A stretch of 63,841 bases of DNA, counting the filler, from Vezdaea acicularis (Eukaryota): the NCBI GenBank assembly GCA_026025075.1. It is 3 parts of 3 records of this genome, joined end to end, with 100 filler letters (N's around TTAATTAATTAA, not from the genome) between each part and the next. Parts side by side here need not be neighbours in the genome. Positions count along the whole stretch, not along the records: positions 24,569 to 48,615 come from JAPEUI010000183.1; 2 more parts are not named here. The stretch is one strand, 5' to 3'. The first letter of the stretch is position 1, and every line of letters starts with the position of its first letter. This document shows, piece by piece, positions 1 to 63,841 of this stretch. A program made the position numbers and the translations under genes. The notes under the pieces were generated by a model, which ran no database searches, was not told where the DNA came from, and saw only the letters and a list, made by a program, of their open reading frames with translations.

Positions 1-859
1 CGCGGGGGAGGCCCATGGCGACGGCGCCGTCGGCGAGGGATTCGAGGACGAGGGCGAAGAAGGCGGGGCCGGAGCCGCAGAGGGCGGTCGAGGCGTCCAT
101 GAGGGAGGGCGGGAGGGAGAGGGTGCGTCCGATCGAGCTGAACATCCAGTGTACGAGGTCGGACATCTCGGCTGGAAGGGGGGGGGAGGGCGTGGAGATG
201 ACGGTCATGCTTTCGCGGAGGATGGAGGCGGTGTTTGGCATGGCGCGCACGACGCGGCACTTTTTCGTGTCTGGCAACGACTGAGAGGGGATGTGGAGTA
301 TTTCCTCGACCTGGGCCTCGGTGACGCCGGCGCAGATGCTGATTAACATCTTACCCCGAAGCGCCCTGCGCATCTCATCCGTGCCGAGGACGTCCCGCAC
401 CATCTGGGGCTTGCAGCCGAGGAGGACAACATCAGCTTCTTGTACCCCCTTGAGGTTCTCGTTCTGCAGGATGGTCACGTTGGAAGGAAGAGGTAGGAGA
501 GCCTTTTTGATGCGTTTGGCACTTTCGGGGCGGCGGACGCAGGCTATGAATTTTGTAGGGAGGCGTGAAGGGAGCTCGCGGACGGGAGTCGAGGTGCCGG
601 ATGTGCTCGGTGTTTGGGTCCCCGGTTGGAGTGTGGGCTGGGAGAGGGAGGTGAGGACGCCGGAGAGAATCGCAATGCCCATAGTACCTATTCGTATTTA
701 GCTTGACTACACTTGTCCAGGGCGATGGGGAAGAAAGTGATGGGGGCTGAACGCGGTCAAGTGGAGGGGACAAGTACCGCAGCCGAGGACTGTGAGAGTG
801 AGCCCATCTTCTTTGGTGCCGAGGACTGAGATGGACGGGAGGAGGCCATTCATAGACAT
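1..859 (-). CDS. PRO3: Pyrroline-5-carboxylate reductase (3'-truncated by window edge)
   Basis: Exon 859-778, intron 777-688 (GTACTT..TAG), exon 687-<1. The spliced product has the Rossmann motif VLGCGTMG plus LISICAGV, VRAMPNTA and TALCGSGPAF, all diagnostic of P5CR. Confidence 0.93.
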
Positions 860-1155
860 CTTGCCAGGTATCTTCAGAGTTATCGAAAGTACTTCGATGG
901 AGTTCTTGTATGAGCGCAAGGACATGTCAGAACCAAGAGCGGTTGTCTTTTCTAGCGGTGAGTTCTTTTGTGTGTTGCCGACCCCACAAAGTTTTTCTGC
1001 CGGCGCTAAGGATCCCGCCAAGCTTACCGCCTTGACCAGGTACAGCTAAGAGGCGTCCAATCTAAGCTCTGCATTTCTTCGCTCTCGTCCCTACCAGAAT
1101 GAATTGTTTCTGAGCCTTATTTACCTTTACAGATAGTCTTCTCCAAAAACCTAGT

Positions 1156-1989
1156 ATGGCTGATCCATTCGAGGTGCGCATGCGCTTCACCTCACAACTA
1201 CAACATCTGAACGCCTCATCTACCTCGGCGCAGAAGGCTGCGCAGTATGCCCTCAAGCATAGGGACCAGAGCGAGGATCTCCACTCCTGTATCCTCGAGC
1301 AACTAGAACGAGTCAGTATGCCCCAGTTGCTTCCACCCTAACTGTTCTAAAGCCCACGCTGCGACCCTCCATAGCCTGTGAACTCTGGCTGATTACCTCT
1401 CTTATAGAATAACATGAACAACCGCGCCAACATCATGTACTTCATCGAGCACCTCTGCGACATGTCGCGCCGTGAGTCCTCCCCGGACTACATCCACATG
1501 GTTCAGCGGGATATCTTACTCATGGTCGACGCCGTCGCGCCTGCCGACGGCTCTGGCGCCGCGAACGTAAAGGTCGTGCGCCGAGTCCTCTCAGCCTTGC
1601 AGCAGAAATCCTACCTGACGCCCGCCACAGTCTCCGAGCTCGAAGCCTGCCTCGCCGAGCGCGACACTACTGCGGGCTTAGTGGACGAAGAATCGCCGGT
1701 CTCAGGGACAACAGGGGCCGTACCTGTACCTAAGAGGCAGGATAGTGCTGGTTCGAAAAACTTCTTCAATGGAGGGACAAGACCTGAGAAGCGCGTCATT
1801 GAGCAGAGGATCGAGGAGGACCGGGAGAGGCATAAGCGGTTGAGGGAGAGCATCTGGGCGATTGGAGGGGGTGGGGAGGGAGAGGAGTATGAGAAGAGTT
1901 GGGAGGATGTGAGTGATGCAGGTGAAGATGATGCAGTGCTCGCAGACGAGGAGAGGGGGGAGAAGCGCTTGGCCGCTGCTATGGCTTGA
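1156..1989 (+). CDS. CTK3: CTD kinase I gamma subunit
   Basis: Exons 1156-1311 and 1408-1989. It begins MADPFEVRMRF and contains DLHSCILEQLE, NNRANIMYFIEHL and RIEEDRERHKRLRESIW, typical of Ctk3. Confidence 0.9.
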
Positions 1990-2655
1990 TGAAGGGTATT
2001 CTAGAATGGATAGTGATTTGTGCATAGCTATGGCGCTGGAAAGGTTTGGGTACTTGGTAGGCGTTTGGGGGGCATTGTAACATGAACGGTAACATTGTCA
2101 CGTCGACTGTAAAATAGGTCATTTAGCAAGCATATAGAGCGAATTCATATCTTCTACTTGTCCGTCTCTATCAAATGGGTCAATGATAGCGTGAGATACG
2201 TATTAGGACCGTCCCCCTCAATGAGACTCCGGGAAATAAGCGCCACGTGCTTGGTAAAGCTATTTGACGCAGCAACTTGTAGCTCATAGATCCTGTGATC
2301 CAGGGGCTTGTGATAAAAAGGCGAAATGGATTTAGATTGAAGGGCCGAGTTCGAGTCAGTTGCAAAAGTGAAGCGCGGCTCTGTCGTTATCTGTCGTTAG
2401 GATGCGCTACAGGACGGAATGTTGTCTGATCATGATCGCAGCTAGTCATGATTTCATGCGCGTCTTTAAGGCCCTAAGATAGGATGTTTGGTGGGGCAAT
2501 CTAGCTAAATTGAGGGTTCTAATGGATTGGTGTGGTGTGTGTATTCTTTAGTATTCCTACAGGCACGCTCTCTTCAACTAATGCAATGCTCTGATATACA
2601 AACCCCTCCCTAGCCTCCACTGATGCACATATGACACACTCTCAGCCTCAATCAC

Positions 2656-3352
2656 CTACTCCATAACAACCACCCCACCAACTCCCTTAAGCACTTCCAC
2701 GATCTTCTCAGCCTCCTCCTTGGGCACGCCCTCCTTCAGAAGCTTCGGCGCCGCCTCCACAAACTTCTTGCTCTCCACCAGCGACAAGCCTAGCATACCC
2801 TTCACCTCTTTGATGATTTTCGGCTTCGCGGCCGTATCGAATGATTTGAGCGTCAGATTGAACAGGGTCTTTTCTTGGGCCGCTGGGGGGGCTTCGTCTT
2901 CTTCGACTGCGGCTGGGGCGGCACCAGGGGCTCCTGCGGCGCCTGGCGGTGGCGCGAAACCGCCCATTGGCATATCGGGTATGTTGAGACGGGTCTAAGA
3001 TATGGCAATTTAGCTTGGAGCGTAGGATAGAGATCGTATAGTATGGGCTTTAACAGGAGAAGGCAGGGGCGTTTGTAAAAGAAGACCACCAGGGAAGAGA
3101 CCGTCAGATCTAAGAGGGTTCGCATACCTTAAGACTCGAGACCAAATCCGCTGTCTCTAGTAACGTCAATTTCGAGATTTGATCCACGATGCCTGAGATC
3201 TTCGGGTCTGTTGCGGACGTGGTCTGCCATCTCCGTGTTGTATTGCGGCGAAGATGTGAACAGCCGGGTCGTAAGGTCTGTGGAGAAGAATAGTGCGAGC
3301 GCCGAGAGATGACAACCCTGCATTGGGCTATTGTGCGTGGTGTGAGAGACAT
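2656..3352 (-). CDS. MNP1: Mitochondrial ribosomal protein bL12m (L7/L12)
   Basis: Exons 3352-3128 and 2994-2656. Arg/Ser-rich presequence, then IVDQISKLTLLETADLV, an Ala/Pro hinge and the C-terminal domain KIIKEVK..LSLVESKKFVE. Confidence 0.92.
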
Positions 3353-3687
3353 TGTGAGGAATGACAAGGCTTCATGGACAATTTGGATCCAGGATCGAAG
3401 TTGATGATCTTGAGGAAATTCGCGACTCGGATGGATTGGGCTTAGCGCGTCCGGGGCGCTATTTGATGTTGAATAAGGGACAGGACGATTGCCCAAATCT
3501 ACATCAATCATGATGAATTTTTCACGGTTGAGAAAGCTCAATTCCGGACAATAGTTGAAACCTCTCTAGTCTATATACAGTCGCCAGGAATCCGCCGGAA
3601 AGCCCCAATTCTTGGGCGTGAGGACATCGAATCGTTTCATCCTCCGCGCCCAGTTCCACAGCTCGCATTATCATCAATTCTCTGCGC

Positions 3688-4949
3688 CTAGTGCCCACCA
3701 GTTGTAGGAAGCTAGCCTTAAAGTTAGCAAGCCCTTCCAAATAGCCATACTATCCAGACACTTACCCCGAGCGCCACCTTGAAGCTATCATAGATCAACC
3801 ATTGGAAGCCGGTCAAAGTTCCCAGCATGATTATCCGAGTGGAAAGCCCGTTCCATAAACCAGGGAAGCCTATCTTGCCATATATTCTGCCGATAGCTGC
3901 TCCGGCGCCTTCACCGGCTAATTGGCTCGTTTGTCAGTCACCGTCACAGCAAGGATTCAACCTCAGTTTCGTACCTTGCCTTTCGGCATTTAACTTGCTG
4001 ACCATAACATCCGCGGGATGCGAGACAATGGCACATGCAATACCAGCAATGTAGCCGCCTAGGAAACTGACCCCTGTTTGTTGAAGGGTATTATAGCTTT
4101 CCTTTGGCTTCCCAAGCGTCTTGTAGATCTGTACGACAACGGCCTCGAATGTAGCAAACTTGCACATGGTATAGGGGATTTGCCGAGCCCACAGAGGGTA
4201 AAGACCCTTATATAAGCTGTCCGAGGGAACTTGTCAGCTTCACCATTAGCGGCTGGTAGGTATCAGCGTTGCATACCCAGAAACTCCCTCCTTCGCTACA
4301 ATCTTCGACCAACCCTCCCTCATCGTGTTCGCATAGGGAGGCAGTGTAGTTTGCATCCTCACTTTAATAGCTTCAAAGGGACAAAGCGCCAGGTCTGCCA
4401 GGAACTCTGCACTAGCGGATGCACCCAAGTATATGAAGTTCTTGTTGACGTTCGGGAACATCTGCTCTCCATAGAGATATTTGAATACCTCGTAGAAACC
4501 ATATTTACCAGCACCTTGAAACGAGTAGCCCACGAAGGTCGGAGTCCATCCGAAAAATACGCCGCGGACGCCCTCTGCCCTATAGATCGATCTCCAGGCG
4601 CTAAAGTTTCCAGTGTATATCTTTGGGTCGACTTGACGCCTGGTTTTCACCTAGCAAACACGTTAGTGAGGATATACTGTATAAAGGTATCGACGAAGAG
4701 GACCAGATCAAGCGGTGTGATAGCAGTATGGGTAGGGCCTATGTTCGTCAGTATCAGGAAGCAATGGCTCCTTCAATTGAGCATACCGCAAGCTGCAATC
4801 GGTTGTTAGCATTACTATTCTCACAAATAGCACACAATTGACTGCTCACCAATGACACCGCCAAGGGCACAAGCACCAAAATATGTTCCTGAGAAGAGCT
4901 CGATTTTCCTTTTAGGCGGCTGAAGCTTCATCTGAGGGAGGGAAGACAT
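3688..4949 (-). CDS. PIC2: Mitochondrial phosphate carrier (Pic2/Mir1, SLC25A3 family)
   Basis: Seven exons: 4949-4850, a 6-nt micro-exon 4792-4787, 4738-4704, 4650-4277, 4216-3975, 3917-~3765 and a last exon LPTTGGH*. It has three carrier signatures (PLDLVK, PFEAIK, PADVMV) plus [13 protein letters not shown] and RQIPYTM. Confidence 0.9.
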
Positions 4950-5687
4950 GGTCGTAGCAAAGGTGGGCTATAGCTCCCCCACTCTTATCTCAGGCAGATA
5001 AGAAGATTGAAAGCGTTAAAGACCTGAAGGTGAGATACTAGACAGGCCAATCTCATTCCTAGGTGTACAATTTGAATACCACTCAATTACGCCTAATATC
5101 TGGGATGTGCTGTTCGTGGTGAAGCTGGAATATATGCGTTCATTTCAATTCAAGCTTCGGTGGTACTCGCTACCAGATGACGTCCGACGGTTCCGGACGC
5201 GCCGACTAACCGATCGGTTCGCGTCGAACGGCATTACGTACCGATCGATTGTCGCATGAACCGTGTCAGCGTATAGCAATGGGGGGGGTAACTGGTGTAT
5301 CGCAACCTTCTCAATCAAAGGTAGCTCATATACTTATATCTTCTGGAGAAAAGTTACATAGATACCTGATCAAGCTACCGTTGAGATGGGGACAACGTTA
5401 GGAGGCGGGATGAAATCTAGAGCTATCACGTCAATTTGATCAACTTGGAGCCATATGAACCGAAGAATTATGCCAAAGTTATCAGTCAAAACGATAAAAG
5501 GAATTTCAATTCATGTTTGTGGTTGGTAGGTTGCACATTACTCTAATCACCAGGTTATCCTCGTAAAGAACGCGCATCGACGCGATCCCCCCGTACCGAA
5601 TAAGCTACCTTTTTGCGTACGGAGTTGAATCCGAAGCCTACGGTAACAATTCTCAAGTTCCAAAACATTACCGAAAAGCCCAATGCA

Positions 5688-6514
5688 ATGGCCGCCGAGG
5701 CCGAATCCACCCTGGTAATAGACCAGACGACAGTGATCTCCCTCCTGAGCGTCCTTGTCCTCCTCATCACAACCTACACCGTTTCTGTAGCACTCCTCCC
5801 CAAAACCACTTCCGCGCGGCTTCGTGTGATGTTCATATGGCACCTCTTTGACAGCCTGATCCATTTTCTCTATGAAGGCTCCTTCCTATACAATTGCTTC
5901 TTCACATACGCGTCGGGCAAGAGCCTGAATAATTTCCTCTCCCAACCGCTTCGGACCTACGGCTCCTTCTATGGGACGTCCCCCACAGCAAAGCTATGGC
6001 AGGAATATGCAAAGGCGGACCGGCGCTGGGGAGAGTCGGACGAGGTTGTAATTAGTCTCGAGCTCTTGACGGTGTTGCTGGCTGGGCCAATTGCCGTGTG
6101 GGTATGCTATCTGATAGTGAAGCAGGATTCAAGGATGTGGTTCTGGGCTACTATGCTTGCCACGGGCGAGTTGTATGGAGGTAAATAGTTGCTTTTTGGT
6201 TCAAGGGGCAGATCGCTGTGGAACTGTCACTAACGGTGTTGACAGGCTTCATGACTTTTGCGCCTGAATGGCTCACGGGATCCCGGAATTTGGATACGTC
6301 GAATTTCATGTATCTGTAAGTCTCCAAGCAAAAAGGGCGCCAATGACCCTAGATCTTTTAGAAGAGTGTGCTAACGGCTTTGAGATGGGTCTATCTCTTT
6401 TTCTTCAACATGCTGTGGGTCGTATTCCCGTTCTGGGTGCTCTTCGAAGCAAATCACAAATTTCAAGTGGCGTTCGCTGGGGCGACCCCATTACCCAGCA
6501 AAAAGAAGGTCTGA
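5688..6514 (+). CDS. Emopamil-binding-protein-like (EXPERA domain) ER membrane protein
   Basis: Exons 5688-6180, 6246-6315 and 6385-6514. Motifs WHLFDSLIH, LWQEYAKADRRW, ELYGGFMTFAPEW and YLFFFNMLW; C-terminal KKKV dilysine-like signal. Confidence 0.85.
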
Positions 6515-7017
6515 CTGTAAGATACTAAAAGCTTGTAATCTTAATAGCTCTGATATTCATGTATTCCATATGGCGAGTCCAACACGGTTAGCGAAATTTA
6601 CGACCTTCCCCGTCTCCGTATCAAGCGGGCCATATCTGTAGTCTTGTGCAACCAGTCTTATTTCTTAGCATTCTACATACACTTATCGCATTCCCCCATC
6701 TCAGAGGTTTGCCCTAAGATCGCAAGCAAGTCAAGTGAAATCAAGGGATATCGTAGCCTATCAACACAAAAGGAAATCGCTGCATAAAAGTGAATGCGTG
6801 CTGCCGCCCAGATTGTATGGATACATCAAGTTCGGCCTCCTGATAGAGTCTGGTGTCGTGAACGAGAGCGCTCATCGTCATATTCATCACCTCAACCTCC
6901 CGTCCATTCGTTGCATTAAATGACGCTCCTCCTCGTCGTCAACCTCGTCTAGTAGCACCTAGTTCGTTCGGCTTAGTCCAGTTCTTGATTCCATTTCCTT
7001 TAACCCCGTAAACATCT

Positions 7018-10000
7018 CTACAACTCATCCTTAATCTTGGAAGTAGCACTAGCAGCCGCGCTGCTCACACTGCTTGCCAATTTCTCAATATCCTCTCCTG
7101 CACTTTGTCCAAACTCTGCTAGCTTAACCCTGGCACTCTCGATGGCGATGCTGAGCCTGCTCTGGACGCTCTCCAACGCGCCTTGTTCAGGGCCGTAAAC
7201 TGCAGAACTAGCGGCTGAGCTGATCGATGCAGCATTTTCAGCAGCTACGGAGCTCGCAGACGCGTAAGCATCAGCTGCGGCCGAGGTGGCTGACTCTATG
7301 TAGCCGGTCGACGTACCATAGATCGCTGCTGATGCTGCGGATTGCGCGGATGCTGCGGCTTCGGAAATTGAACTCTGAGCAGCCTCTGCGTATCCTATTG
7401 GAGAGCCATACACTGCCTCGCTGGCTTTTGATTGGGCCGAACTGTAGGCTGACCCAGCAGCAGACGTAGCCTTTTCGTATGTTCCCTTGGTTGTGCCGTA
7501 ATATTGAATGCTTGCAGCTTCGACTGCAGCGTTGATTTGCTCGTTCGCAGCACCCAGTATAGCCTCCAAGGTCGCAGGAGGTGTGAATACAGAGGAAGCT
7601 ACTGAGCTAGCTGAAGCGTAAGCATCACTAGCGTAACTTGACGCTGACGATGCCATTTCAGGGCCGTTCTTATACCAAACTGAACTGAATTGGTTCATAA
7701 CACTTTCCGTGAAATCAGGCTCTTTGCCAACCACCAACTCAGAAACGAGTGCACGGACAGCTTCATATTGCTGCGCTGCGCCATCTGTTGCTTGCGCTGC
7801 ATATACACCAGCTTGCGAAATTACAGATTCCGAGAATGGCGTTGGTGCGCCATACACCTGCTGACTAGCTTTTGATACTAGGTCTTCCCAATTTTGGGAT
7901 GCTACTGAGGCCACCGATTCTGTCCATGGCGTCTCGGATCCGATGACGCTCGACGAGACCACACTGGCCGCCGACTCCGCCTTTTTGGAGATTTCTGAAG
8001 CTATTGATTCGATAGGACCCGTTGATGAGCCATAGAGTGCCTCACTCGCCACACCATACATATATTGGTGCGCTGGCGTCGGAGTACCGTAGACCGCACT
8101 AGATGCTGCACTTACAAACTCCGAATAGCGATCATGTGCAACTCCGATGCCTTCGTAATATTGTCGCTGAGCGTCAGCAAGGTACCTTTGGTGTGCTGGG
8201 GTCGGTTGAGTCTTCATGGCTTCTTTAGCACTGGCGTATCGTGCTGAAGCTATTTGTAGCCCGTCGTTCAATCGAGAAGATGCCACGTTGGAGATGGATT
8301 CTATAGCTCCTGGGGGTGGGCCATAGAAAGCGTTTGATGCAGCTGCAGTTGCTGAAGTGTACTGGTTGTTTGCAGCACTGAGTAGATCGGAATAGGACGA
8401 CTCGGCAGCGGACAAAAGGGATTGACGCTTGGGTTTTTTAGAGCCACTTATAGCAGTCCGAGCACTTTCTAATTGCCCAGCCGCAAAATCTGTTGCCTGG
8501 GAATATCTAGCATGTGCGGCGGATAACAGCGATTCTTGTGCACTTGGGGGCGCTCCGTAATAGGCAGTAGATGCTGCTGCAGTAGCTGAAGCGTATTGGA
8601 TGCTCGCGGCGTTAAGTAGGTCGGAGTACGAGGACCCGGCCGCGGACAGAAGGGAATTTCTCTCGGGTTTCTTAGAGCCACTAATCGCAGTGCGAGCGCT
8701 CTCATATTGCGCCGATGCATTATCTGTTATCTGAGCATATTTCGCTTTTGCAACAGAGATGATGGATTCCTGAGGACTCGGAGGCGTCCCATATATGCCA
8801 GAAGAAGCTGCTTCCAAAGCAGCTTGGTACCTTCGGCTAGCTTCAGCCACCGAGCCAGAGTAGGCGGACTCGACAGATGAGAGCATCTGCTGGTGGACAG
8901 GCTTGGGTTTGCCGCTTGCCTGAACCGATACGATTGACATTGCATGAGAATATTGCTCTTGCGCACGGCTGGCAACTTCAGAGTACTTGGAGCTAGCTTG
9001 GGCTGCGAGTGATGCAGTGAGAGGTGCTGGCGTACCATATATTGCGGATGAAGCGCTATGACAAGGTGTTAGAATCTCCAAGTACTTGAGAATGTTGAGG
9101 GAAACTTACGCTGCAACAGCATCGGCATACCTACCTGACGCCACACTAACTATACTTTCCGCTGTACCTTGAGGTGTGCCGTACAAAGCTATGCTGGCAG
9201 CCGAAACAGCACTGTAGTAACGATCGCTTGCTAACGAAGAGATGCTCTCCGCTGAACCCTTGGTGGGTGTAGGCTTAAGCAGCGCCTCGCTCACAGCCTC
9301 AGTAATGTCGGAAAATTTATCTCCTGCTTGACTAGCCATACTTTGTATCTTCTCCGAGAATGCCGCTTCGCCGTCGTCACTGATAGTATCCTCATAGACG
9401 ATGCTCCGCGCTTCGACGCGTTGAGCAGAAGCACCGCCCACAACCCGTTTGGACGCTTTACTTCCTACAGAGGAGACACTTGATGACATAGAACTAGCGA
9501 CGCTGCTTACACTCTCTCGAACCGGCGTAGAAGTATCCGCTCCAGATATGGCCTCAGAAATGACCGACGCGATGGATGCAACATTGCTGGAGGCATCCGA
9601 GGCAAACGAGTCAGAGGCGGGTGCAGGTGTCCCTTTGATAGCTTCACTCGCACCCGAGGCCCCCTTCTCAGCCTTCTTCGATGCGGCAGAAACAACACTT
9701 TGGGCGCCCGAGCTTACGCTGCTACCCGCCTCCGAAGCCTGCGAGCTCACGTCTAATAAGACATCCTGGGCAGCTGACTTCTCAGCATCTATGCCCGCCG
9801 ATATTTGAGATGCTGCACCCGCAACCCTCGATTTTCCAGCAGACATGATTTTTTCACTTAGCGGTTGCTTTGTCCCACTTACAACTTCGGAAATCTTAGT
9901 CGCGACCTTTTCAGCAACATTGGGCTCTGTCCCCAAGACTTTTGCTGAAGCACCATATATGCTCTCGCTAGCTGCAGAGACAACACTTTCTGCGAGAGGT

Positions 10001-12196
10001 TGTTCGGTACCAATCACGCCTGATGAGATAAGAGAAGCAGCATCCGCAGCACTTGCGGTCGCCTGAGACAGGATTGAATCCAATGAGCCTTGTTGTGTGC
10101 CCGTGATCGCCTCACCGGCCTCTGAAGCTTTCTTTACAACATTCTTTCCAGCTTGCACCGCAGCTGCATGAATATGCTTTGTACTGAAATCGTCGCTTTT
10201 GTCTTTTGCTTGTATTTTCCACTTTCCTACATCCTTCAGCCTCCCAAGCTCTTTTGCTGCCTCCTCTGCCACAGTCATTCCAGCGTTTTCAATATCTTCA
10301 CTTGATTGATCCATCTGTAGCAATGTAGGATGATCAGTTGCAAGCTTTTCGATGTCATGCCGCAGTTCATCAAAGCTCTTTTTGAGTGAGTTGTACTTGG
10401 ACCAGTCCTTGTAGGTGACACCTTCCATCCAAGCCCATTTCATGCCAATCTCCTGGAGACCCAAATCACGGATATTATCAACAATTTCGAGTGTTGAGTC
10501 TGTAGCCGCAGATACTAAGCTCTGCGTCTCATCTATAAGGTTCTGCCGCCAGGACCGCAGGGCTTGAGCCTTGTCCTTAATCGACAAGCCGGTAGCGCGC
10601 ACAGCTTTGATAAGGTCTTCATTCGCAGATAACTCATCATTCTCAGTTGTGCTATCATCAAGGCGTCCCACAATCTTGAGAATCTTGCCTTTCAGATTGG
10701 CGAACTCGGTAGAGCTTAGCTCATCCAACTGAACATACAAAGCCTTTCCCACACCTAGAACCTGGCTTTCATTTTGTCTTCGAGTAATTTCCGAAATTCG
10801 TTTATTGAGATCATCTTTTCCCGTGACTACAGCTTTCTGGAACTTCTCATGCCAAGTCTTAAGGTCTGCTTCAATTTCTTTTCGAGCTACTTCCTCTTGC
10901 TGTACGGGAGTTAAGGAGGAGGTGGCCGTTTTCAAACTCGTAGTGCCAGCAGCGACTGAGGAGGCTACTGAAGAGAGAATGGTGGAACTGTTCCAGTGTT
11001 AGTCTTTAGGGCATCTCGCGTCTTGGTCTCAGATGAACTCAGATGAAATTACAAAAGTCATTATAGAAGTCACCCCTTCAGTGGGTACAAATCGTGAATT
11101 GATGCCACAAATTGGGAAAATAGATGCAGCATGATATCTACCCTTTATGAAGGAGCCAAAGCTTCTTAATGAATGAGATCAAATATAATGAGAATATCGT
11201 TGTTCCTATGAAAAGAAACAACGGACGAGCTATATTTCTCCTTGCCTGTAGATAAGAGCATTCTCACCTTTCTACCTCGTTGATAGCAGCTTTCAACCTT
11301 CTTCCATCACGGTATCGCCCGAGTCTCTCGCCAATACGGACGAGCTGGGGTTCAACATTCTCCCCATAAAGTACTCTGACTTGGGGCCAAAGAGTCCTCT
11401 CGATGAAAATGGCTATAGTGTTCCATGTTAACCGAGCATATGGGATGCCTGTTTCAACTGTGAATCTGTGAGCAATTCCGTATCCGTGCTCAGCATAGGG
11501 CTTTGAGGTCATATAGGCTGGCATGATATATCCATGGTATGTCCGAAATATGTTTTCTCGGGCTATGCCATAATATGGGGATATTGCATCCGTGACTTTG
11601 CCCACGTATGGCGCCAAAGCCAAGTTGTATTGGCGCTTTCCTTGGCCAACCATTGAAAGGACTTGTGGCTTTAGAGATTTTTCCCACTCGTCCAAACCAA
11701 AGTGCCAGGCTTGCTCAACCCGCGGGGCGCCATAAGCTTGGTAGTTCTCCTTCCCAAACTTCAAAGTAGGAGCCAACACAGTTTTGTTCACCGCTTCAAC
11801 ATAAGGCCGAGTTGTATCGACGTAAGGGGCGGCATACGAAGTGTAGTAAGGCTGTAAGTATGGTGTGATTGTTGCTTTTACGTCCAAATATGGTTTGCAT
11901 AGTCGAGGCGACGTTTCAGAGAGATTACTTGTCGTTGAAGGACACCGGAATAGAATAGTGATAATTCCAAACCAGGTAAACAGCCTACGAATGTAGAGTT
12001 TAGTATGTTATTTGGATGTCACCGCTGCTTTCTCCTTCTCCAAGAATAGCTTAGCTTACCATGCTGCCATGTTAAGGGCCTTTTGAGAGATAGTCCTCTG
12101 GCTCTTCGTTGGTTGCCTGGGCGTCCTTCCTCCACCTTTGGGCTTTGTCATTGAGATTGCGGGCTCCAAAGCCTTGCCATTTGTCTCAACGGCCAT
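7018..12196 (-). CDS. Large conserved fungal protein with N-terminal TM anchor, helical region and Ser/Ala-rich YG-repeat C-terminus (function unknown)
   Basis: Exons about 12196-12060, 11984-11267, 10987-9110 and 9057-7018 join three long ORFs via GT..AG introns with branch sites. Motifs LFRCP..SPRLCKPY and IGMKWAWMEGVTYKDW; ends KDEL. Confidence 0.8.
8310..8780 (-). repeat. Intragenic tandem duplication of about 79 codons
   Basis: ESARTAISGSKKP.R.SLLSAA.SSYSDLL.AA..QY.SATAAAS.A.YG.PP occurs twice, with visible DNA identity (e.g. TTAGAGCCACT in both copies). Confidence 0.85.
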
Positions 12197-13106
12197 TCTT
12201 AGGCCTTAATGACTGCCCGTGTAGATCCAGAAATTCTTGTTGAACTTATTGCATCGGTGTCGTCAAACGGAATGGGAAGCAATGGCTTGCTATAGCCCGA
12301 AGGTCGGGAAAGCGCCGACCCGCAGATAAGCTGCACCTACCCAAGATGAGGTATTGGAAACAGAGGATTAGGGTTGGATATACAATTAGGTAGATCTAAA
12401 GGCCTAGGCACCATGCAGACAGTTCGTTCACTTGACCGCGAAGTAGAATCAGAACAGGATAAGAGCGGGTGGTCAGGACGGGATGCAAGTTAACTAATCT
12501 GGTGTTGCTCCCTGGCTTCTCAAGTGTCTAGCGTAGACGTCATTCGGTAAATCGCAACCAAGAAAAAGCGAGCTAAAGATCCCGATATGATGCCAGATTC
12601 ATTCAACATCACGTTTCAAGCATCGAGTTTAGGACCAAGTCTGACGGATTATAACGCCACTGACTCCTGTCCTGTTAAGGCGTAGAAAACAGGTCTTCTG
12701 AGCTTCAAATGATCCCGGTGAATTAGAATGACACCTAATCTCTTCACTTTCATTTACGTGCACTTCGCAATCTGATTGGTCCTCGCTGAAGCGAAGTCCT
12801 CCAAATCCTTACCAACATCGAAGGGAGCGTGCTTGGTCTGTCACCACTGAGGTGTGTTCAAAACCACCGCTGAGCTCAGAACGCACAAGAGTCTGCGTGA
12901 GCAACGACAAACCCAGTCTTTCTTGGAGATAGTCTCGTTTCTGCTGAAGGAGAAACTGTTAACAGGTGTTTAGCGATGCGAGGCTTTCAACGCTGAACGG
13001 CTGGGCCAGACTGCTTGCAGTCAAATGCTCACCTCGAGCTTTAACCCACAAGTCAGGGCCTGTTCAAGCATCGAAGTGCCTTTTCGTGACACATTCTTCT
13101 CCAAAA

Positions 13107-16100
13107 ATGTCTCGCACACATCTTCAAGGACCGGAGTCATTCGCAGGTCAGGGGCCAGATCTCATGAATGATCCCGCGTTCGCCACCAATACACTCACCA
13201 CAGGTAGAAGCGCTCTGACTGAGCCTGAGACCTGCAGAATATGTAGAACAGAAGGAACCGAAAAAGAACCTCTGTTCTACCCCTGCAAATGTAGTGGCAG
13301 TATTAAATTCGTCCACCAAGAGTGGTAAGTATTCTCATATCAAAGAGTTCTCTCCATATTAAAGTCATGACTAACGAGGTAATGCTGAAATAGTCTGATG
13401 GAATGGCTCTCTCACTCTCAGAAGAAATACTGCGAACTGTGCAAAACGTCGTTCCGTTTTACGAAGTGTAAGACATCTGATATATTACTTAGGGCCACAC
13501 CTAATATGTCGAACAGTTTATGATCCTCACATGCCCAAGACCCTCCCTACAGCCGTCTTTCTACGACATTTGATCGTACATGGTCTGAGGACCTTAGTAA
13601 CATGGGCTAGATTTATACTTGTTTGTTTCGTCTGGTTAGGTTGGCTTCCCTGGTCCATGAGAACGATCTGGCGATTTCTCTTCTGGCTCGGAGATGGCGG
13701 GTGGGCTACATGGAGTAACGAAGCTACTGGACTATCTGAAGCACAACAGGCTCTTGCTATATCACAATCAAGGCTCAAGGATGTTGAAGGTGCTCTCACA
13801 TCAGCATCAAGGGCAGCCCTATCGGCAACGAGTTCAGGTTTTGAAACTACTACCACGAGCATTGCAAGCTCGATACCTTCGTTCCTTACACCGATATCTC
13901 AGACTCTAAATATGAGCCTTGGCGAGCCACTTGTTCTCAAGTTTCTAAGAAAGTCACTAGCTCCTATCGGACGACGAGCTACCCTTAATGCGCTCTCAAT
14001 AAACGGCACAGACAACACGACTGGGACGACTCGTTCATCCCTAGATTTCGCGAAACCGTCGTTTCTCTCGGAGATTGGCTTTTTGAAATCTTTAACTCGA
14101 TCCAGCACATTCAATGCTCTCCTAATAGACACACTAGAAGGCCAAATCATTACACTTCTAGTTGTCACCGCATTCATTCTAGTCTTTTTGATTCGAGAAT
14201 GGGTTGTTCAACAGCAACCCGGCTTCAACATGGCTGGCGCAGCTAACGCAGAGCCTGCTGGACTACGTGCAGAAATTGTCCTGGGAGCTGGACAAGGCGA
14301 TCTACCCGAGAGATTGGATCATGAGATAGACGCGGAAGCCCAAGCGCCTGAAGGGCAGCATGTGGAAGCCGAGCCCAGGGCCCATCGAACCCCTCTTGAT
14401 AGGCCAGAATCGGACGGAATTGATGGTCTGGGCTTGGATAGAGACCGAAATCTACCGGCGGAACGAGATAGGCCTCATGCGGTTCCGAGACGAAGGAATC
14501 GGTTCGTTCTTGATGAGCAAAACGCAACAATAGATACAAGCTCCTCCGAATATGGCCGCCATACTGATGACGCGCGTTCGACCGCGCTAAGTCATCATCG
14601 ATTCGGCGAATCCCCAGCCCGTGAAGAGGTCTTTCAATTCAGAGGAAGTGGTAGCGACGCTGACACCATAAGCTTACAGAGGCCCATTATGCCAACAAGG
14701 AATGCAACTTCTAAAGCAGCCGAAATTCGGAGGGCCATCGAAGAAGAAAAGGTATCAGACAAGCAGCAGTGGCCTGGCTTAGATGTATTCATGAATATCT
14801 GGCATCGAGCCGAGGGTAATCCAGAAAACGTCCTTAAGATAATCGAGCAGGAAAACAGAACTTCTGATCTAGGCTGGATCGTTGAGGCGATGAAACGGCT
14901 ACAAGAATCTGATCCTAAAGATCTGCAAACTCATTTACAACTCAGGGTACCAGTATCCGGAGTTACAAAGACGAGTCTAGGTCCCAGTGAGCAAGCCAGT
15001 TCTAGTAGTGATGGTAGCAGCTGGCTTGATGTCGCTCAAATGACCGATGATGATGACGTTTCCACGGAGCCATTGGAGGATGGTTCTGACGAAAAGCAGA
15101 AAGGAAAATCAAAAGCTATCGAGTACGCCGAGGAAACACGCGTGCCAACAGATGAGTGGTCGTCTCGAAGCAGTAAAGTAGATGAAGAAAGTCCAGAAGC
15201 AAGCTCAACCCGTCGTACACCTGATGTGGAGGAAGACAAGACAAACGCACCTGAGGACCTTATCATCAACATCGATTTTCAGCTAGTATCAAAATCCAAA
15301 CAAGAGCAACGGGCTACCGACGGTGTCGTTGGTCCAGTCATTTCTCCATCTACATCCTCAGTTCAAGAAAGCTCGGCATCGGCCGGGCCAGAGCTCCGAA
15401 TAGGCGCTGAACAGGACAACATTGATAGTTCAAGTAGGCAGACCGATCAACCTGATCCACTGATGGGCGCTCCCTTGGATCAGGCGCCAGAGGGCTCTCA
15501 GGTAATGCCTGCAGAGCCCGAACCTCATCGCGAGCAGCAAGGGATTCTAAATGGCATCCTAGCTTGGCTGTGGGGCGATCCTACTGCCGAACAACCTGAG
15601 GAGCCAGTCGCGCAAGAGAACGAAGGAGGGGTCGCTCCTGGTCCAGCCGATGAAGATAGGATTCGCAATGGTGAAAACAACAATGTCGCACTCGATGCGG
15701 CTGCACTAGGTCTTGATGCAGAGGCTATTGAGGACGGTGAAGACTTCGAGGGCGTGATGGAGCTTATTGGAATGCATGGCCCACTCACTGGCCTCTTTCA
15801 GAACGGAATGTTCAGCGCAGTTCTCATATCAGCCACAGTGTGCGTAGGGGTCTGGTTCCCTTATTTATGGGGGAAAACTGTTCTGCTCGTGCTCGCCAAC
15901 CCCGTATCCTGGCTCATTAGGCTACCCATCCGCTGGTTTTCAATATGTGCGGACATTTTTGTCGATTTTACTCTCTTCGTTTGCGGCAGCTCAGTCTACG
16001 GGACCGTACACCTCTTGAAACTCCTGATGATGCCTATTTATTTTATTTCGCCCGGAGTCTCTGGTCTAGGATATATCAATGTGCTTATGGACGCAACGCG

Positions 16101-18561
16101 GACTGTCTACGAAGGCGCATTTCTAAGGATGACAAAGATGGTGACAGAAGGCAGCTTTGATCTTTCTGGGGCTGATTGGGCTGTCTTCTCCATCGTCAGC
16201 CACGAGGCGCTGCAGACAACAAAATCAAGGATAGTCGAAGGGTTCAGTCTTCTTTGGACCACCCTTGTAAGTATCGAACGATCTGCTTCGTTCTCGAGCC
16301 TTTCGGCGAACGTCACCCCCGCCGATATTATGAATGCTCTTTTTTGGCCCTTGGACTCGCCCGAATCCTTATCCTATTTCCTTACGACCTTAAAGGGATG
16401 GATCCTTACTACCTCGACATGGTTAAGGATGACGAGGTTCTCGATGACTCTTGAGATCGCGAAGCGAACACAACCCTATGACCTCAGCCTGGCATACTGG
16501 GGTGCGGGAGACAGAACCCTTGCCATTCTGTCTGGATACGCGTTCGTCTCATTGCTTGGAGCATTGTACTTGAAGAAGGGAGGCCCATTTTCTACAAGTG
16601 CCCAAGGAAAGAAAGTAGAGGGAGTTATAGCCGACATCCTTAATCAAGCAGGCGGTGTCTTAAAAGTCATTCTAATCATCAGTATCGAAATGATTCTCTT
16701 CCCCCTATATTGCGGGTTACTCTTGGATATGGCCTTGTTGCCGCTCTTTGAGAATGCTTCTCTATCATCCAGAATCAATTTCACGGCGAATGCGCCATGG
16801 ACCTCAATCTTCGTGCATTGGTTTGTAGGGACTTGTTACATGTTTCACTTTGCCCTCTTCGTCTCTATGTGCCGGAAGATATTGAGAAGCGGAGTGCTAT
16901 GTAAGTTCTAAACTGTCTGAACATCAGCAAACGCTAATAATTTGGATCAAGATTTTATTAGAGACCCCGACGATCCAACTTTTCATCCAGTACGAGATGT
17001 GCTTGAGAGAAGTGTTACGACCCAGCTCCGAAAGATAACTTTCAGCGCACTTGTCTACGGTGCGCTAGTCATTATTTGCCTTGGTAGCGTTGTTTGGGGT
17101 ATATTCTACGCCATTGACGGCGTCCTCCCCATTCATTGGTCTTCAAATGAGCCTGTCCTAGAATTCCCAGTTGATCTACTCTTCTACAACTTCCTGATGC
17201 CGCTAGCAGTGAGGTTTTTCAAGCCTTCTGCGGGTCTGAATACAATGTATACATGGTGGTTCAGGAAGTGTGCCAGGGCGCTTCGACTTACATGGTTTCT
17301 TTTTGACGACCGTCGGAAGGACGAGGAAGGACGAGAAGTTGGCAATTCGCGGTCATACATCATGAAATTCTTCTCAGCTAGAACGGATCCCTCAGCTGAA
17401 GAAACCAACAAAAGAGTCGCCGAAAACCTTCCTTTCGAGCTTTCGCCAGAAAGCACCGATACATCCTTTGAGCGGGATGGACGATACGTCCGGGCCCCCG
17501 GATCTGACTCCGTCAGAATTCCAAAGGGTGGGCCCGTGTTCTTGGAAGTGGACGAACTCAACAATCGTATCGACGGTATGCCAGAAGTTGAGGCTGGACT
17601 TCATGCTCGGAATACAGGCCAATTCAGCCTAGTCTATATACCTCCTTACTTCCGCATACGGATAGGCCTTTTCATCATTGCGATTTGGCTCTTCGCTGCG
17701 GCTACAGGCGTTGGCGTTACTATTATACCCCTCATTTTCGGTAGGATCGTGTTTGCGATCCTTATTCCAAATCACCTTCGAATAAACGACGTCTACGCTT
17801 TTTCAATTGGGGCCTACATCCTTGCCGGAGTATTCTATGCCGGCATGCAGTACGGACAAAGCATTACATTAGCCGGTCACTATTTCCGCCTTCCAGAGCT
17901 ATCACATCTCGTGTCGAATGCCCGAATAGCTTTGGTTCGCGCTATTCGCCTCACTTATGTGTATGGGATGTTTGCTATTCTAATACCTTCGCTTTGCGCT
18001 GCCCTCATGGAGGCCTATCTCATAATACCTCTGCATACCTATATAGAACCGAACCAACCTCATATTGTTCATTTTGTTCAAGACTGGACTTTGGGTGTAC
18101 TATATCTCAAACTGGCTGCTGGTGGTATTCTCTGGTACGAAAACTCGCGCCCAGCCCGACAACTCCAGAACGTTATCCGTAACGGCTGGTTAGACCCTGA
18201 CGTTGGAGTTGCGACGAGGTCCTTCGTCTTACCCATCACAATCGCTGTCGGCGTTGCATTGCTCTTACCCCTAGGTCTTGGCAAATTGCTGAACACCTTT
18301 TTATGGTCACACTGGAAAGATTCTGAAAAGGCGATCGTGTATCGCTACACGTATCCGATGGTTCTTTCAGGATGTTGTCTGGCTGCGTTGATATGGTTGC
18401 TGATGAAACAGCTGAGCGAATGGAGGCTGAGAGTCAAGGACGAGGTTTATCTTCGAGGGGAGAGGCTGCACAACTTGGGCGAGAAAAGAACGGAGGCTAG
18501 TATGGCAGGTTTGGTTATTGGGGCAGCGACGGAAGGGTCTACTGGACAGGTGGTAGCGTGA
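13107..18561 (+). CDS. SSM4: ERAD RING-CH E3 ubiquitin ligase Doa10/MARCH6
   Basis: Exons 13107-13324, 13394-13467, 13517-16900 and 16952-18561. RINGv motif [34 protein letters not shown], the TD-domain segment [24 protein letters not shown], many TMs and a C-terminal GERLHN element. Confidence 0.93.
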
Positions 18562-19902
18562 TTTCATGTATCTGCATGGAAGGATGGCAAAGGATCGGCG
18601 TCTGGATAAACCACTGTGACTATAGATTAGACTTGAATACAAGCTGTATCAATATCATTCCATTGTCGTTGAGATGCGACAAGACTTGGTAGATCAACAA
18701 TCTAGCGCCTTGGGGAAGAATTCACCACGGGAACACATCTCCCCACCAAATCCCGAACATGTCCGCCATGGGTGAAGTTAACGCCATGTCATTACGAGAA
18801 TAAATGTCCAAAATAGCAGACTTCCTCAATCAGACCCCGAAAATCGAATTAAAAGACCCCAAAACAGTTGTTTCTACTGTTGGAATTTACGTAATCATCA
18901 TTCATCTCGTGGCCAATTCTACGGCACCGAAGGGATTCCTCCAATGGGGGTTCCGTCGTCAACAGAGCCAACTCAAGCAAGGTAAACCCTACTCGTTATA
19001 TCGGGCTATACCGGGTATTTCGACCATGTCCTATTAAGGCACAGTCACCTTAAGGCGTAGTAACACGAGGATTAATTATCGTCGGTTTCGATGAGCCGTG
19101 CGGAGACTTCTCGCGATCAATCATTTCATTTTTGCAAGAGAAGACCAAAAAGAAATCCGCGCTTGCGGAGCCTTCCATGCGTCTTCTCTACCCAAAAGCG
19201 TGCGACGGACGCCCAGATCCTAGAACGGTACCAGACCACTTCCAAAACCTCTCGGAGGAGTACTGATGTAATATACGTAGAATAACGGCGGATCTGTGGC
19301 TTTAGCCGCAGCTTGAAGCTCTGGATCCGCGGAATCGACCCATAGATAAGGAACAGATCTCGAGCTTCAGGAGGCTCTACGATTCTTGAAAGATGGGCTG
19401 TCAAAGGGGTGGAAAGCATGGCCCAGAGCTTGCCATGTGTGCATCTGAAAAAAGCAAACGCACCGATCAAGCCGATTGCCCAAAACGCATTCCAGGAAGC
19501 TCTCATTCGTTAGCCACTGCCGCATCTCGTTCCGCTCTAGCGACGGGCAACGTTTTGTGCCAGATTGGTTGGTCCAATGAGGGTTCATCGGCGCAGCCCC
19601 CAGTTGCGGGAGGAGCGATAAGCATTGCGGACGAGCAGAAGTTTATGAGCTCATCTTATTATTCTTCTGTTTATCTCTACGGCGGAGATCCCTAGCGCAT
19701 TGCAGAGGTGTGACAAACACCATGCGATAGCATCCTGGTCCGCAGCCTTTTCGAAACTGCGATGCATAACGCCAGGAGTCCGGGGAGATTTATATAAGAA
19801 TATGGATGGCCTGTGGCTGGCTACTAAAGCTCTACGACCGCGAAAGCACTGTTTGTTTGAGGCGTGACCCTTTGAGACCCCTTCGTTCAAACCGCAAGCA
19901 CA

Positions 19903-22151
19903 ATGGCCGAAACCCCAGATAAGCAGGTTTTCATGGAGGGGACTGAGGAGGATGTTGTGCTCGAGAAACTTGGATATCAGCCAGGTAAGAGTCCATACCA
20001 GGTTGAGTATCATGTAATTGGAGAGATATCTAACACATTATAGAGCTGAAGCGTTCTTTTGGCCTGTTGGGCATGATTGGTTTTAGCTTCAGTATTGTCA
20101 CAAGGCAAGCATGGCGCCTCCTTACGTGTGGCTCAGAGTCTGACGGCAATTGAAGCTGGACTGCCTTAGGAGGTGTTCTCATCACTGGCGTTAACGCTGG
20201 AGGCCCCCCAGTCATGATTTATGTACCACGCCCTCTCGTTCTGTTCATATATGCGCATTCAACTGACAGCGATAGTCGTGGATCGGAGTCTGCGTCCTAA
20301 CGCTTGCTGTGGCTTACTCAATGGCCGAAATTTGCTCTGCCGTATGTTCCGCTCTTTCATAATCAATGAGGTTTCTGGGAAGAGCATTCGAGTGTTCAGC
20401 GAGGACTTGATCCTGCATTGCGGACACAAGGGCCTGTTTCTGCATGCATTCAGACAATTTCGAATTCGGGGAAGCTCATGAAGCTTTCGCCATACCATGC
20501 GCCTGTCCGCGTCATCTCTGCAATGTTGCATACTAAGAGTAACGATAAGTTCCGGGCTGACAAGGCTGCAGTATCCTGTTGCGGGTGGGCAGTATTCATG
20601 GGTTGCTGTATTGGCTCCACCAAGGTTGGCGCGAGGGATGTCGTGCGTGTAATACGGACCCCAGAGACGAAAGCACGGGCACTAATATAATCCAAAACAG
20701 GTGGGTTACCGGGTGGACTATGTTGACAGGTTTGTTGCACTTCTCCCAAGACTGCAAGACCATTGGGGGACTAATGCTATTAAACGTCATTCAGGTATCC
20801 TTGCGATGGGGGCTACAAACAATTTTATCGGCGCCAACTTCATCCTTGGCCAAGCCAGTAGGTTCAAGGCATCCACCGAAGCGTTGGATGCTGTACTCAC
20901 ACCAAGCAGATCTGGCAAACCCTGATTACACTATCCAAAGATGGCATACCGTGCTGGTAGCTTATGCCATTGTTGGCTTGAGCGTCATCATCAACATCTA
21001 TGGACCCCACCTCTTGGACAAGCTATCTCGAGGCCTGCTGGTTTGGAACATCATGGCCTTCGTCGTGGTGATTGTCACAATCCTCGCGACAAACAAGAAC
21101 AAGCAGAGTGCCAGTTTTGTGTTCAAAGACTTCCAAAACTTTACCGGATTCTCTGCAGCTTTCGCAGCCATTCTAGGTCTGCTGCAAGCGGCATTCGGCA
21201 TGTGCTGCTACGACGCCCCAGCCCACATGACCGAGGAGATGAAGAACGCCTCGAGAGAGGCCCCGAAAGCGATCGTCATGTCCGTCTACGTCGGAGCCAT
21301 CACCGGCCTGATCTTCCTGATCTCCATCTGCTTCTGCATCGGCGATATCACGGCCACTGCCACCTCCAGCACCGGTGTGCCCCTCATTCAGATCTTCTAC
21401 GACTCGACCCAGTCTACCGTCGGCGCCTGCTTCCTCTCCTCCCTCATTGCCATCATCGTCCTCGGCAGTGCCAACGCTCTCCTTGCGGAGGGTTCCCGTA
21501 GCGTCTACGCCTTCGCGCGTGACCAGGGACTGCCATTTAGCAGCTTCTTCAGCCAGGTCGAGAAGAAGAAGCAGATCCCGGTCTATGCGATCCTGCTCTC
21601 TGCAGTCTTCCAGATGGCGCTGAACGCCATCTACTTTGGGACTGTGACCGGGTTCAATACCGTCATTGCCATTTCTACGGAAGGCTTCTGTTAGTCCCCC
21701 CACCCTTTGTCCATCTACTTTCCCCCCTTCCTCCGTCCTCCATTCCGTCAAACCTCGCAACTACTAACCCTCCCCCCCTCAAGACCTGTCCTACGCCCTC
21801 CCCCTGATCGCCCGCCTCCTCTCCCGCTTCTCCAAGCAGCACCGCGAGCTGCCCGGCCCCTACCGCCTCTCGCCCAGCATGGGCCTCTTCTGCAACATCG
21901 TCGGCCTGGCCTTCCTCCTCTTCACCTCCGTCACCTTCAACTTCCCCTCGCTGAGCCCCGTCGATAAGACCAATATGAACTATACCAGCGCCGCCATCGG
22001 CGTTATTGCGCTGGTCAGCTTGGTCACCTGGTTTACGACTGGCAGGAAGAACTTTAGTGGACCGGCTCCTGCGCTTGAGGTCGTGCAGAGGGAGCATGAG
22101 CATGAGCATGGGCATGAGTATAAGGATGGGAAGGGGCTTGGGGTGGAGTAG
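19903..22151 (+). CDS. APC-superfamily amino acid/GABA/choline permease (Uga4/Hnm1-like)
   Basis: Nine exons reconstructed, giving LGYQPELKRSFGLLGMIGFSFS, GGPPVMIYSW, MAEICSAYPVAGGQYSW, YDAPAHMTEE, SRSVYAFARDQGLPFS and NMNYTS. A TATA-like TATATAAG lies near 19790. Confidence 0.88.
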
Positions 22152-22740
22152 GGCCCGCTTGGGCTTTGGTGGTAGAGGAGAAGATGGGGTGTGAGGGGGG
22201 TTTCGGGCTCGATTCGGGCCGTGGGCAGGGCTATGCCAGAGATCTTGGATCTGTCTGAGTAGTAGAGTATAGTATAGTACCGCACCCGGCTAAGCTTCCA
22301 TCGGCTGAAGCATATACACCAGAATCGCACTCCCTTGACATATCCCCGCTCCCTCCCTATCGTCCACTTCACTCCCCCCATTATCTATTGAAGTGATCAT
22401 ATCCCACACCCTCCCTCCCCCCTATCTCGCCGGGGAGCCGAGACCGCTTCTCAAACCGTTCTCAGTCAACGACATCCAGCGTACACCTCCACACACCCCT
22501 TTCTTCCCGCCGGAAGGGTATACATGTACTTGGACAGCGCACATACAGGGAAGGTCCCTGCGCGGAGATATGTAGGGGACATGTACAGTGCAGTATACGC
22601 AAGGCCGCGGGGGGAGGAGGGGGGGGGGTAAGTAAGTCACCGAATTGGAGCCGTGATGTCGCCATCAGCTCCGCTATAGCATCCCATTAGTATCTCCTCT
22701 AGCATTCCCTCTAGCATCATGACATATCCTTATACATCTG

Positions 22741-22771
22741 GTTAGTATCCCGTTAGTATCCCGTTCGTATC
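22741..22771. repeat. Short tandem repeat (GTTAGTATCCC)x~3
   Basis: gttagtatccc gttagtatccc gttcgtatc read directly. Confidence 0.7.
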
Positions 22772-23500
22772 TCCCCGAGCAGAAGCGAGAAGGGAAAAGG
22801 ACCTGCAAAAGGGCGGAATGAAGAGATCGATCGTTGTGCTAGATCGTATCGTTATGCCCCGCGAGCCGGAGCCGGAGAGAGTGAGTGGTGGGGACGAAGC
22901 TAAGGAGGACTAGGTTTGTCTGCGGGGTTGCGGCGGTGCTGGAGGTGGCGGTGGATGGGCTAGACGGTTCCAATCGGGAATCTGGAAGGGGGTGGGAGGG
23001 TGGTCGGACTGGATCTGGAAAGGAGTAGATGATATGATGATCGGATTTGTGCGTGTAAATGTATGTGTATGAGAGAGATGAAGAGAGAGGTATCCATGCA
23101 TTAGGCGTATACTCCGTCCGTGCATCCATCCATAGTATATACAATCATGCTCCTCGCGAAAGTCCCCACTAAAAGCGAGGGTGCGGCGAGCGAGAAGGGC
23201 GGTGAAGAGGTACAGGAAAGTAGAGAGATAGGAACGTAGAAAAGTAGAAAGGTAGAAAGGTGGAAAGAATGGAAGGAAAGGAAAGACGCGAGAAAAAGTC
23301 ATGAGAGAATGATAGAGTCATGAAAGCGGTATCATAAGCGCATCTCGTCTGCGTTGCAGTCATTACCCCCCCTTCCCATCCACCTTTCCTCCCTTCCCAC
23401 ATTCTCCCACCCAAAAGAAAGAGAGGTAAACCCCATCCCCTGTCCCCAAAGCGCCAGAATCCAGAAACAAAACACGAAGCAGGCACCCCAAGCTAGAAAG

Positions 23501-24468
23501 CTAATACGTCTCACCAACCCCACTTAGTTTCCTGGACCTACCCGTCAACGAAAGCGGCTGCACACCTGACGAGGGCGGAGGCGCCATCTCCTCGCCGTCT
23601 CTGTTCCCAAACCCTGCGCTCGTTCGCCTCGCCGCCGCGGGGGTGACCGGTAACCCGCTCGCCACGGCGTGACCACCGGATTGTCTCCTAGGCAGGCCAC
23701 TCGGCGTCGGGATCGCACTCCCCCCTTCCACTACGGAGCCGGCGCCGGAGGCAACCAAGCTTTTATTAAGCGTATTCCTTCTCTGACCAGCGGCCGGGGT
23801 CGGGGTACCCATATCCTGCTCCTCGATGCCATTAACACTGATACTATGACTGTGCGCAGCAGCGTAGTTTCCGCCGACGGAAGAGCGGGGGCGGCGGGAT
23901 TCGGACATGGAGATGGAGGAGGTGCCGTAGTGGGAGAGCGGGGTGCGGGCGCCGGCGCGGCTGGAGGGGCGTTGGGGGAAGCCGCTGTGGCTAAGGGAGG
24001 AGCGGCTGGCGGTGCTGGCGCGGGAGCTGGGGCGGGAGGAGGAGGGGCGGTCAGGGCCGGGGGCGCCGAAGGAGAGGCGCGAGACGTAGGTTGTTGAGAG
24101 GGGGGTTGTTTCGGGGTCGTCTCTTCCTACGATGCCGCCGCCGCCGCCCCGGAGGGAGGAGGTGGTGGAGGCGTTGGAGCCGCCAGTGCGGCGCTTGCCG
24201 CTGCGGACGGTGATGTTGGAGGGGATTTGGCTGTGCGTGCTTAGTTGGGAGTGGCCGAGGGCGGAGCCGGAGCGGGGAGAGGCGTGCGGCGGGGTGTTGA
24301 CTGGGGCGGGGAGTTTGGAGCGGGCCGAGTGCACGCGCTGTTCGAGGCGTTGCATTTGGCCTATCAGACCGCGGATCTGGCGGAGGGAGGAAGACTGTGG
24401 AAGGGCGCCGCGCGGATTGGCGCTGCTGCTGGGAGCGGCGAGGGTGGGGCGGCGGTTGGTGGAGGGGG
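23501..24468 (-). CDS. nudE: Nuclear distribution protein NudE/RO11, C-terminal part (5' part lost in gap)
   Basis: SLRQIRGLIGQMQRLEQRVHSARSKLPAP matches the fungal NudE C-terminal motif and is followed by a Ser/Pro/Arg-rich tail. The frame is open up to the N-run. Confidence 0.78.
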
Positions 24469-24568
24469 NNNNNNNNNNNNNNNNNNNNNNNNNNNNNNNN
24501 NNNNNNNNNNNNTTAATTAATTAANNNNNNNNNNNNNNNNNNNNNNNNNNNNNNNNNNNNNNNNNNNN
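24469..24568. other. Artificial contig linker
   Basis: N44 + TTAATTAATTAA (stops in all six frames) + N44, exactly 100 nt. Confidence 0.97.
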
Positions 24569-25615
24569 GGGGGGGGGGGAGGAAGGGCTGGGGCGATCGT
24601 CGGTGGCCGTGGTCCCCTCCGTGGCTTCGGGGGCCCCCCCCTGCAACCAGCGGACGGCGATGGAGCAGCCAGACGTGGACTGTAGTGACCTTCCTGTCCG
24701 TGTCCTCCTGCGCCGGCCGTGTGTTTCTCTCTTTTCTCTTTTCTCTTTTCTTTTCTATTTCTGGGCCCGCCGTGCGAGGGGGCGGACTGGACGGGCTGGG
24801 ACGGACGGAGCGGACGGGGCGGACTGACTCTCTCTTTCGTCTCGTTCGTCTTGTCGTCCCTCGTCTTTCGTTTCTCGTCTCGCGCTCGTCTCTTCCGTGG
24901 GCCGCCAGCTGCCGGGGCAAAATCCAGATGGTCGCGCTAAGGGCCGGCGGTGGATTGGGTGTGGCCTCCGCTGCCTCGTTCTCGTCGCTTGCTCCGGGGG
25001 CCACTGGCGAGTTCGTCTGGCCGTCGCTGAACAGACAACTTTCGTCGGCACATCCCAACCTCCTCTGGCCCGTCTGCCCCCGTCCACCCTCTCTCTCTCT
25101 GTCCTTCCTCCCACTCGCCCACCCCCATTCCCTTCCCTCGCTCGTCCCACCTCCCTCCGGCCAATCTTGCGCTCACGCTGGCTGGCTCGCACACACGCTC
25201 CCTCGTCCTCGTCTTTTCCTCACCAACAACCTACGACTCCTTCCTCCCTCTTCCCTCCTCCCTCCTCCTCCTCCTCCACCACCTCCTCCCCCCAACCTGC
25301 TCGTAGAAGCACTGCCTCCCCCCTCGTCTCTCTCTCCCTCTCTTCCTCCCGTTCTTCCTTCTCCAGAACAATTTCATATTCACGAATCCCTCACTGCGCC
25401 GCGCGCGCGCGCCCCCGCCCAACTCTCTCATAAACGCCCGTTCTGCTCGTCTGCTGCAGTGCTGTTTCGTTCTGCACAAAAGTTCGCTAACAATCGATTT
25501 TCTTCGCCCGCAACCCTCCTCCCCCCCCTCCAAAGCAACTCACGGCCACGAGCGAGTACACCAGTCGAACCATCACGATTGACGATAGCGCCACGATAAT
25601 CACGACCCGACACGA

Positions 25616-26261
25616 ATGAGAAGCATCATCTCCACCGTCTGATCTTCAAGGACGAGATCCCTGGAGTCGAGCCAGCATCCATACATATACCCTAAATCCT
25701 GGCACCAACGCACCCCCCCCAGGTCTGCAGACACACGGCGAACGAATTCGGAATACTCATAGCAATCCTGCAGCTTCGCGTATTTCTTTCATTCACACCA
25801 CCGAACCCTTCGAGCCTTTCATGAGCCGACGCAACGAGATTTATACATCTACCGCCGTCCGGACGGTCAATCGCTGCTGGCACCGAATCTACAAACGTCT
25901 GACTTTCTCCCCTCCCCAAACGCTTTAACGACTTGGAAAAACGAACCAAACGACCTCTACGCTTGGGCACCTCTGTTACCGCTACGGCATTCCGATTGAT
26001 GCTCAGCACGATCTGCTCGACAGTCCATGCGTCACGGCGCGAACCTCTGACCACCGTCTGCCCTGATATTCTGCTGTGACAGTAGATCGTCCCTCTCTAC
26101 TCCCCTCGTCTCCATCACTCGAGACGACTCCACTTCCCCCGCTACCTTTACGATCACGCCTTTTACGCCTTCACGTCGAACCTGCGTATGCATCACGTCG
26201 GCCCCATCTACCTCAACGTAGCGAGTTCATGTTCACGTTCATAACGTGCAAAGCCTTCTAA
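25616..26261 (+). promoter_or_regulatory. Upstream ORFs in the long stuA leader
   Basis: Short AUG ORFs, including 25616-25642, 25821-25928 and 26229-26261, lie downstream of a long CT-rich promoter block (about 25050-25370). A. nidulans stuA is known to have a long uORF-containing leader. The TSS is not known here. Confidence 0.45.
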
Positions 26262-26950
26262 TCGGCGCACCACTGGAGCTCAGATTGACGGAACGACGAG
26301 TAACACGAGACCTCCCAATTCAGACGGGTCGACGAACAATTCCCGGGACTTGGGTATCATCTTCTGAACTCGGCGCCGCCAAAGTTTGACACTTGCAAAG
26401 TCAACGGTACCTTAACCTAGGCCGGTACAACGAGAAAGTAAGACATACAGGAACACATTACCAGGTGATCCGATCGGTCAACCCCCACCAGCTTGGAAAA
26501 AGTAGTCACCTCTTAATTGGGTACTACACATCAGCATTTCGTCGCTTAAGACTCTCACCCCCCATCACCGGAAAGCTGGAGTTACCATCTCTCTCTCAGG
26601 TTCAGACCCGAGGTCCCGTCGACGTGCCGTGGTACAATCACCATTCTGCTCAACGTCCCCTCACCTCTAGCGAGCGATTGCCTTCCCTATCCTTCACGCC
26701 GGCATACTCCAGCTCGACCTCCTACTCGTCACCTCGGCTGAACAGTCTCGGCTCGTCTTCCATCCTGAGCGGGAGCTCGCATACGTCTAATTATACGAAC
26801 GGAAACCCAGCTCACGGCTTGAAAACTCCTTCACCTACAGAAACCTCCCACGCTTTACCCGAGCAGTCATTGGCTCCTAATTCATACGCCCACCCTAATA
26901 ACACGGCGCACGGTTTGACCTACGGTCAAGATTCGTACAACCCTCACACC

Positions 26951-29029
26951 ATGAACCACAATCAGTCGTGGGATATGCATCAACCGCACCTCTCGGCAGG
27001 GCCGCAGCATGCCCCTTCAACGGCCACCACCGGCGGCATGCCACAGTACTCATATTCGCAGCCGCCATTACTACAACCGGGACCGAACACTTATGCGTCG
27101 AACCCATATCCCCAATATGGGTACGCGAATGGCATCACCTCACCTCAGCCAGCGGTGAATCCCGTTTCGGCTCCGATGGGCTCTGGGATGGGCTCCCATC
27201 TTCTCCCGCTACCTGGTTTGTTTCCATCATCGTTTGCAGCAGAGCATAGCTTCATACTGACGTTTCTCCTCTAGCCATGACCCAACAGCCCCAGCCACCG
27301 CAAGGCCAAGCGATCGTTTCTGGCGGACAATACGCACAGCAGACGATGGACACGACGGGTCAAATTGCACCTGCTGGAATGAAGCCGAGGGTCACGGCCA
27401 CTCTTTGGGAAGATGAGGGAAGCTTGTGCTTCCAAGTGGAGGCGAAGGGCGTCTGTGTGGCCCGGCGTCAAGGTAGGGCTCATCTTTTTTCACAAGTCAC
27501 AATCTTCGGAAAGGCTAACCAGGCCGTGCTCTAGATAACCACATGATAAACGGGACGAAGCTGCTAAACGTAGCGGGAATGACACGAGGGCGCCGAGACG
27601 GGATTCTTAAAAGCGAGAAGACGAGGCATGTCGTGAAAATCGGGCCAATGCATCTGAAGGGCGTTTGGTGAGTTCTTTTTTTTCCCCTTCTTTCTTTCTT
27701 CGCACAGCGAAAGGTTTCGAGAAAAGCTGCTGATTCAATTTTAGGATTCCTTTCGAGCGTGCCCTCGACTTTGCCAACAAGGAAAAAATTACAGAGTTGC
27801 TGTACCCTCTTTTCGTGCACAACATCGACAACCTGCTCTATCACCCGGCCAATCAGCGAGCAAACGTGACGATGGCGGCGGCGGAACGCCGAAAAGCTGA
27901 AGGTGCAGGTCAGCCGCAGTACCAAAACCCGCGCGTGTCTGCTCCACCCCCGCTTCATCATCATCACTCGATGCAAAATCCCATTGGTGCACACCATCCG
28001 GGACCTGCGCTAGGGTCGCACCCCGGACCGCGACCGTCTCTGGATAGGGCTCATACGTTCCCTACCCCTCCAACGAGCGCCTCAAGTCTCGGGATGGGTG
28101 GCCATGACGGTAGCTTCCAGTGGAGTGCACCAGCCATGGGGAGCATGCAGCCCAGTCAATCGCTGTCAATCGACACGGGCTTGAGTAACGCACGTTCGAT
28201 GCCGACTACGCCCGCCACCACGCCACCGGGCAGCACCATCCAGAACATGCAGCAGTACTCGGGCGGGCAGACGTACGAGAACTCACGACCGTCCATGTAC
28301 TCGGCGGCGCCGTCTCAACAGAGTCAGTACGTCGCTCAGCCGACTGTTGCCCAGCAGAACCTGGCGAGATTTGGTGCGCCGCAGGGTCAATACATCAAGA
28401 ACGAGATGGGACCTCCTTCCTCCCGCGCTCAAGACGATATCAAGCCCAACGACGGGCTGATGCCGCAGAGCCAGGGAAACGGTCAGGTGGGCCATGGGAC
28501 GGGTGAGGAGGAGGCCGAGCATGAACATGATGCAGAGTACACGCACGACGCCAGTGCTGGTTACAGCGCCAACCGTGGTCCATACAATAACTACAATGCC
28601 GCCCCGACTGTCGGAACGTTGACGGGAGAGCATCCTCACCTCTCTCCAGAGATGACGGGCTCTCCACATAATAGTGCTTCCGGCCGTGCCACACCACGCA
28701 CCGCTCCGGCTCCGGCTTCCTCCTGGGGTGCTGTGCAGCAGCCGGGTGGTTATCATACACCGCCCCGGGCTGCAGCTCCCACGACCAACCTGTACAGCGT
28801 CATGGGTGATCAACGAGGCCCAGCCGCGAACGGAGCTACTCCCAACAGCGCATATTCATATCCTTCCCAGCCGACCATGAACGGAACGAAACGCATGCGC
28901 GAGATTGATGATGATGGTGACCGAGGTTCCCGACCCGGTAGTCGAGGAGCCGGCGAAGATATGGACGCGATGAAGAGGCGCAAAATGTTCCGTGAAGGGT
29001 TAGTCTCTGGAGTGGCCGGTCTTGCCTGA
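26951..29029 (+). CDS. stuA: APSES transcription factor StuA/Asm-1
   Basis: Exons 26951-27215, 27275-27472, 27535-27667 and 27745-29029. APSES domain [79 protein letters not shown]; also RAHTFPTPP and [15 protein letters not shown] possible non-AUG start lies at 26576. Confidence 0.96.
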
Positions 29030-30810
29030 AAACGTTTTTTGCTTATCGTGGGGTTCGCAGCGCTACCGTCTAAGCTCGGACGAAAAAGGGTATCACGCAA
29101 CGACTTCAACGAAACGGCATATTATAGACCATGGCGGCGCATTGTGTTATCGACTCGAGGTTCTTTTTATAGCGTCGAACGCCTCGCGCGTTCTTCTCGC
29201 TGAATGACGAAATGGGCTCGGATCATTGGATATGGTTCAAAACGTAGCGGGTGTTGCTTGTCGAATTTGACATGTCTCGATCTACGATGGCCTTCGGAAT
29301 ATGGACAAGGAATTTTACGATTGTGCATCTGTGTGAACAGATCACGCCCGACCTGAGGATGTCCCTCGCAACAGACAAATTTTTCCTTTGAACTCTAAAA
29401 AGAAAACTTTACACCATTACGGTTGTGTGCTACTACCTTTTATTTTCCTTGCTCTCTCGCGAGAGGGCGCCGTACTTGACGACCTGAGACGACCATTTGG
29501 CTTTTTGTTTGCATCTTTAAATGAATTCTCACGAGCGGTCGATGACCCTCGCACTTATCCTTCATGATCAGCGTTGCATGTTTCGCGCTTCCCCTCTCAA
29601 GACACGTCACGTACCAAAGCGCTTTGTACTCAGATTCACCCAAACCTCCCTTCACTTCTTCAAACGAACGCAAAACTCGTCAAGCGATCCTTATTGGTAA
29701 TTTCTACCTTTCTCTCTCTCCCTCATTCAAAAAACAACAAAGGCGGGCATATTGTCGACAGGCTTGCCCTGCGTCCCCATCATGTTACTTGCTCATGACC
29801 CTAAGAAACGTGGTCGAGGCGCGCTCGGCGGGGGGCCTAGTGGGGATGGATGAGACTAGCTGGCCGAGATTTAGAGTTCCCTTCTTGGCCGCTCAACTTC
29901 TCCCTTTCTTTCATCAAACTCTTCTACTTCTCCCGCTTACTCCAAAGCACCCTTTCTGTCTCTTTCTTCACTTCAAACAAATCTGACACTTGGCTCTTCT
30001 TCTCCTGATGATGATTATGATGATGAATATCCCGCGTGTGATAACTGCTCCTGCTCTGCTATTTCTTTCCTTTCCTTTCTTTCCTTCCCATTCTTCCATG
30101 CTGCTGCTGCGGGAAAGCGAGGGAGGAATCTTACCTGAAAAGGGTTTAGCTCGGTTCGGTTCGTGGGATTGATTAGCTCTACTTAGCTTAGGGAAATTTA
30201 TTACGAAAAAGCTTTGCTTTGCTTTGCTTTCCTTTGCTCTTCTGTTTACCGGCTTCTGCAGTTCGTAAAGTGTGTTCTGTGTCCCATCCTCCATCCTCCA
30301 TACTCCATAGACGACAGTACCCCCCCCCCCCCCTTTTTTTTCTCTCACCTTCTCAACTTTTCTTCATCCCATCCCACCACGTCTCCGATTCTTATCCGTT
30401 CGTCCTCTTCCCTTCACCCCCCCCTGTCGTCGTCGTCGTCGTCGTCCTCATCAGAGTTTAGCCAAGCCAGAGTTATCCTACCCCCTCATTCCCCCCCCCC
30501 CTCTGTTTCTCTGGTTCGGAACGCTGCGTGAGCTGGGACGGACGGGATTTTTCTGAGGGGGGAATGAGGAGGGGGGGGGGCAGCACATATCTCTCGAGCT
30601 CAGCCCAAAAGGGGTGGGGGGGGGAAAAGCGGAAGAAAGGGGGGAAGGATACATCCACTATTTCTACGCAGGAGAAGATAAGAAGTATCGATCGCCACAG
30701 AAAGCGCGTTCTTCCCCCCCCCCACCCCCCCCACCCAAACCGTTCTCTCTATTGTATATGCATGAAAGAGAGGAGGATTTTTGGTTTTTGGTTCTAGATA
30801 CGCGTGTGAT

Positions 30811-30846
30811 AGGCGGGTGTGACAGGCGGGTGTGACAGGCGGGTGT
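30811..30846. repeat. Short tandem repeat (AGGCGGGTGTGAC)x~3
   Basis: aggcgggtgtgac aggcgggtgtgac aggcgggtgt read directly. Confidence 0.75.
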
Positions 30847-31078
30847 GTACGTTCTGTGTTGAAGTCTTGAGACTACCTAATCTTCTCAGGTGTTTACCCC
30901 TCCCACACCCCCCTCCCGCTGTGTTAGGGGGAGGGGGGTACGGTTTCAATACCATCCACACATACTCCACACCCTCCACAAACACACACATCACACACAC
31001 CACAAACACTCACCCACTCTAACCTAACACAAAGTGTCCACACCCTCGACATAACCCCAGCACCAACGAAACGAAACC

Positions 31079-33512
31079 ATGTCTCCCTCCCACCATAGCC
31101 ACCCACGAAACACTCCCCAGCTACCCCTGAATACTCATCCTCAGCGCCGTAGCAGTACCAGTAGCGAGCAAGACCCAGAAAAAGACTTCACGAGCCTCCT
31201 CTCGCACCTGCGCGGCTTTCGAAGGGGTAAGGGACAGCAGTCGCAACAGCAGTCGCAGAAGACACACCCCCTCCCCCTCCCCCTATTCCTAACTCACCTC
31301 TCCCACAGCGCCTCAACCGCCGCGATCCAGCACCGGATCCAGCACGCACTACCACACTCCGCACTCCTGAACCTGCGACTTGTGAATAGAGCGGTACGGG
31401 AATGGGTGGACCTCCTCTCACCCAGCCCCTTTTCCAGCATTTTCGTCAGGGTCTTAAGAGAGGTGTTTCCGGGATTGTCAAGAAAGTTCGCGGGGGGTGT
31501 GGAGGTGAAGGTGGAGGTGGAGGTGAAAGCGCTGGAGAGGATTGGGGGGAAAGTGAGAGAGATGGTGCTTCTGCTGTCAGGTGGCCGACTTTTGCGGGGG
31601 CCGCTGAGCTCGACGTCGAACATACTCGAAAGAGTTCCGCGAGGGACAACCACCCAGGAGAGCAGCGCCCGCATAGCCACCACGGATCCAGCGGGACAAG
31701 CACCACGACGAGCCCCAGTCGTAGTGCGGACTCGCGCAGCCACCAGCTCTCACACACTCTCAAGCGCTTGTTGGGAGGAAGAAGAGGAAGGGTCCAACGT
31801 AACCTCATCTGCACCCCCACCACCAACCCCAGTCCACCTGCCCCCCCCACCTCGGAGCGCAGGCTACTGTTCGGGTTCCGTAGACGAACAAGCAGCTCCA
31901 CCTCGCGGAGCTCATGGAGTTCCATATCCTCATCCCTCAAACGGCTGCGCCGCGGTCGTCGTCGATCATCCAGCTTTACCTCACGAACGTCCTGGAGCTC
32001 TATATCCTCGTCTGTCAAACGCTTCCGCCGCCACAGCAGCGCGAGCAAAGAGCGGGAGGAGACGTAACGGAAGCGGATTGGACCGTTCACAGCCGCCGAA
32101 TGTCGTGCGCAACTCCGGCGCGCGGAGGAGGAACGCGCGAGACAGTTGGGACGACGACGACGGCAGCAGCAGCAGCAGCAGGCTTGGGCGGGGTTCTCGG
32201 GCTTGGAGCGAGACCCGCCTGGTACGAGACTGCGGTTCGCGAATGGCGATGGTGCGGGACTTGGATGCTGGTACGGTGGCGAAGAGAGGAGAGGGGGGTA
32301 TGAGTGGAAGGTCCCGGCGGTCGGGCTGGTGTCATTCACCGAGAAACGGCCGCGGCGGGGAAAGAGACGGAAGCGGCGGCATTGGCGGGGGTGAGAGGGA
32401 AGGGGTGAGACAGAAGGGGAATGAGAGGGAGGGAGTGGGTGAGCACTCTTCCGTTCGCTCTCAGGAGATGTATGGTGGAGGTATGAAGATATATGATAAG
32501 GGGAGAGAAAGGAGAAAGACTGGGGGGACGCTGGGACCGTGGTGGTCTAGTCAGGGGATAAGAGAGATGAAGACTAGAGCGGCTGAAAAGCGGAAAGAGA
32601 AGAGAGTGGAGACACTACAAGAACCGAATGATGATGAAGAGGAGAGAGAAGAGGTACTGAGTCAGGAGTACTGGACTGAGGTTCTCCGCCACTTGCAAGG
32701 GGTAGATACCTTGACCATCGTCAACGCCCCAGAGGCCCACGCTCCAACCCTCTCCAAGTCCAGCAATGAAGTCCTTCACGCCTTCCTCGCGGCGCTGACT
32801 AGTTCACCGCCAGACAGCTTCCTACCACCGCTCCCGTCTTCGGAGTACACCACGACGGTCCTTCCCCCACCTGTCGTCGCTGCGGTTGCTGAACATGTCC
32901 CTCAGCGACCTTGCCCTTCTCACAAGCGCGACTGTATCCCAAACATCGTTAGGGCTTGGCCAAGACCAAGAGGCAACCAGATCCGAGGAACGGCCAAGTG
33001 GGGTCTGGAGACAGATCTCAAGACTGACACTTGAAGGGCGGCCCCTCTCACGAGTCACTGCACAGGACCTCGACTCCCTCCACATCTTCCTATTGACTCT
33101 CACGCCTAAACTTAGAATCTTTGTGTTCTCTTGGCTTACCGGACCCACCTCTCACGAAGGCGGGGTAAACTCTTTCTTCCTCGAACGTGTACCACGCAGC
33201 AATAGCGCGCCGTCGAGAAGACGCCTGAGCTGGCTAGCGCTGAGCATAGTAGAACTCGCAGGGGTAGACATTTTAGGCAGAGAGACAGCGCAGCTCTTCC
33301 GCCGGGAGGGAAGGGCGCCAGCGCTGGTGGAAGTGCAGGTGTTGGGCGGATTGGCGGATGGGAACGAAGGACTGAGCCTGCTGGCCCGGTCAGGTGTCAG
33401 ACGGGATGGGGCGTGGGAGTGGAGAGATGGGAAGACGGTGTGGGTGATTTGGTTCTGGCTCGAAGGGGATGAGGATCTAGAAGCTCTGGGAGCCGAGGCG
33501 GATGAGCTATAG
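31079..33512 (+). pseudogene. F-box-like protein gene with frame disruptions (pseudogene or assembly indels)
   Basis: N-terminal F-box-like segment LPHSALLNLRLVNRAVREWV. The LRR-like C-terminus (PHLSSLRLL, WRQISRLTL, LHIFLLTL..LRIFVFSW) lies in another frame with no usable intron between them. Confidence 0.55.
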
Positions 33513-33720
33513 CAGATGACTGCGGCCCCTCCGAAGGACTGGATACGCGCAGGAGACGTGGAGAAAAAGGTTGTTGCTACACAGACAGTGAGACGGCGTC
33601 ACGGCGCGGAAAGCCGGAGGGCTGTTTTCGAGGATGCTTCATAAATCCCTGGAGTTTTTGCTTTGGGCTATTTCTTTGGGTTGCTTTTGGAGTTAGGTCC
33701 CTTTCCCATCCAGATCACTT

Positions 33721-36700
33721 TCAAACCCTGGCGGCGCTTTCCCTCTTCTTCTCCTGTGCAAGCCACACCCGCTCGAAGCATCTCCTCCATATCTCTAGCC
33801 ACTTCCTCTGCCTCTCGCTTAGTGGTTTTCCTGGACTCTTCCACCCTTTGACCATGATCTCCCTTAGTCTCGTTCGTAGGGCCTTGATTGCTAGGAGCGT
33901 CTTCCATTCTTCAAGCTTGAACCTTAACCGGTTCCCGTCGAGTACCACTACGCCCGCATACATGTGGAATTGAGCCTCTCCACAGAGCAGGGCGATCGCA
34001 AAGTCGTTCGCTAGAGAGGTTTCATGCGCGTTGTAGAAGCGATTACTGCTCTGCATGATGTGGTAATAACTGAGATACTTCGGGGTGCTGCTTCCTTTAT
34101 TTACAGAGGTTGGGTGAAGCGAGACGCTCTGGTTATTGGCCACGTTACGCCAGCCCTTGCCGTCGCGGACGAGGAGTTTAGGGTAGAAGGCTGCGGCGAT
34201 GATGGAGGCTGCAATGAGATCATTGTCGCTATTCAGATTGACCGCCTGCGGTAGGCTTATGAAGTTTCGATGGCGACTGTTGTTGAAGCGCGCCCGTTGG
34301 AGCGCTTGCCGTTCAGCATCGCCAAGAGCCACAAAACCGGCGTCAGTGATCGCCACAAGTAGCTGTGACTTTAGATCCTCGATGTTCGAGAGCGTCTGAG
34401 GACTTAAAAAGTTTTTGCGACAGAATTGCATCTCGGATTGGCCTGGCGTGCTGCAGACCCGGCGCCAAGCACTGTAGGCATTCCATACGGTAAGAAGATC
34501 TGAATCGCCACGTTTGAAGGATAAGCGCGCAAGGTCTGCCTGCTTGCGAGCACCAAGTGGAGCTTGAAATGGGGATTTAGAAGAGAGAATGGCAGCTATA
34601 GTGATCGTAACGTCCAGGCAGTTAAACGTGCAGCCCAAAAGTATGAGTTTCCCGAGATGAACATCCAAGGGAAGCTTGGCCAGTTGACGACCAAGAGCAG
34701 TAAGCTCTTCACTAGTCGTCAAAGCTTTGACATCAACTAACGAGTCGATTGCTCGGCGGATATTCTTTGCGGACGGAGGGTCAAGAGCCTCAAGGAGTGT
34801 TTCCTCGATCTCTCCTAGCTTGCATATTTTGACTCGGAGGACAAGATCTTGTAGTGAAAGGCGGAGCATCTCCGGTGTTTGTTGCTCAGCTAGGATCTGA
34901 TCATGGCGGGTTTTTGTGAAGAGATGAAAGCAAATGCCTTCTCTGACGCGACCAGCTCGACCCCTGCGCTGCTTCGCATTGGCGCGGGAAATGAAAGATT
35001 CTATGAGCCTCGATAGCTGACGCCGCTCGTCAAATCTCATCTCCTTGTGTTTTCCACAATCGACAACAGCGGTAATGTCCGGAATTGTCACACCTGTCTC
35101 TGCGATGTTTGTGGCGAGAACTATCTTTCTGACACCTTCCGGAGGTATCAAAAAAGCTGCTTCTTGCTCTTCGCTAGCTATTGATGAATGGAGAGGGTAT
35201 ATGTACCATCCGCTTGAGAACGCAGGGTGACCATACAGCATGTCATTCATCTGTCTGATTTCTGCTATACCCGGAAGAAACACTAAGATAGCTTTGCTGT
35301 ACTGGGCATACTTTTGATCTGTGGCGATAGTCTGCAGGAGTAGCGAGACAAAGTCAAAATCAATACGGTACTCATCAAACAGAGACAAAGTCTTTCTTGT
35401 CCTCGTACTATAGCCTTTTAGACTATTCAGGGCATCTTTCTTCGCTTTCGGATCGTCATGACTGGTATCGACTTCTGCATCAAGGTCGTCAAGGTGAAGG
35501 TTTTCCATCGCCTGACCACAGCCATCGTCGAGCTTATAGCCACTAACTTCGATAGCGTCCTCAAGGTATTTTGTGGTGACAGGAAAGGTTCTTCCAGGGA
35601 CGTTGAGGACCGGGGCGTTGTCCAGATACTTAGAAAACCGCTGGGCATCGACAGTCGCTGACATAAGAATTACCTTCAAGTCCGCTCGTTTAAGCATCAG
35701 TTTTCGCAAGACTATCAATAGAAAGTCGCTATCAATTGATCGCTCATGAACCTCGTCAATGATTAGATGTGTGATTTCCTCGAGATCGCCTGAGCCTTCC
35801 AGCATCCTCATTACAATACCCGTCGTAGCGTACACGATTCTTGTCTCCCGCGTCATGTTGGCTTCAAGCCGTATAGCATAGCCAACCATAGATCTTGAAG
35901 TCCCAATATCTTGTTTGCGCTCCCCTAATTCATCGCTGACTCGTCTCGCCAAAGAAATCGCTGAGATACGACGAGGCTCCGTACAGTAAATTTTGCAAGA
36001 TTTCCCTTGCGAAAGCTGCCATTCCAATACAAATGACGGCACTTGAGTAGATTTTCCGCATCCGGTCTCGCCACAGATGATCACGACCTGGTGCCTATCG
36101 ATTGCTTGCGCCACCTCCTCTCTAAAGCTCCATATAGGTAGTTTCATTCGGCCTCGCAACATGGTCTGGTAAGCGTTCGTGGTAGATTTTCGTCTCCATA
36201 GCTCTTTCAGGTAATCAGGAGAGACTTCCGTTCCTAAAGGTGTTCTGGCACCTTCATTTGGTGTCACTCTACCACTTCCGTTGATGTTTCTCTTCCGGAA
36301 ACCATTTGTCAAAATAACACCTTCTTCCTCCTCGGCATCTCGTTTATCCTGTACGAGCTTACGAAGTTTCCGTAGAGTCTCACGATCTGCTCGATCAGTA
36401 ATATCTTTTTTGGCTTCGGCCAGCTCGAGCCAATAATCCCGCCAGACAGGTGGTAATCTTAGATGGATCTTCTCGTCCCGAGTCGAAACAGAGAATATCA
36501 AAAAGAGTGCAGCTGTAGAGATAAGAGCTTCTGACTGGCTAGCTTCGGGGGTAGATATTGATAGCATTGAAAGATATGCTGTCCTCGAGTTTGAAGCGCT
36601 TGTCAAGGAAGCTACAGGTGATGCTTGGACAACGCCTTGATCTTTAGACCATTGAATTGTAAGACTCTGCCTGTTCGAGAAGGAAGCAGATGAAATAACT

Positions 36701-38500
36701 TTATAGGTGAATCTCACACCAGGGTCCCTAGAGGATCTCAAGTCAGCTTACGGAGTCATGAATACTAGGCTACACTGATAAATGTGTGACCAGCTCGGCT
36801 CGAACGAAAAGCCTTCTTTGGGGTCTTTTGTGGAATGCTAATTGAAGACGTACCTGCCTCGACACGCTTCTTCAAGTATTCGACGTGGACTGACACCAGC
36901 CCAAGTTCCAAAGTCTCGTATTAGCATATGGGCTCCGTCGGGAGATTCAAGTATCATCCTAGTAGCACCCGTTGCAGGATCTACGTCGCTTTGAGGAAGG
37001 CTTGCAAATATTCCGCCTAAGATACCTTCTCCGTCCTCATCTTCTTCATTCTCTTGCATGAGTTCTTCCCCTAGTTCTGCGGCATCGTAGCTAACTTCCT
37101 CAGCTACATAGGAATTTTGACTCTCTTCAGCATCCCGGTGGTTATCTGGACCCATTCGAAGGTTTGAAGCCTGTGATTCGTGCATCTCCTTTCGTTGACG
37201 AGCATTTTCTCTGTCCGCTTCTACTTTCTTCCGGATCCAGATCTGATCAGCTTCTCGTTGGTCGAAGAGAGCGTCTGATTCGATCTTCTGAAGCTTCTGT
37301 TTCAACTTTAAAATGTGAGGGGGGTCAGTGGAGCCAGCGGACCTAGTGGGCTTCTTGGATGATTTGCCTTTCTGGGTCTTTATTGAAGCCACAGAGGCCG
37401 GGCTCATTTCGTATAGCTGGAGTTTGGTGGATAGGTATTTTGTGAGGAGTTCGCCGGGCTCGATGTCACTCTCCAGGTCGCTGATCTCACCGAAATCGTT
37501 AGCGATTGAGGACGAAGATGTCTGTTGCCCAAATCAGCCTCACCATCAATCTCACACAGCTGATATCATTTAAAGTGCTGGAGCCCGTTCGTAGAGGATG
37601 CATAGCAGGTGCGTTTATCTTACATCTAAAGGCTCAGCATTCGGAATAGATAGGTCCGACTCGAGTCCCAATTCATCATGTAGGTCTAAGAAATTTAGTA
37701 ATTTGATACTTGGTTGTCGCTGCTTGGGGACAGAGTAGATGCTACTGACCAACATGCATTAAGGCACTAGGCCCCGTAGGCTCGGGTCTTGAAGCAAGAG
37801 CTTCATAACCAGGCAGTTCTGTGCGATCTAACTCCAGAGATAGCCACTCTAATGCTTCATCAAGACCCCAAACTGACTCCTTAGCAGCACTAGATGCGGG
37901 ACCATTTTTAAGAATATGCTCTAGGCACTTCTGTACTGAGCTCTCGTGAAAGCCAACTTCCAAAAGGATCTGTTGTAAAGTCCAGAGTCGAATTATTTCA
38001 TCGTCTTCCGAAACTCTCTTAAATTTAACACTTTGTGGAACGTCCGCAATGAGATTGGTGATACAAGATTCTTCTCGTAGTATTTCGAGTATTTCAGACA
38101 GTTGCTCAACGGGCAGCCACTGACGAGTATTGAGACTTCCTGCTTGTCCCCTCAATAGGCGGCGATCAGTCTGTAGTCTTGATATTTGCCGGGCCCGCTC
38201 TTTCTTAGATTTTTGCGCATGGTTTTCAAGAAGCGCCTGCAATTGCGACTCTTCCAGTTGCTGCTCAAACTCTTCCGGAGTTGTTCCTCTGCGATCGTCC
38301 TGCGTTATCGGCTGGGGCTCATTTTGTGACCAATGGCTTGTTACGATTGGGGCAACCTCATCTGGTTCCTTTACAGCTGGCGCAGAAGATTCAGCTGAAT
38401 CAGCCTCTCTTTCGAGCTTAGATTTTGAGATGGTAGAGGTTGTAGCAAAACCTCTCGATGGGTTAGACGCAGGCTTTTTCTTCTTTTTTCCGGGCGCCAT
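33721..38500 (-). CDS. DEAH-box RNA helicase, DHX29-like
   Basis: Exons 38500-37750, 37685-37624, 37521-36854 and 36727-33721. Helicase motifs GETGCGKSTQ, TEPRRISA, DEVHER, MSAT, ATNIAETGVTI and QRRGRAGR; N-terminal UBA-like ALEWL..ELP; HA2/OB-type C-terminus. Confidence 0.92.
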
Positions 38501-38743
38501 CGTTGTGGTAAATTATATATACTAGTCAACTATATTTTAGAGGGTAGTGCGTCATTCTGGGGATTTGAGAAAGTTTGGGAGCTCGCCGGCAACTCCCGAG
38601 CATCAAGCTTCGCGAAAACTTTCCCTGACTCGAAGAATATGCTCCGAACTTGTACTCGAGCTTAGTACCTCTAATGGATTTGATTGAGATCCTCTCGCTA
38701 TGTGAATATCTTATTCTTCGATCTACACGCCAAAGGATGAAAC

Positions 38744-41700
38744 ATGGAGGATTTGCAAGAGGCCCTGAAATCAAGCTCGACCTCACGCCGAATCTCGGAG
38801 TTGGGCGCATTGAATGAAAGTCTAGCTGAAAATGGTGTGTTTCCCGAACATTTCTCCCAAATCATGAAATCTAGCTAGAGCTGAAGTGAGCTACAGCCAC
38901 CAAATTTGAGAACCTTTCCCACATCTTGAATCTGCTGTTTAGCACATACCCTATTTACAACGACCGGCCTTCCAGGCAAGCCGTCCAGCGTTGTTTACGG
39001 ACTATATTCAAGAACAGTTATCCCGCGGAAGATCTTGCACCATTTGTGGCAGCAGTGAGAGCCGAAACATCAAAACTCGGAATAGCGTCTTCAAACGCTT
39101 TCATTTTGGTAGAATGGTGCTCTTTACTAGAGCAAGAGCTGGCTGGAAAGCCAGAGCTATGGAACAAATGGGGTCTCGATGTCATGACAGCAAATTCCTA
39201 TGCTCTGGAAACTTGCCTAGGATCTGATGCTCGGGATAGCTTAAAGCACTCCGCTCTAGCGGTCACTCGGAGAGGGATTAGAAGATTGCTATCCGGTAGT
39301 AGCAACGGGCCTAGTATACTGGACACCGCGATCACAAAGCTTTCAGCAAAAGGAACTGCTGGTACATTCAAGCACGCTGTCTTCTTGGGACTTATAGCCG
39401 GCGTCTTGGCATGTACTGAGTATGGAAGGCTACTATCAATGAAGCATAATGATGACTATTATGGTTTCTACGTTCGTGAAATCATAGGGTCTAAGACAAA
39501 ACTTTCGCCGCATATAGCGAACGGGCTCAAAGAATTCTTCTCGAATTTCGCAACAGAGGCAGATTTACAAAAGGAGGTGGTTCCAGCGCTGGAAAAAGCA
39601 TTGCTAAGAGCACCAGAGATTGTGCTTAACGATCTTGTTTGTCCTCTTATTGAAGCATTGCCTCTGAGCATTGACCTTTCAAACATTATCCAAGGCAACC
39701 TATTGAAACCCTTATTATCCAACATAAAGTCTACTAACCCTGCAATACGTTCTGGAGCCTTGTCGACTTTCCAAAGAGCTATGGGCCGATGTAAAGACGA
39801 AAACTTCTTAGAGAAAATCTCTGATGAGATCCTAAGTCCCTTGAAGACTTCGAAGCTAGCTTCCGCGGAGCAGAGGACTTTACATGCTCAAATGTTGTCG
39901 TACATCCCACGCTCTATATCTCTGGCTACGCAAATACCCCAAGGACTTGCAGCTGTGGCCATTAAAGAACCCAATGAGGCTGCTGCAGGTGCCATCTCGA
40001 TCGCAGTCGCCGTACATCTAGCGTACGGGTTGAGTCGGAAAATAACAGTAAACAAAGTTGTGTCTGAGACGTTTGTGAAAGGTCTTTCGGACAAAAGACC
40101 TTCCATTCGCCGTCTTTGGGCTCTGAGAGTTGGTTCGATCGTCATTAATCTTGACAAGGAAGCGCTCTTACAAAGTCAAGTACAAGACTTCATTTGGACT
40201 GTGATAGAAAAGATGCTTGAGGCATGGAGCGAAGTTGTTGCTAATCCCCTTTCGGCTGTCCAGAGTGGGCTTATCACGACAGCATATGTCGTGACTGCAC
40301 TTTTTGGGCATAGTGAAAGTTGGGTAGACCAGAACAGGCTCAGACTCTCTGGGAAAAGAGTTAAGGTTTCTGCGGAGGCCGTTTCTTGCACTCCTAAGCC
40401 TTCATTTCTACTCAATCATAAAATATATTCCAAAATTACCTCCGAAGAGGATCTGGAATGGATTATTCGTGCTCTAGTCACTATTTCATTAGACCTTTCT
40501 AATTTGGATTTCTCCAAAACAGTTCAGGAGCTTTGGGCACAAGCATTTCTGTACTTGATTTCAGCCCCAGCCGTTAAACCTATCGTCAGAAGACATGCAA
40601 CAGCTTCGCTGACAGGCGTTTACATTGTTTCACCTCCTCTTATTGGAGGAATAGTGATTGATGGAATCTGGACTTGGGTCAAGAACCTAGAGTCCGGAGA
40701 AAAAGACTCTGCCGCTGTAGCTTCCAAAGCAGCAAATGATGAGCTCTCAACGGCAGTAAGAGCGATATGTTTACCTCCAGATGACCTCGCAGAAAAAGGC
40801 GCCGATATTGATCAAGCGGTCTTGAAGAGCCAGCTCGTTCAATTGGTCGTGCTATGTCGCTCAGAGTTCATCCCGCGAATAAGTTGGATCGAGACCTGTC
40901 AAAGGACAGGCGTTGATCCTGGAAAGCTCGTAGAAGATCGATCCAAGGACTTACTTGAGAATGTTCGTATCGCTACGATTCCTTTAGGGGTATGTTCCAA
41001 CAATACCAAATCACGAGACTGCATTTAGCTAACAATAAGTCATTTATAGGGGCTATCACGCACCCCATACAGTGAACTCCTGCGCAGAGCGGCATGCAAT
41101 GCTGCGGCTGAGCTAGCTTTTGTGGCCCCTACAGTATTTACGCCTCTGCTTGTACATGAGATTGAGGCAAACGTGAATGTTGAGCTTCTCAAGGGTATTG
41201 GCCCCACAGAAGCCGCGATTTATCGTACAACAGATGGGACTACCTTTGTTGATGTCCTTGATAAAAGACCTCAGGCCCAACATATGGACAAATCGTCCAA
41301 AGAATATGATATTCTTAAATGGGAAGAAGATCTCCGGACGCAGCTAGCCAAGAAGAAAGGACTACAGAAAAAGCTTACTTATGATGAGCAATCGAAAGTG
41401 AATGCGCAGCTTGCCGAGGAAGCTCGAATACGGGAGAATATATCACTTGCTATCATCAGGCTACAGCGCGGTGTAGGACTTATATACAGCCTAGCTACAG
41501 GGCCTCCTACCCAGGCGGAGGTGTGGATAGGGCCTGCCATCCGTGCTTTGTTGGAAGTTATCAACGCAGGGGCAGGTCTGATTATAGGTGACGCCGCTTA
41601 TACCGCTTACTTGTCCTGCGCAGAGCAGGTCACTACCCGCCTTGGTACTGTCAGACCTTTCATTGGAGTGGCTACTTTACGAGCCAGCGAGGTATCACAA

Positions 41701-44700
41701 CTGCGCCCAGAGCTTCAGCAGGAGCCCCTCGGAGGTCAGTTGTATTCGCTTCTAAATGTGGCAGCCTAGTAATATTTTAAGTGCAGATCTAGTCACCAGG
41801 GTACTTTATCGGCTTAGATTCTCTGGAGAGCAACGACCTTTTGACACAGTCTCGTGCTTGTACATGCTCCCACTGATCTTTCTCGTTCTTAGAAACCGGG
41901 GTATTGGTAAGACTGCAGAGGAGGAGGTTGACGAACAGATTGTTCTAGCCTTAGAGTTTCTTTCGTTCCATACTGAGACTTGTAAGTTTTCTATGAGTAA
42001 ACATGAGTCGAATGACCCATTTTTAAAACCACTAAAGGCAAAGACACGCACCTCCCCCGCGAGGAGATTCTGCGACTACTGATAACCTCGATGCAAAAAT
42101 ACAACCAACATTATAAGATCATCAAAGACTGTCTACTTGACCTATGCCGTTCTATTGCGCAAAACGCCACTGAAGGAGAAATCAAGGTCCTTGTGCAAGG
42201 TACCATTGTACCAGAGATATCTGTCCGAAATGCGGTCCTTCAATTTCTCAACTCTGAAATTGATCTCATACAAATGGACTTTTATGAAGAGATCTGGCTC
42301 GCGTGTCACGATGATGTCGATGAAAACGTTCACATAGCAAATTCTATTTGGGAAGAAAACGGTCTTGAAACTGATGCGGAATGCGCAGGTAAACTTCTTA
42401 CCTACCTCGGAAGCCCGGACGCGCAGCTGCGAAGAGCTGCTGCCAGAGCGCTGGCGGATATCACCAAAGTACATAGAAGAATATTTGAGGCTACTGTGTC
42501 AAAGCTTCAATCTTCATACCAGGAAAGCGCAAAACCAAAGAAACCCACCTATGATGAGTTTGGAATGCCGAAGAAAATGGACCTCGTGGATCCTTGGGAG
42601 GCTCGGAGTGGCATCGCGTTGGCCTTTAGGGAATTGTCATCCATATTTGAAGATGCCTTGCTAGTACCATTTATCCAGTTTCTCATAAATGAGGGCCCCC
42701 TCAAAGATCCAAGTACCACCGTTCGAGATCAGATGGTAGATGCAGCGACGGCTGTTATAGCAGTCCATGGGAAGAACAAGGTCGAGGAGCTAATGCGGTT
42801 ATTCGAGGCGACCCTTGAGGCATCAGATCAATCCTCCATCACAGCCGACTATGTCAATGAGGCGGTCATTGTCCTGTACGGTGCATTGGCACGGCACCTC
42901 AAGCAAGGCGACGGTCGAACTCCGAAGGTCGTGCAAAGACTCCTTACGACCTTGAGCACGCCTTCAGAGTCAGTTCAATATGCCGTTGCTAATTGCTTAC
43001 CACCTTTGATAAGGGCGTCAAGTCCACTGACTTCCACTTACGTTCAAGACATGATGGATCAGTTATTCAAATCGAAGAAGTTCGCAGCAAGGCGAGGAGC
43101 CGCGTATGGTATTGCTGGAATTGTTCAAGGCAGGGGCATATCTGCGCTGAAAGATTTCCGTATTATGTCAACGCTCAAAGGCGGCATTGAAAACAAAAAA
43201 GATTCGAATGCTCGGCAAGGGGCTCTCTTTGCGTATGAGCTATTGTCCTCTTCCCTTGGCCGTGTTTTTGAGCCCTACGTAATCCAGATTGTACCACAAC
43301 TTCTATCAAGCTTTGGAGATAGTAGTACGGACGTCCGAGACGCATGCCTAGATGCTGCGAAGGCCTGTTTCGCGAGCCTGAGCTCTTATGGGGTCAAGCA
43401 GATCCTGCCGACACTTTTAGAAGGGCTTGAGGATCAACAGTGGCGGAGTAAGAAAGGTGCTTGTGATCTGCTTGGTGCTATGGCATACCTTGATCCACAG
43501 CAACTTGCAGCTAGCCTTCCTGTGATCATACCTCCACTTACGAATGTCTTGAACGATAGTCACAAAGAAGTAAGACTTTCCGCAAACCGCAGCCTTCAGA
43601 GATTCGGGGAAGTTATCAGCAATCCCGAGGTTAAAAGCTTGGTCGGGATACTATTGAAAGCGCTCAGCGACCCGACCAAATACACCGAGGATGCTTTGAA
43701 TGCCCTAATTAAGGTCTCATTCATTCATTATTTAGATTCCCCATCTCTCGCACTTGTGGTACGGATACTAGAGCGCGGTCTTGGTGATCGATCAGCCACC
43801 AAACGAAAGTCCGCTCAGATTATCGGGAGCCTGGCACATCTAACGGAGCGCAAGGACCTCATCTCCCATCTTCCAATCCTAGTAGCGGGACTCAAGATAG
43901 CCGTTGTTGACCCCGTCCCGACTACTCGCGCGACAGCCTCAAAAGCTTTAGGATCGTTGATAGAGAAGCTTGGCGAGGATGCACTTCCAGATCTGATTCC
44001 CAGCCTAATGGCAACACTCAGATCAGACACTGGGGCAGGAGATCGGCTTGGTTCAGCACAAGCGCTTAGTGAGGTACTTGCAGGTCTCGGAACCGGACGC
44101 CTCGAGGAAACGCTTCCTACGATTTTGCAAAATGTCTCAAGTTCAAAGCCATCCGTCCGGGAAGGATTTATGTCACTTTTCATCTTCTTGCCCGCATGTT
44201 TTGGTAATAGCTTCGCTTCTTACCTAAACAGGATCATACCGCCGATTCTGACTGGACTCGCTGATGATATCGAATCAATTCGAGACACCTCTCTACGTGC
44301 CGGACGACTTGTTGTGAAGAACTTTGCAACGAAAGCAATCGACCTCCTGCTACCGGAACTTGAGCGTGGCCTGGCGGATGATAGCTACCGGATTAGATTG
44401 AGCTCTGTTGAGCTTGTTGGAGATCTGTTGTTCAATCTGACTGGTATTAGCACGAAAGTCGAGGATGATGATGTCGGAGAAGGAGCTATGGAAGCCGGCC
44501 AATCTCTGCTTGAAGTCCTTGGCGAAGAAAAGCGGAACAAAGTTTTATCGTCTCTTTACATTTGCCGATGCGACACTTCCGGCCTAGTACGCAGTGCAGC
44601 TATTAGCGTTTGGAAGGCATTAGTCGCAAGCCCCAGAACACTTAAGGAGCTTGTTCCCACGTTGACACAACTCATAATCCGGCGTCTTGCCAACCCAAAT

Positions 44701-47173
44701 ACTGAACAACAGCACATTGCCGGGAATGCCCTAGGTGAACTCATCCGGAAAGCAGGAGAAGGGGTGCTTGCAACTCTATTGCCTACATTAGAGGAAGGAC
44801 TTTTGACTTCTACAGACTCGGATGCTAAACAAGGAATCTGTATAGCCCTACGGGAGCTTATCTCCTCAGCATCTCCTGAGGCGCTGGAAGACTATGAGAA
44901 AACATTAATCTCTGTTGTAAAGGCAGCCCTCATTGACCCTGACGAAGAAGTACGAGAAGCAGCTGCTGAAGCTTTCGATTCCTTACAACGTATCTTCGGC
45001 AAGAAAGCGGTCGATCAAGTCCTTCCCTATCTCCTCCACCTCCTACGCACAGAGGGAGAAGCAGACAATGCCCTTTCTGCCTTATTGACTCTTTTAACCG
45101 AGAATAGCAGATCGAGCATCATTCTACCTAACTTATTGCCTACCTTACTGACGCCTCCAATAACTTTATTCAATGCTAGAGCAATATCGTCTCTTGCAGA
45201 AGTTGCTGGCTCTGCAATGAATCGACGCCTTCCTACCATTCTCAATGCTCTTATGGAAAATCTGATCTCCACAAAAGATCCAGAGTTAAGTGCGGAATTG
45301 AGCTCTTCTTTTGATTCTGTACTTCAATCTGTCGATGAATACGATGGCCTCAATACGGCAATGAGTGTCATGCTCAGTCTCATCAAGCACGATGATCATA
45401 AGAAGCGAGCAGCGGCAGCAGTACATCTTGGCAACTTTTTCGCCAATACAGACGTTGACTACTCTCGATATAATCAGGATCTCATTCGCGTTCTGTTGAT
45501 ATCGTTCGATGATCGCGATCATGATGTGGTCAAAGCAGCATGGGCAGCTCTCAGCGAGCTCACGGAAAGACTCAAGAAAGAGGAAAAGGAGACACTTGTG
45601 TTTTCTACGCGTCAAATTCTCCAGCAGGTTGGAGTAGCAGGATCAAGTCTTCCAGGTTTTGCTCTGCCGAAAGGTGTTGGTGCCATCTTGCCCATCTTCG
45701 TGCAAGGGTTGATGAACGGGACTGCTGACCAACGAACACAATCAGCATTGGCTATATCCGACATCGTTGATCGTAGTGACGCTGATTCCTTGAAACCCTT
45801 CGTCACCCAGATCACTGGACTATTGATCCGCGTTGTCTCAGAGCGTTCTACGGATGTCAGAGGTAAGATATCGTTCAACTATTTCAGAATATCAAGAACT
45901 AATGCCTTCTTCCTTCTCTTAGCTGCAATCTTGTTAGCGCTTAATAATTTGCTCGAGAGAATTCCAACGCTCCTTAAACGCTTTTTGCCTCAACTGCAGC
46001 GGACTTTTGCGAAGTCGCTCGCGGACCCTTCTAGCGAAGTCCTGCGCAATCGAGCTGCACAAGCATTAGGGACTTTAATCACATTTACACCGCGGATCGA
46101 TCCTCTAGTAGCTGGTACGATGAACACCTTCTAGATTTCCGGCCAACTTTGGATGCTAATTTGTGATGTAGAACTCGTTACAGGATCGAAATTTCAAGAC
46201 CCGGGGGTCAAGACCGCCATGCTCAAAGCTCTCTACGAGGTGGTTAGCAAGGCTGGTTCAAATATGAGCGAAACCTCCAGAGCATCTGTTCTAGCATTGA
46301 TAGACACAGATCTTAATGATGCTGATGATGCAATGGCTATTACTAGTGCCAAGCTTTTGGGTGCCCTCATCAAGAATCTATCCCTTGAGAAGGCAGCACC
46401 TTTGATCAAGTAAGTAGAGGGAAATAATCAAAGGAGGTTTGTTGACAGACTATGATTAACATTATCCTAGGAATCGGATAGTGACCATGCGTTTCAGTAA
46501 GGCCTCTGTACTCGCTCTTAATGCAGTACTCGTCGAGTCTCCCCAATCTTTGACCGAGTCGTCTTTTGCAGATGACTTGCCAAAGGTCATCTGCCATGGT
46601 ATCACTAGCAAAGAAACTTTTGTGGCAGACAACAGTGTTCTTGCATCTGGGAAATACTTTCTTGCCGAGACTACTTCTAAGGCATATGACACCACAAAAT
46701 CTATCATGGAAACGCTGTCGACAGTCATTCACCCTGGTAATCCTGTGGACACTCGCCGCCTTGCTTTGGTAGTGGTTCGTACAGTTGGTCGCCTTCACAA
46801 TGAGCTTGTCAAGCCTCACCTGGCAACCCTCGCACCATCAATATTTACGAGTGTGAGAGACCCTGTGATACCTATCAAACTCGCTGCAGAAGCAGCATTT
46901 TTAGCACTCTTCTCAGTTGTAGAATTAGAGGGTACAGTTTTCGATAAATATCTCTCTGGCCCGGGTTCAGAGCTTCCACCAGCCACGAAGAAAAGTATGC
47001 AAGATTATTTCAAGCGAGTGGCTTTGAGACTTGGGGCGCAAGCTCGAGAACGTAAGGAGGCAGAAGGTGGCCAAGGAGGGCTGGGCTTGAGCAGCGATGA
47101 GGTAGATGATGAAAAGGAGCTTTGGAGTGTGGGTAAGGTAGAGCTAGGCAACAATGGATTTGTTGAATACTGA
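38744..47173 (+). CDS. GCN1: eIF2-alpha kinase activator Gcn1 (HEAT repeats)
   Basis: A very large multi-exon HEAT-repeat protein beginning ALKSSSTSRRISEL. It contains STPSESVQYAV, RRGAAYGIAG, QWRSKKGA..LLGAMAY, RIRLSSVELVGDLLF and VTQITGLLIRV. The start codon is tentative. Confidence 0.95.
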
Positions 47174-47580
47174 GCTCTTCAAATCGACGTCTTGAATTTA
47201 GCGGCATCAAAAGTAGGAGTTAGAGTCATGAGGAATAAAAGAAACTGTACTGCGTGACCGTGTATCATGAGCTATGACCTTGAATTATGCATCACTGTAG
47301 AGCGAAGATGATTATTTGATGGCTAATGAGCCTTAGCCTTACCAGATAGTATGAAGATACAAGCTGTCAGAATGAATACCCTTTATGTGATTAACTGCTG
47401 TTTGGCGTAGCAGAAGGCGCGATTCAGAGAATTTCGGCTAAGACCTTACAGGTCCGCGCCCTACAACAGTCCCACGATAGTCTCGCTAATTTGGGAGTCA
47501 CAGCTAAATCGTCAACCTCAGCGATAAGCTGGAGATTCATTACCAACGATTAGCCATCACAGATCACGATCAGCGTCAAG

Positions 47581-48462
47581 ATGTAGGCATTTCCTCGAAT
47601 ATTTACTCATGGCGTCTGCCTTATTGCATATCCCTATCATCTGCTGCGTGACGATTTCTTTCTCTCGTGGCTTGTGGATATCTCGTCATTGACCCCATCT
47701 AGACCCTCAATCTCAACACCACCATTCCCATTATTGACTTATTGCTAACGTCCTTTTTCAAACTTAGGGTCAATCTTCGCACTCAGAAGCGGCTTGCGGC
47801 ATCCGTAATAGGATGCGGTGAACGAAAGATCTGGCTCGATCCCAATGAAGTCAATGAGATCAGCAATGCCAACTCTCGTCAAACAATCCGCAAGCTCGTC
47901 TCCGATGGCCTCATCATCCGAAAACCTGTGACTATGCACTCGCGGGCCCGAACCCGGGAATTGCAAGCTGCTCGGCGGATTGGGCGGCATCGAGGTTTCG
48001 GTAAGAGGAAGGGTACAAAGGATGCTCGGATGCCTAGGTATATTGAATCGGTGGCCTCCAATATCTGGACTGGGCTGATCACAGGTCTTTAAATGTAGCC
48101 AAGTCATTTGGATGCGCCGTCTCCGAGTCCTACGCCGTCTCCTAGTTAAGTACCGTGCCTCAGGCAAGATCGATAAGCACCTATATCACGAACTCTACCA
48201 TCTAAGCAAGGGTAACACCTTCAAGCACAAGCGTGCCCTTGTAGAACATGTAAGTGCAATTTTCTTAGAATGCACGCAATATTTAGCTAATATGTTATTG
48301 CCACAGATCCATAAAGCCAAAGCTGAGAAGGCCCGTGAACGTATCCTCAAGGAGGAGATGGACGCGAAACGTGCGAAGACCAAGGCTGCTCGGGAGAGAA
48401 GACAAGAGCGTGTAACAGCTAAGAGGAATGCGCAGGCGGGTGAGGAGGATACAAACGAGTAA
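47581..48462 (+). CDS. RPL19: 60S ribosomal protein L19 (eL19)
   Basis: Start codon split AT|G by intron 47583-47767; further exons 47768-48037, 48099-48249 and 48308-48462. Sequence [46 protein letters not shown]. Confidence 0.97.
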
Positions 48463-48615
48463 CACTTGGGAGAACCTTCGGTATGCCTCATCTTGCAGGG
48501 TCTGCGGAATCGGAATCATTCCTGAATGCCGGATAGCCTTTCACTCAAGAATGTAGTTTCACGAAATCACATCACTTGCTCAATGTATAGCATAATTACT
48601 ACGTGTTGTGAACAT

Positions 48616-48715
48616 NNNNNNNNNNNNNNNNNNNNNNNNNNNNNNNNNNNNNNNNNNNNTTAATTAATTAANNNNNNNNNNNNNNNNNNNNNNNNNNNNN
48701 NNNNNNNNNNNNNNN
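48616..48715. other. Artificial contig linker
   Basis: Second N44-TTAATTAATTAA-N44 block, identical to the first. Confidence 0.97.
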
Positions 48716-48778
48716 CTCGACGCCGAGAAGGCATTGTCGGAGGCCGCAGATTTTCTGCGAAGATCACTTCAAGGTTGA
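48716..48778 (+). CDS. Probable 3' end of a gene cut by the contig start
   Basis: Reads LDAEKALSEAADFLRRSLQG*, an amphipathic terminal helix reminiscent of alpha/beta-hydrolase C-termini. Too short to identify. Confidence 0.35.
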   Translation, partial: LDAEKALSEAADFLRRSLQG

Positions 48779-50024
48779 AAGCCTTGCCAATAATCCTGCG
48801 TTAGGCACGACGAAAAGACATGCAAGCTAACATGGTCTTTGATCTATATAGAGGCTTCAAAGGTTCTGTTTGAACTTACATAAGCTTTGCTGTGGCACTA
48901 CGATCTGCGCGCTTCCGCCTGTTGGGTTTGCGCAAACCTGCAATTAGCATCGTTAGTATAGAAGAACCGATTGCTAGGTTGACCCAACAAATGTGCAAGT
49001 ATGATATCTGACTTGCTGTTCGACAGCCTGGCAATCTTTAGGTCATCTCAAAGTCGAGTATTTGCACTAATATCGCGAACTCCTTCAAACACATGCAGGG
49101 ATGGGAGATGGCAGGTTGATTGTCTTTATGATGAGTGCAAACCCGCCAGCGTTTGCTTGGTCGAAGAAATGGGATGGAGTCCTCGGCTTAACTTCTTATC
49201 GTCTCCACGATAAGACATCATGGATTGACTTGAGGACAACATTGGGAAAAGGCACCGCAATATGATAACAGCCTGGTAGTGCGAACTTTCTCTCTGGGAC
49301 CATCTCTCGAGCCTAGAATTGGGGTTCGTTTAATCAAAATCTGCCTATCTGCTTCTGCAAAGGCGCCGATTCCTCTGACTTGGGAAAATAAAGAAGAATA
49401 TTGGAGAGGATGTACGTTAAATCCATGGAGTGTATCACCATAATAAAGGCTACCAACCTTGATGCTAACTGTTGCAGACTTCTGAACTTCAATTCTTGCA
49501 GATCATCCCACCTGTGGGATTCTCTCGAAACAACCCATCGTTTTGGACGAAGATCACATTCGTGGCTACGAAAACTCAAGAGAAGCTGTAGAAGCGTATG
49601 ACCCATGAAGGGGTCGATTAGGCCCTGGCTAAGGAATCGACTCTGCAAAGCTGTTAAAACTTATACCACCATGGCCCCAAATAGTTATAATTGGGGCAAC
49701 GGTGAAGTTAGAAAGTTACCCGTCCTGGTGCCTACCCTTATTCAAACAGCGCTTGGAGCCGGGTAGGCACACACCATGGGGGATTGTCGCCACATGGGGC
49801 CATGCTCATATAATAGGCTTGTTGTCCCTCAAGAGGATATACTCCCTAGGACCACCGCTAAAGATGCTGCGCTTGCCGGCAAGGAAGGTATCTTTTCAGA
49901 AATTGGGGAATAAAGTTGGTCGGATATATTGGCAGGTTCAGCCAGACGGTATGACTTTCTCGCCTCCCACATTGCAAGCGAATGTATCTCAGGATCATTT
50001 TAGTCGTATCAGTATTTGCACTTC

Positions 50025-50246
50025 CTAATGCTGAAACTCCTCTTTGAGAGTTCGCTGAAGCACAGAACTCCTCAGGGCTTGATATCTTTCAGCATAGCGT
50101 GTTGGTTTCATCGAGACAGTTGACTGGGCGACCATGCTCCCTGCAAGAAGCTCCGCCCTCTCATTCTCTATACTCGAGTGAATGAGAGAAGATGTGTTGA
50201 TGTGGTAATTCTGTCGGAAGGTGGGAGAATATATGCGGAGAGCCAT
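50025..50246 (-). CDS. Possible 73-aa orphan small protein
   Basis: ATG in GCAATGG context, preceded on the minus strand by a pyrimidine-rich promoter-like tract (about 50280-50430). No recognisable motif. Confidence 0.3.
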   Translation of the reverse strand: MALRIYSPTFRQNYHINTSSLIHSSIENERAELLAGSMVAQSTVSMKPTRYAERYQALRSSVLQRTLKEEFQH

Positions 50247-50816
50247 TGCATCGGGAACATTTCAGGAGCAGGAGTATCTTCAGCAGAAGATCCGTCAAAA
50301 CAAGAAGAGGAGTAGAGAGCAATTGAGAAACCACTCTCCAGGGAGCGGAGAAAGAATGAGGGGGTATTCCCAAGACTGGAAAAAAAAAGGCGAGTCCTGG
50401 AGAAGAGTAGAAGAAGGGAACATGCGCTTTAGGTCGAGCCTTCGCCTTTTTGGCTAGCGCCGGATACGAGAGCTGGTGTTGGTTGAACAGGAAAACAACT
50501 TTGGGGCTGGGGAAATTTCTTGATGGATGTGGCGTCCCTGGGAGCATGGCATGGCGAATGGTCTCTACCGGGCTCACCGAACATAATGAAGATACCTTTC
50601 CCGAAGTTCGGTGATTCGAAAAGGTCTATCTCCTAGTATGCAACTGTCTAACTATCGAAAGTAATTAACGCTAAAAATATCTCTGCCTTGCATAGGCCAG
50701 CTACACAAGTAAGCTATTCAGGATAAATCTCATATAGGAACCACAATGCAGTAAGGTGTCGTTACAAAGAGGGGGTATCGTAGATAGTTTCGCAACGGCA
50801 GTGTCGGTATTCAGCT

Positions 50817-51627
50817 CTAGAAGAAATAGGAACGCTCTCCCGTCACACGTGGTGGTAGAGTGTGCTGAGTCGGGACATTAGGTGTATAGTATACCGTGGA
50901 GTCCCTCTCGGGCGCTAGCTTGCCTAAGTCTTGGAGAGGCTGTGGCGTGTACTCTCCCATTCGAGCGTAATGATTCTGCAGTGCCAGCTGCCTATGCTTC
51001 TCCGCTATCGAGTTTCGTTTCTCTTGAAAGCGCGCTCGAACAGACATAATTCCAATAACTAGTGTTACAATACTGACGGTGGAGCGAAATTAGTTGTGGT
51101 AGATGAAAGCAGAGTGGGGTTAGCCTACAGCGCGATTACAGTGAATGGTATAGAGCTAAGGCTCCAGCTATGAGTCTGGCAGGAGGTCCTGGTCGAACCC
51201 AAGGTTGGCTCTGTCGTCCATGGCCAGTGTTCGCAAGGCGACTTTGCATCGTACACCCTACTCGCGACTTGCAGAACAATGAGACCAGTCCACGCAGCCG
51301 CCCATAGAATACAGACTCCGGTGAGAACGGGAATCTTGATCTGGCCCTCATGAGCCGTGATACCGTGAACAATGGCGCTCATGAAGATCCCCGAGGCTAT
51401 GCTCAGGACCAGGACACTAGGTAACTTTGAGCATGAAGTATAAGAAGTTTGGGCGTAATAGTCTACACTCACGAGTCAAGGTCACCGTAAAGGGAGGGAG
51501 TGGTATGTCTGAAGGAGAATCGGATAGCCACGCCGTTGAGGACCATGATGACCGCAGATGTTGTAGCCTGCAGTACAAACAGCCAAACCATCACCTTTCG
51601 ATTCCATGGTAGCTTTCTTTGTATCAT
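50817..51627 (-). CDS. Orphan four-TM membrane protein (paralog A)
   Basis: Exons 51627-51473, 51416-51129 and 51072-50817 splice in frame (GTGAGT..TAG; GTAGGC..CTAAT..CAG). Four hydrophobic segments, a Cys pair between TM3 and TM4, and a basic tail. Confidence 0.75.
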
Positions 51628-54339
51628 CTCTGGTCCTCTTGACTGATAAGTAGAGAAAGAGAACGGTGTCGAGGTGTGGAGATTCTGCATTCAATCTGGG
51701 GCGAGATATGGATCGAGCGCCCGTTCCGTCAGCGCATATATGTTCACATGTCTAGTAGCAGGTAGAGGCTGGAGAACGGCGGGGATCCCTGGAGGCTTGA
51801 ACGGAGTAAGCATCTCAGACGTTTCTATTAGTGGATTCTAAATTGTAGCTGGCTTGTCTGAAAGGCCGTTTGAGAGTTCCATTGGTGTTTGAGGGGCCGG
51901 CGGGCGTCGCGCAGGCGGGGATGGTGCTGACTGGGGATGGTGCCGAAAGGATGCGCACCACTGAGCGTGTCGGACTCATCGACGGCGGAAAACCATTGAT
52001 TGGCCGCCATCGTGCAGCCTGCTAGAGCACCGCCATGAAAACGCTCGATCTTGAAGGGATCCCCGTAATGATCCTTGACGCTGTCATCTCGCCCATGAGG
52101 TGCTGAATGGAGGATCGCCGCTCGCCGTAGAATGTTCGATGGACATGGAAAAGGCATATCCCCACAAAATTGGGCAAGTGCCCAATGTTGCCGTCGACTT
52201 GCTAGGACTTGGACCGCCATGCTTCCTGATCGCGCCGCCAGCTGAGGCATTTGGCGCAGCGAATCTCATTTTCACCCGGGACGGGATCGGAACCCTAGGA
52301 GCTTGGATCGCATGGATGGTGGCGAGTCCCTCTACACTTCTGGCAGTCTTCCTCTTACGTCCGCAACGTTGATGCAACACCAAGCGTTTCTGACGATATG
52401 GGGAGATGATTCTGGTGGTGAGGCGGAGACATTTGTCTCACGGCTGTCGGAAGGGGCTCGGCACTGGCATTACGGGGGAGCCATTGGGAGGTGGCATGGA
52501 GGAGCCTAGTTTGCTGAAGACTTCGCGATGGGAGGATCATTCGCTACCGAACTTCGCGACGACTACTCCTTCCGCATAACTAAGGGCACTCTGTAGTACC
52601 GTACGTACTGTATCTGACGGCCTGTGTGATAGCATAGGAACGATGGAACGAGTTCTAGTACAAGTCCATTTTATGGGTGACTATTCGGAGCTGCTCTGCA
52701 TGCAGGGAATTAGGGTTAGCGCGAAAGAGACTCGACGGTGATGCACTTTTTGTAGGTACTCCGTCTGTGGTCAATTTTACATATCCTTCGAATAATGTGG
52801 CGAAATTCCAGAGGAGTCCTTTGATACTGCCTTGTGCCAGTTCGACCATGGCTCGGCCATATTTGCCAACAACGGCGACCCGACCATGCTTGTGGACCAG
52901 GGCGCAATGCCATCAATAAGCCTCCAGTCAAGCAACCCAGAGAGTAAGAGGTCTTACCCATCATTTTCAGGATAATACTAACGACAATAGGGTTTAGACC
53001 TTCTGGCCAAAGAAAATCAGCTCCATGAATTTACAGCCTATGTCTAGGCTACTGGAAATCATGCTTGTACTTGATAAATTCCCCATCTGAACTATCTCGG
53101 CTAGTTCAATTCCGAAGGTATCTTTCTCAGCTTATATTCTGGGGTTATTCCCAAGCTTGCAGCTTAATGGCTGGTGGTCGGAGTTCAAGCTCTCCTCTCT
53201 CAAGATGATAACCTAGCGGAAGAAAATCTTGAACCTAGGGCCACCGATGTGCCATAGAGTAAAGACAGAAGCTATTGTCCAGGATCTAGCTTTAAGACTG
53301 GCACCAAGCCCAGTGCCTCAATTTTCGTACCTTATCAAGAAACTTCACTTGATCGACTCTCTTTATGAACGCAAACATTGCTCATTACGCTCCGAAAAGC
53401 ATGGTTCTAGAACAACGCTTGACTCATTACAGTCTCACTACCTGGCCAATTCCATCCACTATTGAAGTGCTGGAGCACTTTCGTTGAAAGGAAGAAAGTG
53501 AATTTTAGCGTCTTTCATGGGACATGAAGCGATTTCTAAGTACAGCTTAGCAAGTGCGAGAAGAACGCTATCCCCGACTCCAAGGAGACCTTCTTCCGCC
53601 TCTAAACTCCTCAATCCATGGCAATGTTTAAGATTTGGTACCTACGACCGCAACAAGATCGACTATTACTTGCGATAGTTGTATCTTGCTTGGTTCTCAA
53701 GCTAAAGACCGAGTCCTTATAGAGAGCGACTTCGCTGATCCTCACGAACAAAGTCCTGGAGATTGCTGGGACGTCAACTGAAGAGCCAACTGCGAATAAG
53801 GTAGCTGTCTCACGTGTGCGATGAACGAGCATGAACGGGAGCTGCTTCGATACTGCGACAAATGTCCAAGCTAGAGCTAGTGCAAACCCCACCAAGATAG
53901 CATACCTAAAGACTAAAAGACTAGTAGTTGATCCTTATACTTGAACTTGGCTCAAGAATGGATTCGCGTTCTATTTTTCACACTAATCTGGCTATCTTAG
54001 GAATCTAGTTCTCAAAATCCGAGGTACTAGCCTGCTAGCACAGACCATATAGAGGTAGAGCTGACCGCTTGGGCCAGCTCAACTCATCTCGTGTCCTAAA
54101 GCAGAAATGCCGCGACCCACCTTTCCACCCTACGCTCTTTCCTTTACGTGATCCTCTGCGCGCAGTGGCCAAGGCCGCGCCGGATTGCAACAAGCGACGT
54201 TGGCTGACTTCGATTCAAACTCACCAACGACGACTTACGTCGGCTCTGATGGCTATCCATCTGTTCATCTTCATCTACTACGTTTGACCTTGTTGGGTCT
54301 CCAAGCCCTAACGTGGCCTTGTAGCGCAAACGTTACGTG

Positions 54340-55203
54340 ATGACCTCCCGAATACCCTGGAATCGTACTCTCATGCTGTGGCTTCTCAGTGCGGAGACGC
54401 TTTCAGCCTTCCTTGTCCTCTGCGTCTCAGCATCTGAGCTGACACAAGACGAAGCTAAACAAGGGGAGACGTTTTTCACATCGATAGCGACCTTCGTTCG
54501 CCTCATGTTCTCCATAACTGCATCACTCTTCTTCGGCACATTTGCCAGCGTCTTCTACTGGCGTAGGGTGCCCCCGAGCATAGTGGCGACAACATGTCTG
54601 CTGTGGAGCGTTTGCTGGCTTGCGATGTTGGGATACCACTGTTTTGTCGTGTTCTCCCTTAGCGGAGATCTGAGAAAATGTGGGCATATAACGGATCCAG
54701 ACTCGTGGTGCAAGAGTGTTCGGCTGAGCTATTCTGCTCTACCTTTTCTGGGGACAAGTTTGTAAGCCGAAACAATCCCTCATTGCCTCCCCTCATAGTA
54801 TACAGATACCGTGAGAGTATATCAATGATCTAATGTCATGCCTGCCTGCAGACTCCTCAGTATATGCCTAACTTTTACTTCCTATCACGTCCTCCAAAGG
54901 ACACGACACCTCCGCGAGGCGCATGCCTCACTCGGTGCCCGCCGGGGCAAGCGCAAAAGGCAAACATGGGTTTCCCACAATGAAGAGATACCGCTCTGGC
55001 ATCTGCGGCGGTCAACCTCGCATCAACCTCATCTATCGACGGTGCAGGAGTCTGCCCACAGCACACAGCAATCGCGGGAAGTGGTGGAAGACGTCGGGAG
55101 CGTCGAGACGAGGAAGGAGAGAAAGAGCTCGGAAGAGACGGCAAGTCTCAAAGAGGAGACGATGGGGATCGAGAGGGAATATATGGGGACACGGGGGTTT
55201 TGA
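54340..55203 (+). CDS. Orphan four-TM membrane protein (paralog B)
   Basis: Exons 54340-54761 and 54852-55203 (GTAAGC..CTAAT..CAG). Four hydrophobic segments, a Cys pair and a basic/charged tail; aligns by eye to paralog A. Confidence 0.78.
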
Positions 55204-58200
55204 AGTAAATACGCGGTCTTCATGCTGGCTGTGCTACAGGGGTCGCGAGTCCAGGGACGGTGGTGGCCAAGTCCACCGACCTACTGTTACCAATAACGAT
55301 CTATGAGCGTTTTGTCTTAGTTTGGGCGGTTCTCTAGCATGCAAGGATCGATAGAAACTTTTTTCTTGGTATGTCTGCGAGTTGTGTAGTTGAAATAGAG
55401 TACTGGCTCGCTATGCGGTACCAAGATATTGACCATCTCATCTTGAACTTGCATTGATTTCATGATGATCCGGTAATTCGAGATTCAACCCCAACATCTG
55501 GGGTTACCTTGGGGTGGGGTTCACGTCTCAAGGCTAGGGCTGATCGGACAGGGGACGGAATTGATGCCATGCCATATCGGGGAGTGCACTTTGTCAGTTA
55601 CACGGCCTTTTTGAGCGGAAATATTACGGCGGTCAAAGCAGCCTTTCAAGCTGGAAAGACAGATACAGTCATGACGTCAGGCAGACCATCTGAGGTCGTG
55701 GGAAAGGGCAATCTCACGCGGCGACGCGCGAACGTGTCGAGGTGGGTCTGCCCGTAATTTTCGAGAGCAAACAGTCCATCTACGGGGCCCATCAAACCGT
55801 CGCCGGGCCGGCGGGGAGGATTTTTCGATAGTCGCGCTGTCACGTGTCAGGCCACGGTCGACCAGTCACGGGTGAGATGGATCGTAATGAGATTGGCAGA
55901 GACCGAAGTTGGGGCTGCCTGCATGGAACGGATTCAATCGTGATGATGATACTCCGTCGTACCAATAACAGGGGAGTGATCGACGAATCTATCGCTGTTG
56001 CCTTCGAGGGCAGACTTGCGGTCCTTTCGTCAATAACCGCACTGGAAATTCTGCGTCTCTGTCCCTCCTTGAAGATTTTCGTGTCTGGGCAGCTGTAAGG
56101 GCTCGGTCATGGAAAAAGGCGAGGGGGGAAGGCGCGGCCGATCCGAGCGTGGCTGCCCAGGTCGGGTGTTTCACTTGCGCTTGCGGCTGAAACGCAGGTC
56201 CCCCCTTGCCGAATGCAAGACCCGTCACTTTACGCGACAGGATCATATCACCATCACGTCCGGGGCACATTGGTGTTGAGAAAGCGCTGCAAGCCATGAC
56301 CGATCGAAAAGAGAAAGAGCGGAGAAGACACTGTGGCCAGGAGTCGCTCTGGCAAACAGCCAAGTCGGCAATCCCATTTGCGCGGACTGGCCAAGGCCAC
56401 GACAAATAGAGTTATCGATAGCAATCTCGCTACAAGACCCCTGGCCGCCCTTGGACGCCCGACGCCCAGTTGCTGGCAGTGTCCCAGGTCGCGCGACATG
56501 TTCGCGTCAGCTGAACGAGCCGGGGAGCCCTGGATCAATGTTACGTCCACTGACGACTGATCCACCCAGACGCCGGAAGATGGTTGTTCCTCGAGGAGAC
56601 CGGGTATGATATGGATAGGGTGGTATCTTTGGGGATGGCGAACGACGAGGCCAGGTTGGACCGTGGTGAGATTGGCTGATGCAGGTACGCGCATCCCTTT
56701 GCTTGCCCCCCCCTCGCAACCCCGTTGGCGCGTTCAGGCGACGGTGGGTGCGTCGGCCTCCCGCTCTCGCTAAGGTAGCCATCCCGTCGGCTTCCTGGTT
56801 ACGGTAAGGGAGACCGCTCGAAATGAAAGGTGCGCAAGGAAACCTCCTCTCAGCGCTCTTTCCTCCGCCGGTTGCGGCAATCGCGACCGATCTTTGGTGG
56901 CGCTCCCATTTCAAAAAGGAAGGCAGCCCCCTCACGGCGCCGCTTGACCGGTCTTCCCCGATCGGGAATCGCGGCGTACCGGCTGCCTGGAGGCCGGCGA
57001 GCGGCCTACGACGTAGTACGGGGCCCAGCCTTTCGGAAGCGAGGGTAACGGAGGATACGAGAAGTGTCGGGCGGAAAAAAAAGGAAAGCGGGCGATTGTG
57101 GCGTGAAGAGATCAGCGATGAGCGTTGCAACGTTGCGAGATGACGGTGGATAGCGTGCGACGGGATGAAAAAGAGGACTTTACAGGAGATGGGCGAGGAG
57201 GAAAACGTGAGGGAGCCCATTCACGCCGTTGGAAGGTGAGGGCGGCTAATGCAGGTGCCGGTCGGCGAGCGCCAATGAGAGCGCCGGCTGTGCCATGCCC
57301 GTCCACGGCTCTGTCCCAGTCGCGGAAGAAGGCCGATTTAGCCCGCCATTAGCTCCTCCTTGCGCGGCGCCGCCGGCGAAGAAAGTCTTCAGCGTCGTGA
57401 GCATCGCGACCGTCGCGACGGGTGAGCTCACCCGTCGTTGACTGTTTGCACCTCTCACGAATCATCGCCGTCTACCGTCCGCAATCAAGGCGACTGCCGC
57501 TGCCCTTGGCCCTTGCTCGCTTCCTCCATCATGGTTGTGTGACGCACCAGTGACGAAGGGGAGCTGTGTACCCCGACCATACGGGCTTAGTATCTCGATG
57601 CAAGGGCAATCAACACTCAAGATTCGGGGGAAGGTTTCCGTTTGCACGACCGCTCATTTCACGCTCAGCTTGTCCACCGCACCGCCCTTCAGGCCGTTCG
57701 ATTGCTTGAGCTCTGGGGATTGTTGGCGGAACTTGCTGGAGTGACACTGTGACTGGTCGTTTTCCTCGTCCTATGGCGGAGGAGTAGACAGGGTGGGGAC
57801 GCTGATGATCTTGGATGAATTCGCTCCTTGCACCGTTCTGTCTCGCCCAACCCCAACCCTCTCCTCTATCTCCCCCTTCGCCCCTCTCTCCGCGCCATGG
57901 AAACTTCTTCCCCCAGCATTCTCCCATTCTCTCCCATTCTCGTGCCCCTCCCCCCTCCCTCCCATCACCCGCGTCGCCCTTGTCCGTCGTGTGTCACGCT
58001 AACACGCGCCGTCCAATCACAGTACCCAAGCGAGGGAAAAGCTGCAGCCGCCATTCGCTAGGTCTGCCGGCTTTCCCCTGATCCATCCCCCCCCCCGGCC
58101 AAAGTCCCACACCAAGAGGGAAAGGAGACGAGGTTGAGAGAACCGGTCATGGATTTCGAGATAACCCAAAATTACCCTACACTTTGCCTTCAACCTTTTT

Positions 58201-58909
58201 CCCTTCATGAACTTACAATCCCTTCTGCACCCGCGCTCGACTCCGTCGTCCTCTGTTCGCCGACCATTGTCATTCATTTTCGAATCTGCTCCGCGTGGAA
58301 CGCTCCTTTCTCTCCAACCTTTCGATTACCATAGCTTCTCGCGCCTGGCTCGCGGCCCTCGTCTATCAGCTCAACGCAGGTACCACCGCAACAACAAAAC
58401 GCACGGTCCTACCGAAGAACCGATACCTTACACCAGCTACTCTGGAGTGGGACTCAATCCATCCATCCGTTCATTCATTCATTCCTCTATCGGTTGTGTC
58501 AATCCTTACTTCAATCGGTCGATGACAGAACTGGCTGCCTCCCGACCCAATTCGGCTTCATTTCTACTGCGGCGAGCCGACGTGTTTGTACGACGCACTT
58601 TTGGATTGGATAGCAATCTTGGATGTCATTGAAGATCATCATCTTTGGATGAATACCTTTTTATTTCTCTACACTTCGCCAACCTGCCATCGTCCACAAC
58701 TTGTACCCGCGCTCAGACGCCGGAATTTTCTCGACAGAACCCGTTTTTCCCCTTCAAGATAGAACTGTATGAGGCTTCGAACGCACATCTTAGTACAGCC
58801 TGGTAGCGTTCACAGATTCCAAGGGTATCATTGGCTTGGTCGTTGATCGACTATACAATCGAATACCGCCTTTTGCTTCATCAATCCCGTCCGGAATACC
58901 CGACTCAAA

Positions 58910-61900
58910 ATGAACCGGTTCAGGACAAGGAGAAAGGCCAAGGAGGTGGAATCGGAGTCCGCATCGATGCCACTGTCTGGAAAGTCGTTTTTGCGGGGTA
59001 AGAAGAATCCATCGCCGCCTAAAGTCGAATTGGACCTTAGCTCGGCACTTCCGTCATCCGATGACTTTCGAACAAGCCTGATCATGCCCAATCTCTCGGC
59101 AAGATTCAGCATGTTGCGAGAGCAGGATGATCCGAATTCGAAGATTGGGAAAGCCAATGATGATAGTGTCCTTTTTCCGAAACGGTCTTCAAGACTCGCA
59201 GAGTTCGGATTGGACTCGCCCGCCAAGCTTTCCGATATTGCGGAGGTCTCGTCCATCAATGGCTCAATCAGACCACCCTTCGCAAGCCGCGATAGGCAGT
59301 CTTCCTACGCTTCGGGCATGGATGGATACGGCACAGACGAAGATTCCCAGGCTAGCGGGGTGATGGCCCGGTCAAGGCCTGGAGAGGGCAATAATCTCTT
59401 TGGTGGTCGTCAGAAGATCTACAAGATACCGGTCGGTGCATCGGGATCCACGGCCAATCTGGACTCACCGGGAACTGGACGCGCGATGGGCGGAAAGTTT
59501 CTCTATGAGAACGATGTCAACATGTCCGCTTTTCAACGACTACGAGAAAAGGAGCGGGAACGAGAGCGCCAATTGGAGCGGGAACGGGAGAACCTCGAGC
59601 TCTTCGGTGTAGATCGCACCAGAGATCGGGCCAATTCCCCCCCCTTATCTGGCTACAACAGGAACCGGGAGACGTCTTCCACGACTTCATCCGCACCTTC
59701 GATCGGCCGCATGTCGACTGCCGCAACGTCAGTAGCATCTCAAGGTGCATCTTCGATACGCGGGGGCGGCAGCCGAAGTCGTGAAGAGACAACTCCAAGT
59801 TTGCCCTTGCCGAATGGTACCATCGGGAGGTCTGGAAGCAAAACCCGTCGACTCTACGAACATGGCCTCGATCGGCAGCTCCACGATCACCAGTCTTCTG
59901 CCCTGACAAGATTAGACCAAATAACTCGTCAGCGAACCCTCGGTGGTACTCCTCCACCTGGCCTCTACGCCTCTTTATCGCAGGCAAACAGCGCTACCAA
60001 CCTAAATGAGAGGTACCGCCAAGCCGAGCAAATCCACTCAAGCTCACGCCCCGCTAGCCCGCCACTATCTGCAAGGGCTCAAGGTTTACAAAATTTCGAC
60101 TTTGGAATTGCCCATAACGGATCATCAAGCCCGATTCACGGCTATGGCCAGCTTCCACTCAGTCCACCGATGAGTGAGGGCGATGATAGGTCTAATTTCT
60201 CTCAATTTCCTGATCGCAAAGTCAATGGCCCATCAAGGCAATTTGATGAAAAAGCATACACTGAGCGCCAATTGCAGCTACAACAAGTACGAGGCCTTCC
60301 ATCCCCCCCACGACGTATATCACCGCCACCCGTGGATGCGACTGATGAGCGTGAATCGCAGCGCTCAAGATCAGAGTCTGCCAACCGCCGTAAAGCCTTA
60401 CAACTCGATGGGTTCGATCTCAAAGCGGCTGTGACCAATCGACCTAATTTCCTCGAAAGTCCCAACGCTGCAGCGCCCCAGAAGTCATTGCTGACCTCAC
60501 GCAGCGTGAGTGACATGAGTTCTCAGGGCGAAAGTGAAGCTGAGGGCGAACGGATTCTCTCCGAGTTCGAGGGGCCCGTGAAGCCAACCACCACCAGTAC
60601 GCTGAAAAGACCCGACGACTCGGAGCACCCGGCCTACAAGCAAGAGACACCACCCATATCTCAGCAAGCTCATGCGAAAAAGCCCTCCACCGGAAGTTCA
60701 AAATCATTGGGGATCAAGAGCAGGAAGGGCTCTCTTCCAAGCCTCTCCAGCCCAAGCTTCGACAAAGATTCTCCAACCCTGGGGCCCGCTGCGGGTCTAA
60801 GTGGGCTCGTACGTCAACATCTGCGTAACGATAGCGAATCTTCGTCCTATTACGGCGCCTCAAGCCCCACCAACTCGCAGTTCTTCCCTGACGACTACAA
60901 AACCGGCGCACGATCATCACGAGCTGATATGCAGTCTATCTACTCAAACATGAACCCATGGGATGGCGATGATGCAGCTAGCATCAAGTCGAGCAAAACA
61001 GATAATGCCCCTTCTCTCCCAACGTATAATGATCCCGTGCCCCAGCTTCCTGTCAACTTCAATCGCTCGAACAACCACCGAGCGCAGGATAGCGATATGC
61101 CGGCTAGGTCTGGAAACGGCGGACCTGTTCATGGCCGTGGCGAGAGTGGGGACACCATTCGTGGAAATGCCAACAATCGTCCGACCATTGACCAGGAGAG
61201 GAGGCTCATTCAATCAACTCTGAAACAATCAAGCGAGGGCCGTAACAGATCTGGCAGTAGATCTGCAAATTCCGCCGGTGCACCGAATTCAGCAAGCGCA
61301 AGTCCTGTCAAGCCTGCCGGCTACGGCACAGGGTTCGGAAAGCCTGACATGTATCCGCCGACAAAGGGGACGAGAAATCAGGGAATGGCCCATTCGCCTG
61401 GTCCGAATCACGGATTCCAACAGAACGCGCACCCCAAAGAAGATTACTGGCGTGATGAAGAGGAGAAGATCAAACGAAGTGTGGTCAGGGGCCCGATGAT
61501 ACCGACACCGCAGATGAGACGACAGGAGCGGCGTAATCAAGCCCAGGAGCAACGGCATCGCGGAGAGAGTACCACTAGCAAAGAAGACCTCCAGTCCCCA
61601 AGAGGTTATTCACCTTCTACGTCAAGAGCCTCTGCTCGGGATCGATCAGGCTCCGATACTAGCCGATCTCGAAGTCGAAATGGTGGACATACTAATGATG
61701 GCTCTAACGGTAGCATCAATGGCTACACTGCGTCTCCTCGAAAATATTCAAATGCCCAAGCTCCCAGCCTAGATGTGACTCCTGAGGCAACGTCGGATCG
61801 ATCTGTACCGAGTTCTGGACATAGTAGTGGTCGAACAATTAGCAAGGAGTCTGCAAATGGATATTTCGATCGCACCTTGGGTCCTATCAAGACCTCTGGA

Positions 61901-62524
61901 ATCTCTAGTATGGGGAACTCCGCTCGAGGTTCACCCTTGACTCCCTTCTCAGCTAACTCTACGCCTCCTCTCGACGACTCCCCACCATCCACCGCTGCTG
62001 CGGCTGGAGATATACCACATCGCAACCCGCACGGCTTCCAGAAGTCTGGTCCAATCCCGCGAAATCGCAAAAAGTCTATCAATAAATCAGACATCTCCGA
62101 ACCAACCCTAATCTCGTCCACCTTCTCGAATGATACCGTCAGTCTACCGCCTGGCGCCAGCCTCAGCAATGGTTCCGAAGCTCCACCACTTCCTCCTATT
62201 AATCCTCGCCGTCATCGGCGGCCTACAGCGATGCAAGCTGTGAGTAATGCGCTCCACGGTGGTCGAAGTGAAAAGCGGATCTCACCTCCAATGATGGAAC
62301 ATGGCCGCCAAGCTTCTGACGAACGGAGTACATTCTCGGGCGATGAAGGCGATAGCGACCCTTCTCGGTACCAATTGAGGCTCAAGAAAAGTGCTAGCGA
62401 AGGTGGAAACCTCAATACTAAAGCTCGACAGCAAGCAATGATGGTTCCATCGCCGAGCATGCCTACTATGGGCCCAGGTGGTTCCCCGCCTAAGCGTGTC
62501 GGCGTTGATGGAGGCATGTTCTAG
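58910..62524 (+). CDS. Uncharacterised 1204-aa Ser/Pro/Arg-rich protein
   Basis: Single long ORF with AAAATG context. Ordered-looking blocks DDFRTSLIMPNLSARFSMLREQDDP, GEGNNLFGGRQKIYKI and RKKSINKSDISEPTL sit in an otherwise disordered chain. Confidence 0.85.
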   Translation: MNRFRTRRKAKEVESESASMPLSGKSFLRGKKNPSPPKVELDLSSALPSSDDFRTSLIMPNLSARFSMLREQDDPNSKIGKANDDSVLFPKRSSRLAEFGLDSPAKLSDIAEVSSINGSIRPPFASRDRQSSYASGMDGYGTDEDSQASGVMARSRPGEGNNLFGGRQKIYKIPVGASGSTANLDSPGTGRAMGGKFLYENDVNMSAFQRLREKERERERQLERERENLELFGVDRTRDRANSPPLSGYNRNRETSSTTSSAPSIGRMSTAATSVASQGASSIRGGGSRSREETTPSLPLPNGTIGRSGSKTRRLYEHGLDRQLHDHQSSALTRLDQITRQRTLGGTPPPGLYASLSQANSATNLNERYRQAEQIHSSSRPASPPLSARAQGLQNFDFGIAHNGSSSPIHGYGQLPLSPPMSEGDDRSNFSQFPDRKVNGPSRQFDEKAYTERQLQLQQVRGLPSPPRRISPPPVDATDERESQRSRSESANRRKALQLDGFDLKAAVTNRPNFLESPNAAAPQKSLLTSRSVSDMSSQGESEAEGERILSEFEGPVKPTTTSTLKRPDDSEHPAYKQETPPISQQAHAKKPSTGSSKSLGIKSRKGSLPSLSSPSFDKDSPTLGPAAGLSGLVRQHLRNDSESSSYYGASSPTNSQFFPDDYKTGARSSRADMQSIYSNMNPWDGDDAASIKSSKTDNAPSLPTYNDPVPQLPVNFNRSNNHRAQDSDMPARSGNGGPVHGRGESGDTIRGNANNRPTIDQERRLIQSTLKQSSEGRNRSGSRSANSAGAPNSASASPVKPAGYGTGFGKPDMYPPTKGTRNQGMAHSPGPNHGFQQNAHPKEDYWRDEEEKIKRSVVRGPMIPTPQMRRQERRNQAQEQRHRGESTTSKEDLQSPRGYSPSTSRASARDRSGSDTSRSRSRNGGHTNDGSNGSINGYTASPRKYSNAQAPSLDVTPEATSDRSVPSSGHSSGRTISKESANGYFDRTLGPIKTSGISSMGNSARGSPLTPFSANSTPPLDDSPPSTAAAAGDIPHRNPHGFQKSGPIPRNRKKSINKSDISEPTLISSTFSNDTVSLPPGASLSNGSEAPPLPPINPRRHRRPTAMQAVSNALHGGRSEKRISPPMMEHGRQASDERSTFSGDEGDSDPSRYQLRLKKSASEGGNLNTKARQQAMMVPSPSMPTMGPGGSPPKRVGVDGGMF

Positions 62525-63717
62525 CTTGCACACTATCACGTTCTTCACATCAAGTCATATTGTTGCACACTACTCCCGGCATAAACGAAGCTTTCGAAAT
62601 TTCTTTCACAAAACTTTCATTTCATTTTCTGATGGGCAGAAAATAACGTTGATGGCGCTTGTCTGGGAGCTAGTTGGCCTCTTGGCCTGGCTGTTTGGGC
62701 GATAGAGTCACGTCAGCTACAATATGTTCGATCACATGGCGTATCTCCTCCAGGAGACGTACTACTTATGGATTTTCCTTCATTGTACTTTGTGGCGAAA
62801 GATCTGTTGCGAAGCATACACATGGCGTGATGAGTAATAACTCGTCACGACATACCAAATTTCATTCTTGCTTTAGCTGGCCTAAGCAAGTCAGGACGCT
62901 AGGTGGATATCTGCATTGGTACGGTGTCATATTGGAAAGGAGAGCAGCGTGGAAGAGATTGTATGCATAACAATACAAAAGGTTGCGAAAATAGAACATA
63001 TGACAATAATTATATCTCACGAATTGTCAGAGGTTGTCCAATGGTGACATATCGATGTAAAGTGATCTGTGAACACGTAATGAATTTCTTTGAGATAATG
63101 AAGAGTAGGTTAAATGGTAAGAACGGACACGCGTTTTTTATGAAGTGTAAGTGTCAGCAACCCGCACGAGAGAGAAACGCGAGCCAGATTGTAGTCCCCG
63201 AGGCGACCGGTAGAGATTGCTTGTTTCGAACGTTGCTTCCCAGAAATTTGCGTTACCTGTTCAAGCCTTTATAATCAAGCATGGTAAGCATGAGGCTATA
63301 GAGGATAAAGAGATTACCTTGGACATATAGATCACATTCAATCCCCGCCTAATCGAGCTTGCAGTAAAGTGGAAAACCCCGCAAATCCCAACCTTTCAAC
63401 ATTCTGTTGCTTTTGGGACGCGACAAATGAGAAATGACGGCAAAGAACTTGATCCCCAAGACTGGCACCGCGGGAAAACTGTAAAAGACTACCAGATTTG
63501 TAATCTCTCACTAGCTAAATGTTGTAACTATCAACTATCAAGGACTGCTTGATTGATATGGCTACAAACGTAACTAGATGCACAAAGATCGCTAAATTAT
63601 ATGTCGTATAGCGCGCAAACTTAATTATAGATGCCGTCTGGCTTACCTTGAAGGTATCGTAAGCAGTCGTGGTCAGACGCAGTGCGTTTGGGCGAGCTGT
63701 GCGAAATCCGAAAATTT

Positions 63718-63841
63718 TTAGGGTTAGGGTTAGGGTTAGGGTTAGGGTTAGGGTTAGGGTTAGGGTTAGGGTTAGGGTTAGGGTTAGGGTTAGGGTTAGG
63801 GTTAGGGTTAGGGTTAGGGTTAGGGTTAGGGTTAGGGTTAG
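63718..63841 (+). repeat. Telomere (TTAGGG)n, right chromosome end
   Basis: 124 nt of perfect TTAGGG (about 20.7 units) running to the sequence end, G-rich strand oriented toward the end. Confidence 0.99.

What the first reader, a model, noticed from the sequence alone, without database searches (positions are those of the whole stretch)
26232..26953. StuA may have a hidden non-AUG (CUG)-initiated 125-aa N-terminal extension
Seen: 26232-26950 (719 nt) contains no ATG in any frame, versus about 11 expected at uniform composition. The StuA frame is stop-free from 26393 to the AUG at 26951. An in-frame CTG at 26576-26578 sits in strong context (GAAAG-CTG-G; A at -3, G at +4). It directly precedes a protein-like block, [28 protein letters not shown], with two LPSL motifs of the kind seen in fungal transcription factors. 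Known: N. crassa cpc-1 has a non-AUG-initiated N-terminal extension. I recall a similar LPS.SQV.TRGP.D.PWYNHH block in long Aspergillus StuA gene models, but this is unverified. Inference: leaky scanning yields long (CUG) and short (AUG) isoforms of a master developmental regulator.
Basis: partly seen in the sequence, partly recalled or inferred. Interest (0 to 1): 0.8.

Follow-up and report, generated by a model that had tools for sequence, protein, structure and literature searches.

The report
Conserved CUG-started long form of StuA
The fungal developmental regulator StuA in this window very probably makes a second, 125-residue-longer protein that starts at a conserved CUG codon upstream of the annotated AUG, which would explain why gene models of this well-studied gene disagree about its start.

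Summary
Window 26232-26950 has no ATG in any frame, and this is the longest ATG gap on the + strand. The StuA frame is open from 26390. CTG 26576 sits in ggaaagCTGgag.

- The 125-aa peptide is conserved in 33 proteins, 112 proteins (profile) and 51 metagenome loci.
- In 37 of 37 distinct loci the first Leu codon is CTG. Across 19 lineages ACC-GRA-AAR-CTG-GAG is invariant, third codon positions included.
- Codon periodicity begins at +6, and conservation collapses upstream of -12.
- In-frame stops lie as close as 7, 10 and 12 codons upstream. 36 of 37 loci have no in-frame ATG upstream.
- pN is below pS in 171 of 171 pairs.
- The extensions hold 2 ATGs in 7263 nt, against 161 in equal-length downstream coding sequence and 39 expected from codon-order shuffles.
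- The canonical Met is invariant.

Best reading: CUG initiation plus leaky scanning gives long and short StuA isoforms.

Long StuA models of Aspergillus, Penicillium, Onygenales, lichen fungi and Dothideomycetes contain the block behind unrelated or missing starts. My literature searches found no report of this. It is a new member of a known kind.

The parts
25616..26261 (+). Six upstream ATGs (25616, 25821, 25999, 26027, 26188, 26229). Each opens a short uORF of 7-35 codons. The last two are 26188-26244 and 26229-26261. They are presumed to lie in the long 5' leader.
   Evidence: The TSS is not mapped. One RNA(?)-library contig is identical over 25573-25722.
26232..26950 (+). ATG-free stretch in all three frames, reaching from the last uORF start to the canonical AUG.
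   Evidence: the longest ATG gap on the + strand of the window.
26387..26389 (+). Nearest in-frame stop (TGA) upstream of the CUG. There is no in-frame ATG between it and 26576.
26541..26552 (+). Moderately conserved, frame-independent nucleotide motif (GTCGCTTAAGAC here; GTCAYTCAAGRCC in many lineages) about 24-35 nt upstream of the CUG. Function unknown.
   Evidence: It is absent from the Eurotiales-like loci.
26567..26581 (+). Initiation context ACC GGA AAG CTG GAG. It is invariant as ACC-GRA-AAR-CTG-GAG in 19/19 lineages, including third codon positions.
26576..26578 (+). Proposed CUG start codon of the long StuA isoform.
   Evidence: CTG in 37/37 distinct loci and in L001/L040/L042. Other Leu codons in the same extensions are CTG in only 48/189 cases.
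26576..26950 (+). N-terminal extension of 125 codons. It is S/P/L/T-rich and predicted disordered. Conserved motifs: [23 protein letters not shown] (26576-26644), ERLPSL (26672-26689) and GLKTPSP (26816-26836).
26951..26953 (+). Canonical AUG (cacaccATGaac, A at -3), the start of the short isoform. This Met is invariant in 33/33 aligned proteins.
26951..29029 (+). Remainder of the StuA gene. Exons: 26951-27215, 27275-27472, 27535-27667, 27745-29029. Introns: 27216-27274, 27473-27534, 27668-27744 (GT..AG). The product is 626 aa from the AUG and 751 aa from the CUG. The APSES/KilA-N domain spans exons 2-4.
   Evidence: no internal stop, and end-to-end alignment to long StuA models beginning at the CUG-Leu. 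KilA-N match.

Best explanation
The gene is the StuA (APSES/KilA-N) orthologue of a Pezizomycotina fungus. I propose that its mRNA is read from two in-frame starts.

Some scanning ribosomes initiate at the CUG at 26576. It has A at -3 and G at +4, inside an invariant ACCGRAAAR-CUG-GAG context. These ribosomes make a 751-aa long isoform carrying a 125-aa, disordered, motif-bearing N-terminal extension.

The rest leak past the CUG. They meet no AUG in any frame for 375 nt and initiate at the canonical AUG at 26951, in good context. This gives the 626-aa short isoform that has been annotated since the original Aspergillus work.

Shown here:
- coding-type conservation of the extension;
- invariance of the CUG and its context;
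- the sharp 5' boundary of conservation;
- upstream in-frame stops without an AUG;
- AUG avoidance in all frames;
- invariance of the downstream AUG.

Inferred:
- that the CUG is the initiating codon, presumably decoded as Met and giving a Met-Glu N-terminus;
- that both isoforms accumulate;
- that their ratio is set by start-codon stringency and by the uORF-laden leader.
For: (1) Conservation. The extension peptide hits 33 proteins among 341 candidates, 112 proteins with a profile and 51 cluster representatives in an exhaustive HMM search.

(2) DNA loci. From 51 metagenome loci plus the window there are 37 distinct sequences. All 37 have CTG as the first Leu codon, followed by GAG. Three more loci have CTG GAT.

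(3) The context. In 19 lineages (median 61% nt identity, median pS 0.75), positions -9 to +5 are invariant, including the third codon positions at -7, -4, +2 and +5. From +6 onward no third position is invariant apart from the Trp codon TGG at +54 to +56. Upstream of -12 there is no periodicity and little conservation. Elsewhere in the same extensions, Leu is CTG in 48/189 cases, Glu is GAG in 32/69 and Thr is ACC in 63/167. The second Leu of the motif uses four different codons.

(4) No upstream AUG. In-frame stops lie 7 (L007), 10 (L003) and 12 (L043/L044) codons upstream of the CTG. 36 of 37 distinct loci have no in-frame ATG between the CTG and the nearest in-frame stop or contig end.

(5) Coding selection. 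pN<pS in 171/171 pairs, with median dN/dS 0.27 in 73 unsaturated pairs. The upstream control gives pN/pS 0.91.

(6) AUG avoidance. There are 2 ATGs in 7263 nt of extension across 19 lineages. The next equal length of coding sequence holds 161. Base shuffles give a mean of 71. Codon-order shuffles, which create only out-of-frame ATGs, give a mean of 39 and a minimum of 24 in 500. 27 of 34 complete loci have no ATG at all in the extension.

(7) The canonical AUG. The Met is invariant in 33/33 proteins and has a purine at -3 in most loci.

(8) Gene models. 47 of the 54 long models or ORF translations examined carry the block behind N-termini of 1-442 residues that are unrelated between genera, or are flagged partial. 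None of the 47 has a Met between the block and the canonical MNxxQ start. BLASTP of the window's spliced product to five long models begins at the CUG-Leu each time.

(9) Precedent. Conserved near-cognate-initiated extensions are established in Pezizomycotina for cpc-1, where -3 and +4 are named as the crucial positions (PMC5487733, passages read).
Against: There is no direct evidence of translation or of the mature mRNA.
- Only two runs held small parts of the stretch. Each is represented by contigs that cannot show starts or levels.
- The TSS is unknown.

Exceptions to AUG avoidance:
- 7 of 34 loci have one out-of-frame ATG: five at +94 and two at +316.
- L001/L040/L042 have two, at +88 and +94.

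Other complications:
- L051 has four in-frame ATGs upstream and a stop at +132, so it is a divergent or broken copy.
- In L004 and L021 an out-of-frame uORF overlaps the CUG.
- Some annotated models place a Met 1, 2 or 6 residues before the block (P. hispanicum, P. soppii, Squamulea). I could not see their DNA, so some lineages may have an AUG at or near the site.
- The lineages are related and unnamed, so counts are not independent events.
- No named Sordariomycete or Leotiomycete protein appeared among the hits. None of the ten divergent representatives checked carried a taxon name.
Confidence: 0.8

Rival explanations
1. The extension is coding but is started by an AUG in an upstream exon. 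The exon would be spliced in frame to an acceptor just 5' of the block, perhaps in one of two alternative transcripts such as stuA alpha and beta.
For: A. nidulans stuA is described as having two transcription start sites (review PMC3563288, passage). Many annotated models do graft an upstream Met onto the block. The window has a plausible donor at 26438 and AGs at 26534 and 26599. Several lineages have YAG just before the GTCAYTCAAGG motif.
Against: - No AG is conserved between -21 and -1. L009, for example, has none in its last 18 nt, and 7 of 19 lineages have AAA rather than AAG before the CTG.
- L007 has an in-frame TGA 7 codons upstream, downstream of the motif.
- The N-termini of the models are unrelated between genera, and several models are flagged partial.
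- The nearest upstream ATG in any frame is 142-947 nt away.
- In the window, the two nearest uORFs close before 26262.
- An internal exon junction would not explain the invariance of third codon positions from -9 to +5, nor the CTG-only Leu codon.
- One RNA-library contig is collinear over 26379-26529, across the 26438 donor (weak).
Confidence: 0.07
2. Only the long, CUG-started protein is made. The conserved downstream Met is simply an internal residue, so there is no short isoform from leaky scanning.
For: The evidence for CUG initiation is the same as above. The Met could be conserved for protein function.
Against: Once a ribosome is elongating, out-of-frame AUGs are harmless. Yet they are avoided about 20-fold: 2 observed against 39 expected from codon-order shuffles. 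That pattern is expected only if scanning ribosomes must reach the downstream AUG. From general knowledge, near-cognate starts capture only a minority of scanning ribosomes.
Confidence: 0.08
3. The region is untranslated leader. Its conservation and ATG depletion would reflect RNA-level or DNA-level regulatory elements.
For: Positions -9 to +5 and the -36 to -19 motif are conserved at the nucleotide level. The leader upstream is also ATG-poor, with 14 ATGs in about 5900 nt.
Against: - There is clear three-base periodicity, and pN<pS in 171/171 pairs.
- The frame stays open to the AUG in 34 of 35 loci that reach that far.
- No consensus RNA structure was found: -1.98 kcal/mol with 0 compensatory pairs.
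- The same peptide module occurs inside unrelated proteins.
Confidence: 0.03

Closest known systems
Neurospora crassa cpc-1 / Pezizomycotina CPC1 near-cognate-initiated N-terminal extensions (Ivanov et al. 2017, PMC5487733; abstract and passages read)
   Same: A fungal transcription factor with a long uORF-bearing leader. It has an in-frame conserved coding extension without an AUG, and conserved near-cognate codons with -3/+4 context.
   Different: CPC1 has several candidate near-cognates of partial conservation; its CUG is kept in 73 of 100 species. It also has AUG uORFs inside the extended region. StuA has a single CUG kept in every locus seen, a sharp conservation boundary, and an AUG-free run to the main AUG that fits simple leaky scanning. 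CPC1 has in vitro and ribosome-profiling support; StuA has none yet.
Human c-MYC CUG-initiated long isoform, and other CUG/AUG dual-start regulators (recalled; a 2026 bioRxiv title and abstract opening on c-myc non-AUG initiation were seen in the listing only)
   Same: One mRNA carries an upstream in-frame CUG and a downstream AUG. This gives long and short forms of a transcription factor, with a ratio that responds to initiation stringency.
   Different: The MYC extension is short (about 15 aa, recalled). The proteins are unrelated.
A. nidulans brlA alpha/beta (review PMC3563288, passage read)
   Same: A conidiation regulator made as two proteins that differ by an N-terminal extension (23 aa), with a uORF controlling translation.
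   Different: The brlA isoforms come from two transcripts and AUG starts, not from a near-cognate codon on one mRNA.
A. nidulans stuA leader control (Wu and Miller 1997; abstract recalled, paper not held)
   Same: The same gene family. Long leaders, two promoters, and translational control by a micro-ORF.
   Different: As recalled, that work assumes a single protein from the AUG. A CUG-started extension is not part of that description.

Membership tests
StuA/APSES transcription factor orthologue | APSES (KilA-N, PF04383) DNA-binding domain | tested here: met
   The 43-aa exon-3 piece matches KilA-N at 23.4 bits. That is just under the 23.8-bit whole-protein cut-off because only a fragment was given. 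The full-length homologue P0015 scores 35.5 bits; the spliced product aligns end to end (48-57% identity) with named StuA models.
StuA/APSES transcription factor orthologue | Collinear similarity over the whole protein to named StuA proteins, including the canonical MNxxQxYMDxH start region | tested here: met
Conserved non-AUG-initiated N-terminal extension | In-frame coding-type conservation upstream of the annotated AUG | tested here: met
   pN<pS in 171/171 pairs, median dN/dS 0.27; periodicity.
Conserved non-AUG-initiated N-terminal extension | No in-frame AUG between the upstream in-frame stop and the conserved region | tested here: met
   met in 36 of 37 distinct loci, the exception being L051. 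Met in the window between 26390 and 26575.
Conserved non-AUG-initiated N-terminal extension | A conserved near-cognate codon in good context (-3 purine, +4 G) at the 5' edge of conservation | tested here: met
   CTG in all loci, A at -3 in 19/19 and G at +4 in 19/19, with conservation ending at -12.
Conserved non-AUG-initiated N-terminal extension | The start codon lies in the mature mRNA (downstream of the TSS and not spliced out) | tested here: inconclusive
   only one 151-nt RNA-library contig lies over 26379-26529. Nothing covers the CTG itself.
Conserved non-AUG-initiated N-terminal extension | Direct evidence of initiation (initiation-site profiling, N-terminal peptide, mutational reporter) | not testable with these tools
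   No such data were reachable. Searches for stuA with ribosome profiling and with near-cognate found nothing relevant.
Leaky-scanning dual-isoform mRNA | No AUG in any frame between the weak upstream start and a conserved downstream AUG in good context | tested here: met
   The window has 0 ATGs. 27 of 34 loci have 0 and 7 of 34 have 1. Across the 19 lineages there are 2 in total, against 39 expected.

The most novel reading that the evidence does not exclude
The StuA long/short ratio acts as a translational switch.

The CUG-started extension carries a portable peptide module of about 45 aa: ELPSISxVxxRGPVDxxWY...RLPxL. The same module also occurs inside a GATA zinc-finger protein and in another protein family. 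It is followed by a conserved GLKTPSP proline-directed site.

How often the module is included would be set by start-codon stringency and by reinitiation after the leader uORFs. Nutrient or stress signalling through the initiation factors would then decide which form of this master regulator is made, and so influence developmental competence across much of Pezizomycotina.
Probability: 0.25. Interest if true: 0.85.

Novelty: new member of a known kind. Interest (0 to 1): 0.68.

Why it matters
StuA has been a model developmental regulator for three decades. Its orthologues control sporulation, dimorphism, secondary metabolism and virulence traits in many fungi.

If a conserved long isoform exists, three things follow.
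- Many genome annotations of this gene are wrong in different ways: short models, models with invented first exons, and 'partial' models.
- Constructs that begin at the AUG or place a tag there, and promoter swaps that cut the leader, would remove or alter one isoform without this being noticed.
- The conserved motifs of the extension become candidates for partner binding or phosphorylation.

It also adds a clean example to the few documented near-cognate-initiated regulators in filamentous fungi: a single, fully conserved CUG.

Tried and rejected
**RNA evidence.** The look-up of sequencing runs gave only two runs, each with a 0.07 share. Laying them gave a few short contigs, and none lies over the CTG. 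This neither supports nor refutes the reading. The first read-laying run failed on N-flanked pieces and was repeated on a range without them.

**Downstream or flanking RNA structure.** I looked for a structure that might enhance CUG use. RNAalifold on -45 to +75 in 19 lineages gave -1.98 kcal/mol and no compensatory pair. Rejected.

**Folded domain.** AlphaFold2 with the 19-sequence alignment gave mean pLDDT 53 and no secondary structure. The extension is best treated as disordered, so no fold search was run. Pfam finds no family in it.

**Conserved uORF peptide.** All-against-all comparison of uORF peptides within 1.5 kb upstream in the 19 lineages gave only matches between close relatives.

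**Naming distant homologues.** The aim was to learn whether Sordariomycetes or Leotiomycetes have the block. The listing of cluster members on ten divergent representatives returned no taxon names. This remains open.

**Earlier notes of this scan.** None were found.

**Literature.** I searched for:
- stuA with non-AUG by word start; stuA also matches unrelated words such as Stuart there, and none of the 20 papers listed of 147 concerned StuA;
- stuA with near-cognate, whole word, 0 papers;
- non-AUG, N-terminal extension and Aspergillus, 9 papers, none on StuA;
- stuA with start codon, 26 papers; no title or abstract opening among the 25 listed concerns alternative initiation, and I checked passages in two of them, PMC8396895 and PMC12077801;
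- APSES with non-AUG terms; none of the 15 papers listed contained 'APSES';
- stuA with ribosome profiling, 1 irrelevant paper.

PMC5487733 and PMC7049704 do not mention stuA, asm-1 or APSES in their main text. Their supplements were not read. One search failed on a term format. Wu and Miller 1997 is not held. Subscription-journal papers are not covered, so 'not in print' holds only for these searches.
Full report
**1. The observation**

Window 26232-26950 contains no ATG in any frame. The flanking ATGs are at 26229 and 26951. This 722-nt gap is the longest on the + strand of the window; the next longest is 688 nt. The stretch's own base composition predicts 7.8 ATGs, its dinucleotides predict 3.8, and the window's mean ATG density predicts about 11.

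The StuA reading frame has TGA at 26387-26389 and is open from 26390 through the ATG at 26951 to the first intron. CTG 26576-26578 lies in ggaaagCTGgag, with A at -3 and G at +4. It is followed by [38 protein letters not shown]. No ORF of 80 codons or more lies on the opposite strand here.

**2. The gene**

Joining exons 26576-27215, 27275-27472, 27535-27667 and 27745-29029 gives an open frame of 751 codons from the CUG, or 626 from the AUG. All three introns have GT..AG ends.

The product aligns end to end, at 48-57% identity, with long StuA models of Thelocarpon, Polytolypa, Phyllosticta and Aspergillus awamori and an unnamed 879-aa protein. In each case the alignment begins at the CUG-encoded Leu. 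The exon-3 piece and the homologues match the KilA-N/APSES family. The extension matches no Pfam family.

**3. Is the extension coding and conserved?**

The 125-aa peptide alone finds 33 proteins among 341 candidates; one of them is the window's own ORF. A profile of 19 extensions finds 112 proteins. An exhaustive HMM search finds 51 cluster representatives.

The named hits are StuA models from these groups:
- many Aspergillus and Penicillium species, Paracoccidioides, Polytolypa and an unnamed Onygenales fungus;
- Teloschistales lichens, Sarcosagium and Thelocarpon;
- Phylliscum (Lichinomycetes);
- Phyllosticta and Eremomyces (Dothideomycetes).

No named Sordariomycete or Leotiomycete appeared. 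Ten divergent representatives carried no taxon names. The depth of the feature beyond these classes is therefore open.

**4. DNA-level tests**

One scan of metagenome contigs returned 51 loci. Together with the window, 48 sequences could be anchored on T-x-K-L-E-L-P-S, and 37 of these are distinct.

*The start codon and its context*
- All 37 distinct sequences have CTG for the first Leu, followed by GAG.
- Three further loci (L001, L040, L042) have CTG GAT.
- L030 starts inside the block, at a contig end.
- I reduced the set to 19 lineages (below 93% identity over the first 135 nt, median 61%).
- In those lineages positions -9 to +5 read ACC GRA AAR CTG GAG without exception, including the third codon positions at -7, -4, +2 and +5.
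- From +6 onward, first and second codon positions are conserved and third positions vary. The only invariant third position there belongs to the Trp codon TGG at +54 to +56.
- Upstream of -12 there is neither periodicity nor much conservation.
- As internal controls, other Leu codons in the same extensions are CTG in 48 of 189 cases, Glu is GAG in 32 of 69, and Thr is ACC in 63 of 167. The second Leu of the motif uses CTC, CTG, CTA and TTA.

*Upstream in-frame stops and ATGs*
- In-frame stops lie 7 (L007), 10 (L003) and 12 (L043, L044) codons upstream of the CTG.
- 36 of 37 distinct loci have no in-frame ATG between the CTG and the nearest in-frame stop or the contig end.
- The exception is L051. 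It has four upstream in-frame ATGs and a stop 132 nt into the extension, so it looks like a divergent or broken copy.

*Reading through to the canonical AUG*
- 34 of the 37 reach an in-frame ATG without a stop.
- That ATG opens the canonical MNxxQ start, except in L028, L029 and L041, where it lies eight codons upstream of that start.
- Two loci run off their contigs while still open.

*Codon substitution pattern*
- pN is below pS in 171 of 171 lineage pairs.
- Median dN/dS is 0.27 in the 73 pairs that are not saturated.
- The same frame upstream (-150 to -13) gives pN/pS of 0.91.

**5. Leaky scanning**

Across the 19 lineages, the 7263 nt between the CTG and the canonical ATG hold 2 ATGs. For comparison:

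| Comparison | ATG count |
|---|---|
| Extensions, 19 lineages (7263 nt) | 2 |
| Next equal length of coding sequence | 161 |
| Base shuffles, mean | 71 |
| Codon-order shuffles (out-of-frame ATGs only), mean of 500 | 39 (minimum 24) |

Other arrangements of the same three letters are common in the extensions, from 23 (TAG) to 81 (GAT), and CAT occurs 113 times.

27 of 34 complete loci have no ATG in the extension and seven have one, out of frame. L001/L040/L042 have two.

The canonical Met is invariant in 33 of 33 aligned proteins. In the window it has A at -3. An elongating ribosome is indifferent to out-of-frame AUGs. Their avoidance therefore implies that scanning ribosomes cross this region to reach the AUG, which points to two isoforms from one mRNA.

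The leader upstream of the CTG is also ATG-poor, with 14 ATGs in about 5900 nt. The nearest upstream ATG in any frame is 142-947 nt away.

**6. Gene models**

I examined 54 long models or ORF translations. 47 contain the L-E/D-L-P-S/T block. It is preceded by 1 to 442 residues that are unrelated between genera.
- Several models are flagged partial and have no start: A. saccharolyticus, A. uvarum, Eremomyces, P. nucicola, P. cinerascens and Caloplaca.
- None of the 47 has a Met between the block and the canonical start, which lies 92-139 residues on.
- Of the other seven, two have KLALPS. Three join an invented first exon at VHTRGP: A. terreus, P. lagena and A. ochraceoroseus. Two are truncated.
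- The Penicillium models beginning MRLLHH resemble a short uORF (MRLLHASL, 364 nt upstream) in the Penicillium-like locus L034. This suggests that uORF starts were grafted on.
- A few models have a Met 1, 2 or 6 residues before the block: P. hispanicum, P. soppii and Squamulea. I could not see their DNA. If these Met codons are contiguous with the block, an AUG has arisen at the same place in those species, which would itself mark the initiation site.

**7. Rival readings**

*A spliced upstream AUG exon.* This is not excluded for every lineage, but it fits poorly.
- There is no conserved AG or pyrimidine tract between -21 and -1.
- L007 has a stop 7 codons upstream.
- An internal junction would not explain a Leu codon fixed as CTG, nor fixed third positions around it.
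- In the window, an intron from 26438 to 26534 would only shorten the leader, because there is no ATG between 26232 and 26437 and the two nearest uORFs close by 26261.
- An acceptor at 26599 would delete conserved codons.
- One RNA-library contig is collinear over 26379-26529, which is weak evidence.

*A purely non-coding explanation.* This is contradicted by the codon analyses.

**8. What the extension may do (inference)**

It is rich in Ser, Pro, Leu and Thr and is predicted to be disordered, with mean pLDDT 53 and no secondary structure. It carries three conserved motifs:
- LELPSISQVxTRGPVDxPWYNHH at the N-terminus;
- RLPxL;
- GLKTPSP, a proline-directed phosphorylation-type site.

The first two motifs also occur together inside a GATA zinc-finger protein (P0143) and in a 584-aa protein family without Pfam domains (P0149, where the motif reads M-ELPSIS). 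This points to a portable peptide module, probably a docking site.

If the CUG is decoded by initiator tRNA, the N-terminus is Met-Glu (Met-Asp in three loci). From general knowledge, that is a class of N-termini usually acetylated.

**9. Comparison with what is known**

The mechanism is the one documented for Pezizomycotina cpc-1 (PMC5487733, passages read) and, from recall, for c-MYC and other CUG/AUG regulators. The StuA case differs in having one fully conserved CUG and an AUG-free run to the main AUG.

The searches listed under Tried and rejected found no paper that links StuA or APSES proteins with non-AUG initiation. Subscription journals and supplements were not covered.

**10. Verdict**

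I put 0.8 on a CUG-started long isoform with leaky scanning to the AUG. It is a new member of a known kind, on a prominent gene, and is directly testable.

Noticed in passing
P0143 (residues about 179-228) and P0149 (about 340-390): The ELPSISxVHxRxPVDxWY...RLPxL module of the StuA extension also occurs inside a protein with a C-terminal GATA zinc finger (P0143; Pfam GATA at 42.8 bits). It also occurs in a 584-aa family without Pfam domains (P0149; 15 cluster members). It therefore looks like a portable peptide module.
   Followed up: partly
window 25060-25420: A long pyrimidine-rich (CT) tract followed by a (CG)n run. It lies about 1.2 kb upstream of the CUG and could mark the core promoter or TSS region of a leader longer than 1 kb. 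The TSS is not mapped.
   Followed up: no
window 26541-26552; loci at about -36 to -19 from the CTG: A frame-independent nucleotide motif, GTCAYTCAAGRCC (GTCGCTTAAGAC in the window). It is shared by many but not all lineages and is often preceded by YAG. It may be a leader-intron acceptor region or a regulatory element.
   Followed up: partly
L004 (-142 to +47) and L021 (-244, -202 and -193 to +47): In two lineages an AUG-started uORF in another frame overlaps the CUG and ends 47 nt into the extension. This would divert some ribosomes past the CUG. The similarity between the two peptides mostly reflects the shared overlap region.
   Followed up: partly
L034 at -364; proteins P0060, P0061, P0070-P0072: Penicillium StuA models start MRLLHHPSLHLSH. 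A Penicillium-like locus has a short uORF, MRLLHASL, 364 nt upstream of the CTG. The annotated N-termini may be uORF starts grafted on by gene callers.
   Followed up: partly
L051 (4009 onward): A copy with the CTG context (acg gga aag CTG GAG). It has four in-frame upstream ATGs, divergence after PWY and a stop at +132. It may be a pseudogene, a paralogue, or an intron not recognised here.
   Followed up: no
window 24513 onward and nearby: The window holds 176 N in all, including runs near 24513-24524. This is an assembly gap upstream of the stuA promoter region.
   Followed up: no
window 26379-26529 and 25573-25722: A soil metatranscriptome contig (1 mismatch) and a contig from a second run (identical) lie on the presumed leader. 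This is a hint that the organism or a very close relative occurs in those samples and that the leader may be transcribed. DNA carry-over cannot be excluded.
   Followed up: partly
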